Below are positions 1-64,000 of a DNA stretch of 64,000 nucleotides, one piece after another (position 1 is the stretch's first letter; every line of letters begins with the position of its first letter). Source of the stretch: an uncultured Arcobacter sp. Lineage in GTDB: Bacteria > Campylobacterota > Campylobacteria > Campylobacterales > Arcobacteraceae. The DNA lies in assembly GCA_965140705.1 (NCBI GenBank), contig OZ223300.1:128001-192000 (forward strand), in the 5' to 3' direction. The notes beneath the pieces were generated by a model. That model ran no database searches, was not told the origin of the DNA, and saw nothing but the letters and a program-made list of their open reading frames with translations. The position numbers were made by a program, and so were the translations under genes.

Positions 1-298
1 AGTTGAAAGAGATTTAACTGTATTTGAAGGTAGGGATTTAGTAGAAATATTAGATGAAATTGAAACATTAGCTAAAAAAGGTGCATATATTCAAAGATAT
101 AAAGGTCTTGGGGAAATGAACCCTGAGCAACTTTGGGAAACAACAATGACACCAGAAGCTAGAAGACTTCTAAGAGTAACTATTGATGATGCAGCAATTG
201 CATCAGATACTTTCACACTATTTATGGGTGATGAAGTAGAGCCAAGAAGAAACTACATCGAGGAACATGCCAAAGATGTAGAACACTTAGACGTATAA
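1..298 (+). CDS. gyrB: DNA gyrase subunit B, 3' end (partial)
   Basis: Frame open from window edge; [19 protein letters not shown]...[10 protein letters not shown] is the GyrB C-terminus. Confidence 0.95.
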
Positions 299-417
299 AA
301 GTTTATCTTTTATCCAATCTCTGCGTTGGAGGAGTAATTTTACTCCTCACGTACTTTTAGTACGCTCCTTCGCAAAATTATTCCCCCGCCTTGACCTTGA
401 AGAAAATATAAACTTTT
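297..417. repeat. Nested palindromic element (REP/RPE/MITE-like)
   Basis: Terminal IR AAAAGTTTA/TAAACTTTT; inner arms GCGTTGGAGGAGTAATTTT/AAAATTATTCCCCCGC; core CGTAC-TTTTA-GTACG; GC-richer than flanks. Confidence 0.65.
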
Positions 418-454
418 AAAAAATTAATAATAATTTATTTTTATAAGAAGAAAA

Positions 455-958
455 ATGAAAAAACTAAAATACCTTGAACACTATCCTAAAGATATAATCT
501 TACAAATACAAAAGCTAATAGATAATAAAAAGCTGGATAAGTATTTGTTAAATAAATATAAAACTTCCCATGAGTATAAAAATGATAAAGCCCTCTACTC
601 TTATGCTATGGATTTTAAAAATAGCTATTTGAAAAAGTCACTTCCTCTTAGTAAGGTGATTTATGATGGAAAGATAAATGTTATTAATGATGCTTTGGGT
701 TTACATACTATTATTTCTCGAGTTCAAGGTGGGAAGTTAAAAAGTAAAAATGAGATACGAATAGGAACTTTGTTTAAAAATGTTCCAGAAGAGTTCCTTA
801 GAATGATTGTAGTGCATGAATTAGCCCACTTAAAAGAAAAAGAACATGATAAGGCCTTTTATAGTTTATGTTGTTTTATGGAGCCTAATTATCACCAATT
901 TGAATTTGACCTAAGAGTTTATCTTACATATATGGATTTATATGGAAAACTTTATTAA
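455..958 (+). CDS. YgjP/M48-like zinc metallohydrolase
   Basis: VVHELAHLKEKEH HExxH motif. Confidence 0.8.
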   Translation: MKKLKYLEHYPKDIILQIQKLIDNKKLDKYLLNKYKTSHEYKNDKALYSYAMDFKNSYLKKSLPLSKVIYDGKINVINDALGLHTIISRVQGGKLKSKNEIRIGTLFKNVPEEFLRMIVVHELAHLKEKEHDKAFYSLCCFMEPNYHQFEFDLRVYLTYMDLYGKLY

Positions 959-1041
959 TATATAACAATCTGCAATAAAATCAATCCTAATAAAAAATTT
1001 ATCTTATACTTCCTCAAATATATCAAAGAGGACATTACAAA

Positions 1042-1434
1042 ATGAATATATGTGGAATAGAATTAAAAGCAAACCAAACAATCTTAGCAGTACAAATAGA
1101 TGGTGAATATAAAGATTTAAAAACAAAAAAGATTGTTTTAGAAGATGATGAGAAACAAGAATCAATAAGAAGTTATTGTAATGATTTATTAGTATTTTTA
1201 ACTGAAAACAATATTGAACAAGTCTATATTAAAAAAAGAGCAAAAAAAGGAAACTTTGCAGGTGGTGCAGTTACTTTTAAAATGGAGAGTTTAATTCAAT
1301 TAAATCCAAAATGTAAAGTTGATTTAGTATCAGCTCAAGCTATGGGAAGTTATGAGAGAAAAAATAGTATTGAATATCCAGAAACTTTAAATAAATATCA
1401 AGAACAAGCTTATTTGACAATTTTAACTTCTTAA
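1042..1434 (+). CDS. DUF3010-like protein (RNase H-like fold)
   Basis: ICGIELK N-terminus; KKGNFAGGAVTFKME motif. Confidence 0.65.
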   Translation: MNICGIELKANQTILAVQIDGEYKDLKTKKIVLEDDEKQESIRSYCNDLLVFLTENNIEQVYIKKRAKKGNFAGGAVTFKMESLIQLNPKCKVDLVSAQAMGSYERKNSIEYPETLNKYQEQAYLTILTS

Positions 1435-1462
1435 CTTTATTTTTGACTAAAGTCTATTTTAT

Positions 1463-2095
1463 TTAAAATAGACTAAGTAAAATTGCAAAACCTAATACAA
1501 AGAGAATCACTCCTGAGATCTTCTCTATTTTATTTGAGTACTTTTGTATTAGAACTCTATTATTTTTTGAATTGATTAAATATACTATAAAAATATCCCA
1601 AAATAAAACCGCAAAAAACATCCAAAATGCATAAATTATTTGAAAATTCAAGGGTATATTATGTGTGCTTGAAATAGAAAACATAGTGAAATAAAATATT
1701 GAATTTTTTGGATTTAATATTGCTGATAAAAATCCTTTTAGAAAGTTTTTTAATAGCTCTTTTGTTTTTTTGATATTTTTATCATTTCTAAATAACTCCC
1801 TTTGTTTTGAAAATATTAAGTGATAAGATAGGTATAATAAGTATAAAGCACCTATTAGTTTAATACTTATAAAAAGTATTTGATTATTTTGAATAAGTAA
1901 AATTCCAAAAAGAGCAAATAAAATATAAAGTCCATTTGCAAAAGCAATACCAAAAGCTGTAAGAATACCTGCTGTTTTTCCATTTTTTGAAGAGCTTGAA
2001 ACTAATATAAAAAAATCAGCACCAGGACTTAGAAGTGCAATAAAGTGTGCAAGCGCTAGGGGTATAAAACCTTGTATAAAAATATCTATATTCAT
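1463..2095 (-). CDS. LysE/RhtB family translocator
   Basis: LSPGADF and ILNPK motifs, hydrophobic; start moved to MNIDI behind an AGGA RBS. Confidence 0.85.
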   Translation of the reverse strand: MNIDIFIQGFIPLALAHFIALLSPGADFFILVSSSSKNGKTAGILTAFGIAFANGLYILFALFGILLIQNNQILFISIKLIGALYLLYLSYHLIFSKQRELFRNDKNIKKTKELLKNFLKGFLSAILNPKNSIFYFTMFSISSTHNIPLNFQIIYAFWMFFAVLFWDIFIVYLINSKNNRVLIQKYSNKIEKISGVILFVLGFAILLSLF

Positions 2096-2135
2096 AAACT
2101 TCCTTTTTAGAAGTCTATACAAATAAAAAATATTT

Positions 2136-2945
2136 TTATTGTACGAAGTTGTCCTGATACTCTTTTGGAGTTAAAGCTACTATTTTTAAAAAGTTTCTAT
2201 GCAAATGGCTTTGGTCATAAAAGCCAGACTCTAAAGCAGTCTCTATTATGCTTATGCCTTTTTTTAGTAGTACCTTCGCATATTCAATTTTTAGATTGAT
2301 AAAATATGAATATACAGATATTCCTAACTCCTTTTTAAAAAGTTTGATAATATAAAATGTAGAAAGATTGAACTTTTTTGATAGTTCATCTAAAGATATA
2401 TTTTCACTAATATTTTTATTTAAATATTCCATAATATCTTTTACTTTTGTTTTATAACTCTCTTTTGAAGCTATTTTAAAATCACAATGATTTAAGTATA
2501 AATTTGAAATAAATTCCAATAATAAAACCTCTTTTTCCAAATAGAGTTCAGAAGAAAAAATCACTTCACATAATTTAATAAAATCTTCATACTCTTTTTT
2601 ATTTTTAAGAAATTCTTTAGAAAAAGGAACAAAAGAGTTTAAAGCTGGATTTAACTCTTTTTGCATTTTAAAAAGCCATTGTTTTTTTATATAAAGCATA
2701 TAATAACTTGTCTCTTCATCAGTGATATTATTACAAGAGTGAATTACATTTGGATTTACTATTGCTAAGCTATTTTCTGCAATTATATATTTATTGTTTT
2801 TATTTGTATATTCTCTTTTTCCACTAACTAAAGCACCTATTGATAATTCATCGTGCAAGTGCTCTTTATAGTTTAATTTGGTCTTAGAGTATCTTAGTTC
2901 AATATAAGGAATTTTCTTATCTATAAAAAATTGGGTTTTGTTCAT
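2136..2945 (-). CDS. AraC family transcriptional regulator
   Basis: HLHDE cupin N-domain; GFYDQSHLHRNF C-terminal HTH; adjacent to the LysE gene. Confidence 0.9.
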   Translation of the reverse strand: MNKTQFFIDKKIPYIELRYSKTKLNYKEHLHDELSIGALVSGKREYTNKNNKYIIAENSLAIVNPNVIHSCNNITDEETSYYMLYIKKQWLFKMQKELNPALNSFVPFSKEFLKNKKEYEDFIKLCEVIFSSELYLEKEVLLLEFISNLYLNHCDFKIASKESYKTKVKDIMEYLNKNISENISLDELSKKFNLSTFYIIKLFKKELGISVYSYFINLKIEYAKVLLKKGISIIETALESGFYDQSHLHRNFLKIVALTPKEYQDNFVQ

Positions 2946-2951
2946 TTTAAA

Positions 2952-3899
2952 TTATTTTATCAATCCAATCTCTTTGAAATATTTTTTTGCACCACTATGT
3001 AAGGGAGCAGATAATCCTACTAAAAAAGATTTTTTTGTAATAGGACTAAGTGCTAGATGGGCTTTTTTAAATTCATTAAAGTTTTCCATAATCTGTTTTA
3101 CTAGGGTATAAACAGCTTTATCACTCATATCAGCACTTGCAACCAATACAGCTTTTACAGCAAAAGTTGGTATGTTTTTTGGGTTACCCCTATAAATTCC
3201 ACCTGGAATATCAGTTTTTGTGAAGTATGGATGCTCTTTAACAAATTTATCAACTTTTGCTCCTGTGATAGGTACAATTTTAGTATCTGTAGAGTTTGAA
3301 GCATCTTTTATATTAGCTGTTGGATGACCAACCATATAAAAGTATCCATCAATTTTATTATCTCTTAGGGCATCTGGCATTGCTGAAGACTTTAGATTTC
3401 CAACATATGATAAATCAGAGGTTTTTATATTTAAGGCTTTAAATAGAGCTAGTGCTGTAGCTTCATTACCTGAACCTACATTTCCTATATTTATTCTTTT
3501 ACCTTTTATATCCATAATGTTATTTATATTTGCATCTCTTCTTGTAACTAAAGTAAATGATTCTGGATAAATGGCAAGAACTGATCTTAGTTTAGGAAAT
3601 TTTTCACCTTTAAATTTTCCTATACCCTTTGATGCTTGGTAAACAATATCTGATTGAACAATTGCAAAATCCAATTCACCACTTTTTATTGCTTTTACAT
3701 TAAAAACAGAACCACCTGTTGATTCAATAGAACACCTAATATTTGTTTTTTCTTTTGCTTTATTTACAAATTTACAGATTTTTCCACCAGTTGGGTAATA
3801 TGTTCCCGTTACTCCACCTGTACCTATTGTAATAAATTGTGTAGCAAATAAGAAAGTGGGTAGAGAAGCTAAAAATATCAATAATATAAACTTTTTCAT
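2952..3899 (-). CDS. TAXI-family TRAP solute receptor
   Basis: Signal peptide MKKFILL; ITIGTGGVTGTYY, STGGSVFN, PLHSGAKKYFKE. Confidence 0.9.
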   Translation of the reverse strand: MKKFILLIFLASLPTFLFATQFITIGTGGVTGTYYPTGGKICKFVNKAKEKTNIRCSIESTGGSVFNVKAIKSGELDFAIVQSDIVYQASKGIGKFKGEKFPKLRSVLAIYPESFTLVTRRDANINNIMDIKGKRINIGNVGSGNEATALALFKALNIKTSDLSYVGNLKSSAMPDALRDNKIDGYFYMVGHPTANIKDASNSTDTKIVPITGAKVDKFVKEHPYFTKTDIPGGIYRGNPKNIPTFAVKAVLVASADMSDKAVYTLVKQIMENFNEFKKAHLALSPITKKSFLVGLSAPLHSGAKKYFKEIGLIK

Positions 3900-3967
3900 A
3901 ATGACTCTTCTGATTATTCTTTGTTTTTTATTATACACAGAAAAGCTACAAAATAGGTAAAAATGGT

Positions 3968-4816
3968 TTATTTATCTTTTTTATATATGGATATTAATAT
4001 TCCAAAAAGTATCAATATTGTAGAAATTATCAAAGTAGAAGTTATTTTTTCATTTAAAAATAGTACTCCTAAAAATATAGCAAGTGGAGGTATTAAAAGT
4101 TGTAAAACTCCAGAAGTTATAATTTTCATATTTGGAAGTAAGTAGTACCATAAAAGATAACCAATAGAAGAAGTTATTCCTCCTGATATAAATGCTAAAG
4201 TTATCCCATAGCTTGAAAGCTTTACATTATGGACAAAAAATGCAAAAAATATAATCGCGAAAAGAAGAGATTTTGTAAAGTTATCGGTTGTATTTAGTGT
4301 AGCATTTGATGATTTTTTTCCAAAGATTGTATAAAGCCCCCAAGCAACACCCGATATCATCATCAAAATAGAGTGATAAAGTGATACTTCAAAACCTTCA
4401 CTTGGATATAACAAATAAAATAATCCTATAAAAGCCAAACTTATTCCTAAAGCTTTTCTAATATCAATGCGTTCCTTTTTTATCAAGGCAGTGATTATTA
4501 TAGTAAGTTGTACCATCGCAAAAAGTATTAAAGCTCCAAGTCCTGCATCTAAATTTATGTAAGCATAGGAAAAACAAATGGCATATAAAAAAAGTAAAAA
4601 GGAAGTATGCCAGTTTTTATTTAGACTCAAATTTAGTTTTTTTTCTTTAAAAGATAAAATAATTACTAGCGTTAAAGCTCCAAAAAAAAGCCTAAAAAAT
4701 GTAAAAGAATATGGGTCAATTGAATTATTTATTAATGCAGCCCTTGCTAAAACCGAGCTTGTTGCAAAGAAAAACAGAGTAAGAGAAACAAGCAAAACAA
4801 GTTTTATATTCATCAT
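3968..4816 (-). CDS. DMT/EamA family transporter
   Basis: About 10 TM segments in two EamA-like halves. Confidence 0.85.
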   Translation of the reverse strand: MMNIKLVLLVSLTLFFFATSSVLARAALINNSIDPYSFTFFRLFFGALTLVIILSFKEKKLNLSLNKNWHTSFLLFLYAICFSYAYINLDAGLGALILFAMVQLTIIITALIKKERIDIRKALGISLAFIGLFYLLYPSEGFEVSLYHSILMMISGVAWGLYTIFGKKSSNATLNTTDNFTKSLLFAIIFFAFFVHNVKLSSYGITLAFISGGITSSIGYLLWYYLLPNMKIITSGVLQLLIPPLAIFLGVLFLNEKITSTLIISTILILFGILISIYKKDK

Positions 4817-4817
4817 T

Positions 4818-5840
4818 TTATTTAAACTCTGGATTATTTTTAAGAAATTCTTCTACTTTGTCTGTATGAGCGTAGATTTTCCCTGTTCTTCTCATATATG
4901 AGTTTACTATATGATAACCATGATTTAATGAAGCGGCAATTGACCCTCCTGTATTAAAAGCAATATCTCCTGCAACATATAAAAAAAGTATATTTGTCAT
5001 GTAGTGTTCATTGTAAATTGGTTTATTTTCACTATCTAGCTCTATTCCACAGTTTTTTAAAAAATCTACTGGACTAGTTCCTCCAATAGCATATATTATC
5101 CTATCAAACAAAGTAAAATAACCATCATCAAAATTAACTTTTATTTTACCCTTTTCATTTTCTAATGAAATAATATTTGTATTTAGTCTAAGTCTTAGTT
5201 TTTCTTGTCCATTATAGGTTCTTAAGATCTCTTCATTTTCTGGATTTAATCTTGTAAATTGTGCTTTTCTATAAACAAGTGTTACATTATTGTTTTCATC
5301 AGCTAATTCATAGGCATACTCAGCAGCACTATTTCCACCACCTACTACTAGTATTTTCTCCCCTTCACTACAGCCATCAAGGTTAAAATTTACTTTTGCT
5401 TTTATAGAGGGGGGAATTTTATATTCTGGTTTATTTGGTTTACCCATTTTACCAATTGCAACTACAACTGCTTTTGATTTGAAGCTTTGATTTCCTGTAC
5501 TAATTATAAATTCATCTTCGTTTTTTGTTATTGACTCAACTTCTGTATTAAATAAAGTATCAATTTTATCAAGGTCAAGAAGTTTGTCAAAAAAATCTAA
5601 GGTTGACTCTTTAGTTCCATCCATAAAAGGAATATTTCCTTCTATTTGGACACTTTTACCCTTCCAATCTTTATCAACTCTTTTATTTTCTTTATAGAAT
5701 TTTCTAATAGTACTTGAGTGATTATCAGCTTTATCTATAAGTATGATATTTTGGATACCATGAACTGCAGCTTCAAGTGCTGTAGCAATTCCCCCTGGTC
5801 CTCCACCAATAATAGCTATGTCATAATTATCTGTTTTCAT
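4818..5840 (-). CDS. FAD/NAD(P)H-dependent oxidoreductase (thioredoxin-reductase-like, no CxxC)
   Basis: IIGGGPGG, VVGGGNSA and YVAGD motifs. Confidence 0.8.
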   Translation of the reverse strand: MKTDNYDIAIIGGGPGGIATALEAAVHGIQNIILIDKADNHSSTIRKFYKENKRVDKDWKGKSVQIEGNIPFMDGTKESTLDFFDKLLDLDKIDTLFNTEVESITKNEDEFIISTGNQSFKSKAVVVAIGKMGKPNKPEYKIPPSIKAKVNFNLDGCSEGEKILVVGGGNSAAEYAYELADENNNVTLVYRKAQFTRLNPENEEILRTYNGQEKLRLRLNTNIISLENEKGKIKVNFDDGYFTLFDRIIYAIGGTSPVDFLKNCGIELDSENKPIYNEHYMTNILFLYVAGDIAFNTGGSIAASLNHGYHIVNSYMRRTGKIYAHTDKVEEFLKNNPEFK

Positions 5841-5978
5841 AATAAAGCTCCATAAAATAAGTTTTTCTAATAATATAATAGCATGAAATGATAGTAGTAT
5901 AACATTTGTAAGAATATTTTTGATAAAATCATGTACTTATATTATTTAAAGAAATTTTCAAATTAAAGGCAAGAAACA

Positions 5979-6356
5979 ATGAAATATGGTGAAAAAGAGA
6001 TAGTAGAATTTGATATTAACAAAGAAGAAAATTTTTGGCCAAACAAAAATGATAAAAATTATGTAATAAATATAGAATTACCAGAATTCATGGCAAAATG
6101 CCCAAGAAGTGGTTATCCTGATTTTGCAACAATATTTATACATTATACTCCAAATAAAAAAGTTATAGAACTAAAAGCTTTAAAATTATATATAAATTCA
6201 TTTATGTTTAGGGAAGTTTCCCATGAAAATGGAGCAAATGAAATTTTTGATACTTTAATGGAGAAATTGGAGCCAAAATGGTTAAAAGTTATTGCTGATT
6301 TCAAACCTCGTGGAAATGTTCATACGGTTATTGAAATAGACTCAAATAAACTATAA
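5979..6356 (+). CDS. queF: preQ0 (7-cyano-7-deazaguanine) reductase
   Basis: PEFMAKCPRSGYPDFA, ELKALKLY, SHE, FKPRGN. Confidence 0.92.
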   Translation: MKYGEKEIVEFDINKEENFWPNKNDKNYVINIELPEFMAKCPRSGYPDFATIFIHYTPNKKVIELKALKLYINSFMFREVSHENGANEIFDTLMEKLEPKWLKVIADFKPRGNVHTVIEIDSNKL

Positions 6357-6359
6357 GTT

Positions 6360-6968
6360 GTGACCTTGGAAAGATTAGTAACTACAGCACAAGCGGCAGA
6401 GATACTTGGTATATCTTTACAAGGAGTTCACTATAGAATAAAAAACAATCAACTAAAATCAATAAAACAATCTGGAAAAACCTATGTTTATCTTTGGGAT
6501 GATAATAGTAAAAAAGAGGGTTATTCAACTTCTCTTGAAGAAGTAGCTCAAAGAAAAGAAGAAGAAAATATCTATATCGAAAAAGTTATTGAATCAAAAG
6601 ATGAACAAATTCTTCTTTTAAAAAAGTCAGTAAAATGGTTGAGAAGACAGTACCAAGAAGAGATTGAAAGACTAGAAAAAAATCAAGATAAGATTATAAG
6701 CGTATTTGATTCAGAGATAAAACTTCTACAAAGTGCCTTTAATGAAATGCGTGCAATTTATAAACCAGAATTAAAACCTTTGAGTCCAAAGAAGAAGTTT
6801 ATATCCCTAATAGACTTTACAGCTTTAATGAAAACTTATAAAAAAACTGATAGAGAGATAAAAATTTTGATTTTAAAAGCTATTAAAAATGGGGATAAAA
6901 GATTTATTTATAATAAACAGACAAAAAAAGTTTTGATTTTAGATGAAGATTTTTCAGATTTTAAATAA
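6360..6968 (+). CDS. HTH DNA-binding protein with coiled coil
   Basis: TTAQAAEILGISLQGVHYRIK excisionase/MerR-like HTH followed by heptad-rich region. Confidence 0.7.
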   Translation: MTLERLVTTAQAAEILGISLQGVHYRIKNNQLKSIKQSGKTYVYLWDDNSKKEGYSTSLEEVAQRKEEENIYIEKVIESKDEQILLLKKSVKWLRRQYQEEIERLEKNQDKIISVFDSEIKLLQSAFNEMRAIYKPELKPLSPKKKFISLIDFTALMKTYKKTDREIKILILKAIKNGDKRFIYNKQTKKVLILDEDFSDFK

Positions 6969-7129
6969 AAGAAGAAGTGCTTAGCACTCCTCTCCAGATA
7001 CCTAAACACACCATAAAAGAAGGTGCCTTGCTATGTTCCCATCCTGGGGCGTTGTCTTCAGATATGATTGTAAAGGTCTAAAGAAGAGCATAAAAAGTAC
7101 CAAATACTCTTTGTGCTTCTCTTTAAGGG
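6967..7129 (-). ncRNA. ssrS: Probable 6S RNA
   Basis: GC-richer intergenic block; minus strand CGCCCCAGGATGGGAACATAGC...CACC...GGTGTG...GGTATCTGG resembles Campylobacterota 6S as recalled; TAAGAT -10 at 7135-7140; terminator GAGGAGTGC-TAA-GCACTTCTTC-TTTT; ends approximate. Confidence 0.7.
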
Positions 7130-7225
7130 AAGTAATCTTACCCTAATAAACTTAAAATTCTTATAAAGTAATAACTTGACTTTTAACTATAGAAGAGTAC
7201 AATTCTATCCTTATTTTAAAAAAAA

Positions 7226-8143
7226 GTGATAATTTTGACTAAAAATTTTAATCTCATAGGAATATTTTCCTTAATTTTTGCAATGTTTATTTGGGGTAGT
7301 TCTTTTGTTGCATTAAAAATAGCAATGCAAGATTTAGGGGAATTTACGGTTCTATTTTTTAGAATGTTCATAGCCTCTTTGTGTTTTGTTTATTTTATAA
7401 AAAGATTTTCAAAATATAGTTTTGAAAAAAGTGATATTAAATATATGATTATGTTATGTATTTTTGAACCCTCACTATATTTTGTCTTTGAAATTAAAGC
7501 TTTAACTTTTACTTCTGTGTCTCAAGCTGGAATGATTACTTCTTTGATGCCTATTATTACTGCAATGGGAGCTGGGTATTTTCTTAAAGAGCTAGTCTCT
7601 AGACAACTTTTATTTGGCTCTGTAATAGCAATGATTGGTGCTATTTGGTTAAGTGTACAAGGTAGTATAACTTTTAGTGCTCCAAATCCTATGCTTGGGA
7701 ATTTTTTAGAACTATGTGCTATGGTTTGTGGAGCAGCTTATACAATACTTGCTAGACATTTAATAGAAAAGTATCCTGCACTTTTTATAACTGCAATTCA
7801 AGCTTTTGCAGGGGCTATTTTCTTTTTTCCATTTTTTATTTATGAGTATATGACACGAGATATTGTTTTTACACAAAACTCTGTTTTATCTTTAGTTTAT
7901 TTAGGTGTTGTTGTTACTTTGGCTGGGTATGGTTTATATAATTATGCTTTGACAAAAGTAGAAGCTTCAAAGGCAGCAATGTATATAAATCTAATCCCTA
8001 TTTTTACAATGATTCTTGCCTTTATTATTTTAAAAGAAGAGTTAAGCATTGAAGAATTGATTGCTAGTGCAACGATTTTAAGTGGAGTTATAATCTCTCA
8101 AGTTTCTGTAAAAAGATTTAGAAGAAAAAGAAAAATAGCTTGA
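7226..8143 (+). CDS. DMT/EamA family transporter
   Basis: IWGSSF motif, about 10 TM. Confidence 0.85.
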   Translation: MIILTKNFNLIGIFSLIFAMFIWGSSFVALKIAMQDLGEFTVLFFRMFIASLCFVYFIKRFSKYSFEKSDIKYMIMLCIFEPSLYFVFEIKALTFTSVSQAGMITSLMPIITAMGAGYFLKELVSRQLLFGSVIAMIGAIWLSVQGSITFSAPNPMLGNFLELCAMVCGAAYTILARHLIEKYPALFITAIQAFAGAIFFFPFFIYEYMTRDIVFTQNSVLSLVYLGVVVTLAGYGLYNYALTKVEASKAAMYINLIPIFTMILAFIILKEELSIEELIASATILSGVIISQVSVKRFRRKRKIA

Positions 8144-8556
8144 TTTATTTAACTCTTTTTTTCTCAAGTTTTGTTTCTGCAACATTCTTTCCTATGGTAA
8201 GTGAAGCAGTTCTTGTCTATGATATTTTACAAGGGTATAATTTAGCTCTTTTACTTTTTGTAGCGACTTTAGGTAATAGTTTAGGCTCATGTGTAAATTA
8301 TTTTCTTGGACTAAAAGGTGAAGAGTATTTAGAAAATAAAAAGTACATTCCTAGAAAGAGTATAGATAGGGCAAAAAGTTTTTTTGATAAATATGGAGGC
8401 TGGTCCTTACTTCTGTCTTGGATGCCAATAATAGGTGATCCTATTACTTTAATAGCTGGTGTTTTAAAATATAAGTTTAGATATTTTTTTGCTTTAGTTG
8501 TAATTGCAAAATTTGTAAGATATGCAGTATTAGCATATCTTACTTTACTATATTAG
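8140..8556 (+). CDS. YqaA/DedA (VTT domain) membrane protein
   Basis: SATFFPMVSEA, ATLGNSLGS, SWMPIIGDP. Confidence 0.85.
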   Translation: MIYLTLFFSSFVSATFFPMVSEAVLVYDILQGYNLALLLFVATLGNSLGSCVNYFLGLKGEEYLENKKYIPRKSIDRAKSFFDKYGGWSLLLSWMPIIGDPITLIAGVLKYKFRYFFALVVIAKFVRYAVLAYLTLLY

Positions 8557-9323
8557 ATTATATTTATATTATAAGCTTTGAATTGTGCAAAAATAGTATC
8601 ATTTATCTTAATTTCAAGATTTTTATAACTAGAGTTTGTAATTTTTGCATCTATTAAATTTTTTTCTCCACATCGAATACTCAAAAAAGTATTGATTCCA
8701 TCATCATTAATCTTTTCAACTACTCCTTTTAAAGAGTTTCTGGCACTATTTGAATTTACATTTTTTGTAATTACTATTGTGCTTGTCTCAATTAAAAGTT
8801 TTACAGACTTATGAAGAGTTAGTTCTCTTTTTTCTAAAAACTCTGTGCTAACTATTGTTATTAGCTTTTGTTCTGAGGCTAAGGTAATCTCTATTTCACA
8901 AGTTTCATTTTTCGACAATATATTTGTAATTCTACCTTCAAGTTTTGAGAACACAGGTTTTTCATTTTTTAGATTTATAACAAGACCATCAAAAAGATTA
9001 CTCATATTTTTTAAATAAGTTTCGTGAAGATTCATTAACTCATCGTATGCACTTATAATCTCTTTTGCATAAGTGGTTATAACTGTACCTCCACCACCAA
9101 CACCACCAGTTACTTTTGTAACTAAAGGTTCTTGTGATAGTTTGTTCATAATATCTACACTATCCCATGCTGCTTTATAGCTCATCTTCATCTGTTTTGC
9201 AGCTTTTGAAATAGAGCCATAAATTTGGATATTCTTTAGAAGTTCTACTCTTCCTTTTCCAATAAAACCTTTTGTATCTTTATTTACCCAAAAATTACCA
9301 TCTATATTAAATTTATTTTCCAT
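8553..9323 (-). CDS. modE: Molybdate-responsive regulator ModE
   Basis: GSISKAAKQMKMSYKAAWD wHTH, GGVGGGG wing, TOBE domains (SARN). Confidence 0.9.
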   Translation of the reverse strand: MENKFNIDGNFWVNKDTKGFIGKGRVELLKNIQIYGSISKAAKQMKMSYKAAWDSVDIMNKLSQEPLVTKVTGGVGGGGTVITTYAKEIISAYDELMNLHETYLKNMSNLFDGLVINLKNEKPVFSKLEGRITNILSKNETCEIEITLASEQKLITIVSTEFLEKRELTLHKSVKLLIETSTIVITKNVNSNSARNSLKGVVEKINDDGINTFLSIRCGEKNLIDAKITNSSYKNLEIKINDTIFAQFKAYNINII

Positions 9324-9476
9324 AAATGAAATATAACCTAATGAGATATAATTGTCAACTCATTTGAGTAATCTCTATCTTTCAATAAGCTAAAAATAAT
9401 AAAAAATATACAGACTTTAATATTTTAATAGATAAAAAATAGATAAAATTGCTTATACTTCTATTTAAGGTTAATA

Positions 9477-12173
9477 ATGTTCAAAATACTTATAAGTATT
9501 TATTTGATAATTTTTTTTACAACAAATATTTTTGCATCAACCACAGATAATAATATCTCTTTAACATCTAAAGAAAAAGAGTGGGTAAAAAACAATCCTA
9601 TTATCTCAGTTGGTACTTCTTCTAATTTTCCTCCTTTTACTTATCTTGAAAATGGTACTCGAAAAGGTTTCACAATTGATATTCTTAAAAGAATTGAAAA
9701 ATTAACTGGCTTAACTTTTGACATAAAAGCAAAATCTTGGTCTGAATCATTAAGTGATTTTAAAAATGGCAAATTAGATATTTTAAGTGATATGTCTTAT
9801 AGTAAAGAAAGGGAAAATTTTACCTATTTTACAAAGGAATATTATGAAATACCTAATTTTATTTTTGGATTAAAAAATGATGAAAAATATAAAGACAATG
9901 ATAGTTTAAAAGGTAAAACCTTAGCTATTACAAAAGGAATTTTTTATATTAATGATATAAAAAATGAAGGAATAAATATATTTGAAGTTACTTCTACTTT
10001 AGATAAAACTAAAGCTGTATTAGATGGGAAAGCAGATTATTTTGTTTCTTCATATACAAAAGGATTAGAAATAATTGAGAAGAATTCTTTGACAAATTTT
10101 AAAATAATAGATGAATTTAAGAGAATTAAAAAAGAGGATTTAAGGTTTGGAATTACTAAACATAAACCTATTTTATACTCTATAATAAATAAAGCTTTAA
10201 ATGGAATATCTACTCAAGAGTTAAATTCAATAGCTAATAAATGGATTTTATTTTCTAAAGATAGCTCAAGATATAAGAGTATTAAATTTACAAATGAAGA
10301 GAATCTTTATATTAAAAGTAATCCTATTATTAAATATAGTGAAATAGATTGGATGCCTTTATCTATTATTGAAAATGGTGAAATGCACGGAATCTTAGGT
10401 GATTTTCTAAAGATTATAAGTATAAGATCAGGGCTTCATTTCCAATTTGTTCCTTCAAAGTCTTGGAAAGATGTTTTAGATAAATTCGAGAAAGAAAAAA
10501 TAGATTTAATTCCAGCTGTTACTTCAAATAAAGGAAAAGACTCATTAGGTCTGGTCTCTAAAATGTACTCAAAGTTTCCAATGGTAATAATAACTGGTTC
10601 AAAGTATTCTTACGTAAATAATTTAAATGACTTAAAAAATAAAGTAATTGCTGTACCTAAATATTATACCAGTTATAATTTTATTAAAAAAAATTATCCT
10701 AATATCAAGATATTAGAGACTTCAAATATTCAAGAAGCTTTGATTTTAGTAGAAAAAGGGAAGGCAGACGCTTTTGTCGGGCATATTGCAACTTCAATAT
10801 TTTATATTTCATTACTTCATTTGAATGATTTAAAAATCTCTGGAAGTACACTTTTCGATTTTGAACATCACTATTTAGTACAAAAGAATAATCCAATCTT
10901 ATTATCAATAATTAATAAAACAATAGATTCAATTACTCAAAAAGAGAAAAAAGATATTTATTCAAATTGGATTCAAACTACTGTTAAAGAAAAAGCTGTT
11001 GACTATAAAATTTTAATAATCATTTTATTAATAACTTTATTGATAATAATAGGATTTTTATATAGACAATATTTTTTAAAAAAATATAACAACAAACTAG
11101 AAAATTCTTATCGTAATATTCAAAGTATTATAAATTCTACTTTAGAGGCAATTATTCTTACAGAAAATAGAGTATGTATAGATGCAAATGATTCTGCTTT
11201 AAAACTTTTTAACTTAAGTAAAAAAGAGATTATTGGGTTAGATTATTTGGAGTTTGTACCTGATGAAGATAAACAAAAAGTTAAAGAGAGTTTTTTAAGT
11301 GATACTTCTGAACCTTTTGAGGTAAATATTTTAACATCAGATAAAAAAGTTATTCCTACTTTAGGAAGAGGAACAAATTTAAAATTGGATAATAAGATTA
11401 TTAGAATCTCTTCTATTATTGATTTATCAGAGGTTAAAGATAAAGAGAAACTTTTGATTGAGCAATCTAAAATGGCAGCCCTTGGTGAGATGATAGGACA
11501 TATTGCACATCAATGGAGGCAACCATTAAGTATAATTACAACAATTAGTAGTAGTTGGAGTATTTATGATCAAATAGGAAAATTCAACAAAGAAAAAGTT
11601 TTGGAAGATTCTAAACAGATAGTTTTAAATGCTAATTATCTTTCTCAAACAATTGATGATTTTAGATCTTTTATTAAAGGTGGGGAAGATACAAAAGAGT
11701 TTAATATAAAAGAGTTGATTGAAAATCTAAATAGACTTATCTCTCCCTCTTTACAAAGTGCCCAAGTAAAATATCTATTTGATAATGTTTTGGACAAAAA
11801 TGTAAAAGGAAATCAAAATGAGGTGCTTCAAGTTTTGATAAATATAATTAACAATGCAATTGATGCTTTAAAAGAAAATAAAAAAGATGGAGATAGATTG
11901 CTCTTTGTAAAAGTTACACAAGATAAAGATACTATTTGTGTAAGTATAAAAGATAATGCCAATGGAATACCTATGAAGATAATGAATAAAATATATGAAC
12001 CATATTTTACTACAAAACATGAATCCAATGGAACAGGGCTTGGTTTATATATGGCTTATTCAATTGTTAAAAAAATAGGAGGGGAAATAAGTGTTTCAAA
12101 TGTAGAATATGAATATGAAAGTAAAAAATGCAAAGGGGCAAATTTTTTAGTTTCTTTAAAGTGTGTTGGGTAA
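9477..12173 (+). CDS. Sensor histidine kinase (two periplasmic binding domains, PAS, HisKA/HATPase)
   Basis: IAHQWRQPL H-box, NNAIDA, PYFTTK, GTGLGL; no adjacent response regulator. Confidence 0.9.
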   Translation: MFKILISIYLIIFFTTNIFASTTDNNISLTSKEKEWVKNNPIISVGTSSNFPPFTYLENGTRKGFTIDILKRIEKLTGLTFDIKAKSWSESLSDFKNGKLDILSDMSYSKERENFTYFTKEYYEIPNFIFGLKNDEKYKDNDSLKGKTLAITKGIFYINDIKNEGINIFEVTSTLDKTKAVLDGKADYFVSSYTKGLEIIEKNSLTNFKIIDEFKRIKKEDLRFGITKHKPILYSIINKALNGISTQELNSIANKWILFSKDSSRYKSIKFTNEENLYIKSNPIIKYSEIDWMPLSIIENGEMHGILGDFLKIISIRSGLHFQFVPSKSWKDVLDKFEKEKIDLIPAVTSNKGKDSLGLVSKMYSKFPMVIITGSKYSYVNNLNDLKNKVIAVPKYYTSYNFIKKNYPNIKILETSNIQEALILVEKGKADAFVGHIATSIFYISLLHLNDLKISGSTLFDFEHHYLVQKNNPILLSIINKTIDSITQKEKKDIYSNWIQTTVKEKAVDYKILIIILLITLLIIIGFLYRQYFLKKYNNKLENSYRNIQSIINSTLEAIILTENRVCIDANDSALKLFNLSKKEIIGLDYLEFVPDEDKQKVKESFLSDTSEPFEVNILTSDKKVIPTLGRGTNLKLDNKIIRISSIIDLSEVKDKEKLLIEQSKMAALGEMIGHIAHQWRQPLSIITTISSSWSIYDQIGKFNKEKVLEDSKQIVLNANYLSQTIDDFRSFIKGGEDTKEFNIKELIENLNRLISPSLQSAQVKYLFDNVLDKNVKGNQNEVLQVLINIINNAIDALKENKKDGDRLLFVKVTQDKDTICVSIKDNANGIPMKIMNKIYEPYFTTKHESNGTGLGLYMAYSIVKKIGGEISVSNVEYEYESKKCKGANFLVSLKCVG

Positions 12174-12198
12174 AACAAAGACCTAAAGTCTTTGTTTT
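12172..12198. terminator. Bidirectional intrinsic terminator
   Basis: AAAACAAAGAC-CTAAA-GTCTTTGTTTT between convergent genes. Confidence 0.75.
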
Positions 12199-12202
12199 AG
12201 AT

Positions 12203-12586
12203 TTAAAATTGTCCTACATTTGCATAAGATTCTCTATCTTCCATTGGAATGTCAGCAATAAACTTTTGCTCTTTTACACTTGGTAACATAAGACCTTTAG
12301 TTTTATGTTCTCTAATTTTATAAGTACCTTCGTCATTACCCATTGCATAATATTCAGAGAACTCTGCAGTATAAGGCATATCCCATACAATTGCACCTTC
12401 AGTTGGACAGGCTTCTGCACATCTTGGTTTATCTGCATGATCAACACACTCAACACATGATTCTGGTTTTACATAAAAAACATCTGTAGGATTTTTATCA
12501 TGACCATCTTCTAAAATCGCTGCAACTGGACACTCTGGAGCACATGCTTCACAACTTATACACTCTTCTGTAATTCTAACTGCCAT
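12203..12586 (-). CDS. fdxN: nif-type 2[4Fe-4S] ferredoxin with C-terminal extension
   Basis: CISCEACAPECP and CVECxxxxxxxxCAEACP; preceded by a sigma54 site. Confidence 0.8.
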   Translation of the reverse strand: MAVRITEECISCEACAPECPVAAILEDGHDKNPTDVFYVKPESCVECVDHADKPRCAEACPTEGAIVWDMPYTAEFSEYYAMGNDEGTYKIREHKTKGLMLPSVKEQKFIADIPMEDRESYANVGQF

Positions 12587-12620
12587 TGTCTTTCCTTATA
12601 TAAAAATATAAAAAAGACAA

Positions 12621-12636
12621 TGCAAATAGTGTTCCA
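12621..12636 (-). promoter_or_regulatory. sigma54 -24/-12 promoter (fdxN)
   Basis: TGGAACACTATTTGCA. Confidence 0.85.
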
Positions 12637-12644
12637 TTATTAAG

Positions 12645-13109
12645 CTATTTATCTAAGTGGTAATACCAAGCGTTTAAATTACTTCGTTTAAATTTTTTAT
12701 TTGTGTAAAATTCTTTGGCTGTTGTATTGTCTTCATCACAAACTAATTGTAGTCTTGTTAATGAGTGCTTTTTGGCATAATCTTTGATGTACTCAAGAAG
12801 ATAAGTTCCAACACCTAAATCTCTGTAATCATCTTTGATGATGAAGTCTTCTATTAGTCCAACTTTTGTTCCCATAACAGTTGAAATAATTTTCTGAATA
12901 GTAATCATTCCTATAACTTCATTTTCAAATTTTACAAGGATAACTTCGGAACTTCTATTATTTATTAGTAGAATTATCCCTTCTTCATGTTTTTTTTCAT
13001 TGAAAGCAAAATCTTGTTCAATAGTAAACAAAGATTGAAGAAGGTTAATTAGGTCTGGAAGGTCGTCATTTGTTGCTTTACATATTTGTAAATTATTTTT
13101 TAATATCAT
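12645..13109 (-). CDS. GNAT family acetyltransferase
   Basis: YRDLGVGTYLL acetyl-CoA motif; AKEFY. Confidence 0.85.
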   Translation of the reverse strand: MILKNNLQICKATNDDLPDLINLLQSLFTIEQDFAFNEKKHEEGIILLINNRSSEVILVKFENEVIGMITIQKIISTVMGTKVGLIEDFIIKDDYRDLGVGTYLLEYIKDYAKKHSLTRLQLVCDEDNTTAKEFYTNKKFKRSNLNAWYYHLDK

Positions 13110-14340
13110 TATAGTTTATCTCCTTAGAGACCTTCTTTTCCGTACCTTTCACATATATTAAATCTACATCTTTTTCATTACATATATACTCTTGTGTAAT
13201 TACGCACGAACCCAAGTTCTCTTCTGATGGTATTGTATATTGTAATGGTAGCATAAGTTTTTCTATTATACCCCTTAATCCTCTAGCTCCTACGTCTTTT
13301 TCATAAGCGATATTTGCAATTTCATCTAGGGCTTTATCATCAAATTTTAAATCAACCCCATCAAGCTCAAAAAGTATTTCATACTGTTTTGTAATAGCAT
13401 TTTTAGGTTCTTTTAGAACTCTTATTAAATCCTCTTTTGAGAGTTTATTAAGTTCTGCAATTACTGGAATTCTACCAATAAATTCAGGAATTAATCCAAA
13501 AGAGATAAGCTCTTTTGCTTCGATATCTTTTTTATCTTTTTGTTTATTATCTTTGTTTAAAAATCCCATTACTGTAGATTTTTCTTTGTTTTCATCTTTT
13601 CTTAATCCAACAAAAGCACCACCACAGATAAATAAAACATGGGTAGTATCAAATAAAATAGTCTCAGCAGATGAGTTTTTTCTACTTCCTTTTACAGGAA
13701 CATAAACTTCAGCACCCTCTAATATTTTTAATAAACCTTGTTGAACACCCTCCCCACTTACATCTCTTCCACTTGTGGCACTTTCACTTTTATTGGCTAT
13801 TTTGTCTATTTCATCTATATAAACAATACCTCTTTTTGCTTTTTCCAAATCAAAATCAGCAGCTGCTAAAAGTCTTGAAAGTATAGACTCAACATCTTCA
13901 CCCACATATCCAGCTTCAGTTAAAGCTGTTGCATCTGCAACTGCAAAGGGTACATCCATGATTTTAGCAAGTGATTTTGCAAGAAGAGTTTTACCACTTC
14001 CTGTTGGACCTATTAGCATGATATTTGATTTTTCAAGTTCTACATTTTTGATAATTGGTTTATCGATTCTTTTGTAGTGGTTATAAAGGGCAACTGCTAA
14101 AACCTTTTTAGCATCATCTTGACCTATTACATAATCATCAAGATGTTCTTTTATTTTAATAGGAACACTAAGACCTTTTTGGAACTCTTTTTTTGCTTCT
14201 TTTATAGTCTCTTTTTCCATAACATTTGAACACATAGAGATACATTCATCACAAATATTTGCACTTTCACTTGAAAATATTTTTTTAACTTCTTTTATCT
14301 CTTTCCCACAAAAATCACATGATTTTAATTTATTAGGCAT
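13093..14340 (-). CDS. clpX: ATP-dependent Clp protease ATPase (nif-associated copy)
   Basis: C4 zinc finger, GPTGSGKT, TEAGYVGEDVE, RDVSGEGVQQ. Confidence 0.92.
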   Translation of the reverse strand: MPNKLKSCDFCGKEIKEVKKIFSSESANICDECISMCSNVMEKETIKEAKKEFQKGLSVPIKIKEHLDDYVIGQDDAKKVLAVALYNHYKRIDKPIIKNVELEKSNIMLIGPTGSGKTLLAKSLAKIMDVPFAVADATALTEAGYVGEDVESILSRLLAAADFDLEKAKRGIVYIDEIDKIANKSESATSGRDVSGEGVQQGLLKILEGAEVYVPVKGSRKNSSAETILFDTTHVLFICGGAFVGLRKDENKEKSTVMGFLNKDNKQKDKKDIEAKELISFGLIPEFIGRIPVIAELNKLSKEDLIRVLKEPKNAITKQYEILFELDGVDLKFDDKALDEIANIAYEKDVGARGLRGIIEKLMLPLQYTIPSEENLGSCVITQEYICNEKDVDLIYVKGTEKKVSKEINYNDIKK

Positions 14341-15157
14341 AGTTATTTATAAACTCATTTAAACTCAAATTTAAATTTTCTAAATTATGAGTTTTGATAA
14401 ATTTATCCTCTTTTTTTGTTAGTTCAGGTTTATTAAATATAGCAAACCCACCTTTTAAATCCATTGTTATTTCATTTGCAACCATTCTAAAAGTATCTTT
14501 TGAAAAATCAACACCCATAAAAAGATACTCTTTGTCTTTTCTAAAATCTTTTAAAATAGGAGGCATAGCAAATCCACCCATAGCTTCTGTTAACCAATCT
14601 ACAAAATCAGCATCAGAGATGATAAAATTCATCTCAGGTTTTGTTGAGCCCATAGGTTTAAATAAAATTGGCAAATCTAAAGTTAAAGCCTCTTTTTCTA
14701 CTTTTTCATAGGCATTTCTACTAAGATCAAATCTATAAATAATAAATCTATCATAATCAGCAGTTATTCTAGAAACTCCAGTTATTAAGAAGTGATTTTC
14801 ATCACTATAAATCTTTTGTAAGCTATCATCTAGATTTGTATCAATTACATATTTAGGTTTGATTTGTTTTAGCCAAGTATAAACTTTAGGTAAATCATAC
14901 TCTTTAGAACTATAGATATGGTTTGTCATTTGAATAATAAACTCTCTACCTTTTCTTTGCTCTAAACTCATAGCGGCTCTTGAGTATTCATACATAAGTC
15001 TTGGGCTCATAGCTCTTCCATTATTTAGGGCTAAAATCATCGAATCACTATCAAATGGAAGTTTTGTTCCATCTTTTGCAATACTATCTTCGAATATACC
15101 CATTCCTAAAAATGGGACGAGAGTACCATTTTTTAATTTTTCTACTATATTTTCCAT
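14333..15157 (-). CDS. SIR2-like domain protein (nif-associated type)
   Basis: LVPFLGMG, IDTNLD, LFKPMGS, LFMG. Confidence 0.7.
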   Translation of the reverse strand: MENIVEKLKNGTLVPFLGMGIFEDSIAKDGTKLPFDSDSMILALNNGRAMSPRLMYEYSRAAMSLEQRKGREFIIQMTNHIYSSKEYDLPKVYTWLKQIKPKYVIDTNLDDSLQKIYSDENHFLITGVSRITADYDRFIIYRFDLSRNAYEKVEKEALTLDLPILFKPMGSTKPEMNFIISDADFVDWLTEAMGGFAMPPILKDFRKDKEYLFMGVDFSKDTFRMVANEITMDLKGGFAIFNKPELTKKEDKFIKTHNLENLNLSLNEFINNYA

Positions 15158-15191
15158 TAAATATCCTATAGTAATATTTAATTAACTACTA

Positions 15192-15207
15192 TGCAAAAAC
15201 CGTTCCT
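15192..15207 (-). promoter_or_regulatory. sigma54 promoter (SIR2-like-clpX-GNAT operon)
   Basis: AGGAACGGTTTTTGCA. Confidence 0.8.
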
Positions 15208-15230
15208 TAATATTATGTTTTAAATTAACT

Positions 15231-15267
15231 ATTTTGCCACATTTTCGCCACAGCATTAATTTATAAT
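15231..15267 (+). promoter_or_regulatory. Direct-repeat regulator box plus sigma70 -10 for the reductase operon
   Basis: ATTTTGCCAC-ATTTTCGCCAC-N10-TATAAT. Confidence 0.6.
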
Positions 15268-15345
15268 TTTATTAATTTATTAAACTAATAAATTGATTTA
15301 TTAATTTTTAAGTTATTAAATTAATTTTAAATCTAGGAGAATAAA

Positions 15346-17883
15346 ATGAAAAATGGAATGAATAGACGTACATTTTTAAAATCAAGTACAGTTGCTGCAG
15401 CTGCAGTTGTTCAAGCTCAGGCAATACCTCTAGTTGGTGAAAGTTTATTTAATGATAAACCTTTAGAGATGAGTGCTTCTCACTTTGGTGCATTTAGAGC
15501 AAGAGTAAGAAACTCTAGATTTGAAGGTGTGGAAGCATTTAAAGGTGATGAATATCCATCATCTTTAATAAACGCACTTCCAGCAAGAACATATGCAGAA
15601 GATAGAATTCTTTACCCGTGTGTTAGAGAAGATTATCTTAAAAATGGATATAAAAGCGATAAATCAAAAAGAGGTAAAGATAAATTTGTTCGTGTTTCAT
15701 GGGAAAAAGCTTTAGAGTTAGTTGCTAACGAAATTAAAAGAACACATAAAGATTATGGTGATGAAGCCATTTATGGAGGAAGTTATGGTTGGTATTGTGT
15801 AGGATCATTAAATAATCCTCAAGCACTTTTAGGAAGAATGCTTCACTTAACAGGTGGATACACTTCAAGAACTTGTACATATTCAACACATGCTATTAGA
15901 CAAATTACTCCTTATATTACAGGTACTGATGAATCAACAGCTAAACCAACGGCGTATCCAGTATTAATTGAAAACTCTGAATGTATTGTATTTTGGGGTG
16001 CTGATATTGTAAATACAAATCAAATCGCATGGGGTGTTCCAGATCATAAAACATATACTTATTTAAAAGAGTTAAAAGCACAAGCTAAAAAAAGAGGATT
16101 GAAATTTTATATAATTGACCCTGTTTATAATAATACTGGTATGTATTTTGATGCAGAGCATATTAAAATTAATCCTACAACTGATGTCGCTTTGATGCTT
16201 GGAATAGCTCATTATCTTTATACTAATAAATTACATGATGCAAAATTTTTAAGAAAATGTACTTATGGATTTAAACAATTTTCACAATATTTAATTGGTA
16301 AAACTGAAGATAAAATTGAAAAAACTCCAGAATGGGCATCTAAAATTTGTGGTGTTGATGCTGAAGTAATTAAAATGTTAGCAAAAGAATTTGCTTCAAA
16401 AAGAACAATGTTAATGGGAGGATGGTCTACACAAAGAGCTGATCATGGGGAACAACCAAACTGGATGTTAATTACACTTGCAAGTATGTTAGGACAAATT
16501 GGACTTCCTGGTGGAGGTTATGGATGTAGTTACCACTATTCAGGTGGAGGGGTTCCAATGCCTGCAGCTGCAACGGGGAATGCACAAAGTGAAAAATCAC
16601 TCAATGGATCAACGGGGTTAAAAGCAGAAAAAGGTGCATTATCTGCATCTCCAGGACTTGGTGGTATAGGTAGAAAAACAAAAATTGATGGACCATGGAG
16701 AGATAATAAAGTTCCTGTGATTCCAGTATCACGAATTGTTGAGTGTTTAGAAAACCCAGGAAAAGAGATTAAGTTTGATGGTAACATCATTAAATATCCA
16801 GACATCAGAATGGCATATTGGGCTGGAGGAAATCCGTTCCACCATCACCAAGATAGAAATAGAATGATTAAAGCATATAGAAAATTAGAAACATTTGTTG
16901 TACAAGATGCTTTCTGGACTGCAACTGCTAGAATGGGAGATATTATTCTTCCTTCAACACTAGAGCAAGAAAGAAATGATATTACAAAATCTCATTCAAA
17001 TAGTTTTATTTTTGCTATGAAACAAGTATCTAAACCATATGGAGATGTGAAAGATGATTTTGATATTTTTACTGGAATATTAGAACATTTCTCTAAAGAA
17101 CATGTTTATGCTTTCACAGAAGGTAGGGATAAAATGGGATGGATTAAACACTTCTATGAAGTTTCTTATAAAAAAGCACAAAATTCTGGAGTAAAAATGC
17201 CTACTTTTGATGAATTTTGGAAAAAAGGATTTTGTGAATTTAAAACTCCAGAAATCGCAAAAAAATACATAAGATTTGAAGAGTTTAGAAAAAATCCAAT
17301 TATTAATAGACTTGGAACTCCATCTGGGAAAATTGAAATTTTTTCAAAAAAAGTGGCAAGTTATGGTTATGATGATTGTAAAGGACATCCTATGTGGTTT
17401 GAACCAATGGAATGGGTAGGTTCTAAAAAAGCTGAAAAATATCCATTGAATTTAATTACACCACATCCTAAATATAGACTTCACTCTCAATTAAATAATA
17501 CTTGGATTAGACATCTTGAAGAGGTAAATGGAAGAGAACCTATTTGGCTAAATACTGATGATGCAAAAAAACGTGGTATAAAAAATGGTGATGTTGTAAA
17601 AGTATTTAATGGACGAGGACAAATTTTAGGAGGTGCAGTAGTAACTGAATTTGTAAAAAAAGGTGCAGTACGAATGCAAGAGGGAGCTTGGTATGATCCA
17701 ACTGAAGCTGGAGAACCTGGTACTTTATGTAGACATGGTGATGTTAATGTATTAACTCCCGATAAAGGAACTTCAAGTCTTGCTCAAGGAAATCAAGCAA
17801 CTGCACTTGTTGAAATTGAAAAATTTGATGGAGAGGTTCCTGCTATTGGAATATTTAAAGCTCCAGAAATTAAAGGAGCTTAG
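15346..17883 (+). CDS. Periplasmic Mo-bisMGD S/N-oxide reductase (TorA/TorZ/DorA/BisC family)
   Basis: Tat signal RRTFLK; SHFG, FVRVSW, GGSYGW, YWAGGNPFHHHQD, HPKYRLHSQ. Confidence 0.9.
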   Translation: MKNGMNRRTFLKSSTVAAAAVVQAQAIPLVGESLFNDKPLEMSASHFGAFRARVRNSRFEGVEAFKGDEYPSSLINALPARTYAEDRILYPCVREDYLKNGYKSDKSKRGKDKFVRVSWEKALELVANEIKRTHKDYGDEAIYGGSYGWYCVGSLNNPQALLGRMLHLTGGYTSRTCTYSTHAIRQITPYITGTDESTAKPTAYPVLIENSECIVFWGADIVNTNQIAWGVPDHKTYTYLKELKAQAKKRGLKFYIIDPVYNNTGMYFDAEHIKINPTTDVALMLGIAHYLYTNKLHDAKFLRKCTYGFKQFSQYLIGKTEDKIEKTPEWASKICGVDAEVIKMLAKEFASKRTMLMGGWSTQRADHGEQPNWMLITLASMLGQIGLPGGGYGCSYHYSGGGVPMPAAATGNAQSEKSLNGSTGLKAEKGALSASPGLGGIGRKTKIDGPWRDNKVPVIPVSRIVECLENPGKEIKFDGNIIKYPDIRMAYWAGGNPFHHHQDRNRMIKAYRKLETFVVQDAFWTATARMGDIILPSTLEQERNDITKSHSNSFIFAMKQVSKPYGDVKDDFDIFTGILEHFSKEHVYAFTEGRDKMGWIKHFYEVSYKKAQNSGVKMPTFDEFWKKGFCEFKTPEIAKKYIRFEEFRKNPIINRLGTPSGKIEIFSKKVASYGYDDCKGHPMWFEPMEWVGSKKAEKYPLNLITPHPKYRLHSQLNNTWIRHLEEVNGREPIWLNTDDAKKRGIKNGDVVKVFNGRGQILGGAVVTEFVKKGAVRMQEGAWYDPTEAGEPGTLCRHGDVNVLTPDKGTSSLAQGNQATALVEIEKFDGEVPAIGIFKAPEIKGA

Positions 17884-18447
17884 ATGACATTTTTAAGAAA
17901 AATATTATTGGTTTTAGTATCAGTTGTTACACTTAGTGTAGCTGCTGATACGGCATATTTATCTCAAAACACAAAATTGTATAAAGATGTAAATAAAAAA
18001 GAGGTCCTTGGTGATTTAATTGTGGCTTCACAAGTAAAAGTTCTTAAAAAAGGAGCTAAATTAACAAAAGTAGAATTTATTGGTTATGCTCCTGAAGATA
18101 GTCCAACTGTTTATGAAAAGGCAGGTTTCTTAATCACTGGCTTTGAAGGTAAAGATTTTGCTGATTATAAAATTATTGGAAAAAAAGTTGATGAGTATGA
18201 TAATGAGTGGTTTGAAGTTTTAATAAAAGGATATATTAAAAGTGACTCTTTAACAAATGACAAAACTAAAATTATAGCAGAAGGTAAAAATATGTTTGAA
18301 GCAAAATGTGGTGCATGTCATGATATTCATCATAAAGAGGAATTTACCCCAAATGTATGGCCAAGTATTTTAAATAACATGGCACCTCAAGCTGGGCTTA
18401 CCAAAGATGAAAGAATGAAAATAGAAAAATATCTTCAAGAACAATAA
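17884..18447 (+). CDS. Monoheme c-type cytochrome, partner of the reductase
   Basis: Signal peptide; CGACH; WPSILNNM resembles TorC C-terminal domain. Confidence 0.85.
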   Translation: MTFLRKILLVLVSVVTLSVAADTAYLSQNTKLYKDVNKKEVLGDLIVASQVKVLKKGAKLTKVEFIGYAPEDSPTVYEKAGFLITGFEGKDFADYKIIGKKVDEYDNEWFEVLIKGYIKSDSLTNDKTKIIAEGKNMFEAKCGACHDIHHKEEFTPNVWPSILNNMAPQAGLTKDERMKIEKYLQEQ

Positions 18448-18522
18448 ATTTATGGTTTCTTCTATTTGAAGAAACCTATTCGATATGGTAAAATAGAGAT
18501 TTATTTTATAAAAAAGGCTTAT

Positions 18523-20679
18523 ATGTTTAAAAAGTTATTCTTAATATTTCTTATTGTCTCTTCTTTAAGTGCATCATCAAAGTATATATTATTATTACAT
18601 TCATATAATAAAGGCTTAGCTTGGTGTGAAAATATTTCTAAAGGTATTGATGATTCCTTAAAAGTACTTCCTGATTATGAACTCTCTACTGAATATTTAG
18701 ATGATAAAAGAAATAAAAATAAAAAGTATCACAAACTTATTAGAGAAGCTTTCATAGAAAAATTTAAAAATCAAAAATTTGATATTGTCATCGCAGCAGA
18801 TAATGCAGCTGTTCAATTTGTGTTAAAGCATAGAAATAAATTGTTTAAAAATGTTCCTTTAGTCTTTACTGGAATTGAAGAGATGAATCCTGGCATTGAT
18901 GTTAATGAAGTGTTAAAAGATAAAATTAGCTTAATAATGGAGCATAAACCTTTAAAAAGTGCCATTGAAGCAATCTTACAAATAATGCCTGATTTAAAAT
19001 ATTTATATGTTATAAATGATAAGACCTATACTTCTGAAATGATTAATAAGATAATAAAAGAAAAATTAGATAGTTTTAAAAATAAAATTGATTATAAATT
19101 ATATTTAGATGGAAATATTTCTCAAATTTATAAAGATTTTAAAACCCTTCCAAAAAATAGTGCAGTTTGGTTTGGAAATTTATATCTTGATGAAAATGAA
19201 AATTATATACCTTTTTTAAAAGTCAATAAACTTTTAAATAGTTCTCCTGTTCCTGTATTTTCTATGACTGATTATCACTTAGGAAAAGGAGTTATTGGGG
19301 GTCATTTATTGAGAGGTTATTATGTTGGTTATGAAGCTGGTAAAAGAGCTGTTGAGATTATGCAAGGTAAGAAGGTTGATTATACAAAACCAATATTGGC
19401 GCATACTGAATATGTTTATGATTATAAAGTTATGGAAAAATATGGCTTAAATACAAATTTAGTTCCTAAAGGTTCAATTTTTATAAATGAACCAGAAACA
19501 TTTTTTGAAGAATATAAAACTTGGATTCATAGAATATTTATAATTTCCCCTTTTATTCTATTTTTCTTACTTCTTGCACTTGTAAATATTTATAAAAGAG
19601 ATAAATTGTCAAAACAATTGATAGCTGAAAATAAAAGAGAACAAGTTCTTTTAAATAATGTAAAAAGTGCAGTGTTTTGGATTGATTCAAATGGATATAT
19701 TAGAGGTCACAATCGGTCTTTTTCAAAAATATTTTATAATGGGAAAGATGGAATTGGTCTCTATATTTGTGATGTTTTTAAACCATTTTGCACAGTAATA
19801 ACAAAAGAAAGAATATCTATTGAAGAAGATATTGAATTTGTTTATAATGATAATTCCTTTTTTGCAAGAAGTAAAATATATTATGATGAAAATGGTAAAA
19901 ACAGTGGTACAGTAACAATTATTACTGATATAACAGAAAAAAAACAGCTTGAAATCAATAAACAGTTTATAATCCAACAATCAAAACTAACAGAAGTTGG
20001 AGAAATGCTTTCCGCTATTGTGCATCAATGGAAAGTACCACTAATTGAACTCTCAGTAGTTGCTCATAAAATGCAGCGATATTACAAAAAAGGTAAATTA
20101 AGTAAAGAAAATATGGATGGATTCTTTGACACTATTATGAAACAAATTATTTATATGGGTGATACAATTGATGCATTTAGACAATTTATCAAACCATCTA
20201 ATAAACCAGTACTTTTTGATATTGATAAAGGAATTAAAGAAATAGAGACAATACTTGATAGTTCATTAAAATATAACAATATTCAACTTGAATATGTTAA
20301 TAATTTAGATAGTTCATATAGCCTTTTTGGATATCCAAATGAGTTTAAACAAGTTTTACTAAACATAATAAACAATGCAAAAGATTCAATTATATTATCA
20401 AGAGAGTTTAAAAAGAGTGGAAAAATCATGATTTTACTCTCTAGAAATGCTACTTATATTAATTTAAGTGTAATTGATGATGGTAAAGGATTTGATGCTG
20501 ATGCATTAAAACATCTTTTTGAAGCTTTTTATACTAATAAAAAAAATGGTGATGGCTTTGGTTTGTATATGGCAAAACTTATTATTGAAAATAAAATGCA
20601 TGGTGTAATAAATGCTTTCAATACAGAAAATGGTGCAAATATAGAGATATCATTACCTTTGAATATAGAGAGAGATTAG
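18523..20679 (+). CDS. Sensor histidine kinase (periplasmic binding domain, PAS)
   Basis: LLHSY N-terminus, IVHQWKVPL, NNAKDS, GDGFGL; start moved to MFKK behind AAGG. Confidence 0.88.
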   Translation: MFKKLFLIFLIVSSLSASSKYILLLHSYNKGLAWCENISKGIDDSLKVLPDYELSTEYLDDKRNKNKKYHKLIREAFIEKFKNQKFDIVIAADNAAVQFVLKHRNKLFKNVPLVFTGIEEMNPGIDVNEVLKDKISLIMEHKPLKSAIEAILQIMPDLKYLYVINDKTYTSEMINKIIKEKLDSFKNKIDYKLYLDGNISQIYKDFKTLPKNSAVWFGNLYLDENENYIPFLKVNKLLNSSPVPVFSMTDYHLGKGVIGGHLLRGYYVGYEAGKRAVEIMQGKKVDYTKPILAHTEYVYDYKVMEKYGLNTNLVPKGSIFINEPETFFEEYKTWIHRIFIISPFILFFLLLALVNIYKRDKLSKQLIAENKREQVLLNNVKSAVFWIDSNGYIRGHNRSFSKIFYNGKDGIGLYICDVFKPFCTVITKERISIEEDIEFVYNDNSFFARSKIYYDENGKNSGTVTIITDITEKKQLEINKQFIIQQSKLTEVGEMLSAIVHQWKVPLIELSVVAHKMQRYYKKGKLSKENMDGFFDTIMKQIIYMGDTIDAFRQFIKPSNKPVLFDIDKGIKEIETILDSSLKYNNIQLEYVNNLDSSYSLFGYPNEFKQVLLNIINNAKDSIILSREFKKSGKIMILLSRNATYINLSVIDDGKGFDADALKHLFEAFYTNKKNGDGFGLYMAKLIIENKMHGVINAFNTENGANIEISLPLNIERD

Positions 20680-21321
20680 ATGAAAGTTTTAGTATTAGAA
20701 GATAATGAAAGTTTATTAGAATTAATTACAGAAGAATTAAAAGATATTGGATATGAAGTATCAAGTTTTAATGATGGATTGGATGCCCTTGAGCATTGTA
20801 TAGATGGATTCGATTGTTTTATTTTAGATATAAATGTCCCAACTATAGATGGAATTTCATTGTTAAAAGAGATAAGAAATAGAGATAAAACAACTCCTGC
20901 AATAATTATAAGTGCAAACTTTGAATTGGAAAATGTAAAAAAAGCATATTCAAATGGATGTAATGATTTTTTAAAAAAACCATTTTATATGTATGAGTTA
21001 GAGACAAAAATAAAACAACTATGTCATCTTGGAGAAGAAAAAAAGCTATTGGCTAATTATACATATAATTTAAGTTCAGAAACATTATTTGATGAAAACA
21101 AAGAAGCGGTAAAACTTACAAGAAAAGAGAGACGTTTTATATCCCTTTTAATTAAACATGAAAATAAAATGACTCCTTTAGAGTATATAGAAGATTATGT
21201 TTGGGAAGGAGAAATGACAACTTCAGTTGGAATTAGATCTATGATTAAAAGATTAAGAGCAAAACTTCCAGAGGGGATGATCGTTTCACAACACTTTGGA
21301 TATGAAATAAAAACCTTTTAA
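20680..21321 (+). CDS. OmpR-family response regulator
   Basis: LVLED, ILDINVP, FLKKPF, C-terminal wHTH. Confidence 0.9.
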   Translation: MKVLVLEDNESLLELITEELKDIGYEVSSFNDGLDALEHCIDGFDCFILDINVPTIDGISLLKEIRNRDKTTPAIIISANFELENVKKAYSNGCNDFLKKPFYMYELETKIKQLCHLGEEKKLLANYTYNLSSETLFDENKEAVKLTRKERRFISLLIKHENKMTPLEYIEDYVWEGEMTTSVGIRSMIKRLRAKLPEGMIVSQHFGYEIKTF

Positions 21322-21400
21322 ATATTCTATAAAGATGAAAATCCAATCATTTTGCCACAAAATTTTTATATAATTTTTTGATTAAAAGAAAGGAGGATTC

Positions 21401-21607
21401 ATTTTTTCTCTTTTTGTTGCCTTTTTAGCTCATGGAAAATGGATAGCTTATTATGGGGAAAATGAAGAGAAACAAGCTTTAAATAGCAAATCATTAATTA
21501 TTAATGAGAGGTCAAAGGCAGATATGAAATCTGTACTAGTTGACTATAAAAATGGAACTTATGGTAGGGCTTTAAAAAGAATGGTAAAGTCTAATTTATA
21601 CCATTAA
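21401..21607 (+). pseudogene. Degenerate cytochrome c553 gene
   Basis: Open frame IFSLFVAFLAHGKWIAYYGENEEKQALNSKSLII...DYKNGTYGRALKRMVK with no start codon after AGGAGG; CxxCH position reads WIAYY. Confidence 0.65.
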
Positions 21608-21723
21608 GTAATGTGATTTTGAATTTATAGCTAATAAGATTGGTAAATAAATTTAAAATTTTGATGGTCTTTTGACTTAACAATATAAACAATAAAAAAA
21701 TCAAAATAAAATAAAATCAAATA

Positions 21724-21748
21724 AGCTGCAAGATGAGAGTCTTGTAGC
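21724..21748. terminator. Intrinsic terminator hairpin
   Basis: AGCTGCAAGA-TGAGAG-TCTTGTAGCT followed by a T-run. Confidence 0.65.
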
Positions 21749-21757
21749 TATTTTTTA

Positions 21758-22270
21758 TTAACCGTGGCAACCAACTCCTGTGTATGATTGATAAACTTTG
21801 TTTAATTCAATTCTTATTCTTTCCATATCAAAAGGTTTGGATAACTCTTCTGGCATATCAATGTGATATATAGCTCCATCTTTTCCAACTAAAAATAGGG
21901 CTTTTGTTAAGCAGTTTTCTAAAGTACCACTTACTATTTTTGTTCCATACATATTTCCATAATCTTCATTGATATCAAAAACAGGAAGTATTTTTTTAAA
22001 TGTATAGTCAAGGTCAATCTTTTTATCAAATATCAAATAAGTAAATATTTCAACTTTTGCATCATTCATAAACTCATCAAAAGCTATAATTTCTTCTTTA
22101 AAATCTTCAAAATTTGGAAATGATAAAAGAATCTGAATCATTCTATTTGGACTTGCTTTTTTTATAGTTAGCTCATTACCTTGTAAATCTACAGCTTCAA
22201 TATCTTCAGCCATATATCCCACATCTATAAATTCATCAATGAGTTCAAATTCTTCATTCTTGTATTTCAT
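21758..22270 (-). CDS. Tpx/redoxin-fold protein lacking the peroxidatic Cys motif
   Basis: DVGYMAED, YGNMYG, KALFLVGKDGAI; overlaps the nifA stop. Confidence 0.6.
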   Translation of the reverse strand: MKYKNEEFELIDEFIDVGYMAEDIEAVDLQGNELTIKKASPNRMIQILLSFPNFEDFKEEIIAFDEFMNDAKVEIFTYLIFDKKIDLDYTFKKILPVFDINEDYGNMYGTKIVSGTLENCLTKALFLVGKDGAIYHIDMPEELSKPFDMERIRIELNKVYQSYTGVGCHG

Positions 22271-23816
22271 TTGTTATTCCATATTTATTGATTTTATAAC
22301 CCATTTGTCTAAGTGTTATTCCTAGCTCTTTTGCAGCATTTGATTGGTTGAAATTATTTGCAATCAAAGCCTCTTTTATAGCCTCTTTTTCCATATCTTC
22401 TAAGCTTTTTTTATGGCTTGCTTGTTTTGAAGAAGCTATTGGTTTATCTTCTAATTTCCCTTTTTCTAGTGCAGGAAGAAGTAGTGACATATCAAAACTA
22501 TCTATGCCATTTTCATTACCCATTAAAACAATTCTTTCCATAGTATTTTCTAGTTCTCTAACATTTCCAGGCCAAGGATAAGCTGCCAATATATCCATAG
22601 CTTCATCTAATATTTTCACCTTTTTTTTATGGTTTTTAATGGCTCTCTCTAAAAAGAAATTAACAAGTTGTTTTATATCATCACCTCTTTCTCTAAGTGG
22701 TGGTAAATCAATTGGAATTACATTTAATCTATAATATAAATCTTCTCTAAATTTTCCCTCTTTTACCATTTGTTCTAAGTTTCTATTTGTAGCTGCAACT
22801 AGTCTAACATTTACTTTTATGGTTTTACTTCCACCTACTCTTTCAAACTCTCGCTCTTGTAGAACTCTTAGAAGTTTTACTTGTGCAGAAGATGAAATAT
22901 CTCCTATCTCATCCAAAAATAAAGTTCCCTTGTCTGCTAATTCAAATCTTCCTTTTCTAGTCTCTCTCGCATCTGTAAAAGCACCTTTCTCATGACCAAA
23001 AAGTTCACTTTCAAGTAAGGTATCAGTAATAGCTGCACAGTTCAATTTAATAAAAGGCTCATTTGCTCTTTTACTTCTTTTATGGATTGCAGCAGCAACT
23101 AGCTCTTTACCAGTTCCTGTCTCTCCTCTTACTAATACAGTAACCTCTGATTGGGCTATTCTTTGTATTACTTGAAAAACTTGTTCCATTTTTGGACTAT
23201 CCCCAATGATATCTCCAAAATTGTGAACCTTTGAGTCCCATTCCATTTTATAATATGATTTCAAATCTTCTAATCTTTCTTTTTCTTTTATGTTTAGTTG
23301 ATAAGAGTAGATAGTTTGTGCAAATATTGAACCAATAATTGTAAGTATTCTTACACAATCTTCAAATCCTATTTCCGTACTTTTAGTAAGAGCAGCACCC
23401 AAAACACCAACAGTTTCATTTTCAACAACTAAAGGAACAGCTACATATGAAAGATTTGAAAAATCTCTTTTCCCTGATTTGTTTAAAAATAGTGAATCAT
23501 TGTGAATATTTTCCACAACAACTGGTTCTTTAGATAAAGCTGCAACTCCAGTTGCTCCTTCACCTACTTTATAAACTGATAGTTTTTTTTGAATAGTTGA
23601 TAGTTCAACTGAAGCAAATACTGTAAGTAAATCATCTTCTAAAATATGAACTGTACAGTTTGTAAGATTTAGACTATTTTTCAAAATCTTTATTGATTTT
23701 TCAAGAGAAGTTTCCAAATCATAATGATTTGATATTACTGCTGAAATTTCATAAAGTGTTGTTAATTCTCTAAGTGTTAAACATGAGTTACAGGCTGTAT
23801 TATCAAATAATGACAT
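22254..23816 (-). CDS. nifA: sigma54-dependent nif activator (GAF-AAA+-HTH)
   Basis: GEGATG GAF, GETGTGKE, ESELFGHEKGAFTDA, WPGNVRELEN, TLRQMGYKI. Confidence 0.9.
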   Translation of the reverse strand: MSLFDNTACNSCLTLRELTTLYEISAVISNHYDLETSLEKSIKILKNSLNLTNCTVHILEDDLLTVFASVELSTIQKKLSVYKVGEGATGVAALSKEPVVVENIHNDSLFLNKSGKRDFSNLSYVAVPLVVENETVGVLGAALTKSTEIGFEDCVRILTIIGSIFAQTIYSYQLNIKEKERLEDLKSYYKMEWDSKVHNFGDIIGDSPKMEQVFQVIQRIAQSEVTVLVRGETGTGKELVAAAIHKRSKRANEPFIKLNCAAITDTLLESELFGHEKGAFTDARETRKGRFELADKGTLFLDEIGDISSSAQVKLLRVLQEREFERVGGSKTIKVNVRLVAATNRNLEQMVKEGKFREDLYYRLNVIPIDLPPLRERGDDIKQLVNFFLERAIKNHKKKVKILDEAMDILAAYPWPGNVRELENTMERIVLMGNENGIDSFDMSLLLPALEKGKLEDKPIASSKQASHKKSLEDMEKEAIKEALIANNFNQSNAAKELGITLRQMGYKINKYGITNEIQE

Positions 23817-23897
23817 GAAAAATCCTTTTTAATAATAGTATAACATACTGAATACAAATTCATAAATAATTTTGTATATTTTATATACAAACAGGTT

Positions 23898-24107
23898 TTA
23901 ACTGTTGAGTTTTTTACAAACTTCTTCTTTAGGTAAATTTTTTGGACCTGGTTGTATCCACCATGTTTCACCATTAGAAAGTTCACATTCTCCACCCCAA
24001 TTTTCTTCAGTATCAAACTCTACAGACTCTATAATCTCTTCCATATCTTTTTTTGCAAAATAGAAATATATTTTGCCCTCATTTTCTCTTAACATAACTT
24101 TTGCCAT
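23898..24107 (-). CDS. nifT: NifT/FixU
   Basis: KVMLR...YFAKKDMEE...WGG...L.NG..W. Confidence 0.85.
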   Translation of the reverse strand: MAKVMLRENEGKIYFYFAKKDMEEIIESVEFDTEENWGGECELSNGETWWIQPGPKNLPKEEVCKKLNS

Positions 24108-24121
24108 TTTCTTCTCCTTTT

Positions 24122-25771
24122 TTAATTTAATCTATTTATAAATAGATTTCTTATTTTTGTAAGTATTGAATTATCTTCAAATCTTAATCTAAAGTAACCT
24201 TTTTGAACCTCTTTTATTAAGATGTGTTTTTTTAAATTTTCATCTTCAAGTGGATAATCTTCTCTAAAATGAGCACCTCTACTCTCTTTTCTTTTTTGTG
24301 CTGAAAGTATTATAGCTTCTGATATTTCAAGGGCATTTCTTAATTCTAGTATGGAAATTAATTCAACATTATTAGTCTTTTCTTTATTTATACAATGAAG
24401 GGAATATGATTCTCTTCTTAGATATTTTACATAATCAAAGGCTTTAATCAAACTCTCTTCGGAACGTATAATTCCTACTTTTTCAAATAAAACTTTTCCT
24501 AAGGAGATTCTAATTGCATTGAAGTTTTTTGTAGTATCACCTTCAAAAATTTTATCTATATTTTGAATATCTCTTATGACTATATTATAATCAATTGGCA
24601 AATACTCTTTGTAGTGAGTATATTCATAAGCTTTTTTACCCACTAGTTCACCAAATATTGTTCCCTCTAAAAGAGAGTTTCCTCCAAGTCTATTTGCTCC
24701 ATGAACTCCATTTGAAGCCATTTCTCCACAGATAAAAAGTCCTTTTATTGAAGTTTCACCCATATTTGTATCAACTCCACCCATACTATAATGGGCTACA
24801 GGTTTTATTTTTAATAACTCTTTACTAATATCTATTCCCACTTGATTATATGCTGCATTAAATAGTGAGGGAAGTTTTTCTTGAATTTTTTCGTATCCTA
24901 AATGTCTTAAATCAATAAATACCTCTTTCCCCTTTTTTTGCTGTTCAAGTATTGCCTTTGCAATTTTATCTCTAGTTTCTAGTTCGTTAATAAATCTCTC
25001 ACCATCACTATTTATCAAGTATCCACCTTCCCCCCGTGCTGCTTCTGTTACAAGATAATTTGTTTTGGCTATTCCTGTTGGGTGAAATTGCATAAATTCC
25101 ATATCTTTTAAAACTAATCCCGCTCTTAAACAAACAGCTAATAAATCACCCGTATAATCTTGTGCATTGGTAGAGTTTCCTCTAAATATTCCAGCATATC
25201 CACCACCTGCAAGAACTACAGCTTTTGCTGGATATACTAAAACAGAAGTGTCAGATCTTCTTAGACAAACTACCCCAGAAATAGCGTTTTCATGGGTAGC
25301 TAGGTTTAATACATAAGTATTTACCAAAAAAGTTATACCTACTTCTTTTGCTTTTTTTATAAGTGCTTGAGTTATTGCAAACCCAGTTTTATCTCCCACA
25401 TAACAAGTTCTATTTGCTGAACCTCCACCAAAGGGTCTTTGTAAAATATTCCCCTTTTCATCTTTATCAAAATTTACTCCATATTTTTCAAGTTTTGAGA
25501 TTATATTAGAAGCATTTTTACACATATAACTTATGGCATTTATATCTGCTAGACCTTTTGATGATTTGAAAGTATCATCAATATGAGAATTTATTGCATA
25601 AGAATCTTTAGAATTTAAAACTGCATTTATTCCACCACTTGCCATGGCAGAATTTGATTTGAAGATATTTCCTTTTGTGATGAGAGCTACAGTATTATCA
25701 ACTTTTTTTGCTTCTATTGCTGCCATTAGTCCAGCGATACCACCGCCTACTACAACTACATCATAAATCAT
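24122..25771 (-). CDS. Stand-alone SdhA/FrdA/NadB-family flavoprotein
   Basis: GGGIAG, SNSAMASGG, QFHPT, EAARGEGG, HYSMGG, HGANRLGGNSL, ESRGAHFR. Confidence 0.8.
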   Translation of the reverse strand: MIYDVVVVGGGIAGLMAAIEAKKVDNTVALITKGNIFKSNSAMASGGINAVLNSKDSYAINSHIDDTFKSSKGLADINAISYMCKNASNIISKLEKYGVNFDKDEKGNILQRPFGGGSANRTCYVGDKTGFAITQALIKKAKEVGITFLVNTYVLNLATHENAISGVVCLRRSDTSVLVYPAKAVVLAGGGYAGIFRGNSTNAQDYTGDLLAVCLRAGLVLKDMEFMQFHPTGIAKTNYLVTEAARGEGGYLINSDGERFINELETRDKIAKAILEQQKKGKEVFIDLRHLGYEKIQEKLPSLFNAAYNQVGIDISKELLKIKPVAHYSMGGVDTNMGETSIKGLFICGEMASNGVHGANRLGGNSLLEGTIFGELVGKKAYEYTHYKEYLPIDYNIVIRDIQNIDKIFEGDTTKNFNAIRISLGKVLFEKVGIIRSEESLIKAFDYVKYLRRESYSLHCINKEKTNNVELISILELRNALEISEAIILSAQKRKESRGAHFREDYPLEDENLKKHILIKEVQKGYFRLRFEDNSILTKIRNLFINRLN

Positions 25772-25772
25772 A

Positions 25773-26882
25773 TTATACTCTATACATTAAGTCGTAGTGT
25801 GCTCTTGGAGTTGACTTTATTTGAGATATTTTTAGATTACTTTTTATATGAACAGGTACTTTTGAAGCAAAAAGTGAACTTATAATTCCAGGTGTTGAAC
25901 GTACAAATTGAAGCGCTAATTGAATATCATTTTCTAGAACCATTTTATTATCCAATAAGTAACCAGTTTCAGCTTTAAATGACTTTTTAAATAGATTCAT
26001 TTGAAGTAGTGAAGAACTACTTATAACACCAATTTTTAGTCTATGTGCTGCTTGTAAAAGTGTACATTCCTCACCTTTTACTGTTTGTGTTGGCATTGTA
26101 TATATGTTTGTTTTTGCAATATTAAAAGGAGTTTGAATATATTTAAAATGGTTATCTTCTCCTCCAACTTTAAGTGCAATTTCTACTAAATCTTCTAAGT
26201 TGATATGTTCACCTGTAGATTTATCACTAAATCCATTCCAAACAGCAACCCCATAGTATTTGATGAAGCCCATAGTTACCATTTTTTCAAATCTTCTAAA
26301 TATAGATTCAACTTTTTTTAGGAATTTTTTATATCCATTTTTTTGTATTTGGATTTCTGGATTATGTAAATAGTAAATATCAAATTTATCAATACCCATA
26401 TTTTCCAAAGATTTCTTACATGACCACTCTATAAAATCAGCACTTAAACAGTGTTGATCCAATTCTATATCTTCTTGTGTCGCTAGTTTTGTGTTGATGA
26501 TATTTTCTTCAATCCAAGTATATGGATTTTTTGGAAATGGATATTCTAATTGAATAAAACCACCCTTTGAACAAATAATTAGTTCTTCTCTTGTAACTAT
26601 TTTCTCTTCAAAAAGCTCTTTTAGTGCAATACCAATCTCTTTTTCACTTTGCCCATATCTATAATTACTTGCAGAATCTATTAGATTTATGCCATTTTTA
26701 ACAGCTTCTTTTACACCTTCAATATAATGAAAAACGTAATTCTCTTCTTTATAAGGCTCTTTATTAAAAGTACCAAGGCCAAGTTTTGAAAAAATGAGCT
26801 CATTGCTTTTTATATAAAATTCTTTGTAAGATGAAAATTTTTTTGCAAAATTGTAAGTTGCGTCAAAAGTTGCTTCTGTCAT
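25773..26882 (-). CDS. Aldo/keto reductase family protein
   Basis: LGLGT, GINLIDSASNY, SKGG, DIYYLHNP. Confidence 0.8.
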   Translation of the reverse strand: MTEATFDATYNFAKKFSSYKEFYIKSNELIFSKLGLGTFNKEPYKEENYVFHYIEGVKEAVKNGINLIDSASNYRYGQSEKEIGIALKELFEEKIVTREELIICSKGGFIQLEYPFPKNPYTWIEENIINTKLATQEDIELDQHCLSADFIEWSCKKSLENMGIDKFDIYYLHNPEIQIQKNGYKKFLKKVESIFRRFEKMVTMGFIKYYGVAVWNGFSDKSTGEHINLEDLVEIALKVGGEDNHFKYIQTPFNIAKTNIYTMPTQTVKGEECTLLQAAHRLKIGVISSSSLLQMNLFKKSFKAETGYLLDNKMVLENDIQLALQFVRSTPGIISSLFASKVPVHIKSNLKISQIKSTPRAHYDLMYRV

Positions 26883-26978
26883 ATATATTTTTCCTTTTCA
26901 ATTCCTTTTAAAAAAAAGAGTAAAACTGGGGGAGTCTTACTCTTTAAAATTTAACTACAAAAGGTTGACTAATATACA

Positions 26979-26994
26979 TGCAAGAAGTGTTCCT
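26979..26994 (-). promoter_or_regulatory. sigma54 promoter (AKR-flavoprotein-nifT operon)
   Basis: AGGAACACTTCTTGCA. Confidence 0.8.
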
Positions 26995-27073
26995 TTGATA
27001 TTGAGTAAATTATGTAATTAAATGGTTACTGAAATTTAGATATAATTAAGGTAATACATAAAAAAGAGATCAA

Positions 27074-29494
27074 ATGAAGATAGTTATAATAGGTGGAGGA
27101 ATTGCCGCAGTTTACTTAGCAAATAATATTTTAAATATAGATTCATCATGTAATATTACTATGCTTAGTGATGAAAAATATATCCCTTATGATAGGATAC
27201 ATCTTTGTAGACTAATTGGAACTAAAAATGATGTAGAAGATATAAAACTAGAACTAAATAGTGCTGTAACCTTACAACTTAATCAAAGGGTTTCAAATAT
27301 CAATAAAGAGGAAAAAATAGTCTTCTCAAATGATAAAACTTATACCTATGATAAACTTATTATTGCCACAGGTTCAACTCCCCTAACTCTTTTAGATACA
27401 AATATAGATAATGTAGCTGTTTTTCGAAATGTAAATGATTGTAAAAAGATAGAGAAATACTCTAAAACCCATGAAGTAGTACTTGTAGGAAGTGGCCCTA
27501 TTGCCTTAGAACTCCTTGATACTTTAAATAATATAAGTGATGTGAAAAGCATAACTTTACTTTTAAGAAGTAGACATTTATATGATAAATATATATCAAA
27601 TGAAGCTATGCAAATCATGGAAAAAAGCTTTTTAAAAAATGAAAAAGTAAAAATCTCCTATGAAGATGAGATAGTTGATACAGTAATCAGAAATAATAAA
27701 ATTGAACTTCTTAAAACAAAAAAGTTAGAGATAAAAAATCCTTTTATTGTTTTTGGAGTGGGTATAAAAGCAAATGCAAGTTCTTTTGAAAATATTGTAG
27801 ATGTAAATAAAGGAATTCTAGTAAATGAATTCATGCAAACTAGTGATGAAAATATCTATGCAGTTGGTGAATGTGCAGAAGTTATAAAAGATAAATTCTT
27901 AGCAGGTCATGTAAAAGAGTGTACAATCCAAGCAAATGTTGCTATCTCTCATATCTTTCAAAAAGATGTTATGAGTTTTGAGTTAGATGTGGCAGTTGAT
28001 ATGCTTAAGATTGGTGATTTTACTTTGGTTGAAATTTGCTCTTCAGATTTTAATAAAGATTTTGAAAAAGTTGCCATTGAATCAATAGATAAAAAAAGAG
28101 TTGATGAATACTTCTTAAAAGATAATAAACTTATTAGATTTATTGGAATTAATTCAAATATTGATACAGCGTATTTAGAAAAAGTGATAAAACAAAAAGA
28201 AGAGATAGATTTAAACTATTTGTATGAAAATAGAGAATTAAGCCCAAGAGGTAAGTTAGTTTGTGCTTGTAAACATATCTATTATGATGATTTAGTAGAA
28301 CTTGTAACTTCTTGTAAAATAGACTCTTTTGCTACTTTAAAGGAGTTTAGTGAGGCAGGAAGAGTTTGTGGGAGATGTAAAAAAGAGATAGATGATATTA
28401 TTTTGGATACCCAACATTTAATAGATTATGATACTCCTAAAAAAACTCCTGAAGAGATAAGATTAGAAGAAGAGTTAAAAAGAAGTAAAAAAAGAGTAGA
28501 GAAGTTTAAAAAACTACATCCAAAAAATAATATGGATGAAAATAATTTAGAATCGGCACTAAAAATGCTTGATATGGGCAAAAGTGAAATTAATAGTTGG
28601 ATCTCTATGGTAACAGCTAATATGAAATTAAACCCAGCCTTTGAAGATGTTGTAAGTGAGGGAATTAAAAACTTAAATAAGATTCCAATAATTTGGTTGG
28701 AGTTAAGTGATTGTAGCGGGAATAGTGAAGCTTTTATTAAATCTTCTAATCCTGTTTTAGAGGATTTGATTTTTGATTATATCTCTTTGGATTATCATGA
28801 GTTACTTATGAGTGCAAGTGGTGATGAGAGTGAGACTATTTTAGAAGATATTATAAAAAATGACAAAGGTAAATATGTCTTAATAGTCGAAGGCGCTGTT
28901 CCTTTAGGGCTTGATGGAAAATATTTACGAATAGGCAAAAAAGGTGAAACAGGAATTGAACTTTTAGAAAAATGTGCTAAAGATGCAGCCCTTGTATTAG
29001 CTGTTGGTTCATGTGCTTTTGATGGAGGAGTAGTATCTGCATATCCAAATCCTACAGGTGCAGTTGGAGTCGCGGAGGCTTTAAAAAGAGATGATGTGAT
29101 AAATATTACAGGATGTCCAACAAATCCTATAAATATAGTAGGAACATTGCTCTCATATATGATGTTTGAAGAGTTGCCAGCTTTAGATAAATTTAACCGC
29201 CCTTTATGGGCTTATGAACAAAGGGTTCATGATAATTGTGAAAGAAGAGGTCACTATGAACTTGGCGAATTTGTAAAAGAGTGGGGAGATGATGGTGCAA
29301 AAAATGGTTGGTGTCTTTTTGAGATGGGCTGTAAAGGTCCATATGCCAATGTAAATTGCCCCTCTATGAAATTTAACCAAGGAACAAGTTGGCCTGTACA
29401 AGTTGGGCATGGTTGTATGGGTTGTACTGAACTTGGATTTTTTGATAAGTTTGCAAATGAGAGAGTCTATAAAGAAAAAGAGACAGAAAAATGA
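27074..29494 (+). CDS. Fusion: FAD-dependent pyridine-nucleotide oxidoreductase, BFD-like [2Fe-2S] and [NiFe]-hydrogenase small subunit
   Basis: IIGGGIA, PYDRIHL, IIATGS, IYAVGEC; CAC...CGRC; IIWLELSDCSGNSE, GSCA, GCP, HDNCER, CLFEMGCKGP, GHGCMGC; no Tat signal. Confidence 0.88.
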   Translation: MKIVIIGGGIAAVYLANNILNIDSSCNITMLSDEKYIPYDRIHLCRLIGTKNDVEDIKLELNSAVTLQLNQRVSNINKEEKIVFSNDKTYTYDKLIIATGSTPLTLLDTNIDNVAVFRNVNDCKKIEKYSKTHEVVLVGSGPIALELLDTLNNISDVKSITLLLRSRHLYDKYISNEAMQIMEKSFLKNEKVKISYEDEIVDTVIRNNKIELLKTKKLEIKNPFIVFGVGIKANASSFENIVDVNKGILVNEFMQTSDENIYAVGECAEVIKDKFLAGHVKECTIQANVAISHIFQKDVMSFELDVAVDMLKIGDFTLVEICSSDFNKDFEKVAIESIDKKRVDEYFLKDNKLIRFIGINSNIDTAYLEKVIKQKEEIDLNYLYENRELSPRGKLVCACKHIYYDDLVELVTSCKIDSFATLKEFSEAGRVCGRCKKEIDDIILDTQHLIDYDTPKKTPEEIRLEEELKRSKKRVEKFKKLHPKNNMDENNLESALKMLDMGKSEINSWISMVTANMKLNPAFEDVVSEGIKNLNKIPIIWLELSDCSGNSEAFIKSSNPVLEDLIFDYISLDYHELLMSASGDESETILEDIIKNDKGKYVLIVEGAVPLGLDGKYLRIGKKGETGIELLEKCAKDAALVLAVGSCAFDGGVVSAYPNPTGAVGVAEALKRDDVINITGCPTNPINIVGTLLSYMMFEELPALDKFNRPLWAYEQRVHDNCERRGHYELGEFVKEWGDDGAKNGWCLFEMGCKGPYANVNCPSMKFNQGTSWPVQVGHGCMGCTELGFFDKFANERVYKEKETEK

Positions 29495-31158
29495 TGAAAA
29501 AAATTGTTATTGATCCCATTACTAGAATTGAAGGACACTTAAGAGCTGAAGTAGAAGTTGATGAAAATGGAGTCGTAAAAGAGGCTTATGTTAGTGGGCA
29601 ACTTTTTCGAGGCATAGAGATAATTTTACAAGATAGAGACCCCAGAGATGCAGGATTATTAGCTGGAAGAGTTTGTGGAGTTTGTACAAATTCACACTTT
29701 AGAGGTGCTATTGGGGCTGTTGAAAATGCATATTCTTTAAGTGTTCCTCAAAATGCTAGAATAATAAGAGACTTGATGTCTATGGCTTTGTTTATTCAAG
29801 ACCATGTGGTACATTTTTATCAGTTACATCTGCTTGATTTTGTGGATGTATTAAGTGCCTTAAAGGCAAATCCTAAAGAGAGTACAAAAGAGGCTCATAA
29901 GTATTGTAAAAAACCATTTAGAAACTCTAATACACATTATGAGACAGTTTTAGAAAAGCTTCAAAATTTTATAGATGCAGGAAGATTAGGACCTTTTAAT
30001 AGTGGATATTGGGGACATAGTGATTATAAGTTAAGTAGTGAACAAAATTTAATTTTATTATCCCACTATTTTGAAGCCTTACAATTTCAAACAAAAATCT
30101 CAAAAGCCATAGCTATCTTTGGAGGGAAAACACCCCATCCTCAATCTTTGGTTGTAGGTGGTATTACAAGTGTTGCAGATATGCTAAACCCCCAAAGATT
30201 AAATGACTTTATTTTTGTAATAAAAGAGGCAAGTGATTTTATAAATAGGGCTTATTTACCTGATATGAAATTATTAGCGATTGCATATAAAGAAGAGATA
30301 AAATCAAAAAGTGGAAAAACAGCTGCTAATTATTTAAGTGTAGGTGTATATCCTATAAACAAAGAGAAAAAACTTTTTTCTAGTGGAGTTATATTTGATG
30401 GAGATTTTTCAAATATACAAGAGTTCGATGCCAATAAAATAAAAGAAGAAGTTCAAAGGGCTTGGTATAGTGATGATGAAAAACAAGAACCTTTTTATAC
30501 TGATTTAAATGAAGATGGAACTTTAAAAACTAAAAATAGTGATGATAAATACTCTTGGATAAAAGCTCCACGATATGATGGTAAGACTATGGAAACTGGT
30601 CCCATTGCAAGATTGTTTATTAGTTATTTAAATAATAACACTGCCATAAACTCTTTTGTTGATGAATTTTTAAAAGATACCTCTTTAAACTTTGAAGATT
30701 TAAACTCAAGCATTGGAAGAAATTGTGCAAGGGCAATTGAGAGTCAATATATTTGTGAATATATTTTTAAACTTGTTTCAAATTTGATTCAAAATATTAA
30801 ATACTATGATACAAATACTTGGGATAAATACAATTTTGAAGAACTAGAAAAAGATGCAAGTGGCTACGTTTTCTTAGAAGTGCCAAGGGGAGTTTTACTT
30901 CATAGTATAAACATAGAAAACTCCAAAATAAAAAATTATCAAATCATTGCCCCAACAACTTGGAATGCAACTCCCAAAAATAGTGATGGAATTAGAGGTG
31001 CATATGAAGAGGCTTTAGTTGGGGTAAAAATAGCTGATCTATCTAAACCCCTCGAAGTTCTAAAGGTATTACACTCTTTTGACCCATGTTTAGCCTGTGC
31101 AGTTCATATTATAGATACAAAAGGGAAAGTTTTGGGAGAGTATAAAATTAGAACTTAA
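29491..31158 (+). CDS. [NiFe]-hydrogenase large subunit (group 1-like)
   Basis: DPITRIEGH, L1 RVCGVC, L2 FDPCLACAVH plus a cleavable tail. Confidence 0.95.
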   Translation: MMKKIVIDPITRIEGHLRAEVEVDENGVVKEAYVSGQLFRGIEIILQDRDPRDAGLLAGRVCGVCTNSHFRGAIGAVENAYSLSVPQNARIIRDLMSMALFIQDHVVHFYQLHLLDFVDVLSALKANPKESTKEAHKYCKKPFRNSNTHYETVLEKLQNFIDAGRLGPFNSGYWGHSDYKLSSEQNLILLSHYFEALQFQTKISKAIAIFGGKTPHPQSLVVGGITSVADMLNPQRLNDFIFVIKEASDFINRAYLPDMKLLAIAYKEEIKSKSGKTAANYLSVGVYPINKEKKLFSSGVIFDGDFSNIQEFDANKIKEEVQRAWYSDDEKQEPFYTDLNEDGTLKTKNSDDKYSWIKAPRYDGKTMETGPIARLFISYLNNNTAINSFVDEFLKDTSLNFEDLNSSIGRNCARAIESQYICEYIFKLVSNLIQNIKYYDTNTWDKYNFEELEKDASGYVFLEVPRGVLLHSINIENSKIKNYQIIAPTTWNATPKNSDGIRGAYEEALVGVKIADLSKPLEVLKVLHSFDPCLACAVHIIDTKGKVLGEYKIRT

Positions 31159-31163
31159 CTTCT

Positions 31164-32015
31164 TTAATGATTTATTATACTCATTTTACTTCCTAGATTT
31201 GCCATACCACTTGTGTACATTGCACTAGATACTATTCCATCTATTTGTAAACTTGCATACTCTTGTACATTATTTATATTTACTCCACCCGCAACTAAAA
31301 TAGTTATGTGGGGGAAATTTTCATTTTTATATTTTATTATCTCTTTTAAAACATCTATTTTTATTTTATCTACTTGAAGAACATCTGCTCCATATTTCAT
31401 TAATTGTTTTGCATCATCAAGAGTTTCAGTCTCTATTACAATCTTCTTTTCACAAGCTTTTTGTTTGAAGTTTTTAATATCATTAAAAAACTCATTTTCA
31501 TTTTTGTAAGCTATTCGATGTTGTGGAAAAATAAGAATACTCTCACTTAGTCCCAAACGGTGTGGCATAGCACCACCTATCATTATAGATTTAATACATA
31601 ACCTTTTTGCAAAAGGGAAACTCTTTCTAGTGGATAATAGTTCACAGTTTTTATTTACACTATTGATTTTTTCTTTCATTTTAAAAGTGTAAGTAGACAT
31701 TTTACAGCTATACTCTAAGAGCATTTGACACGCTCTCCAAGCTTTGTGTACATCTTCGTAGTCTCCACTAAACTCCATAATTGTATCATTCTCTTTTATC
31801 AAAGTTTTTGATGGTATATAATTTTCAACTTTACAATTTAATAGTTGGGCAATTCTTTTAGCCTCTTCACTACAAGAGACAATAATCTCTTCTCTAGTAA
31901 AGATACTTAATTTTACTTTTTTATTAGATTGTTCTTGAAGATATGTGGTTAAATCAAGGTAAGGGATATCATCATTTATATATTGTTGTAATTCATAATC
32001 TGTTAAGTTATACAT
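31164..32015 (-). CDS. modD: ModD (NadC-like) protein
   Basis: DDIPYLDLTT, STRK, HRLGLSESIL, AGGVN; end of mod operon. Confidence 0.85.
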   Translation of the reverse strand: MYNLTDYELQQYINDDIPYLDLTTYLQEQSNKKVKLSIFTREEIIVSCSEEAKRIAQLLNCKVENYIPSKTLIKENDTIMEFSGDYEDVHKAWRACQMLLEYSCKMSTYTFKMKEKINSVNKNCELLSTRKSFPFAKRLCIKSIMIGGAMPHRLGLSESILIFPQHRIAYKNENEFFNDIKNFKQKACEKKIVIETETLDDAKQLMKYGADVLQVDKIKIDVLKEIIKYKNENFPHITILVAGGVNINNVQEYASLQIDGIVSSAMYTSGMANLGSKMSIINH

Positions 32016-32030
32016 ATGTCTGTCCTAAGT

Positions 32031-32063
32031 TAGTTTGTTTCAAATAGTTTTTGAAACAAACTA
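32031..32063 (-). terminator. Hairpin between TOBE gene and modD
   Basis: TAGTTTGTTTCAAA-TAGTT-TTTGAAACAAACTA, perfect 14-bp stem. Confidence 0.6.
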
Positions 32064-32071
32064 TTTATTTT

Positions 32072-32485
32072 TTAAGCTACTAAGATAACACTTGATGCTT
32101 TAAAAATAGCATAAACGGTATCATCTTTTCTAATTGATAAATCTTCTACTGCTTCATTTGTAATTACAGCACAAAGTTGGTTCTCTCCAATAGATACTTT
32201 AATTTCACTATTAACTGCACCTTTAATTACTTCTTTTACCACACCCTTAATATTATTTCTAGCTGTTGTTTTAATAACTTCTTTACTTAAAATAATTGTT
32301 GAAGCTTTAATTAGCGTACCAACTTTACTATCAACATCAATTTTAAGTGATTCTTTCCCATCATTTGTAACTGTTGCACAAATATGAATAGAAGGTGAAA
32401 CTTCTATCTTAATTTCACTCATTACTGTACCTGTAGTTATTTCTACGACTTTACCATTTAACTGGTTTCTTGCACTTGTTTTCAT
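32072..32485 (-). CDS. Di-TOBE molybdate-binding protein (ModG/Mop-like)
   Basis: SARNQL and TARNNI repeats; KAS. Confidence 0.85.
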   Translation of the reverse strand: MKTSARNQLNGKVVEITTGTVMSEIKIEVSPSIHICATVTNDGKESLKIDVDSKVGTLIKASTIILSKEVIKTTARNNIKGVVKEVIKGAVNSEIKVSIGENQLCAVITNEAVEDLSIRKDDTVYAIFKASSVILVA

Positions 32486-32537
32486 ATCAAACTCCTTATA
32501 ATAAAATTAAATCTTCTACAAAATAAAAGACTTAAAT

Positions 32538-33215
32538 TTAATATATTTTTTCTTTTTTCTGAAGTATATTTAGACAAATAAAAAAGACAATAGATATAAC
32601 TACTAAAATACCACTAAGTGCCATTGCCAAATCATATTCTCCATCAAATACAGCATTATAAATTGCAAGGGATACCGTATCTGTTTTCCCAATAATATTC
32701 CCACCTAACATCAAAGTAATTCCCACTTCGCCCAATGCCCTAGCAGTAGCTATCAATAAGGAGATATATAGTGAGTTTTTAATATTTGGTAGTACAATAA
32801 ACAAAAAAGTATTTATCTCACTTTTCCCACTAATGTATGCAGCTTCTTTGATGTTTTTAGGAAACTGTTCTATAGTAGCTTGAAGTGGTTTTACCATCAA
32901 GGGAAGTCCTGCTATAAAAGTTGCTATTACAATTCCTGAAAAACTAAAGATTAGTGTGATATTAAAATGACTAAGTAATGCCCCTAATACACCATCTCTT
33001 CCTAGGAGTATAAGGAGAAAAAAACCCACAGCAATTGGTGGAAATATTAGAGGCATTGTTACAATCGTGTCTAAAATCCATTTAAATCTTAGATTCTTTT
33101 TTGATAAGATAAAAGCTATGGGAACTCCTATTATCATAAATAAAATTGCACTCACCCCAATAGTTTTTATACTAAGTATAAAAGGTTTAGAAATTTGTGC
33201 AAGTTCAAGATACAT
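32538..33215 (-). CDS. modB: Molybdate ABC permease (second copy)
   Basis: PLIFPPIAVG, EAA, ARALGEVG. Confidence 0.8.
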   Translation of the reverse strand: MYLELAQISKPFILSIKTIGVSAILFMIIGVPIAFILSKKNLRFKWILDTIVTMPLIFPPIAVGFFLLILLGRDGVLGALLSHFNITLIFSFSGIVIATFIAGLPLMVKPLQATIEQFPKNIKEAAYISGKSEINTFLFIVLPNIKNSLYISLLIATARALGEVGITLMLGGNIIGKTDTVSLAIYNAVFDGEYDLAMALSGILVVISIVFFICLNILQKKEKIY

Positions 33216-33925
33216 TAAAGACCATATTTTTCAAATATTTTTTTAGAGGTATTATTTTGTAAAAAGTTCACAAAATCTCTACACTCTTTTGTGTCACAAG
33301 CATTTAATTTACCTGCAACTATTTCAATATTTGTATAGTATTTTTTGGGTACTTCAATATATCCACCTATTTTATCTTTGTTTGCTAAAGCAGCCGTTAG
33401 ATTTACAATCCCTACATCTACTTCGCCTGTTATTACATATGTCATTGATTGGGGAACAGTTGCAACTATATATAACTTGTCTTTTACTTTATTTTCTAAA
33501 TTACTATTTATCAAAAACTCTTTTCCTGCTATTCCATATATTGCTTTTTTGGGTTGGGGCATAGAAATTCTAGTTATGTATTTTTTTGATAAATCATTTA
33601 TAGAGTTTATTTTTTTGTCTTTTGCATAGGCAAGTACAACTTTTCCTTCTCCTAGTTTAATATAATCATTAAACTTTAAATTACTTTTTTTTGATAGAAA
33701 CCTTTTGTCTCCTATTATTAAGCCCATATCTGTCTGTTTTGCTTGAGTTGTTACTTGTCTCATATTTCCAAAAAAAGCATCAATTTTTTTACCACTTTTT
33801 TCATACTCTTTTATAACTTCCATCAAAGGTTTTTTATATCCAGCACCAGCTGCAACTTTTAAATTAGCTGCAACAAGTGCAACACTTACTGCAATAATAC
33901 AAAATAGTATTTTTTTCAGCATCAT
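33215..33925 (-). CDS. modA: Molybdate-binding protein (divergent second copy)
   Basis: AAGAGYKKP, AIYGIAG, GEVDVG; own ModE box. Confidence 0.75.
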   Translation of the reverse strand: MMLKKILFCIIAVSVALVAANLKVAAGAGYKKPLMEVIKEYEKSGKKIDAFFGNMRQVTTQAKQTDMGLIIGDKRFLSKKSNLKFNDYIKLGEGKVVLAYAKDKKINSINDLSKKYITRISMPQPKKAIYGIAGKEFLINSNLENKVKDKLYIVATVPQSMTYVITGEVDVGIVNLTAALANKDKIGGYIEVPKKYYTNIEIVAGKLNACDTKECRDFVNFLQNNTSKKIFEKYGL

Positions 33926-33933
33926 AATTCCTT

Positions 33934-33960
33934 TCAGTATATATATTTATATATAACGAT
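33934..33960 (-). promoter_or_regulatory. ModE-type operator
   Basis: ATCGTTATATA-TAAATA-TATATACTGA. Confidence 0.8.
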
Positions 33961-33972
33961 AATTAAATTTTT

Positions 33973-34827
33973 TTAGGTATTTTTTATCAAAGGTGCAAAA
34001 GCTTTTGTACTCACTAAAACTTTTTGCCCAATATTTAAATTTTTTGCTTCATCACTACTTACAACAACTTCCACAAGCTGTTGACCTATTGATACAATCG
34101 CTACTTGTATTACATCAACTTTTATAATATCAAGTAATTCTCCCTCAAATGAGAATTTCTGAGAGCCACTAGTTCTTAATAAAATATCTTTAGCCTTCCC
34201 ATCATTTATTACTAAACCTTGATTTAAAACTATAACTCTATTTGATAATCTATACATTTCACTTGGATCATGACTTACCATTATTGTGGTTGTATTAAAT
34301 TCTTTATGAAGTGTTAATATCTCTTGTTGTAGTTTTGCTCTCATTTTTGGGTCTAGTGCTGATAAAGGCTCATCCATAAGTAGAAGTTTTGGTTTATTCA
34401 TTAGTGCTCGACAAAGACTAACCCTTTGTTTTTGTCCACCACTTAATGTATTTGGTAATCTATTTTCTAACTCTTCCATTTCGGTTATTTTTAAAAGTTT
34501 TATTGCTAAATCTTTATCTTTTTTCACAAATAAAAGGTTATCTATCACACTCATATTTGGAAATAGAGCATAGTCTTGAAAAACAAAACCTATTTCTCTT
34601 TTTTGAGGAGCTAGAAAAGTTGAGTTATTTTGCCAATAGGTTTCACCTATTTTTATTTCACCCTTTGCTTCTTCTAAACCTGCAAGTATTCTTAAAAGTG
34701 TAGTTTTACCACTTCCACTTAGACCTGCCAAGGCTATAAAATCACCCTCTTTAATCTCTAAAATTACATCTAAATTCATTTGCCCATTTGAGCCATGAAG
34801 TTTTTTAAATATATCTATTTTTATCAT
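33973..34827 (-). CDS. modC: Molybdate ABC ATPase with C-terminal TOBE
   Basis: GLSGSGKTT, FQDYALFP, LSGGQKQR, DEP. Confidence 0.9.
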   Translation of the reverse strand: MIKIDIFKKLHGSNGQMNLDVILEIKEGDFIALAGLSGSGKTTLLRILAGLEEAKGEIKIGETYWQNNSTFLAPQKREIGFVFQDYALFPNMSVIDNLLFVKKDKDLAIKLLKITEMEELENRLPNTLSGGQKQRVSLCRALMNKPKLLLMDEPLSALDPKMRAKLQQEILTLHKEFNTTTIMVSHDPSEMYRLSNRVIVLNQGLVINDGKAKDILLRTSGSQKFSFEGELLDIIKVDVIQVAIVSIGQQLVEVVVSSDEAKNLNIGQKVLVSTKAFAPLIKNT

Positions 34828-34830
34828 ATT

Positions 34831-35523
34831 TTATATTCCAAATTTTTTGTTGCTTCTACCATTGAAGATATAAACACTAAGAAGTACTAAAAAACTAATT
34901 ATGACCATAATAGCACTATAGATATGGGCAGTTTTATAATCCATTATTTCTACCATTTCATATATTGCAACTGAAGCTACTTTTGTCTCACCAGGAATAC
35001 TTCCTCCTACCATAAGAACAACTCCAAACTCTCCTACTGTATGTGCAAAGGTTACGATTATTGCTGTAAGGAGAGCTGGTTTTATGTTTGGTAAGGCTAC
35101 TTTTAATAAAGTTTTTATTTTCCCTTTTCCGCAAATATAACTTGCTTCAATCATATTCTTACTAATACTTTCAAAACCACTTTGTAAGGGTTGAACCATA
35201 AAAGGAAGACTGTAAAAACAACTAGCAATAACAAGGCCATAAAAGTTGAACACTAGTTTTATTCCTAAAGTATTTTCAAAAAAGGCACCTATTGGTGAAT
35301 TATATGATAATACCCACAGAATATAAAACCCTAAAACAGAAGGTGGTAAAACTATTGGAAGAGCTGTGATTGCTTCTAAAAAAGGTTTCAATCTTGATTT
35401 TGTTTGAGATAAATACCAAGAAAGAGGTAATGAAATCACAAATAAAATTGAGGTGGTAATAAATGCTAATTTAAATGAGAGTATAAAGGGACCAAATTCT
35501 ATAGCTTTCAGGGTTTCAAACAT
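34831..35523 (-). CDS. modB: Molybdate ABC permease
   Basis: LPIVLPPSVLGF, FAHTVGEFG. Confidence 0.92.
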   Translation of the reverse strand: MFETLKAIEFGPFILSFKLAFITTSILFVISLPLSWYLSQTKSRLKPFLEAITALPIVLPPSVLGFYILWVLSYNSPIGAFFENTLGIKLVFNFYGLVIASCFYSLPFMVQPLQSGFESISKNMIEASYICGKGKIKTLLKVALPNIKPALLTAIIVTFAHTVGEFGVVLMVGGSIPGETKVASVAIYEMVEIMDYKTAHIYSAIMVIISFLVLLSVYIFNGRSNKKFGI

Positions 35524-35917
35524 TTATTATTTCCTCAATAGATAAATCACTTGCTTTTATGAAAATATTAATTTCATCATCTTTTTTTAGATGCATTTTT
35601 TTTGCACTTGCTTGGGTTATTATTGATTGAAAATAGGAGTCCTTAGCTTTAATTGTAACGCTACAAAGAAGTTTGCCATTTTCAATATTATCAATCTTTC
35701 CATTTATTTGATTAGAGAAACTAAGCATACCTTTAAAATCTCTTGCCAATATTATATTCGTAGCTTTTACAACTAATACAACTTTTTGACCGATTTTAAT
35801 ATTTTCATTAAGATCCAAACTCATCATTTTGAGTTTGATTCCTGAAAAGTCAAATTGTACAATATTGAGATTATCAATATTGTCTATTTGAGATATGATA
35901 GCTTCTATTTTATTCAT
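35516..35917 (-). CDS. TOBE domain protein
   Basis: VKAT / IKAS TOBE signatures within mod operon. Confidence 0.75.
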   Translation of the reverse strand: MNKIEAIISQIDNIDNLNIVQFDFSGIKLKMMSLDLNENIKIGQKVVLVVKATNIILARDFKGMLSFSNQINGKIDNIENGKLLCSVTIKAKDSYFQSIITQASAKKMHLKKDDEINIFIKASDLSIEEIINV

Positions 35918-36660
35918 GGTACTAAATATCCAAATTTGTTAAATATTTTTTTTGCATTTGAACTTAAGATAAAGTCATAAAAGGCTTTTGCTTCTTTATT
36001 GTCTTTTGCATTGTTTATAATAACAATTCCTTGATTAATAGGAGTATAAAGTTTTGGATTTACATCTATCCAATTTACACCTTCTTTATACATACTCATT
36101 TTTGGACTATATAAAGATGATTTTGCAATAAATCCAATATCAGTTGCTGTTGTTGCATATGTAACTGTTTGAGATATAGATTCAGCATATACATATTTTT
36201 TTACAACATCGTTATATATTTTTGCATTTTTCATAGCTTCAACTGCTGCTTTTCCATAAGGAGCAGTTTTTGGATTTGCAATAGCGATTTTGCTTACTGA
36301 ACTATCCTTTGCTAAATTTATTCCTTTTGACATATCTAGTTTTTTCACACTTAAAATTGCTAAACTTCCTTGGGCATAAATAACTGGTTTTGTAATGGCA
36401 ATTTTATCACTATATAAGGCTTTTGGATATTTCATATTTGCTGCCATAAAAATATTATATGGAGCACCATTTTTAATTTGTGCAGTTAGTTTTCCACTAC
36501 TTCCAAGTGTTACTTCAACTTTTGTATTTGGGTTTGTTTTATTAAACTCTTTGATTAAATCTCCAATTGCATAACTAACATTTGCAGCAACTGCAACATT
36601 TATTTGTCCTGCAAACAGACTTAAACTTATAACTAAAATCCCTATTACTATTTTTTTCAT
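35914..36660 (-). CDS. modA: Molybdate-binding periplasmic protein
   Basis: VAVAAN, GSSGKL, NGAP, ANPKTAPYG. Confidence 0.92.
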   Translation of the reverse strand: MKKIVIGILVISLSLFAGQINVAVAANVSYAIGDLIKEFNKTNPNTKVEVTLGSSGKLTAQIKNGAPYNIFMAANMKYPKALYSDKIAITKPVIYAQGSLAILSVKKLDMSKGINLAKDSSVSKIAIANPKTAPYGKAAVEAMKNAKIYNDVVKKYVYAESISQTVTYATTATDIGFIAKSSLYSPKMSMYKEGVNWIDVNPKLYTPINQGIVIINNAKDNKEAKAFYDFILSSNAKKIFNKFGYLVP

Positions 36661-36669
36661 TCTTTTTCC

Positions 36670-37089
36670 TTATTTTCCTATCATTACATCTGTTGCCTTG
36701 ATTATGGCACTAACACTATTTCCTATTTTTATATGTAAGTTCTTTATTGAGCTTGCTGTAATTACTGAAATTACTCTCTCCTTATTTCCTATATCTATTT
36801 CTACTTCTGCAGTTACAGAACCTAAATGGATATTTTCGACAATTCCTTGAAGTTTATTTCTTGCACTTATATTTAAACTTACATCTGTAGTTATAAGAAC
36901 ACAACTTGATTTAAATATTACTGTAACTATGTCATCTATTTTTAAATCAAGATTTTTAACAGCACTATTTGTAATCACTGAAACAATTGTATATCCACTA
37001 TTCAATTTTACATAGATTTCAGAATTAACTTGACCTTGTTCAACTAATTCTATTACTCCAGTTAATTGATTTCTTGCACTTAGTTTCAT
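36670..37089 (-). CDS. Di-TOBE molybdate-binding protein
   Basis: SARNQL and SARNKL repeats. Confidence 0.85.
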   Translation of the reverse strand: MKLSARNQLTGVIELVEQGQVNSEIYVKLNSGYTIVSVITNSAVKNLDLKIDDIVTVIFKSSCVLITTDVSLNISARNKLQGIVENIHLGSVTAEVEIDIGNKERVISVITASSIKNLHIKIGNSVSAIIKATDVMIGK

Positions 37090-37106
37090 TTTTCTCCTTT
37101 ACGCAA

Positions 37107-37134
37107 AGCATTATATATTTATTTATATAACGAT
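37107..37134 (-). promoter_or_regulatory. ModE-type operator
   Basis: ATCGTTATATA-AATAAA-TATATAATGCT. Confidence 0.85.
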
Positions 37135-37140
37135 TAGCTA

Positions 37141-37170
37141 AAAAAAACTAGAAGGAATCCCTCTAGTTTT
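37141..37170 (-). terminator. nifHDK terminator
   Basis: AAAACTAGAGGG-ATT-CCTTCTAGTTTT plus U-run right after nifK stop. Confidence 0.8.
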
Positions 37171-37174
37171 AAAA

Positions 37175-38719
37175 TTATCTTACTGAATCGAAGAAATAAT
37201 CTGTTTCAGCAATATCTTTTGTCTCTTCATCTAATTGATCTAAGATACCATTAGTAATCCAAGTTAAAAGGTTGATAGCACCTTCATACCCACTCATAGA
37301 GTATCTATGTAAGTGATGTCTATCAAAAATTGGGAAACCAATTCTAATAAGTGGAGTTTTTGTATCTCTATAAAGTTCTTTACCATAAACATTACCAATC
37401 ATGAAATCAACTGGTTCTGTGAATAATAATGATCTTAATGCCCATAAATCTTTACCTGGCCAAATATTACATTCGTCAGATCTGTTTGATTTATCTAAGA
37501 TTGCTCTCATTTCTGCTTCCCAATTTTTTCTTGGAGCATTATGACAAACAACATGAGTTGGAATTGCACCCATTTCAACTAAGAAAGAAACCATTCCTAA
37601 TAGGAAATCAGGATCTCCCCAGATTGCAATTTTTTTACCATGCATATATGGATAAGAATCTTGCATTGCATCAACAAGTCTAGCTCTTTGTTGTTTTAAT
37701 TCTTCTGGAACTTCTTTACCAGTTAATTCTGCTAATTTCATAACAAATGCATCTGTACCACTTAAACCAATTGGATTACAAGTTTCATAAGTTTGTTTCC
37801 ATTTGTTTTTAATAGTTTTAGCAGTTGCTATTGTAGAATACTTTTGTAAAGAGATAGTTGCTTTTGCATTTACTGCAGTTTTAGCATCTTCAATTTTAGT
37901 TCCACCAGCATATAATTTATATTCACCAGCTCCTGTATCCCATTGTTCTTCATGGTCACCAATCATTATGATTTTATCACCGAACATTTTAGAGATTTTT
38001 TTAATCTCTTTTAATGAACCTAAATATGGTTCAAATCCAGGGATAATATTAATTCTCTCTTCATCAACTTTTTCAGCTTTAGGAGGATTTAATTGCTCTA
38101 AAGTAGATTTCATCATATTATCGTAACCTGTAATATGAGATCCTACGAAAGAAGGAGTATGTGCATGAGGAATAAGAACGTCATCTAATTCACCTTCTGC
38201 TTCTTCTTTAGCTCCAATAATAAATGCACCTAAGTCATCACCGATAACTTCTGCCATACAAGTTGTACTTACAGCAATCATTTCAGGTTTATATAAAGCG
38301 TTACAATTTCGTAAACCATCTTTCATATTTGCCAATCCACCAAATACCGCTGCAGATTCTGACATAGAATCACTTACACATGGAGTTGGTTCTTTAAAGT
38401 GTCTTGTAAAGTATGTTCTAAAGTATGCAACACATCCATGAGATCCATGTACGTAAGGCATAGTATTTTCAAAACCAAGACCAACCATTACAGCACCAAG
38501 AGGTTGACAAGCTTTAGCTGGATTAACAGTAATTGCTTCTCTTGCAAGGTTTTTTTCTCTATAATCCCATGATTTAGTCCATTCTTGGATTTCATCAACT
38601 TTAGCTGGATTGATAGCTCCCATTGAACCTTCAAATTGTTTTTTGTTTTTTAAAACCTCTTGATATTCAGGTTTTAAAAATAGTTTTTGTCCGTTTACTA
38701 TATTATCTAAATCTTGCAT
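37175..38719 (-). CDS. nifK: Nitrogenase MoFe protein beta chain
   Basis: NPAKACQPLGA, HGSHGC, TTCMAEVIGDD, GFPIFDRHHLHR. Confidence 0.97.
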   Translation of the reverse strand: MQDLDNIVNGQKLFLKPEYQEVLKNKKQFEGSMGAINPAKVDEIQEWTKSWDYREKNLAREAITVNPAKACQPLGAVMVGLGFENTMPYVHGSHGCVAYFRTYFTRHFKEPTPCVSDSMSESAAVFGGLANMKDGLRNCNALYKPEMIAVSTTCMAEVIGDDLGAFIIGAKEEAEGELDDVLIPHAHTPSFVGSHITGYDNMMKSTLEQLNPPKAEKVDEERINIIPGFEPYLGSLKEIKKISKMFGDKIIMIGDHEEQWDTGAGEYKLYAGGTKIEDAKTAVNAKATISLQKYSTIATAKTIKNKWKQTYETCNPIGLSGTDAFVMKLAELTGKEVPEELKQQRARLVDAMQDSYPYMHGKKIAIWGDPDFLLGMVSFLVEMGAIPTHVVCHNAPRKNWEAEMRAILDKSNRSDECNIWPGKDLWALRSLLFTEPVDFMIGNVYGKELYRDTKTPLIRIGFPIFDRHHLHRYSMSGYEGAINLLTWITNGILDQLDEETKDIAETDYFFDSVR

Positions 38720-38720
38720 A

Positions 38721-40187
38721 CTATGCTCCCTCTACTTCTTTATCCCATGGTGCTTTAGTATGATTCCATACAGGAGAATTCATAGCTAAATCCATATCTT
38801 TTGCAAAAATTGCAAATGCATCATACCCATGGTATGGTCCACTATAATCCCAAGAGTGCATTTGTCTAAATGGTAATCCCATTTTTTGAAATACATATTT
38901 CTCTTTTACACCAGCTGCAACTAAGTCAGGTCTTAATTTTTTAACAAATTCTTCTAACTCATACTCATTTGCATCATCATAAATAAGTGTTGATCTTCCT
39001 AAATCTTCTTTAGTTCTTTTATAATCATCACCATGTCCGAACTCATAACCAGTACCGATTACTTCCATTCCTAAATCTTCATAAGCTCCAATAACGTGTC
39101 TTGGTCTTAATCCACCAACATAAAGCATAACTTTTTTACCCTCTAACATTGGTTTATATTTAGCAATAACAGCGTCAGTCATAGCAGTATATTTAGCAAT
39201 AACTTTTTCTGTTTGTTCTTGAATCTTTTCATCAAAGAATGATGCAATTTTTCTTAAACTTTCAGTAGTTTTACTTGGTCCAAAGAAGTTATATTCCATC
39301 CAAGGTATACCAAACTCTTGCTCCATATGTCTAGAAATATAGTTCATAGATCTATAACAGTGAAGTAAGTTTAATTTTGCTTTCGGTGCAATTGCTAACT
39401 CTTTATAAGTAGCATCACCAGACCATTGTGCAATAACTCTTAATCCCATTTCTTCTAAGATTAATCTTGTAGACCAAGCATCTCCACCGATGTTATAATC
39501 TCCAATAATTGCCACATCATAATCAGTTGATTCAAAATCTTTTCTATGTGATGTATCAGGCATAACATGATCTCTAATCATATCATTTGCGATGTGGTGA
39601 CCAAGAGATTGTGAAACCCCTCTAAACCCTTCACATGATACAGCAACAGTTTGATGACCTGTCTCTTTTTTATGCACTTTAGCTACTGCTTGAATATCAT
39701 CACCGATTAGACCGATTGGACATTCTGATTGAATTGAAATACCATTGTTTAATGGGAATAATTCATCAATCTCTTCTAATGCTTTTTTAAGTTTTTTATC
39801 TCCACCGAAAACGATATCTTTTTCGTTAAAGTCAGTTGAGAAGTTCATTGTAACAAATGTATCAACACCAGTTGTACCGATATAATAATTTCTTCTACCA
39901 CCTCTTGAATATTGTCCACATCCAATTGGTCCGTGAGAGATATGAATCATATCTTTAATTGGTCCCCAAACAACCCCTTTAGATCCTGCGTATGCACAAC
40001 CTCTTTGTGACATAACACCTGGTACAGTTTGTTTGTTACTTCTTGTAGTATCACAAGAACCTTTTACACCTTCTGGATTATCAGTTCCTAAGTGTTTTGC
40101 TCTATTTTTTTTAGCTTTTTCTGGATAAGCTTCAAGTACTTCTGCAATCGCTTGCTTTTGAAGACTCTCTAATGTTTCTGGTCCCAT
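38721..40187 (-). CDS. nifD: Nitrogenase MoFe protein alpha chain
   Basis: [43 protein letters not shown]. Confidence 0.97.
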
Positions 40188-40215
40188 AATTTTCTCCTTT
40201 GAAAGAAAAAGTAGC

Positions 40216-40575
40216 TTACGCTACCTTAACTCTATATAGATTCATGTCATCTAATTTTTTACATATTGTTTTAGTTGCATCACCATCAACAGATTTTGAG
40301 ATTTCAGAAATTTGATATTTATTTGTGTAATAAATCATTTTGTAACCGTCTTTTTCTGCACACTCAGTATTTGTATAATAATCAACTAGAGCTGTATGTA
40401 AAAAAGAACCTTCTGGGATAGAAATCTCTTCTAACTTAACACCTTCTCTTGTTTCACTTGATACAACTACAGATTTACCTGTAGCATCAATTCCATCTTG
40501 CACTTTTTCTATTACTTTATCAAAACTTACATCATTACCCATATCAGCTGGGAAGTGGTATCCACATACAAACAT
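40216..40575 (-). CDS. Hypothetical protein between nifH and nifD
   Basis: Clean ORF with AGGAGA RBS, in the nifHDK operon. Confidence 0.75.
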
Positions 40576-40581
40576 TTTATT

Positions 40582-40692
40582 CTCCTTTTAAAATGTCCCA
40601 TTTTTAAAGGGACCTATCTTTAATAAATTCTTTTAACAGGATTTATAAAAAATCCTTAAAGAATCAAATCCTAAAGGGCGAAAGAATTCGCC
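40582..40692 (-). repeat. nif intergenic three-hairpin RNA motif, copy A
   Basis: GGCGAA-TTCT-TTCGCC CTTTAG ... ATTCTTTAAGGATTT-N5-AAATCCTGTTAAAAGAAT ... GTCCC-TTTAAAAAT-GGGAC ATTTTAAAAGGAG. Confidence 0.8.
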
Positions 40693-40720
40693 AACATATA
40701 ACTTTATATTTAGTACTTTT

Positions 40721-41659
<939 letters not shown>

Positions 41660-41675
41660 TTACAAAATAGATAAT

Positions 41676-41691
41676 TGCATATAGCGTTCCA
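41676..41691 (-). promoter_or_regulatory. sigma54 promoter (nifH)
   Basis: TGGAACGCTATATGCA. Confidence 0.9.
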
Positions 41692-41916
41692 CAAGATAAA
41701 AAAATAGTAAATTTTTTTTGTAATTTTTTTTAAAGTCCATAAAATAGGGATTTTGGAGAAGATTTTTTTTAAAAGAGATAAAAATAGGATAAAATATATC
41801 TTATTTTCATTATTGTTTTTATACTACATTTTTTGTAAAATTTGTTGTTTTGAATTGTAAATATTAAGAAAATCAACCAAAGGTTGATTTAAAAAAAGTG
41901 CTTAGAATAAGTAGAT

Positions 41917-42564
41917 TTAGAATTGTTTACAAAATTCTTTACTGTATTTTGCTTCTCCAATGAAAACTAATACATCGTTTTCTTTTACTTTATAAGAGGA
42001 GTCTATATTTAAAACCCAAGTACCATCTGATTTGTAAGATACTATTTTGAGTTTTTTATATTCTTCTTTTATTTCATAAATTCTTCTATTGATAAAGTTT
42101 TCATTTGCTACTAGTTTTATGACTTTTATATTATTACTTACATCTATCTCTTCCATTGTCATATTATCAATAAGTTTATTTACTAACATTCTTCCTGCTA
42201 TTTTTTCAGGATAGATAATTTTAAAGGCTCCAATTTTTGATAAGATCTCACCATGAGTTGATGTAATAGCTTTTGCAATAATATTTTGATTATTTAAATC
42301 TTTTAGTGCCATTACTGTTAAAATACTTGCTTCAATATTCTCACCAATACTAACAATAACCGTATCAAGATTATAAATTCCCACATCTTCTAGGGCTTGT
42401 TTATTTGTACTATCAAGAACAAAAGCATTATCAATATATTCGCTTATCTCTTGAATTCTTTTTTCATCATTATCTACTGCTATTACTTTTACATCTAATC
42501 TTGATAAACTTTTTACAATATAAGATCCAAATTTTCCTAATCCAATAACTGCGATTGTTTTCAT
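41917..42564 (-). CDS. ktrA: Ktr/Trk K+ uptake RCK subunit
   Basis: IGLGKFG, VSIGENIEAS, IIYPEK. Confidence 0.85.
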   Translation of the reverse strand: MKTIAVIGLGKFGSYIVKSLSRLDVKVIAVDNDEKRIQEISEYIDNAFVLDSTNKQALEDVGIYNLDTVIVSIGENIEASILTVMALKDLNNQNIIAKAITSTHGEILSKIGAFKIIYPEKIAGRMLVNKLIDNMTMEEIDVSNNIKVIKLVANENFINRRIYEIKEEYKKLKIVSYKSDGTWVLNIDSSYKVKENDVLVFIGEAKYSKEFCKQF

Positions 42565-43889
42565 ATAATAATCCTTCCCGTTGGGTATTTAAAATGTTTT
42601 GTTTTTGCTTTTCCAACTAATATTAGACCAAAGGCAAAGACTCCAAGTCTTCCTGCTAACATCATAATAACGATAATACTTTTACCTAAAACATCGAACT
42701 CTTGTGAAAAGCTAAGAACTCCACTACCATTACCTGTTGATACTCCTACTGTTCCAAAAGCTGAAACAACTTCAAATAAAATTCTTAAAAAAGGTAAATC
42801 TTGGGTTTCTACTAAAATTAAAGTGGCTAAAAGTACGAAAAAAGATGAAGAGAGAATAATTGCTAGTGCTTTGTTTATAATCTTTTGTTCAATGGTTCTT
42901 TTAAAGATACTTGGTTGTTGGTTACTCTCTTTTAAAATATAAATTACTGTAATAATTAAAATTGCGACTGTAGTTATTTTCATACCACCACCTGTACTTC
43001 CTTGTCCAGCTCCTGTCATCATAAACAAAGTTGAGAAGAAAAGGGAAGACTCTTTTAATCCACCAAGATCAATACTATTAAATCCACTGGTTCTAAAGTT
43101 TATTGAGAGGAAAAAAGCATTTAATATTTTGTCATAAACAGATAATCCTCCAAAAGTCTTAGGATTATTCCACTCAATAGATAAAAATAAAATCATTCCA
43201 GCAACAATCAAAATAACTGTTCCATAAATCATAATTCTTGTATGGATAGTAAATCTTTTTGCAAATCTTCTATTTTCATAAATTTCAATTAAAACAAAAT
43301 AACCCATTCCACCTAAGACAACTAAGATACAAATAGTAACTAAAGATATAGTATCACTTTGATATCCTTCCAAACTATTGGGGAATAAAGAGAATCCCGC
43401 ATTATTAAAAGCACTTACACTATGAAATATCCCATACCAAAGTGAATGTAAAAAATCGTATTTTTTTAGAAATTGGGTAGTTAAAATAATTGCACCAAAC
43501 ATTTCTATGACTAACACCACGGCAAAAATCTTTTTTAAAAACTTTCTTACATGTAGACTTGGTAAGTCTAAAGATTGTCTCATAGCTCTTTTTTCATCTA
43601 TATCCAATCTTTGTCTAAATGATAAAAAGAAAATTATTACTAATGACATATATCCTATTCCACCAATTTGAATAAGAATTAAAATAATAACTTCTCCCAA
43701 AAGAGTAAAATTTTCAGAGGTACTTGTAACAATAAGTCCTGTTACACATGTGGCACTAGTGGCTGTAAAAATAGCATCAATAAAAGCTAAATGTCCTTTA
43801 TGGCAAATAGGTAGAGCTAATACTAAAGCTCCAAAGAATATAACTAATACATATCCTACAAATATAGATCTTACATATTTATGTTCCAC
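42561..43889 (-). CDS. ktrB: Ktr/TrkH K+ uptake membrane subunit
   Basis: CVTGL, FNNAGF, RTSGF, FGTVG selectivity motifs. Confidence 0.9.
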   Translation of the reverse strand: MEHKYVRSIFVGYVLVIFFGALVLALPICHKGHLAFIDAIFTATSATCVTGLIVTSTSENFTLLGEVIILILIQIGGIGYMSLVIIFFLSFRQRLDIDEKRAMRQSLDLPSLHVRKFLKKIFAVVLVIEMFGAIILTTQFLKKYDFLHSLWYGIFHSVSAFNNAGFSLFPNSLEGYQSDTISLVTICILVVLGGMGYFVLIEIYENRRFAKRFTIHTRIMIYGTVILIVAGMILFLSIEWNNPKTFGGLSVYDKILNAFFLSINFRTSGFNSIDLGGLKESSLFFSTLFMMTGAGQGSTGGGMKITTVAILIITVIYILKESNQQPSIFKRTIEQKIINKALAIILSSSFFVLLATLILVETQDLPFLRILFEVVSAFGTVGVSTGNGSGVLSFSQEFDVLGKSIIVIMMLAGRLGVFAFGLILVGKAKTKHFKYPTGRIII

Positions 43890-43901
43890 TAACTAATAAT
43901 C

Positions 43902-44591
43902 CTAATCTTGAGTATAAGAAAATCTATATCCAATACCTGACTCAGTTTTTATATATTTGGGTCTGGTACTGTTTTCTTCAATTTTTTTTCTTAATGTGTT
44001 TACATAAGTTCTTAAATATTGCATTTCAGTTTGATAACCTACACCCCATACTTCATTTAGAATTTGTTTGTGGGTTAATGTTTTGTTTGCATTTATCATA
44101 AAATATTTTAATAACTCATATTCAATAGGGGTCAATTTAAGAACTTCTTTTTTAAATTTTATAGTTCTTGAACTTATATCAAGTTCTAAGTCATTGCAAA
44201 TAAAGTTATTATCAATCTCTTCTTTTGCAATATTTCTTCTTAAATTTGCCCTTATTCTTGCCAATAGCTCATTTACAGAAAATGGTTTAGTAATATAATC
44301 ATCTGCTCCAACATCTAAAGCTGCCACAATCTCTTTTTCATCATGTCTTGCTGTTAGAACGATAATAGGTACTTTTGATATTTCTCTAATTTGTTTTATT
44401 AAATCTTTACCATCACCATCTGGTAAGCCCAAATCAACTATAAGAAGATTTGGATTGTGACTTAAAAACATTATTATACCATTTTTCTTGCTTTCACTTG
44501 AAATAAAATTAAAAGCATACTCTTTAAATGTTATTTCTAATAATCTTTTTACAGAAGAATCATCTTCAATTATGTGTATTAACTCTTTCAT
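43902..44591 (-). CDS. kdpE: KdpE-like response regulator
   Basis: DLGLPDGDG, GADDYITKPF, YLRTYV..LRKKIE, TESGIGYR. Confidence 0.8.
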   Translation of the reverse strand: MKELIHIIEDDSSVKRLLEITFKEYAFNFISSESKKNGIIMFLSHNPNLLIVDLGLPDGDGKDLIKQIREISKVPIIVLTARHDEKEIVAALDVGADDYITKPFSVNELLARIRANLRRNIAKEEIDNNFICNDLELDISSRTIKFKKEVLKLTPIEYELLKYFMINANKTLTHKQILNEVWGVGYQTEMQYLRTYVNTLRKKIEENSTRPKYIKTESGIGYRFSYTQD

Positions 44592-45619
44592 ATTAATTTT
44601 GCTCTTTTTAATACTGGTAGGTTTATCTCTATTAGTATGCCATTATTTTGTGAAATAGCTCTAATTTCTCCATTATGAAGTTTAACTATACTTTTACAAA
44701 TAGCCAAACCAATACCACTTCCTGAGATATCATTTGTATCTTCTACCCTATAAAATTTATCAAATATATTTTTTAATTTTTCTTCATCTAAAAATTCTGT
44801 TTCATTAAATACTTGAATTTTTATGTAATTATTACAATCTAATACTTCAAAATCTATTTTTGTATTGGTAGTTGAATATTTAAATGCATTATCAAGTAAA
44901 TTTACTACTAATTGGGTAAGTAAAGTATTATCTCCCCAAAATAGTCCAGTCTCTTCTATATTTATTATTACTTTATCTTCATTTTGTTTTTGAGAAAACT
45001 CATCTAAAGCAACTCCTATAATATCTTCGAAATCACACCATTGTAGTTTTAAATTAATATCTCCATTTGATAGTCTAGTACTATCAAGAATATTTGTAAT
45101 AAGTCTTTCCATTCTAATAGAAGCGTAATTTATATCTTCTAGTAGGCTATTTTTGTTTGTTTCATTTAAGTCATTGTTTGACAATATTAAGTTAATACTT
45201 CCATGGATTGTTGATAAGGGAGTTCTTAAATCATGGGAAATAATATGTAAAAGACTCTCTCTTAATTCATTTTGTTTCATTTGATTACTTAAACTTTTTG
45301 CTTGATAAGTTATTATCCATCCCACAATTCCAAAAATCAGAAAACTCCAAATATAAAGTTCATTATGTACAGAAAAGCTATATATTGGTGGAATATATAA
45401 AAAATTTAGAAGAACTACGCATAGAACAGTCATAAAAAAAGTAGTTTTTCCTTTTCCATGAATAGCGACTACTATTACAGGAATAATGTGAATAAGTGCA
45501 ATATTTATGATATCTAAAGAGTTTCTGAACATATGGCTAATAATAGTAATGATTAGTAAGATACCTAGGGCTTTTAATATGTAATTGTATTGTCTATAGG
45601 GAAAGAGTAAGTTTTTCAT
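44588..45619 (-). CDS. Short KdpD-like sensor kinase (4-TM domain plus kinase only)
   Basis: FLYIPPIYSF TM motif, ISHDLRTPL, NAFKYS, GSGIGL. Confidence 0.8.
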   Translation of the reverse strand: MKNLLFPYRQYNYILKALGILLIITIISHMFRNSLDIINIALIHIIPVIVVAIHGKGKTTFFMTVLCVVLLNFLYIPPIYSFSVHNELYIWSFLIFGIVGWIITYQAKSLSNQMKQNELRESLLHIISHDLRTPLSTIHGSINLILSNNDLNETNKNSLLEDINYASIRMERLITNILDSTRLSNGDINLKLQWCDFEDIIGVALDEFSQKQNEDKVIINIEETGLFWGDNTLLTQLVVNLLDNAFKYSTTNTKIDFEVLDCNNYIKIQVFNETEFLDEEKLKNIFDKFYRVEDTNDISGSGIGLAICKSIVKLHNGEIRAISQNNGILIEINLPVLKRAKLI

Positions 45620-45857
45620 CTCATGCTTTAAAAAGTTTTATTATTAAAAGAAGTATTAAAAAAGATAAAATGGAAAGCATAATTATATTTGGCGTTGTCA
45701 TATTTTTCTCTTTTCTTTTAAATAAGGTGTGTTACTATTATATTTTTTCTTATCTAAAGAAAAAATCAAAAAATAAATTTAAATATAAAGATTTTATAAA
45801 GATAAATATTAGAGGTATAAAAGGTTTTTCCTCTAATATTTGTTTGCAACTTATAAG

Positions 45858-47321
45858 TTATTTAGTATTCTGATTCATCTCTTTTGCTTTAACATCATTT
45901 TTACCAATAAACTCTTTCTCATTTGCTTCTGAAACAATAAGTTTAGCAATAGTATCTGTTGTTGTTGCTATATCATGGGTTTGAGATGCAATCATCGCAT
46001 TTTGTTGAGTTTGTTGATCAAGTTGGTTTACTGCTGAATTTATTTGCTCTATACCAGTTTGTTGTTCTTTACTTGACATTTCAATATCTGAAATTAGATT
46101 TATAGTTTCTTGAATAGATTTATTTAATTCTTTATATCCTTCTATCATATTTCCAGCTATATTTTTACCCTCATTTGCTTTTGAAGTAGCATTTTCAACT
46201 AATGTTTTTATCTCTTTTGCTGCTTCTGCTGAACGAGAAGCTAAGTTTCTTACTTCTTGTGCAACGACTGCAAAGCCTTTACCTGCTTCCCCAGCAGTTG
46301 CAGCTTCTACTGCTGCATTTAAAGATAAAATATTTGTTTGAAATGCAATTTGGTCAATTACACTAATTGCTTCACTAATAGAGTTAACTTGATCATTTAT
46401 TTCATCCATTGCAACTGTTGTTTGATTTGCAAGTTTTTCTCCATTTGATACAGAAGTTGTAACATTAGTTGAATTACTTGCCATTTTTGCAATATTTTGA
46501 GTATTGTTTCTAATATTTGAAGTTATCTCTTCTAAAGCTGCTGCTGTTTCTTCTAAACTTGCTGCTGCTTCATTTGAACTTTGATTTAATTTATCAACAT
46601 TTGCTAAAAGTAAATCTGAACCTTTATCAAGTGTCAATCCATTTGCTTTATTTTCTACTAACATTTCATTTACAACATTGGCAAGGTTGTTTAATCCATC
46701 CGCCACTTCCCCTAAATTGTTCCCATCTATTCTATGGGTAAAGTTTAATTTTTGAAAAGATACTAGGGCTGCTGAAATTTTATTTAAATTACCATCTACT
46801 TTAGTAGATACAATCTCAAACAACTCATTAATTCCATTTTTAAGACCTTCTACTCCTTCATTTTGTGTTGTCTCTTTTATGGTTTGTTTCATAATACCTG
46901 TTTTTGCTATATCAACAGCTTTTTTAACAGCATCTATTACTTTTTTAGATTCAGTAATATCTTGTGCAAATTTTACAACACGAGTAACTTTCCCACTACT
47001 ATTTTTTACAGGAGTATATGAAGCTTGAATCCAAACAGAAGTACCATCTTTTCTAATTCTTTCAAATTCATTTATTTGAGACAAGCCCTTATTTAAACTC
47101 TCCCAAAATTCACTATATTCTTTTGTAGTTACATATGTTTTATCACAAAACATTCTATGATGATTACCAACTGTTTCTTCTAACTTATAACCTAAGACAT
47201 TTAGAAAGTTATGATTTGCATGTATTATTGTTCCATCTGGCTTAAATGATATGATTGCATAGTTTTCTTCCATTGCAGCTAGTCTTGCTATTTCTTCTTC
47301 TGTTTTTCCAAAATTAAACAT
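45858..47321 (-). CDS. Cytoplasmic PAS-domain methyl-accepting chemotaxis protein
   Basis: PAS ([17 protein letters not shown]); [17 protein letters not shown]; no TM. Confidence 0.9.
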
Positions 47322-47460
47322 AAGAATCCTTTATTATTAATATTACTTCATTTTATTATTTTCTTAAATATAATATCTAATATTATCTTTAATAAAAATA
47401 TTTAGTAGTTGTTTTATGTCATTTAGTATTGTAAAAGAGAGCCTATATAAAAGGAAGAGT

Positions 47461-48708
47461 TTATAAATTCTCTACTTTATAAAGTTTCTTTCTCTCTTTT
47501 GATGAGGGCATATCTAGCATTTTTCTGTATTTTGTAATAGTACGTCTTACCATTTCTAGATTAAACTTTTCTTGAATAGCGTCTAATATATCTTGGTCTG
47601 TTAGTGGTGCCTCTTTATCTTCATATTCAACAAGGCTTTTTATGTAGTTTTTTATCTCTGAAGAGGATAAATCTTTATTATTAACTGCATTTGAAAAAAA
47701 GTGTTTTAAAGGAAAAATTCCTAAAGAACACTCAATATATTTGTTTGCTACAGCTCTTGAAATTGTTGATTCTGCAAAACCAATCTCATTTGCTAATTCT
47801 TGCATAGAGTAGGGTCTTAGTTCACCACCCACAAAAAATGAAATTTGTTTTTCAACAATTAAAAGAACTATTTTATATAGAGTTGATTTTCGTAAACCTA
47901 ATAAGTTTACTAAATCCCTTGCTTCTTTTAGTTTCTCTTTTATACCCTCATTTTTAGAATTAAAAGCATCTTTTACTTCTAAATCTGGATAATAAGCATG
48001 ATTTATTTTGATATTGATATCTTCACCAATATCTACAAAAAAATCAGGAATAATTTGTACATTGTTATTCATATAGTTTACAGCAGGGGGATTATTAAAG
48101 TATTTTATTATCTCTTTTGCATCTTCAAATCTATGGTGTGCTGCATACTTATCCAAGTGAGAGATATCTTTAATAATCTTTTTTATGAAGTTATATAATT
48201 CATCATCAATTTTTTTATCACAGGCATCTAATTGAAAAAGAAATGACTCTGATAAATCTCTTGATCCAATTCCACTTGGTTCTAAAAGTGAAAATCTTTG
48301 TCTTATAGATTCAACATACTCTTTATATACATTACATGTTTTAGCTATTTTTTCTATATCTCCTTCAAAATATCCCTCTTCATTTATATCACAAATAATC
48401 TCCATAGCTACTTTTTGAGAGTTTGGAGTTGAAAAATTTGGAGCACATATTTGTTCACTTATTACATCATTTAAAGACTCGTTATAAATTGCCAAAGATT
48501 CAATAAACTCTCCACTAGTTCCTTGTGGCATAAAGTTTGCATAAAACTCTTTTGGTTTTTTAATTTCCAAAAATGGATTTTCATAAGAGACATTTTTTAG
48601 ATGTTTCTCTAGGTCTTGAAGTGAAGATTGTAGCATTGGTAGCCACAGTTTCAAAGATAAGTTAAGATTTTGCTTTTGTGAAGCTGAAGTTGATAATGTT
48701 TGTGCCAT
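47461..48708 (-). CDS. rpoN: RNA polymerase sigma54 factor
   Basis: ENPFLE, EPSGIG, ESTISRAV, RpoN box VRRTITKYR. Confidence 0.92.
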   Translation of the reverse strand: MAQTLSTSASQKQNLNLSLKLWLPMLQSSLQDLEKHLKNVSYENPFLEIKKPKEFYANFMPQGTSGEFIESLAIYNESLNDVISEQICAPNFSTPNSQKVAMEIICDINEEGYFEGDIEKIAKTCNVYKEYVESIRQRFSLLEPSGIGSRDLSESFLFQLDACDKKIDDELYNFIKKIIKDISHLDKYAAHHRFEDAKEIIKYFNNPPAVNYMNNNVQIIPDFFVDIGEDINIKINHAYYPDLEVKDAFNSKNEGIKEKLKEARDLVNLLGLRKSTLYKIVLLIVEKQISFFVGGELRPYSMQELANEIGFAESTISRAVANKYIECSLGIFPLKHFFSNAVNNKDLSSSEIKNYIKSLVEYEDKEAPLTDQDILDAIQEKFNLEMVRRTITKYRKMLDMPSSKERKKLYKVENL

Positions 48709-48761
48709 TATGATATTTTGCCCAAATTCAGAAAGAATTTGGACATTTCCTTGTTTATTTT

Positions 48762-49058
48762 TTAATACTTAATTCTAATAACACCATTAGGCTTAACTAT
48801 TTTCATTTGGCAAGACAATCTTGTTTTATCAGTTGCTGTACCTACACAATTCTCTTTGATTACTTTAATTTCTTTTTCATTTATTGGAGAAATAAACTCC
48901 ATACCTTGTTCAATTTCAACTACACATGTTCCACATTCTCCATCTCTACATCCAAAAGGTAAAGCTGAACCTGATGCTTCAACAACATCTTGAATTGTAC
49001 TCCCTGGTTTAACATTTATTGCTAAAAAATCGTTTATTATTTCTACTCTAGTTGTCAT
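48762..49058 (-). CDS. [2Fe-2S] ferredoxin
   Basis: FGCRDGECGTC...RLSCQ. Confidence 0.88.
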   Translation of the reverse strand: MTTRVEIINDFLAINVKPGSTIQDVVEASGSALPFGCRDGECGTCVVEIEQGMEFISPINEKEIKVIKENCVGTATDKTRLSCQMKIVKPNGVIRIKY

Positions 49059-49064
49059 TTATTT

Positions 49065-49215
49065 TCCTTTTAAATTGTCCCAATATTGCTACTCCCCTTG
49101 AAATACTGTTTCAATAGGAGCCCAGCAAAGGGATCTAAATTTATTAACTTCTTTTTACACAGGAAATAAATTCCTTTAAAAGAAGCAAACCCTAAAGGGA
49201 ACAACGAATTGTTCC
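49065..49215 (-). repeat. nif intergenic three-hairpin RNA motif, copy B (extended P3)
   Basis: GGAACAA-TTCG-TTGTTCC CTTTAG ... CTTCTTTTAAAGGAA-N5-TTCCTGTGTAAAAAGAAG ... ATCCCTTT...GGGAC AATTTAAAAGGA. Confidence 0.75.
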
Positions 49216-49256
49216 TTTTCAATCTTCTTTACTTTTATCAGACGAATCTACTTTTT

Positions 49257-58776: not shown

Positions 58777-60123
58777 TTAGTTTATAGTCCAAGGTTCAGG
58801 ACTTCCAACTACTTTAAATACCTTGTTATTAACTGCATTAGAGACATCTTTTGCTAAGTTTATAAGTCCACTATATGCTCCATAACTTACTTTTTTCTCT
58901 TGATTTACATCCACAAAGGCTACTTTTTTCTTAATAGCTGTATATAAACTTCGTCCACCTGCTAATAAAATATCAATATTATGTTCATCTATTAGTTTCG
59001 CTTGTTCAGTTCCTGGATCATTCATAAGTATTTTTACATATGTTGCACAAATCTCTTTATCTTCTAAGGTTGCTTTTTTTACACTTGTTGCAACCACATC
59101 TATACCTATATCTTGTAAGGCAGATGCTATAGACCAGGTTTTATTCCCTCCTGTATTTAAAATAGCTTTTTTACCTTCAAGTATTTTTCTATATGGAATT
59201 AGTGCTTTTTCAAGTTTTGTCTCTTCCTCTTCTATAACTTCTTTTGCTCTTTTGATAAGTTTTTCATCTCCAAAGGCATTTACTATACTCATAATTGCAT
59301 TTGTTGTATCACGTTTTCCATAAAATGAGATACTTATATATGGTATATTGTATCTCTCTTGCATTTTTCTTGTTAGAGAGATAAGTGATTTAGCACAAAC
59401 TATTACATTAAGTTTTGCCCTATGTGCCATTTGAATATTTTCTATTCTTCCATCACCTGCTAGGGTTGAAACTACTTTTATCCCTATTTTTTCCAAAATT
59501 GGAGTGTATTGCCACATGTCACCAGTAACATTGTATTCACCAATTAAATTTATTCCGAAAGGGTGAATCTCTTCTGGTTCTTTTGTTCCTATAAGTTGGT
59601 GTAAAACTGATTCTCCTCCAAGTCTTGATCCTAAGTTTTTACCTCCAACAAACCCAGGAGAGTGAATAACAACTATAGGAATACCATGTTTCTCTTCCAT
59701 CCTATTACAAGTATTATCCATGTCATCACCAATCATAGCTGTAACACAAGTTTCATAGACAAAAATTCCCTTTGGATTTTTATTTTCAACTATATAATTA
59801 ATGGCATCTTCTAGTTTTTTATCTCCACCAAAGATTACATCATTTGTATTTACATCTGTTGTATAACCAGTGATTGTATTATTCTCCCCCTCATGTGAAG
59901 TTAGAGTTTGTCTAGTCTCCCATGAAGCTCCTATACAAGTAGCAGGAGAATGAACAAGATGCACAACATCAGCATAAGGAAAAAGTGCGATTTGAGCCCC
60001 TTCAAAAGCACATCCCCCACTAGTAGCACCTGGTTTTGGTTTATCACAAGATGATTTTTTTTCTTTATTGTGAGAACATGCACTTTCACTTAATAACTCT
60101 TGAATTAGTTTTTTATTTACCAT
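58777..60123 (-). CDS. nifE: FeMo-co scaffold NifE
   Basis: GGCAFEGA, TCVTAMIGDD, GGKNLGSRLGG, GEYNVTG, DVNQE. Confidence 0.93.
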   Translation of the reverse strand: MVNKKLIQELLSESACSHNKEKKSSCDKPKPGATSGGCAFEGAQIALFPYADVVHLVHSPATCIGASWETRQTLTSHEGENNTITGYTTDVNTNDVIFGGDKKLEDAINYIVENKNPKGIFVYETCVTAMIGDDMDNTCNRMEEKHGIPIVVIHSPGFVGGKNLGSRLGGESVLHQLIGTKEPEEIHPFGINLIGEYNVTGDMWQYTPILEKIGIKVVSTLAGDGRIENIQMAHRAKLNVIVCAKSLISLTRKMQERYNIPYISISFYGKRDTTNAIMSIVNAFGDEKLIKRAKEVIEEEETKLEKALIPYRKILEGKKAILNTGGNKTWSIASALQDIGIDVVATSVKKATLEDKEICATYVKILMNDPGTEQAKLIDEHNIDILLAGGRSLYTAIKKKVAFVDVNQEKKVSYGAYSGLINLAKDVSNAVNNKVFKVVGSPEPWTIN

Positions 60124-60202
60124 TTTAGTTCCTTTGTTATCTACTTTTATAGGAAAACTCTAAAGAGGATAATTTCTTACCCTGACATTTAATTATTATA
60201 GA

Positions 60203-60218
60203 TGCAATAAGCGTTCCT
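60203..60218 (-). promoter_or_regulatory. sigma54 promoter (nifE)
   Basis: AGGAACGCTTATTGCA. Confidence 0.85.
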
Positions 60219-60228
60219 TTTTTTATTG

Positions 60229-60244
60229 TGGAATGGATTTTGCA
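60229..60244 (+). promoter_or_regulatory. sigma54 promoter (NifX-family to flavodiiron operon)
   Basis: TGGAATGGATTTTGCA. Confidence 0.75.
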
Positions 60245-60276
60245 TGGTAAAAATATAATGATTTAAAGGATTTAAA

Positions 60277-60663
60277 ATGATTGCTATACCCTTAAGTAAA
60301 GAAGACTCAACGGTAATTTCTGATTTATATGGAAATGCTCCATATTTCGCCCTATTAGATTTAAGTTCTGGGTATTTTAATGTAAAAGAAAATGTTGGCT
60401 GTGGCAATGGGCTTGAAACAGCAAAATGTGTAGAAGATTTAGGTGCAAAAAGTACGATTTTTTATCATATGGGAGAAGGTGTCTTTAATCATCTAACTGA
60501 AAATAAAGTAAAAGTTTATAGTGCGGCAAAAACTTACTTAACAATAGAAGATATATATAGAAATATTTTAAACAAGTCATGTAAAGTTGTTACAAAAGAG
60601 AATTGTGAGAGTTTATTGGACTCTGGAACAACATCTTGCTCATGTGAGTGTGATAAAAACTAA
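60277..60663 (+). CDS. NifB/NifX-family cofactor-binding protein
   Basis: IAIP...YGNAPYF...MGEG; Cys-rich tail. Confidence 0.7.
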   Translation: MIAIPLSKEDSTVISDLYGNAPYFALLDLSSGYFNVKENVGCGNGLETAKCVEDLGAKSTIFYHMGEGVFNHLTENKVKVYSAAKTYLTIEDIYRNILNKSCKVVTKENCESLLDSGTTSCSCECDKN

Positions 60664-60673
60664 TCGAGTAAAT

Positions 60674-61645
60674 ATGCAAAAAGATTTAGAATATTATCTA
60701 GCTTTAGATTACCCCTTTGAAACATATAGTGGAGAAAATGAAGTTGGAGATGCTTTTTTAGTAGAGTTTTTTGATTTTGATATAAAAGCTTCAAGCGAAG
60801 ATTTTGATGAGGCAGTTGAACTTGCACATACATATTTAGAAGAACATATAAAAAGAGAATTAGAAGCAAACAGAGAAATTCCAAAGCCAAATGAAGGAAG
60901 AAGATTTATGAAACATAGGGAAGCATTAGCTGCATACAAAAACAAAGATTTTGATAAAGCCTATAGTATTTGGGAAGAAGAAGCAAAACTAAAAAATGAC
61001 CAAGCTATGACAAATCTAGGTTTGATGTACTTAAAAGGTGAAGGTGTAGAAAAGGATTATTCTATAGCCAAAGATTGGTTTGAAAAAGCTAGTTCTTATG
61101 ATAATGATTCTGCAAATTTTAATTTGGCACTTATGTATCAAACAAAAATTGGTGTTGAAGAAGATATGGAAAAGGCAAAAGAGTATTTTAGAAGAGCAGT
61201 TAGAAAAAATCACACCCAAGCAGCTTTTAGATTGGCGCTTATTTTACTTCAAGATAGACAAAATCTTGAAGGGGTAAAAGAGGGTTTTGATTGTATGTTA
61301 AAAGCTGCAAAAAATGGTCATACAATGGCAAGTATTCAATTAACAGGTATAGATAAAGAACTAGAAACCAATGTTGAATTAAATGATCATTTCAGATCCC
61401 AAAGTATGGAAAAACAATTAGAAATCATAAATGATACTTTGGATAGATTTATTAGACCAATTTTACTAAAAGATGGTGGAAATATTTTACTAATAGATTA
61501 TGTAAATGAACCAGAAATAGAACTTAGACTTGCCTATCAAGGTGCATGTGTAGGGTGTTCAATCGCTAGTACTGGAACCTATGAGATGATAAAAGGTACT
61601 TTGGAAAAAGTCATAGACCCAAGGGTTAGGATATTTATATTATGA
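60674..61645 (+). CDS. HicB-like, Sel1-repeat and NifU/NfuA C-terminal fusion protein
   Basis: DLEYYLALDYP...REIPKP; NLGLMYLKGEGVEKD Sel1 repeats; IRPILLKDGG...YQGACVGC; start moved to MQKDL. Confidence 0.75.
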   Translation: MQKDLEYYLALDYPFETYSGENEVGDAFLVEFFDFDIKASSEDFDEAVELAHTYLEEHIKRELEANREIPKPNEGRRFMKHREALAAYKNKDFDKAYSIWEEEAKLKNDQAMTNLGLMYLKGEGVEKDYSIAKDWFEKASSYDNDSANFNLALMYQTKIGVEEDMEKAKEYFRRAVRKNHTQAAFRLALILLQDRQNLEGVKEGFDCMLKAAKNGHTMASIQLTGIDKELETNVELNDHFRSQSMEKQLEIINDTLDRFIRPILLKDGGNILLIDYVNEPEIELRLAYQGACVGCSIASTGTYEMIKGTLEKVIDPRVRIFIL

Positions 61646-61998
61646 GAATCGCATTTGCTTCTAAGGATAATATTTATGTGAATCAACACTTTGGTTGGTG
61701 CAAAGAGTTTTACATCTATGAAATAAAAGATGATAGTTTCTCTTTTATAAAATCAGTTGACTCTTCTATTGAGATAGAAGATGAAATAGAGAAGTTAAAT
61801 TATAAAATAGAATGTTGTGAAGGTTGTGATATTTTATATGTACAACAAATAGGACCAAAAGCAGCGCTTATGGTAAAAGCTTCAAAAATATTTCCTATGC
61901 AAGCAAGCAGTGAAGATGAAAAGATAGAAGATATTTTAAATAAATTAATCAAAATGAAGGAGAATCCTCCCATTTGGATGAGAAGGTTAATAGATTAA
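61642..61998 (+). CDS. NifX/NifY-family protein
   Basis: RIAFAS, NQHFG, IGPKAA, PPIWMRR. Confidence 0.82.
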   Translation: MRIAFASKDNIYVNQHFGWCKEFYIYEIKDDSFSFIKSVDSSIEIEDEIEKLNYKIECCEGCDILYVQQIGPKAALMVKASKIFPMQASSEDEKIEDILNKLIKMKENPPIWMRRLID

Positions 61999-61999
61999 G

Positions 62000-63238
62000 A
62001 TGGATACAAATCAACCAATAGAAATCGCCCCAAACATTTATTTCATAGGATCATTTGATCCAGATATTAGAACTTTTGATATTATTATGAAAACAGCCAA
62101 TGGCTCATCATATAATGCATATTTAATCAAAACAGAAGAGGGTGTGATTATTTTAGATACGGTTAAATTAGAGTTTCAAGATGAGTTTTTTAAAAAAATA
62201 GAGTCTTTATGTTCTTATGATGAGATTAAATATGTAATCTCACATCACTTGGAACCAGATCACGCAGGAGCCATTCCAGAACTAATAAATAGAGCCCCAA
62301 GGGCAAAAGTTCTAATTTCTCCCCAAGCAACACCTATGCTAAAAGCAATCACAAGAAATGAAAATATTGATTTTGAGACGGTTTGGACAAATAAAAGTCT
62401 GACTTTGGGAGATAAAACTATTAAATTTCTTACAACTCCATATTTACATTGGCCAGAAACTATGAGTTCTTATGTGGAAGAGGACAAACTGTTATTTTCA
62501 GGTGATGTTTTTGGGAGTCATTACCACGATAGAAGATTATTTGATGATTTGGTAGGAGACTTCTTTTATGCTTTTAAATATTATTATGATCATATTATGA
62601 GACCTTTTAAATCTTATGCTTTAAATGCAATCAAACTTTATGACAAACTAGAAATAGATATGATAGCAACACTTCATGGACCTATATTAAGGGAAAACCC
62701 AAAACAGTATATTGATTATTATAGAAAATGGAGCCAAGATAATTATAAAGATACTTCCCATGGCAAAAAAATCTTATCGATTTTTTATCTAACTAGTTAT
62801 AAAAATACTAAAGATATGGCAGAAGCTATATTTGAAGGGGCAGAAAGTGTTGAGGGAATCATTACCAATGTATATGATTTAGCCTCAATTGAAGAATCAA
62901 ATATGATAAATATACTTGAAGAGAGTGATGGTGTGCTAATAGGAACACCTACTATTAATGCAGATGCTCCAAAACCTGTGTGGGATTTGCTCTCTTGTAT
63001 GATGTTGTTGGAAAAAAGGGGAAAAACTGGGGGTGCTTTTGGCTCTTATGGTTGGAGTGGTGAAGCCATTGATATGATTTTACATAGATTAAAATCCCTA
63101 AACTTTAGAGTTCCTCCAATGGATTCTTTAAAAATAAAACTAATACCTACCCCAGAAGAACTTGCCCAATGCTATGATTATGGGGTAGAGTTTGCCGAAA
63201 TCATAAATGGAAAAATGCTAGAGATGACCATGAACTAA
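62000..63238 (+). CDS. fprA: Flavodiiron protein (FprA; O2/NO reductase)
   Basis: HLEPDH, HWPE, GDVFG, HGP; flavodoxin domain FGSYGWSGEA. Confidence 0.9.
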   Translation: MDTNQPIEIAPNIYFIGSFDPDIRTFDIIMKTANGSSYNAYLIKTEEGVIILDTVKLEFQDEFFKKIESLCSYDEIKYVISHHLEPDHAGAIPELINRAPRAKVLISPQATPMLKAITRNENIDFETVWTNKSLTLGDKTIKFLTTPYLHWPETMSSYVEEDKLLFSGDVFGSHYHDRRLFDDLVGDFFYAFKYYYDHIMRPFKSYALNAIKLYDKLEIDMIATLHGPILRENPKQYIDYYRKWSQDNYKDTSHGKKILSIFYLTSYKNTKDMAEAIFEGAESVEGIITNVYDLASIEESNMINILEESDGVLIGTPTINADAPKPVWDLLSCMMLLEKRGKTGGAFGSYGWSGEAIDMILHRLKSLNFRVPPMDSLKIKLIPTPEELAQCYDYGVEFAEIINGKMLEMTMN

Positions 63239-63301
63239 AATGAATGAATAAGTGATGAGTATGAATTAATTGACTAAAACTAATACTCATCACCTATTTA
63301 T

Positions 63302-63487
63302 TTATGATAAATCACTAAGCGTTGATACTTTATATATTACATCTTTAAGTTCATTTAGCTTTTTAATGATATCTTCATCACAGTGTTTATCCATCTCAAA
63401 TCTTGTCTCCATAAAATCATATATATTATCTATATTTGAAAATACTTCTTGGAGAAGTTGCTCTTTTATCCTCTCTTGTATACTCAT
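63302..63487 (-). CDS. Small hypothetical helical protein
   Basis: Overlaps the stop of the upstream ArsC-like gene. Confidence 0.55.
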   Translation of the reverse strand: MSIQERIKEQLLQEVFSNIDNIYDFMETRFEMDKHCDEDIIKKLNELKDVIYKVSTLSDLS

Positions 63488-63843
63488 CTTAATTCCCTTA
63501 GTTTAAAATCTAAAATTTTATTTAAATCAAATCCGCAGAATTTACTTGTACCAATTGTTATAAGTGGTCTTTTTATTAAAATAGGATTTGAAATCATAAG
63601 ATTTAATAAATCTTCATCGGAAGTGTTTTCTAAATCTAAACCATTATTTTTTATTAAAGGTGCATTTGGATTTATACACTCCTTTATACTTTTGCTCTCA
63701 AAAAAATTAAGTAGTTGCTCTTTTGAAAAGTTTGTTTTTAATAAATCTGTACTAATAACATTAAAGCCAAAGTCTTTTAATCTCTTCTTTTGTTTACTAT
63801 TATTTACACATCCTACTTTTTCATAAAAAATTATTGGAATCAT
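63484..63843 (-). CDS. ArsC-family nitrogenase-associated protein
   Basis: FYEKVGCVNN, PILIKRPL, CGFD; start moved to MIPII behind AAGGAG because the longer ORF runs into the promoter. Confidence 0.8.
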   Translation of the reverse strand: MIPIIFYEKVGCVNNSKQKKRLKDFGFNVISTDLLKTNFSKEQLLNFFESKSIKECINPNAPLIKNNGLDLENTSDEDLLNLMISNPILIKRPLITIGTSKFCGFDLNKILDFKLRELR

Positions 63844-63870
63844 TTTATTCTCCTTAATAAATTCTATAGA

Positions 63871-63886
63871 TGCATATTTCATTCCT
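63871..63886 (-). promoter_or_regulatory. sigma54 promoter (ArsC-like gene)
   Basis: AGGAATGAAATATGCA. Confidence 0.75.
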
Positions 63887-63896
63887 AAAAAGTTTA

Positions 63897-63912
63897 AGGA
63901 ACGCTATATGCA
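63897..63912 (+). promoter_or_regulatory. sigma54 promoter (gene starting at 63946)
   Basis: AGGAACGCTATATGCA, differing from the nifH site only at the first base. Confidence 0.85.
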
Positions 63913-63945
63913 TAAAGTAAAACAGAAATAAAAAAAGGAGATACT

Positions 63946-64000
63946 ATGAGTTGTTCTTGTACATCTAGTAGTACACAAGAGGAATTACAACAAGAAGTTA
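63946..64000 (+). CDS. 5' end of a sigma54-driven gene, plausibly nifB (partial)
   Basis: AAGGAG RBS then MSCSCTSSSTQEELQQEV; nifB is absent elsewhere in the window; identity inferred from context only. Confidence 0.45.
   Translation, partial: MSCSCTSSSTQEELQQEV

Follow-up and report, generated by a model that had tools for sequence, protein, structure and literature searches.

The window, a 64,000-nucleotide stretch of an Arcobacter contig, carries a two-gene [NiFe]-hydrogenase locus within a nif-mod island (Table 1). The first gene encodes an 806-residue protein in which, as the preliminary description proposed, a NirB-like FAD/NAD(P) domain and a BFD-type [2Fe-2S] domain are joined to a complete [NiFe] small subunit. 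The large-subunit reading frame follows, with a 4-base overlap across the small-subunit stop. On the upstream side there is a NifA-like gene at a distance of 3.3 kb, and nifK starts 6 kb downstream. No cytochrome b, protease or hyp gene adjoins the pair, as was also noted initially, and on its downstream side the pair is followed by modD in convergent orientation. No cytochrome b gene was found among the 32 window ORFs scanned (9.4-48.7 kb). Elsewhere the genome encodes hyp genes and two proteases, and a canonical hydrogenase supercluster with cytochrome b, protease and hyp genes sits about 1.16 Mb away.

Table 1. Features of the fused hydrogenase locus, in window coordinates.
Feature	Position	Strand	Basis and remarks
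TATAAT, candidate sigma-70-type -10 box	27041..27046	+	28 nt ahead of the fused-gene start codon; consensus match only
Sigma-54-type element AGGAACACTTCTTGCA	26979..26994	-	Faces the divergent aldo/keto-reductase-flavoprotein operon; not part of the enzyme
Fused small-subunit gene, 806 aa	27074..29494	+	
NirB-like FAD and NAD(P)(H)-binding module, residues 1-380	27074..28213	+	Pfam, NCBIfam, PDB alignments; motifs GGGIAA (7-12) and GSGPIALE (139-146), invariant R165
BFD-like [2Fe-2S] domain, residues 395-443	28256..28402	+	Cys397, Cys399, Cys432, Cys435; Pfam PF04324
Linker, residues 451-535	28424..28678	+	Homologous to the long n-region and Tat signal of unfused precursors
[NiFe] small-subunit domain, residues 536-806	28679..29494	+	Profiles, PDB and paralogue alignments
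Group-1-type [NiFe] large subunit, 555 aa	29491..31158	+	Pfam PF00374, E = 9e-193

No sigma-54 GG-N10-GC element was found on the plus strand of the 191-nt intergenic region ahead of the fused gene. The element on the minus strand resembles TGGAACGCTATATGCA upstream of nifH (position 41691, minus strand) and TGGAACACTATTTGCA at positions 12636 and 51949.

Profile searches of the fused protein assigned Pyr_redox_2 to residues 1-271 (E = 2.9e-42), Fer2_BFD to the BFD-like domain (E = 8.2e-7; 29.7 bits, cut-off 26), Oxidored_q6 to residues 547-694 and NiFe_hyd_SSU_C to residues 714-794. The NCBIfam model for hydA (TIGR00391) covered residues 488-794 with 360 bits (cut-off 179.5), and that for NirB (TIGR02374) covered residues 3-444 (E = 5.8e-43). 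Because the score of the latter, 147 bits, is far under the equivalog cut-off of 578, we call the N-terminal module NirB-like, not NirB. It has the same domain order and motifs as the N-terminal part of NirB, but a hydrogenase small subunit stands in place of the sirohaem/[4Fe-4S] domain, and R165 replaces the acidic residue usually found at the end of strand beta-2, the NAD-binding strand. Identity as a NirB nitrite reductase was rejected on this score and the absence of the sirohaem domain. Among PDB sequences, the module matched CoA-disulfide reductase, NirB-family proteins and ferredoxin reductases.

The small-subunit domain retains eleven of the twelve canonical cluster ligands: three at the proximal cluster (C547, C647, C681), four at the distal cluster (H719, C722, C747, C753) and three at the medial cluster (C762, C781, C784) were placed, and the missing one is the second proximal Cys, which is Asn here (N550). 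All 16 aligned family members share the FAD motif, the second Rossmann motif, R165, the four BFD cysteines, the eleven small-subunit ligands and N550. The second nucleotide-binding motif had been called atypical; it is in fact an ordinary GxGxxA Rossmann motif, with G139, G141, P142, I143 and E146 invariant in the same 16 proteins. Structure prediction with AF2 gave a pLDDT of about 80-90 for the flavin module only, the remainder being poor and the whole-model mean 57. Purifying selection acts on every domain of the fused gene: against two relatives, dN/dS was 0.14-0.16 for the flavin module, 0.13-0.15 for the BFD domain, 0.14-0.17 for the linker and 0.037 for the small-subunit domain. Full-length homologues with 59-89% identity occur in 140 species genomes, and at least 120 of the homologues among the matches listed are 788-819 residues long with the same Pfam string. 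In 60 of the 62 loci whose sequence extends 2 kb or more downstream, a large-subunit gene follows. Since full-length homologues are found in so many genomes and all domains are under purifying selection, the concern that the fusion might be an assembly artefact can be set aside.

The large subunit carries the Ni ligands in RVCGVC (C62, C65) and DPCLAC (C533, C536), with 16 further residues after His539, a C-terminal extension such as a maturation protease cuts off. Standard (non-selenium) group 1 [NiFe] enzymes account for all of its best 40 PDB matches (8e-138 to 1e-115), which are headed by the periplasmic group 1 subunit 1h2a_L (8e-138), and periplasmic [NiFeSe] enzymes rank after these 40. 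Weaker matches were to Huc 7utd_A, the sole group-2-type structure among the matches (3e-46, residues 296-539 only), to 5aa5 (5e-31) and to group 3 enzymes, at a significance no better than 1e-21. The RxCGxC and DPCxxC motifs and the closest similarities place the subunit in group 1; its 1b label is taken from papers on the homologue discussed below. Membership in group 3d was rejected, as the match to NAD-reducing 5xf9_D (E = 2.6e-21) spans just residues 3-126 and no NuoF/NuoE-like gene was found among the 32 window ORFs scanned (9.4-48.7 kb). In the L3 motif, the first His is Gln in all seven aligned fused-type large subunits, and the fourth His is Gln in three of them (those of the window and loci L009 and L010).

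In agreement with the preliminary description, the fused protein has no Tat signal, the twin arginine being absent throughout residues 1-545, and a search for a C-terminal hydrophobic membrane anchor or transmembrane segment found none. The enzyme has neither the twin-arginine signal peptide nor the operon cytochrome b partner expected of group 1b. Unfused small subunits from other genomes align with the fused protein from about residue 465-470 on, and alignments start at residue 488 for TIGR00391 and at 499 for the 1h2a_S precursor. Aligned with the genome's own Tat-bearing small subunits, the linker reads SEINSWI where a paralogue has RRDFMKW. By these alignments, the inter-domain linker is evidently a decayed Tat signal. 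In a quick small-subunit tree, the 12 correctly cut fused rows formed one clade (SH-aLRT 100) adjoining Tat-bearing CxGN/CxGE small subunits, the genome's own 415-aa paralogue among them; the Tat-exported, cytochrome-b-linked group 1b uptake hydrogenases of Campylobacterota form the sister group. This topology indicates that the fusion arose once, beside the Tat-exported "CxGN" small subunits. The ancestor of the enzyme was a Tat-exported, cytochrome-b-linked group 1b hydrogenase, and a NirB-type FAD/NAD(P)H and [2Fe-2S] module was fused ahead of its entire small-subunit precursor. After fusion, the twin arginine disappeared from the signal peptide, which turned into the linker, and the small subunit also shed its C-terminal membrane anchor.

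The genome's own two group 1b sets (HynAB/HydABC type) are 43-44% identical to the fused protein in the small-subunit domain and 46-48% identical in the large subunit. They share its cluster ligands and a homologous signal-peptide region, and the 415-aa paralogue also has CxGN. Unlike these sets, the fused enzyme lacks a twin arginine, an anchor and an adjacent cytochrome b or protease gene, and it has 450 extra N-terminal residues with FAD, NAD(P) and [2Fe-2S] sites. The variant also occurs in Tat-bearing relatives: across 70 representatives in which the motif was found, the second proximal position is Asn in 12, Asp in five and Glu in one. The Cys-to-Asn change is an inherited, known and tolerated variant shared with Tat-bearing, cytochrome-b-linked paralogues; Yonemoto 2014 (PMC4070099) reports it as a natural variant and the equivalent mutant as active.

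The fusion, the missing Tat signal and the inference of H2/NAD(H) activity are already present in Scott et al. 2006 (PMC1635747), and that inference is restated in the 2016 and 2019 papers cited below. The novelty implied by the preliminary description thus falls, at least at the genomic level, under its own proviso that the fusion might be "already characterised", because the same inference has been in print since 2006. The gene pair of Hydrogenovibrio crunogenus XCL-2, Tcr2037/2038, is "cluster II" of Hansen & Perner 2016 and "gene cluster I" of Gonnella 2019. Its small subunit is about 800-813 aa long, with an N-terminal pyridine nucleotide-disulfide oxidoreductase domain and without Tat signal or cytochrome b, and its large subunit, assigned to group 1b, falls in a cluster with those of Epsilonproteobacteria. 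The Arcobacter pair shows the same features (about 800 aa, Pyr_redox_2, no Tat signal or cytochrome b, a 1b-type large subunit). Kinship is drawn by description: the genera named as carriers in Hansen & Perner 2016 (Arcobacter nitrofigilis, Sulfurimonas autotrophica, Sulfurovum sp. AR and Sulfuricurvum kujiense) are those of our homologue matches. The XCL-2 genes share an operon with hyp maturation genes, whereas the Arcobacter pair stands alone in its nif-mod island. The accessible portions of the published descriptions contain no mention of the Tat origin of the linker, the single origin of the fusion or the inheritance of the Cys-to-Asn change. Our literature search found no biochemical characterisation of a hydrogenase with a fused small subunit. 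The sole tests in print concern XCL-2, which has only this hydrogenase type: according to Hansen & Perner 2016 it consumed no H2 under many conditions, and neither its soluble nor its membrane fractions took up H2 ("data not shown"). The membrane-bound activity of strain SP-41 is now assigned to a second, Tat/cytochrome-b hydrogenase by Gonnella 2019.

On balance, we favour reading the pair as a cytoplasmic two-subunit [NiFe]-hydrogenase with its own diaphorase, derived from a group 1b ancestor and predicted to pass electrons from H2 to NAD(P)+. This part of the preliminary description, a cytoplasmic enzyme of two subunits that includes its own flavin/NAD(P) module, stands on the conserved ligands, the loss of Tat signal and anchor, and purifying selection. 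The Ni-Fe site in the large subunit would cleave H2, and electrons would travel from the proximal cluster (three Cys and one Asn) through the medial [3Fe-4S], distal [4Fe-4S] and BFD [2Fe-2S] clusters to FAD, which would reduce NAD(P)+; the chain could also run in reverse. NADP+ is weakly favoured as the acceptor, since the acidic residue by which the NADH ribose is commonly recognised has been replaced and an invariant Arg comes next, but the preference is ambiguous, as PDB entry 9li3, a "ferredoxin-NAD(+) reductase", also has Arg-Ser at the aligned position. Maturation would occur in trans, with Hyp proteins and a C-terminal protease from the distant supercluster. The proposed reaction and cytoplasmic location resemble those of group 3d Hox (PDB 5xf9). 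Hox, however, combines a group 3 large subunit with FMN diaphorase subunits of the NuoF/NuoE type that are separate chains, where the Arcobacter enzyme has an FAD module of NirB type fused to its small subunit. Should the activity prove real, the likeness to Hox is convergence, not membership. Two genes would then suffice for an entire H2:NAD(P)+ oxidoreductase with a group 1 core of the uptake type. Such an enzyme would be of interest for H2-driven cofactor regeneration and would bear on reductant supply in sulfur-oxidising Campylobacterota. In surveys, classification by large subunit scores it as a membrane-bound respiratory group 1b enzyme, whereas the small subunit says cytoplasmic.

The nitrogenase link suggested at first has fared less well. 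In this Arcobacter lineage, two hydrogenase genes and modD were probably inserted into the nif-mod island, where the enzyme may capture H2 from nitrogenase in the form of NAD(P)H, a candidate role of local scope. More specifically, a periplasmic respiratory group 1b enzyme may have been converted once to a cytoplasmic NADP+-reducing one, with a NirB module taken up ahead of the precursor, Tat reused as linker and the nif-island copy returning nitrogenase H2 as NADPH. Such an enzyme would open a third, independent way of coupling H2 oxidation to NAD(P), beside groups 3b and 3d; we offer this fuller scenario tentatively. Somewhat more doubtful is that the enzyme is here a dedicated nitrogenase-H2 recycler co-regulated with nif. 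It lies inside the nif-mod-nifA island in three closely related Arcobacter genomes (this one plus L008 and L009, at 88-89% identity), a local synteny that forms the basis of the link. Moreover, 11 of 17 carriers have nifH, as do 20 of the 284 genomes without the enzyme; within family f7 the figures are 8 of 12 with it and 2 of 12 without, although related genomes are not independent. The cyanobacterial uptake hydrogenase HupSL, nitrogenase-linked and without Tat, has the same Cys-to-Asn change (Table 1 of PMC4070099). Recycling of nitrogenase H2 is a possible role common to both. Unlike the fused enzyme, HupSL has no flavoprotein fusion, and it belongs to a different group (2a), whose type was represented among the structures matched only by Huc, over the part of the large subunit given above. 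Against a dedicated recycler, only two of 80 related loci have nif genes within 10 kb. Both flanks are present in 33 loci, of which two have nif that close, and hyp or protease genes are commoner neighbours in this set. Three of the 33 have cytochrome b within 10 kb, as part of neighbouring canonical clusters. Hydrogenase and nif are about 164 and 293 kb apart in two carriers that have both on one contig, six of 17 carriers lack nifH, and a same-genus diazotroph (G274) has the same nif island without the hydrogenase cassette at that site. The sole intergenic sigma-54-type element faces the divergent operon, and the hydrogenase has the TATAAT box. The adjoining of nif thus looks like a local insertion in this lineage, a weak link and not a general family trait. 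The Arcobacter copy is nonetheless a convenient physiological test case for a design in print since 2006, with biochemistry as the gap.

We consider it unlikely that the enzyme works in the opposite direction, as a redox valve that turns excess NAD(P)H into H2 when electron acceptors are scarce. NirB modules, to which TIGR02374 ties this one by homology, normally draw electrons from NAD(P)H. Scott et al. 2006 suggest that excess NADH is oxidised via the cytoplasmic hydrogenase in XCL-2, and the lack of H2 uptake in that strain fits. However, the enrichment of nifH among carriers would suit uptake better, and NAD(P)H can drive H2 formation downhill only when H2 is very scarce. A bias towards H2 oxidation is also usual for group 1 enzymes whose medial cluster is [3Fe-4S] and whose distal cluster has a His ligand.

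Less probable still is that the flavin hands electrons from H2 to an acceptor other than NAD(P)+, such as O2, a disulfide, persulfide, polysulfide or small redox protein. The hosts are sulfur-oxidising microaerophiles, and among the module's nearest relatives of known structure are CoA-disulfide reductases, NADH oxidases and rubredoxin/ferredoxin reductases. Cys45, presumably Ser in E. coli NirB, is invariant in all 16 family members and lies three residues past the position aligned to a Cys of CoA-disulfide reductase 3cgb, presumably its redox-active Cys. Against this reading, Cys45 is off the catalytic position, the complete and invariant second Rossmann motif points to a bound pyridine nucleotide, and the module plus BFD domain fits the layout of NirB, whose partner is NAD(P)H.

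Finally, an inactive relic of a periplasmic hydrogenase, considered by Hansen & Perner 2016 from the lost Tat signal and cytochrome b and "improper" Fe-S sites, is highly improbable: the inactivity of XCL-2 and the deviations in Fe-S and L3 motifs would fit it, but dN/dS is 0.04-0.17 in every domain, the genes are intact and full-length in all 140 species genomes, the ligands are all invariant, and the Cys-to-Asn change is common to the Tat-bearing, cytochrome-b-linked paralogues and experimentally tolerated.

The window, whose G+C content is about 28-30%, encodes a flavoprotein-fused [NiFe]-hydrogenase small subunit and its large subunit (table). The preliminary description held that one ORF joins a NirB-like flavin domain, a BFD domain and a complete small-subunit domain, and searches with Pfam and NCBIfam bore this out. 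Residues 488-794 of the fused subunit matched hydA (TIGR00391) at 360 bits, over the cut-off, and residues 3-444 gave a NirB-like match (E 5.8e-43) that fell far under the NirB cut-off. The GSGPIALE motif, initially regarded as atypical, is instead an ordinary GxGxxA motif that is invariant across the family. Structure prediction succeeded in part: the AF2 model of the whole fused subunit (16-row alignment) had a mean pLDDT of 57 and a pTM of 0.46, so that the flavin module alone is confident, the rest is poor and the inter-domain geometry is not readable.

Features of the hydrogenase pair and sigma-54-type elements in the window
Feature	Position	Strand	Evidence or remark
Fused small subunit, 806 aa	27074-29494	+	ORF
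Large subunit, 555 aa	29491-31158	+	ORF; 4-base overlap with fused ORF
Pyr_redox_2	residues 1-271 of fused subunit		Pfam, E 2.9e-42
Fer2_BFD	residues 395-443 of fused subunit		Pfam, E 8.2e-7
Oxidored_q6	residues 547-694 of fused subunit		Pfam
NiFe_hyd_SSU_C	residues 714-794 of fused subunit		Pfam
Sigma-54-type element AGGAACACTTCTTGCA	26994-26979	-	faces divergent reductase operon; sole such element in hydrogenase intergenic region
Sigma-54-type element TGGAACACTATTTGCA	12621-12636	-	upstream of YfhL-type di-[4Fe-4S] ferredoxin gene (12203-12586)
Sigma-54-type element TGGAACACTATTTGCA, identical	51934-51949	-	upstream of 131-aa ORF (51505-51900)

The large subunit matched Pfam NiFeSe_Hases (E 9e-193), contains both Ni-binding Cys pairs and carries a 16-residue extension past His539. 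Its closest solved structures are periplasmic group 1 enzymes (E 8e-138 to 1e-115), compared with 3e-46 for Huc and 2.6e-21 for a NAD-reducing group 3 enzyme, and it is 46-48% identical to the source genome's two cytochrome-b-linked large subunits. The first His of the L3 motif is Gln in all seven fused-type large subunits aligned, and the fourth His is replaced in the large subunits of the window and of two related loci (L009 and L010).

A word-indexed protein search recovered at least 120 clusters that share the Pfam string of the fused subunit, are 788-819 aa long and show 64-88% identity to it; the named clusters among the listed matches came from Sulfurimonas species and Campylobacterota MAGs. 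Scanning one genome per species, we found a relative encoded in 140 genomes and retained 80 loci (59-89% identity) from Arcobacter, Arcobacteraceae, Sulfurimonas, Sulfurovum and other Campylobacterota. The presence of the full-length gene in these clusters and loci rules out an assembly artefact or split gene, a possibility raised in the preliminary description. Of 62 loci with 2 kb or more of downstream sequence, 60 have the large-subunit gene there; the remaining two are on contigs that are too short. Three Sulfurimonas loci have extra DNA between the two genes (about 1.7 kb in L031 and L035, about 3 kb in L038) and no overlap there. Across a phylum sample of 301 genomes, each at least 90% complete, the full-length fused gene occurred in 16, and one more copy was truncated by a contig end. 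The full-length family fell into one representative plus fragments in a 50%-identity library, and is therefore compact. Candidate distant fused forms in that library were rejected, because the other long small subunits (545-808 aa) share the small-subunit domain only and their extensions differ. Nine such proteins (P0128, P0136, P0139, P0140, P0144, P0145, P0147, P0153 and P0158) fall into one clade; these small subunits have CTGC or CSGC motifs and lengths of 545-808 aa, and a regular expression found no Tat motif in them. They match the fused subunit only through a small-subunit domain near their N-termini, which points to long C-terminal extensions of another kind.

Residue invariance was judged over 16 aligned family members. 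Invariant in all 16 were the FAD motif (G7, G8, G9, A11, A12), the second Rossmann motif (G139, G141, P142, I143, E146), R165, the BFD cysteines (C397, C399, C432, C435), and the ligands of the proximal (C547, C647, C681), distal (H719, C722, C747, C753) and medial (C762, C781, C784) clusters. The fused gene is under purifying selection, with dN/dS values against its two closest relatives of 0.14-0.16 for the flavin module, 0.13-0.15 for the BFD domain, 0.14-0.17 for the linker and 0.037 for the small-subunit domain. The hydrogenase pair is real and conserved, and its genes are almost certainly functional.

As the preliminary description had stated, the fused subunit has no Tat signal: residues 1-545 contain no twin arginine. 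The C-terminal hydrophobic anchor of both unfused paralogues in the source genome (415 and 387 aa) is also absent. Alignment with these small subunits showed that fused residues from about 470 to 540 share homology with the Tat signal and long n-region found in unfused precursors, with SEINSWI at the position of RRDFMKW in the 415-aa paralogue. Unfused small subunits of other genomes align from residue about 465-470 onward. This homology identifies the inter-domain linker as a decayed signal peptide, a vestigial Tat signal.

A quick maximum-likelihood run on 73 small-subunit domains gave a tree that we read for the 12 correctly cut fused rows, disregarding a thirteenth (P0076) that was mis-cut. 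The 12 rows formed one clade (SH-aLRT 100) adjoining Tat-bearing CxGN/CxGE small subunits, the 415-aa paralogue among them, and the sister group of this assemblage (SH-aLRT 99) was the CTGC clade containing the 387-aa paralogue. This quick tree suggests that the fusion arose once, beside the CxGN small subunits. All 16 aligned members have Asn550 at the second proximal Cys position. When this position was tallied over the 70 representatives with a locatable motif, we found Cys in 47, Asn in 12, Asp in five, Glu in one and another residue in five; many of the N/D-form small subunits carry Tat signals. The same Cys-to-Asn replacement occurs naturally in Nostoc HupS, and equivalent mutants are active (Yonemoto et al. 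2014, PMC4070099). Given this natural occurrence, the active mutants and the Asn common to Tat-bearing relatives, we reject decay of the cluster site and regard the "non-conserved Fe-S sites" remarked on for the fused family (Hansen & Perner 2016, PMC4744846) as an inherited, tolerated variant.

No cytochrome b, protease or hyp gene adjoins the pair, in agreement with the preliminary description. About 1.16 Mb from the pair, the source genome (3.10 Mb in 3 contigs) carries a canonical hydrogenase supercluster (G000:C1:1316402-1341732; loci L006 and L007). It contains hypF, hypB, hypC, hypD, hypE and hypA, two group-1 subunit sets with one cytochrome b and one protease apiece, and a small cytoplasmic-type pair (311 and 455 aa), whose counterpart in Aliarcobacter butzleri was named group 2d (PMC12286921). 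The cytoplasmic-type (CNGN) and 415-aa Tat/cytochrome-b (DCAGN) small subunits of the supercluster both have Asn at the second proximal Cys, and the 387-aa subunit has CTGC. With no hyp or protease gene next to the pair and such genes in this distant supercluster, the fused enzyme must be matured in trans.

The N-terminal 444 residues of the fused subunit share their layout with NirB. Electrons in NirB pass from NADH to FAD, then to a [2Fe-2S] cluster and the catalytic domain. The simplest reading would be that the NirB wire runs in reverse and is placed before a hydrogenase small subunit, so that electrons would pass from H2 through the Ni-Fe site, three clusters, [2Fe-2S] and FAD to NAD(P)+; we infer every transfer step, the acceptor and the direction. 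The acidic residue of the NADH-dependent enzymes 3cgb, 6pfz and 2cdu aligns with Leu in the fused subunit, followed by the invariant R165, which weakly favours NADP(H) over NAD(H). The same Arg-Ser occurs in 9li3, titled "ferredoxin-NAD(+) reductase", which makes this preference ambiguous.

The preliminary description tied the hydrogenase to nif, and this association held locally but not across the family. Divergent upstream neighbours are an aldo/keto-reductase-like gene, a succinate-dehydrogenase/aspartate-oxidase-type flavoprotein and a NifA-like activator (517 bits against TIGR01817, cut-off 529). Convergent downstream neighbours are, in order, modD, molybdate-transport and TOBE genes, nifK, nifD, a 119-aa ORF and nifH. 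The pair lies within this nif-mod-nifA island in the window and in two Arcobacter genomes (88-89% identity). Within the 301-genome sample, nifH scored above cut-off in 11 of 17 carriers of the fused gene versus 20 of 284 non-carriers, and was absent from the other six carriers. One family of 24 genomes (f7) had eight carriers with nifH and four without, and two non-carriers with nifH and ten without. Because related genomes are not independent, this co-occurrence is only suggestive of a link. However, nif genes lie within 10 kb of the fused gene in just 2 of 80 loci. Of the 33 loci with both flanks, two had nif as a neighbour, seven hyp, 12 a protease gene, three cytochrome b and 19 none of these, and in two carriers with both genes on one contig, nif and hydrogenase are about 164 and 293 kb apart. 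Moreover, G274, a diazotroph of the same genus, carries nifHDK, mod genes, aldo/keto reductase, flavoprotein and nifA in unchanged order but lacks both hydrogenase and modD, and in another genus (G272) the reductase directly follows nifK. The pair and modD therefore resemble a 5-kb segment inserted into an older island, or one lost from it in G274.

The aldo/keto-reductase-like gene (369 aa) and the flavoprotein gene (549 aa) form an operon (24122-26994, minus strand) behind a nifH-like sigma-54-type element; in G272 (locus L089) they directly follow nifK and precede nifA, and they look like an undescribed nif-associated redox pair. The 119-aa ORF between nifH and nifD (40216-40575, minus strand) has no Pfam or NCBIfam match and is conserved in the corresponding position of four further Arcobacteraceae loci (L088, L089, L090 and L009; 70-96% identity).

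Elements of the sigma-54 type (TGGAAC-N5-T/A-TGCA) lie upstream of nifH and of two further genes on the minus strand; the latter two are probably further members of a NifA/RpoN regulon. The intergenic region shared with the reductase operon contains no such element toward the hydrogenase genes and has a candidate TATAAT box on the hydrogenase side. No NifA UAS (TGT-N10-ACA) was found upstream of the hydrogenase or of nifH, and its absence before nifH makes its absence before the hydrogenase uninformative. The rpoN gene is at 47461-48708. Contigs from one RNA run with 5% of words in common lay outside both hydrogenase genes: one, on the aldo/keto-reductase gene, had 26 differences in 347 bases and thus came from a relative, and two short pieces lay on modD.

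The fusion is not new, as its design has been in print, from genomes, since Scott et al. 2006 (PMC1635747). In Hydrogenovibrio (Thiomicrospira) crunogenus XCL-2 (Tcr2037/2038), that study reported a small subunit of two domains that bears FAD and NADH sites and has no twin-arginine leader, and noted that diaphorase subunits are missing. Its authors inferred that the enzyme is cytoplasmic and acts on H2 and NAD(H), and proposed in addition that it could serve as a sink for excess NADH. Hansen & Perner 2016 (PMC4744846) assigned the XCL-2 large subunit to group 1b, alongside Epsilonproteobacteria, and reported a small subunit of 813 aa. Their list of organisms with this gene names Arcobacter nitrofigilis, Sulfurimonas autotrophica, Sulfurovum sp. 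AR, Sulfuricurvum kujiense and Thioalkalimicrobium; in XCL-2 they found neither H2 consumption nor activity. Gonnella et al. 2019 (PMC6501319) attributed the activity of strain SP-41 to a second gene cluster, of the Tat/cytochrome-b type. The accessible text of a Sulfurimonas review (PMC4584964) credits S. gotlandica with three group I hydrogenases and leaves the fusion unmentioned; one listed S. gotlandica match to the fused subunit is annotated "quinone-reactive ... precursor". No biochemical study of the fused hydrogenase was found in the literature searched, with subscription journals outside its scope; the family has thus been described from genomes and never characterised. Within the accessible portions of these sources we found no account of the linker as the vestige of a Tat signal, of a single origin next to CxGN small subunits, of an explanation for the proximal-cluster deviation, or of the nif-island position as a lineage-specific cassette insertion without a nif-type promoter.

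Elsewhere in the window, three minus-strand genes lie side by side (12645-15157): one for a 274-aa protein with a SIR2_2 domain, one for a 415-aa ClpX-like AAA+ protein that has a C4 zinc finger, and one for a GNAT acetyltransferase. The pairing of SIR2 with an ATPase recalls anti-phage defence systems.
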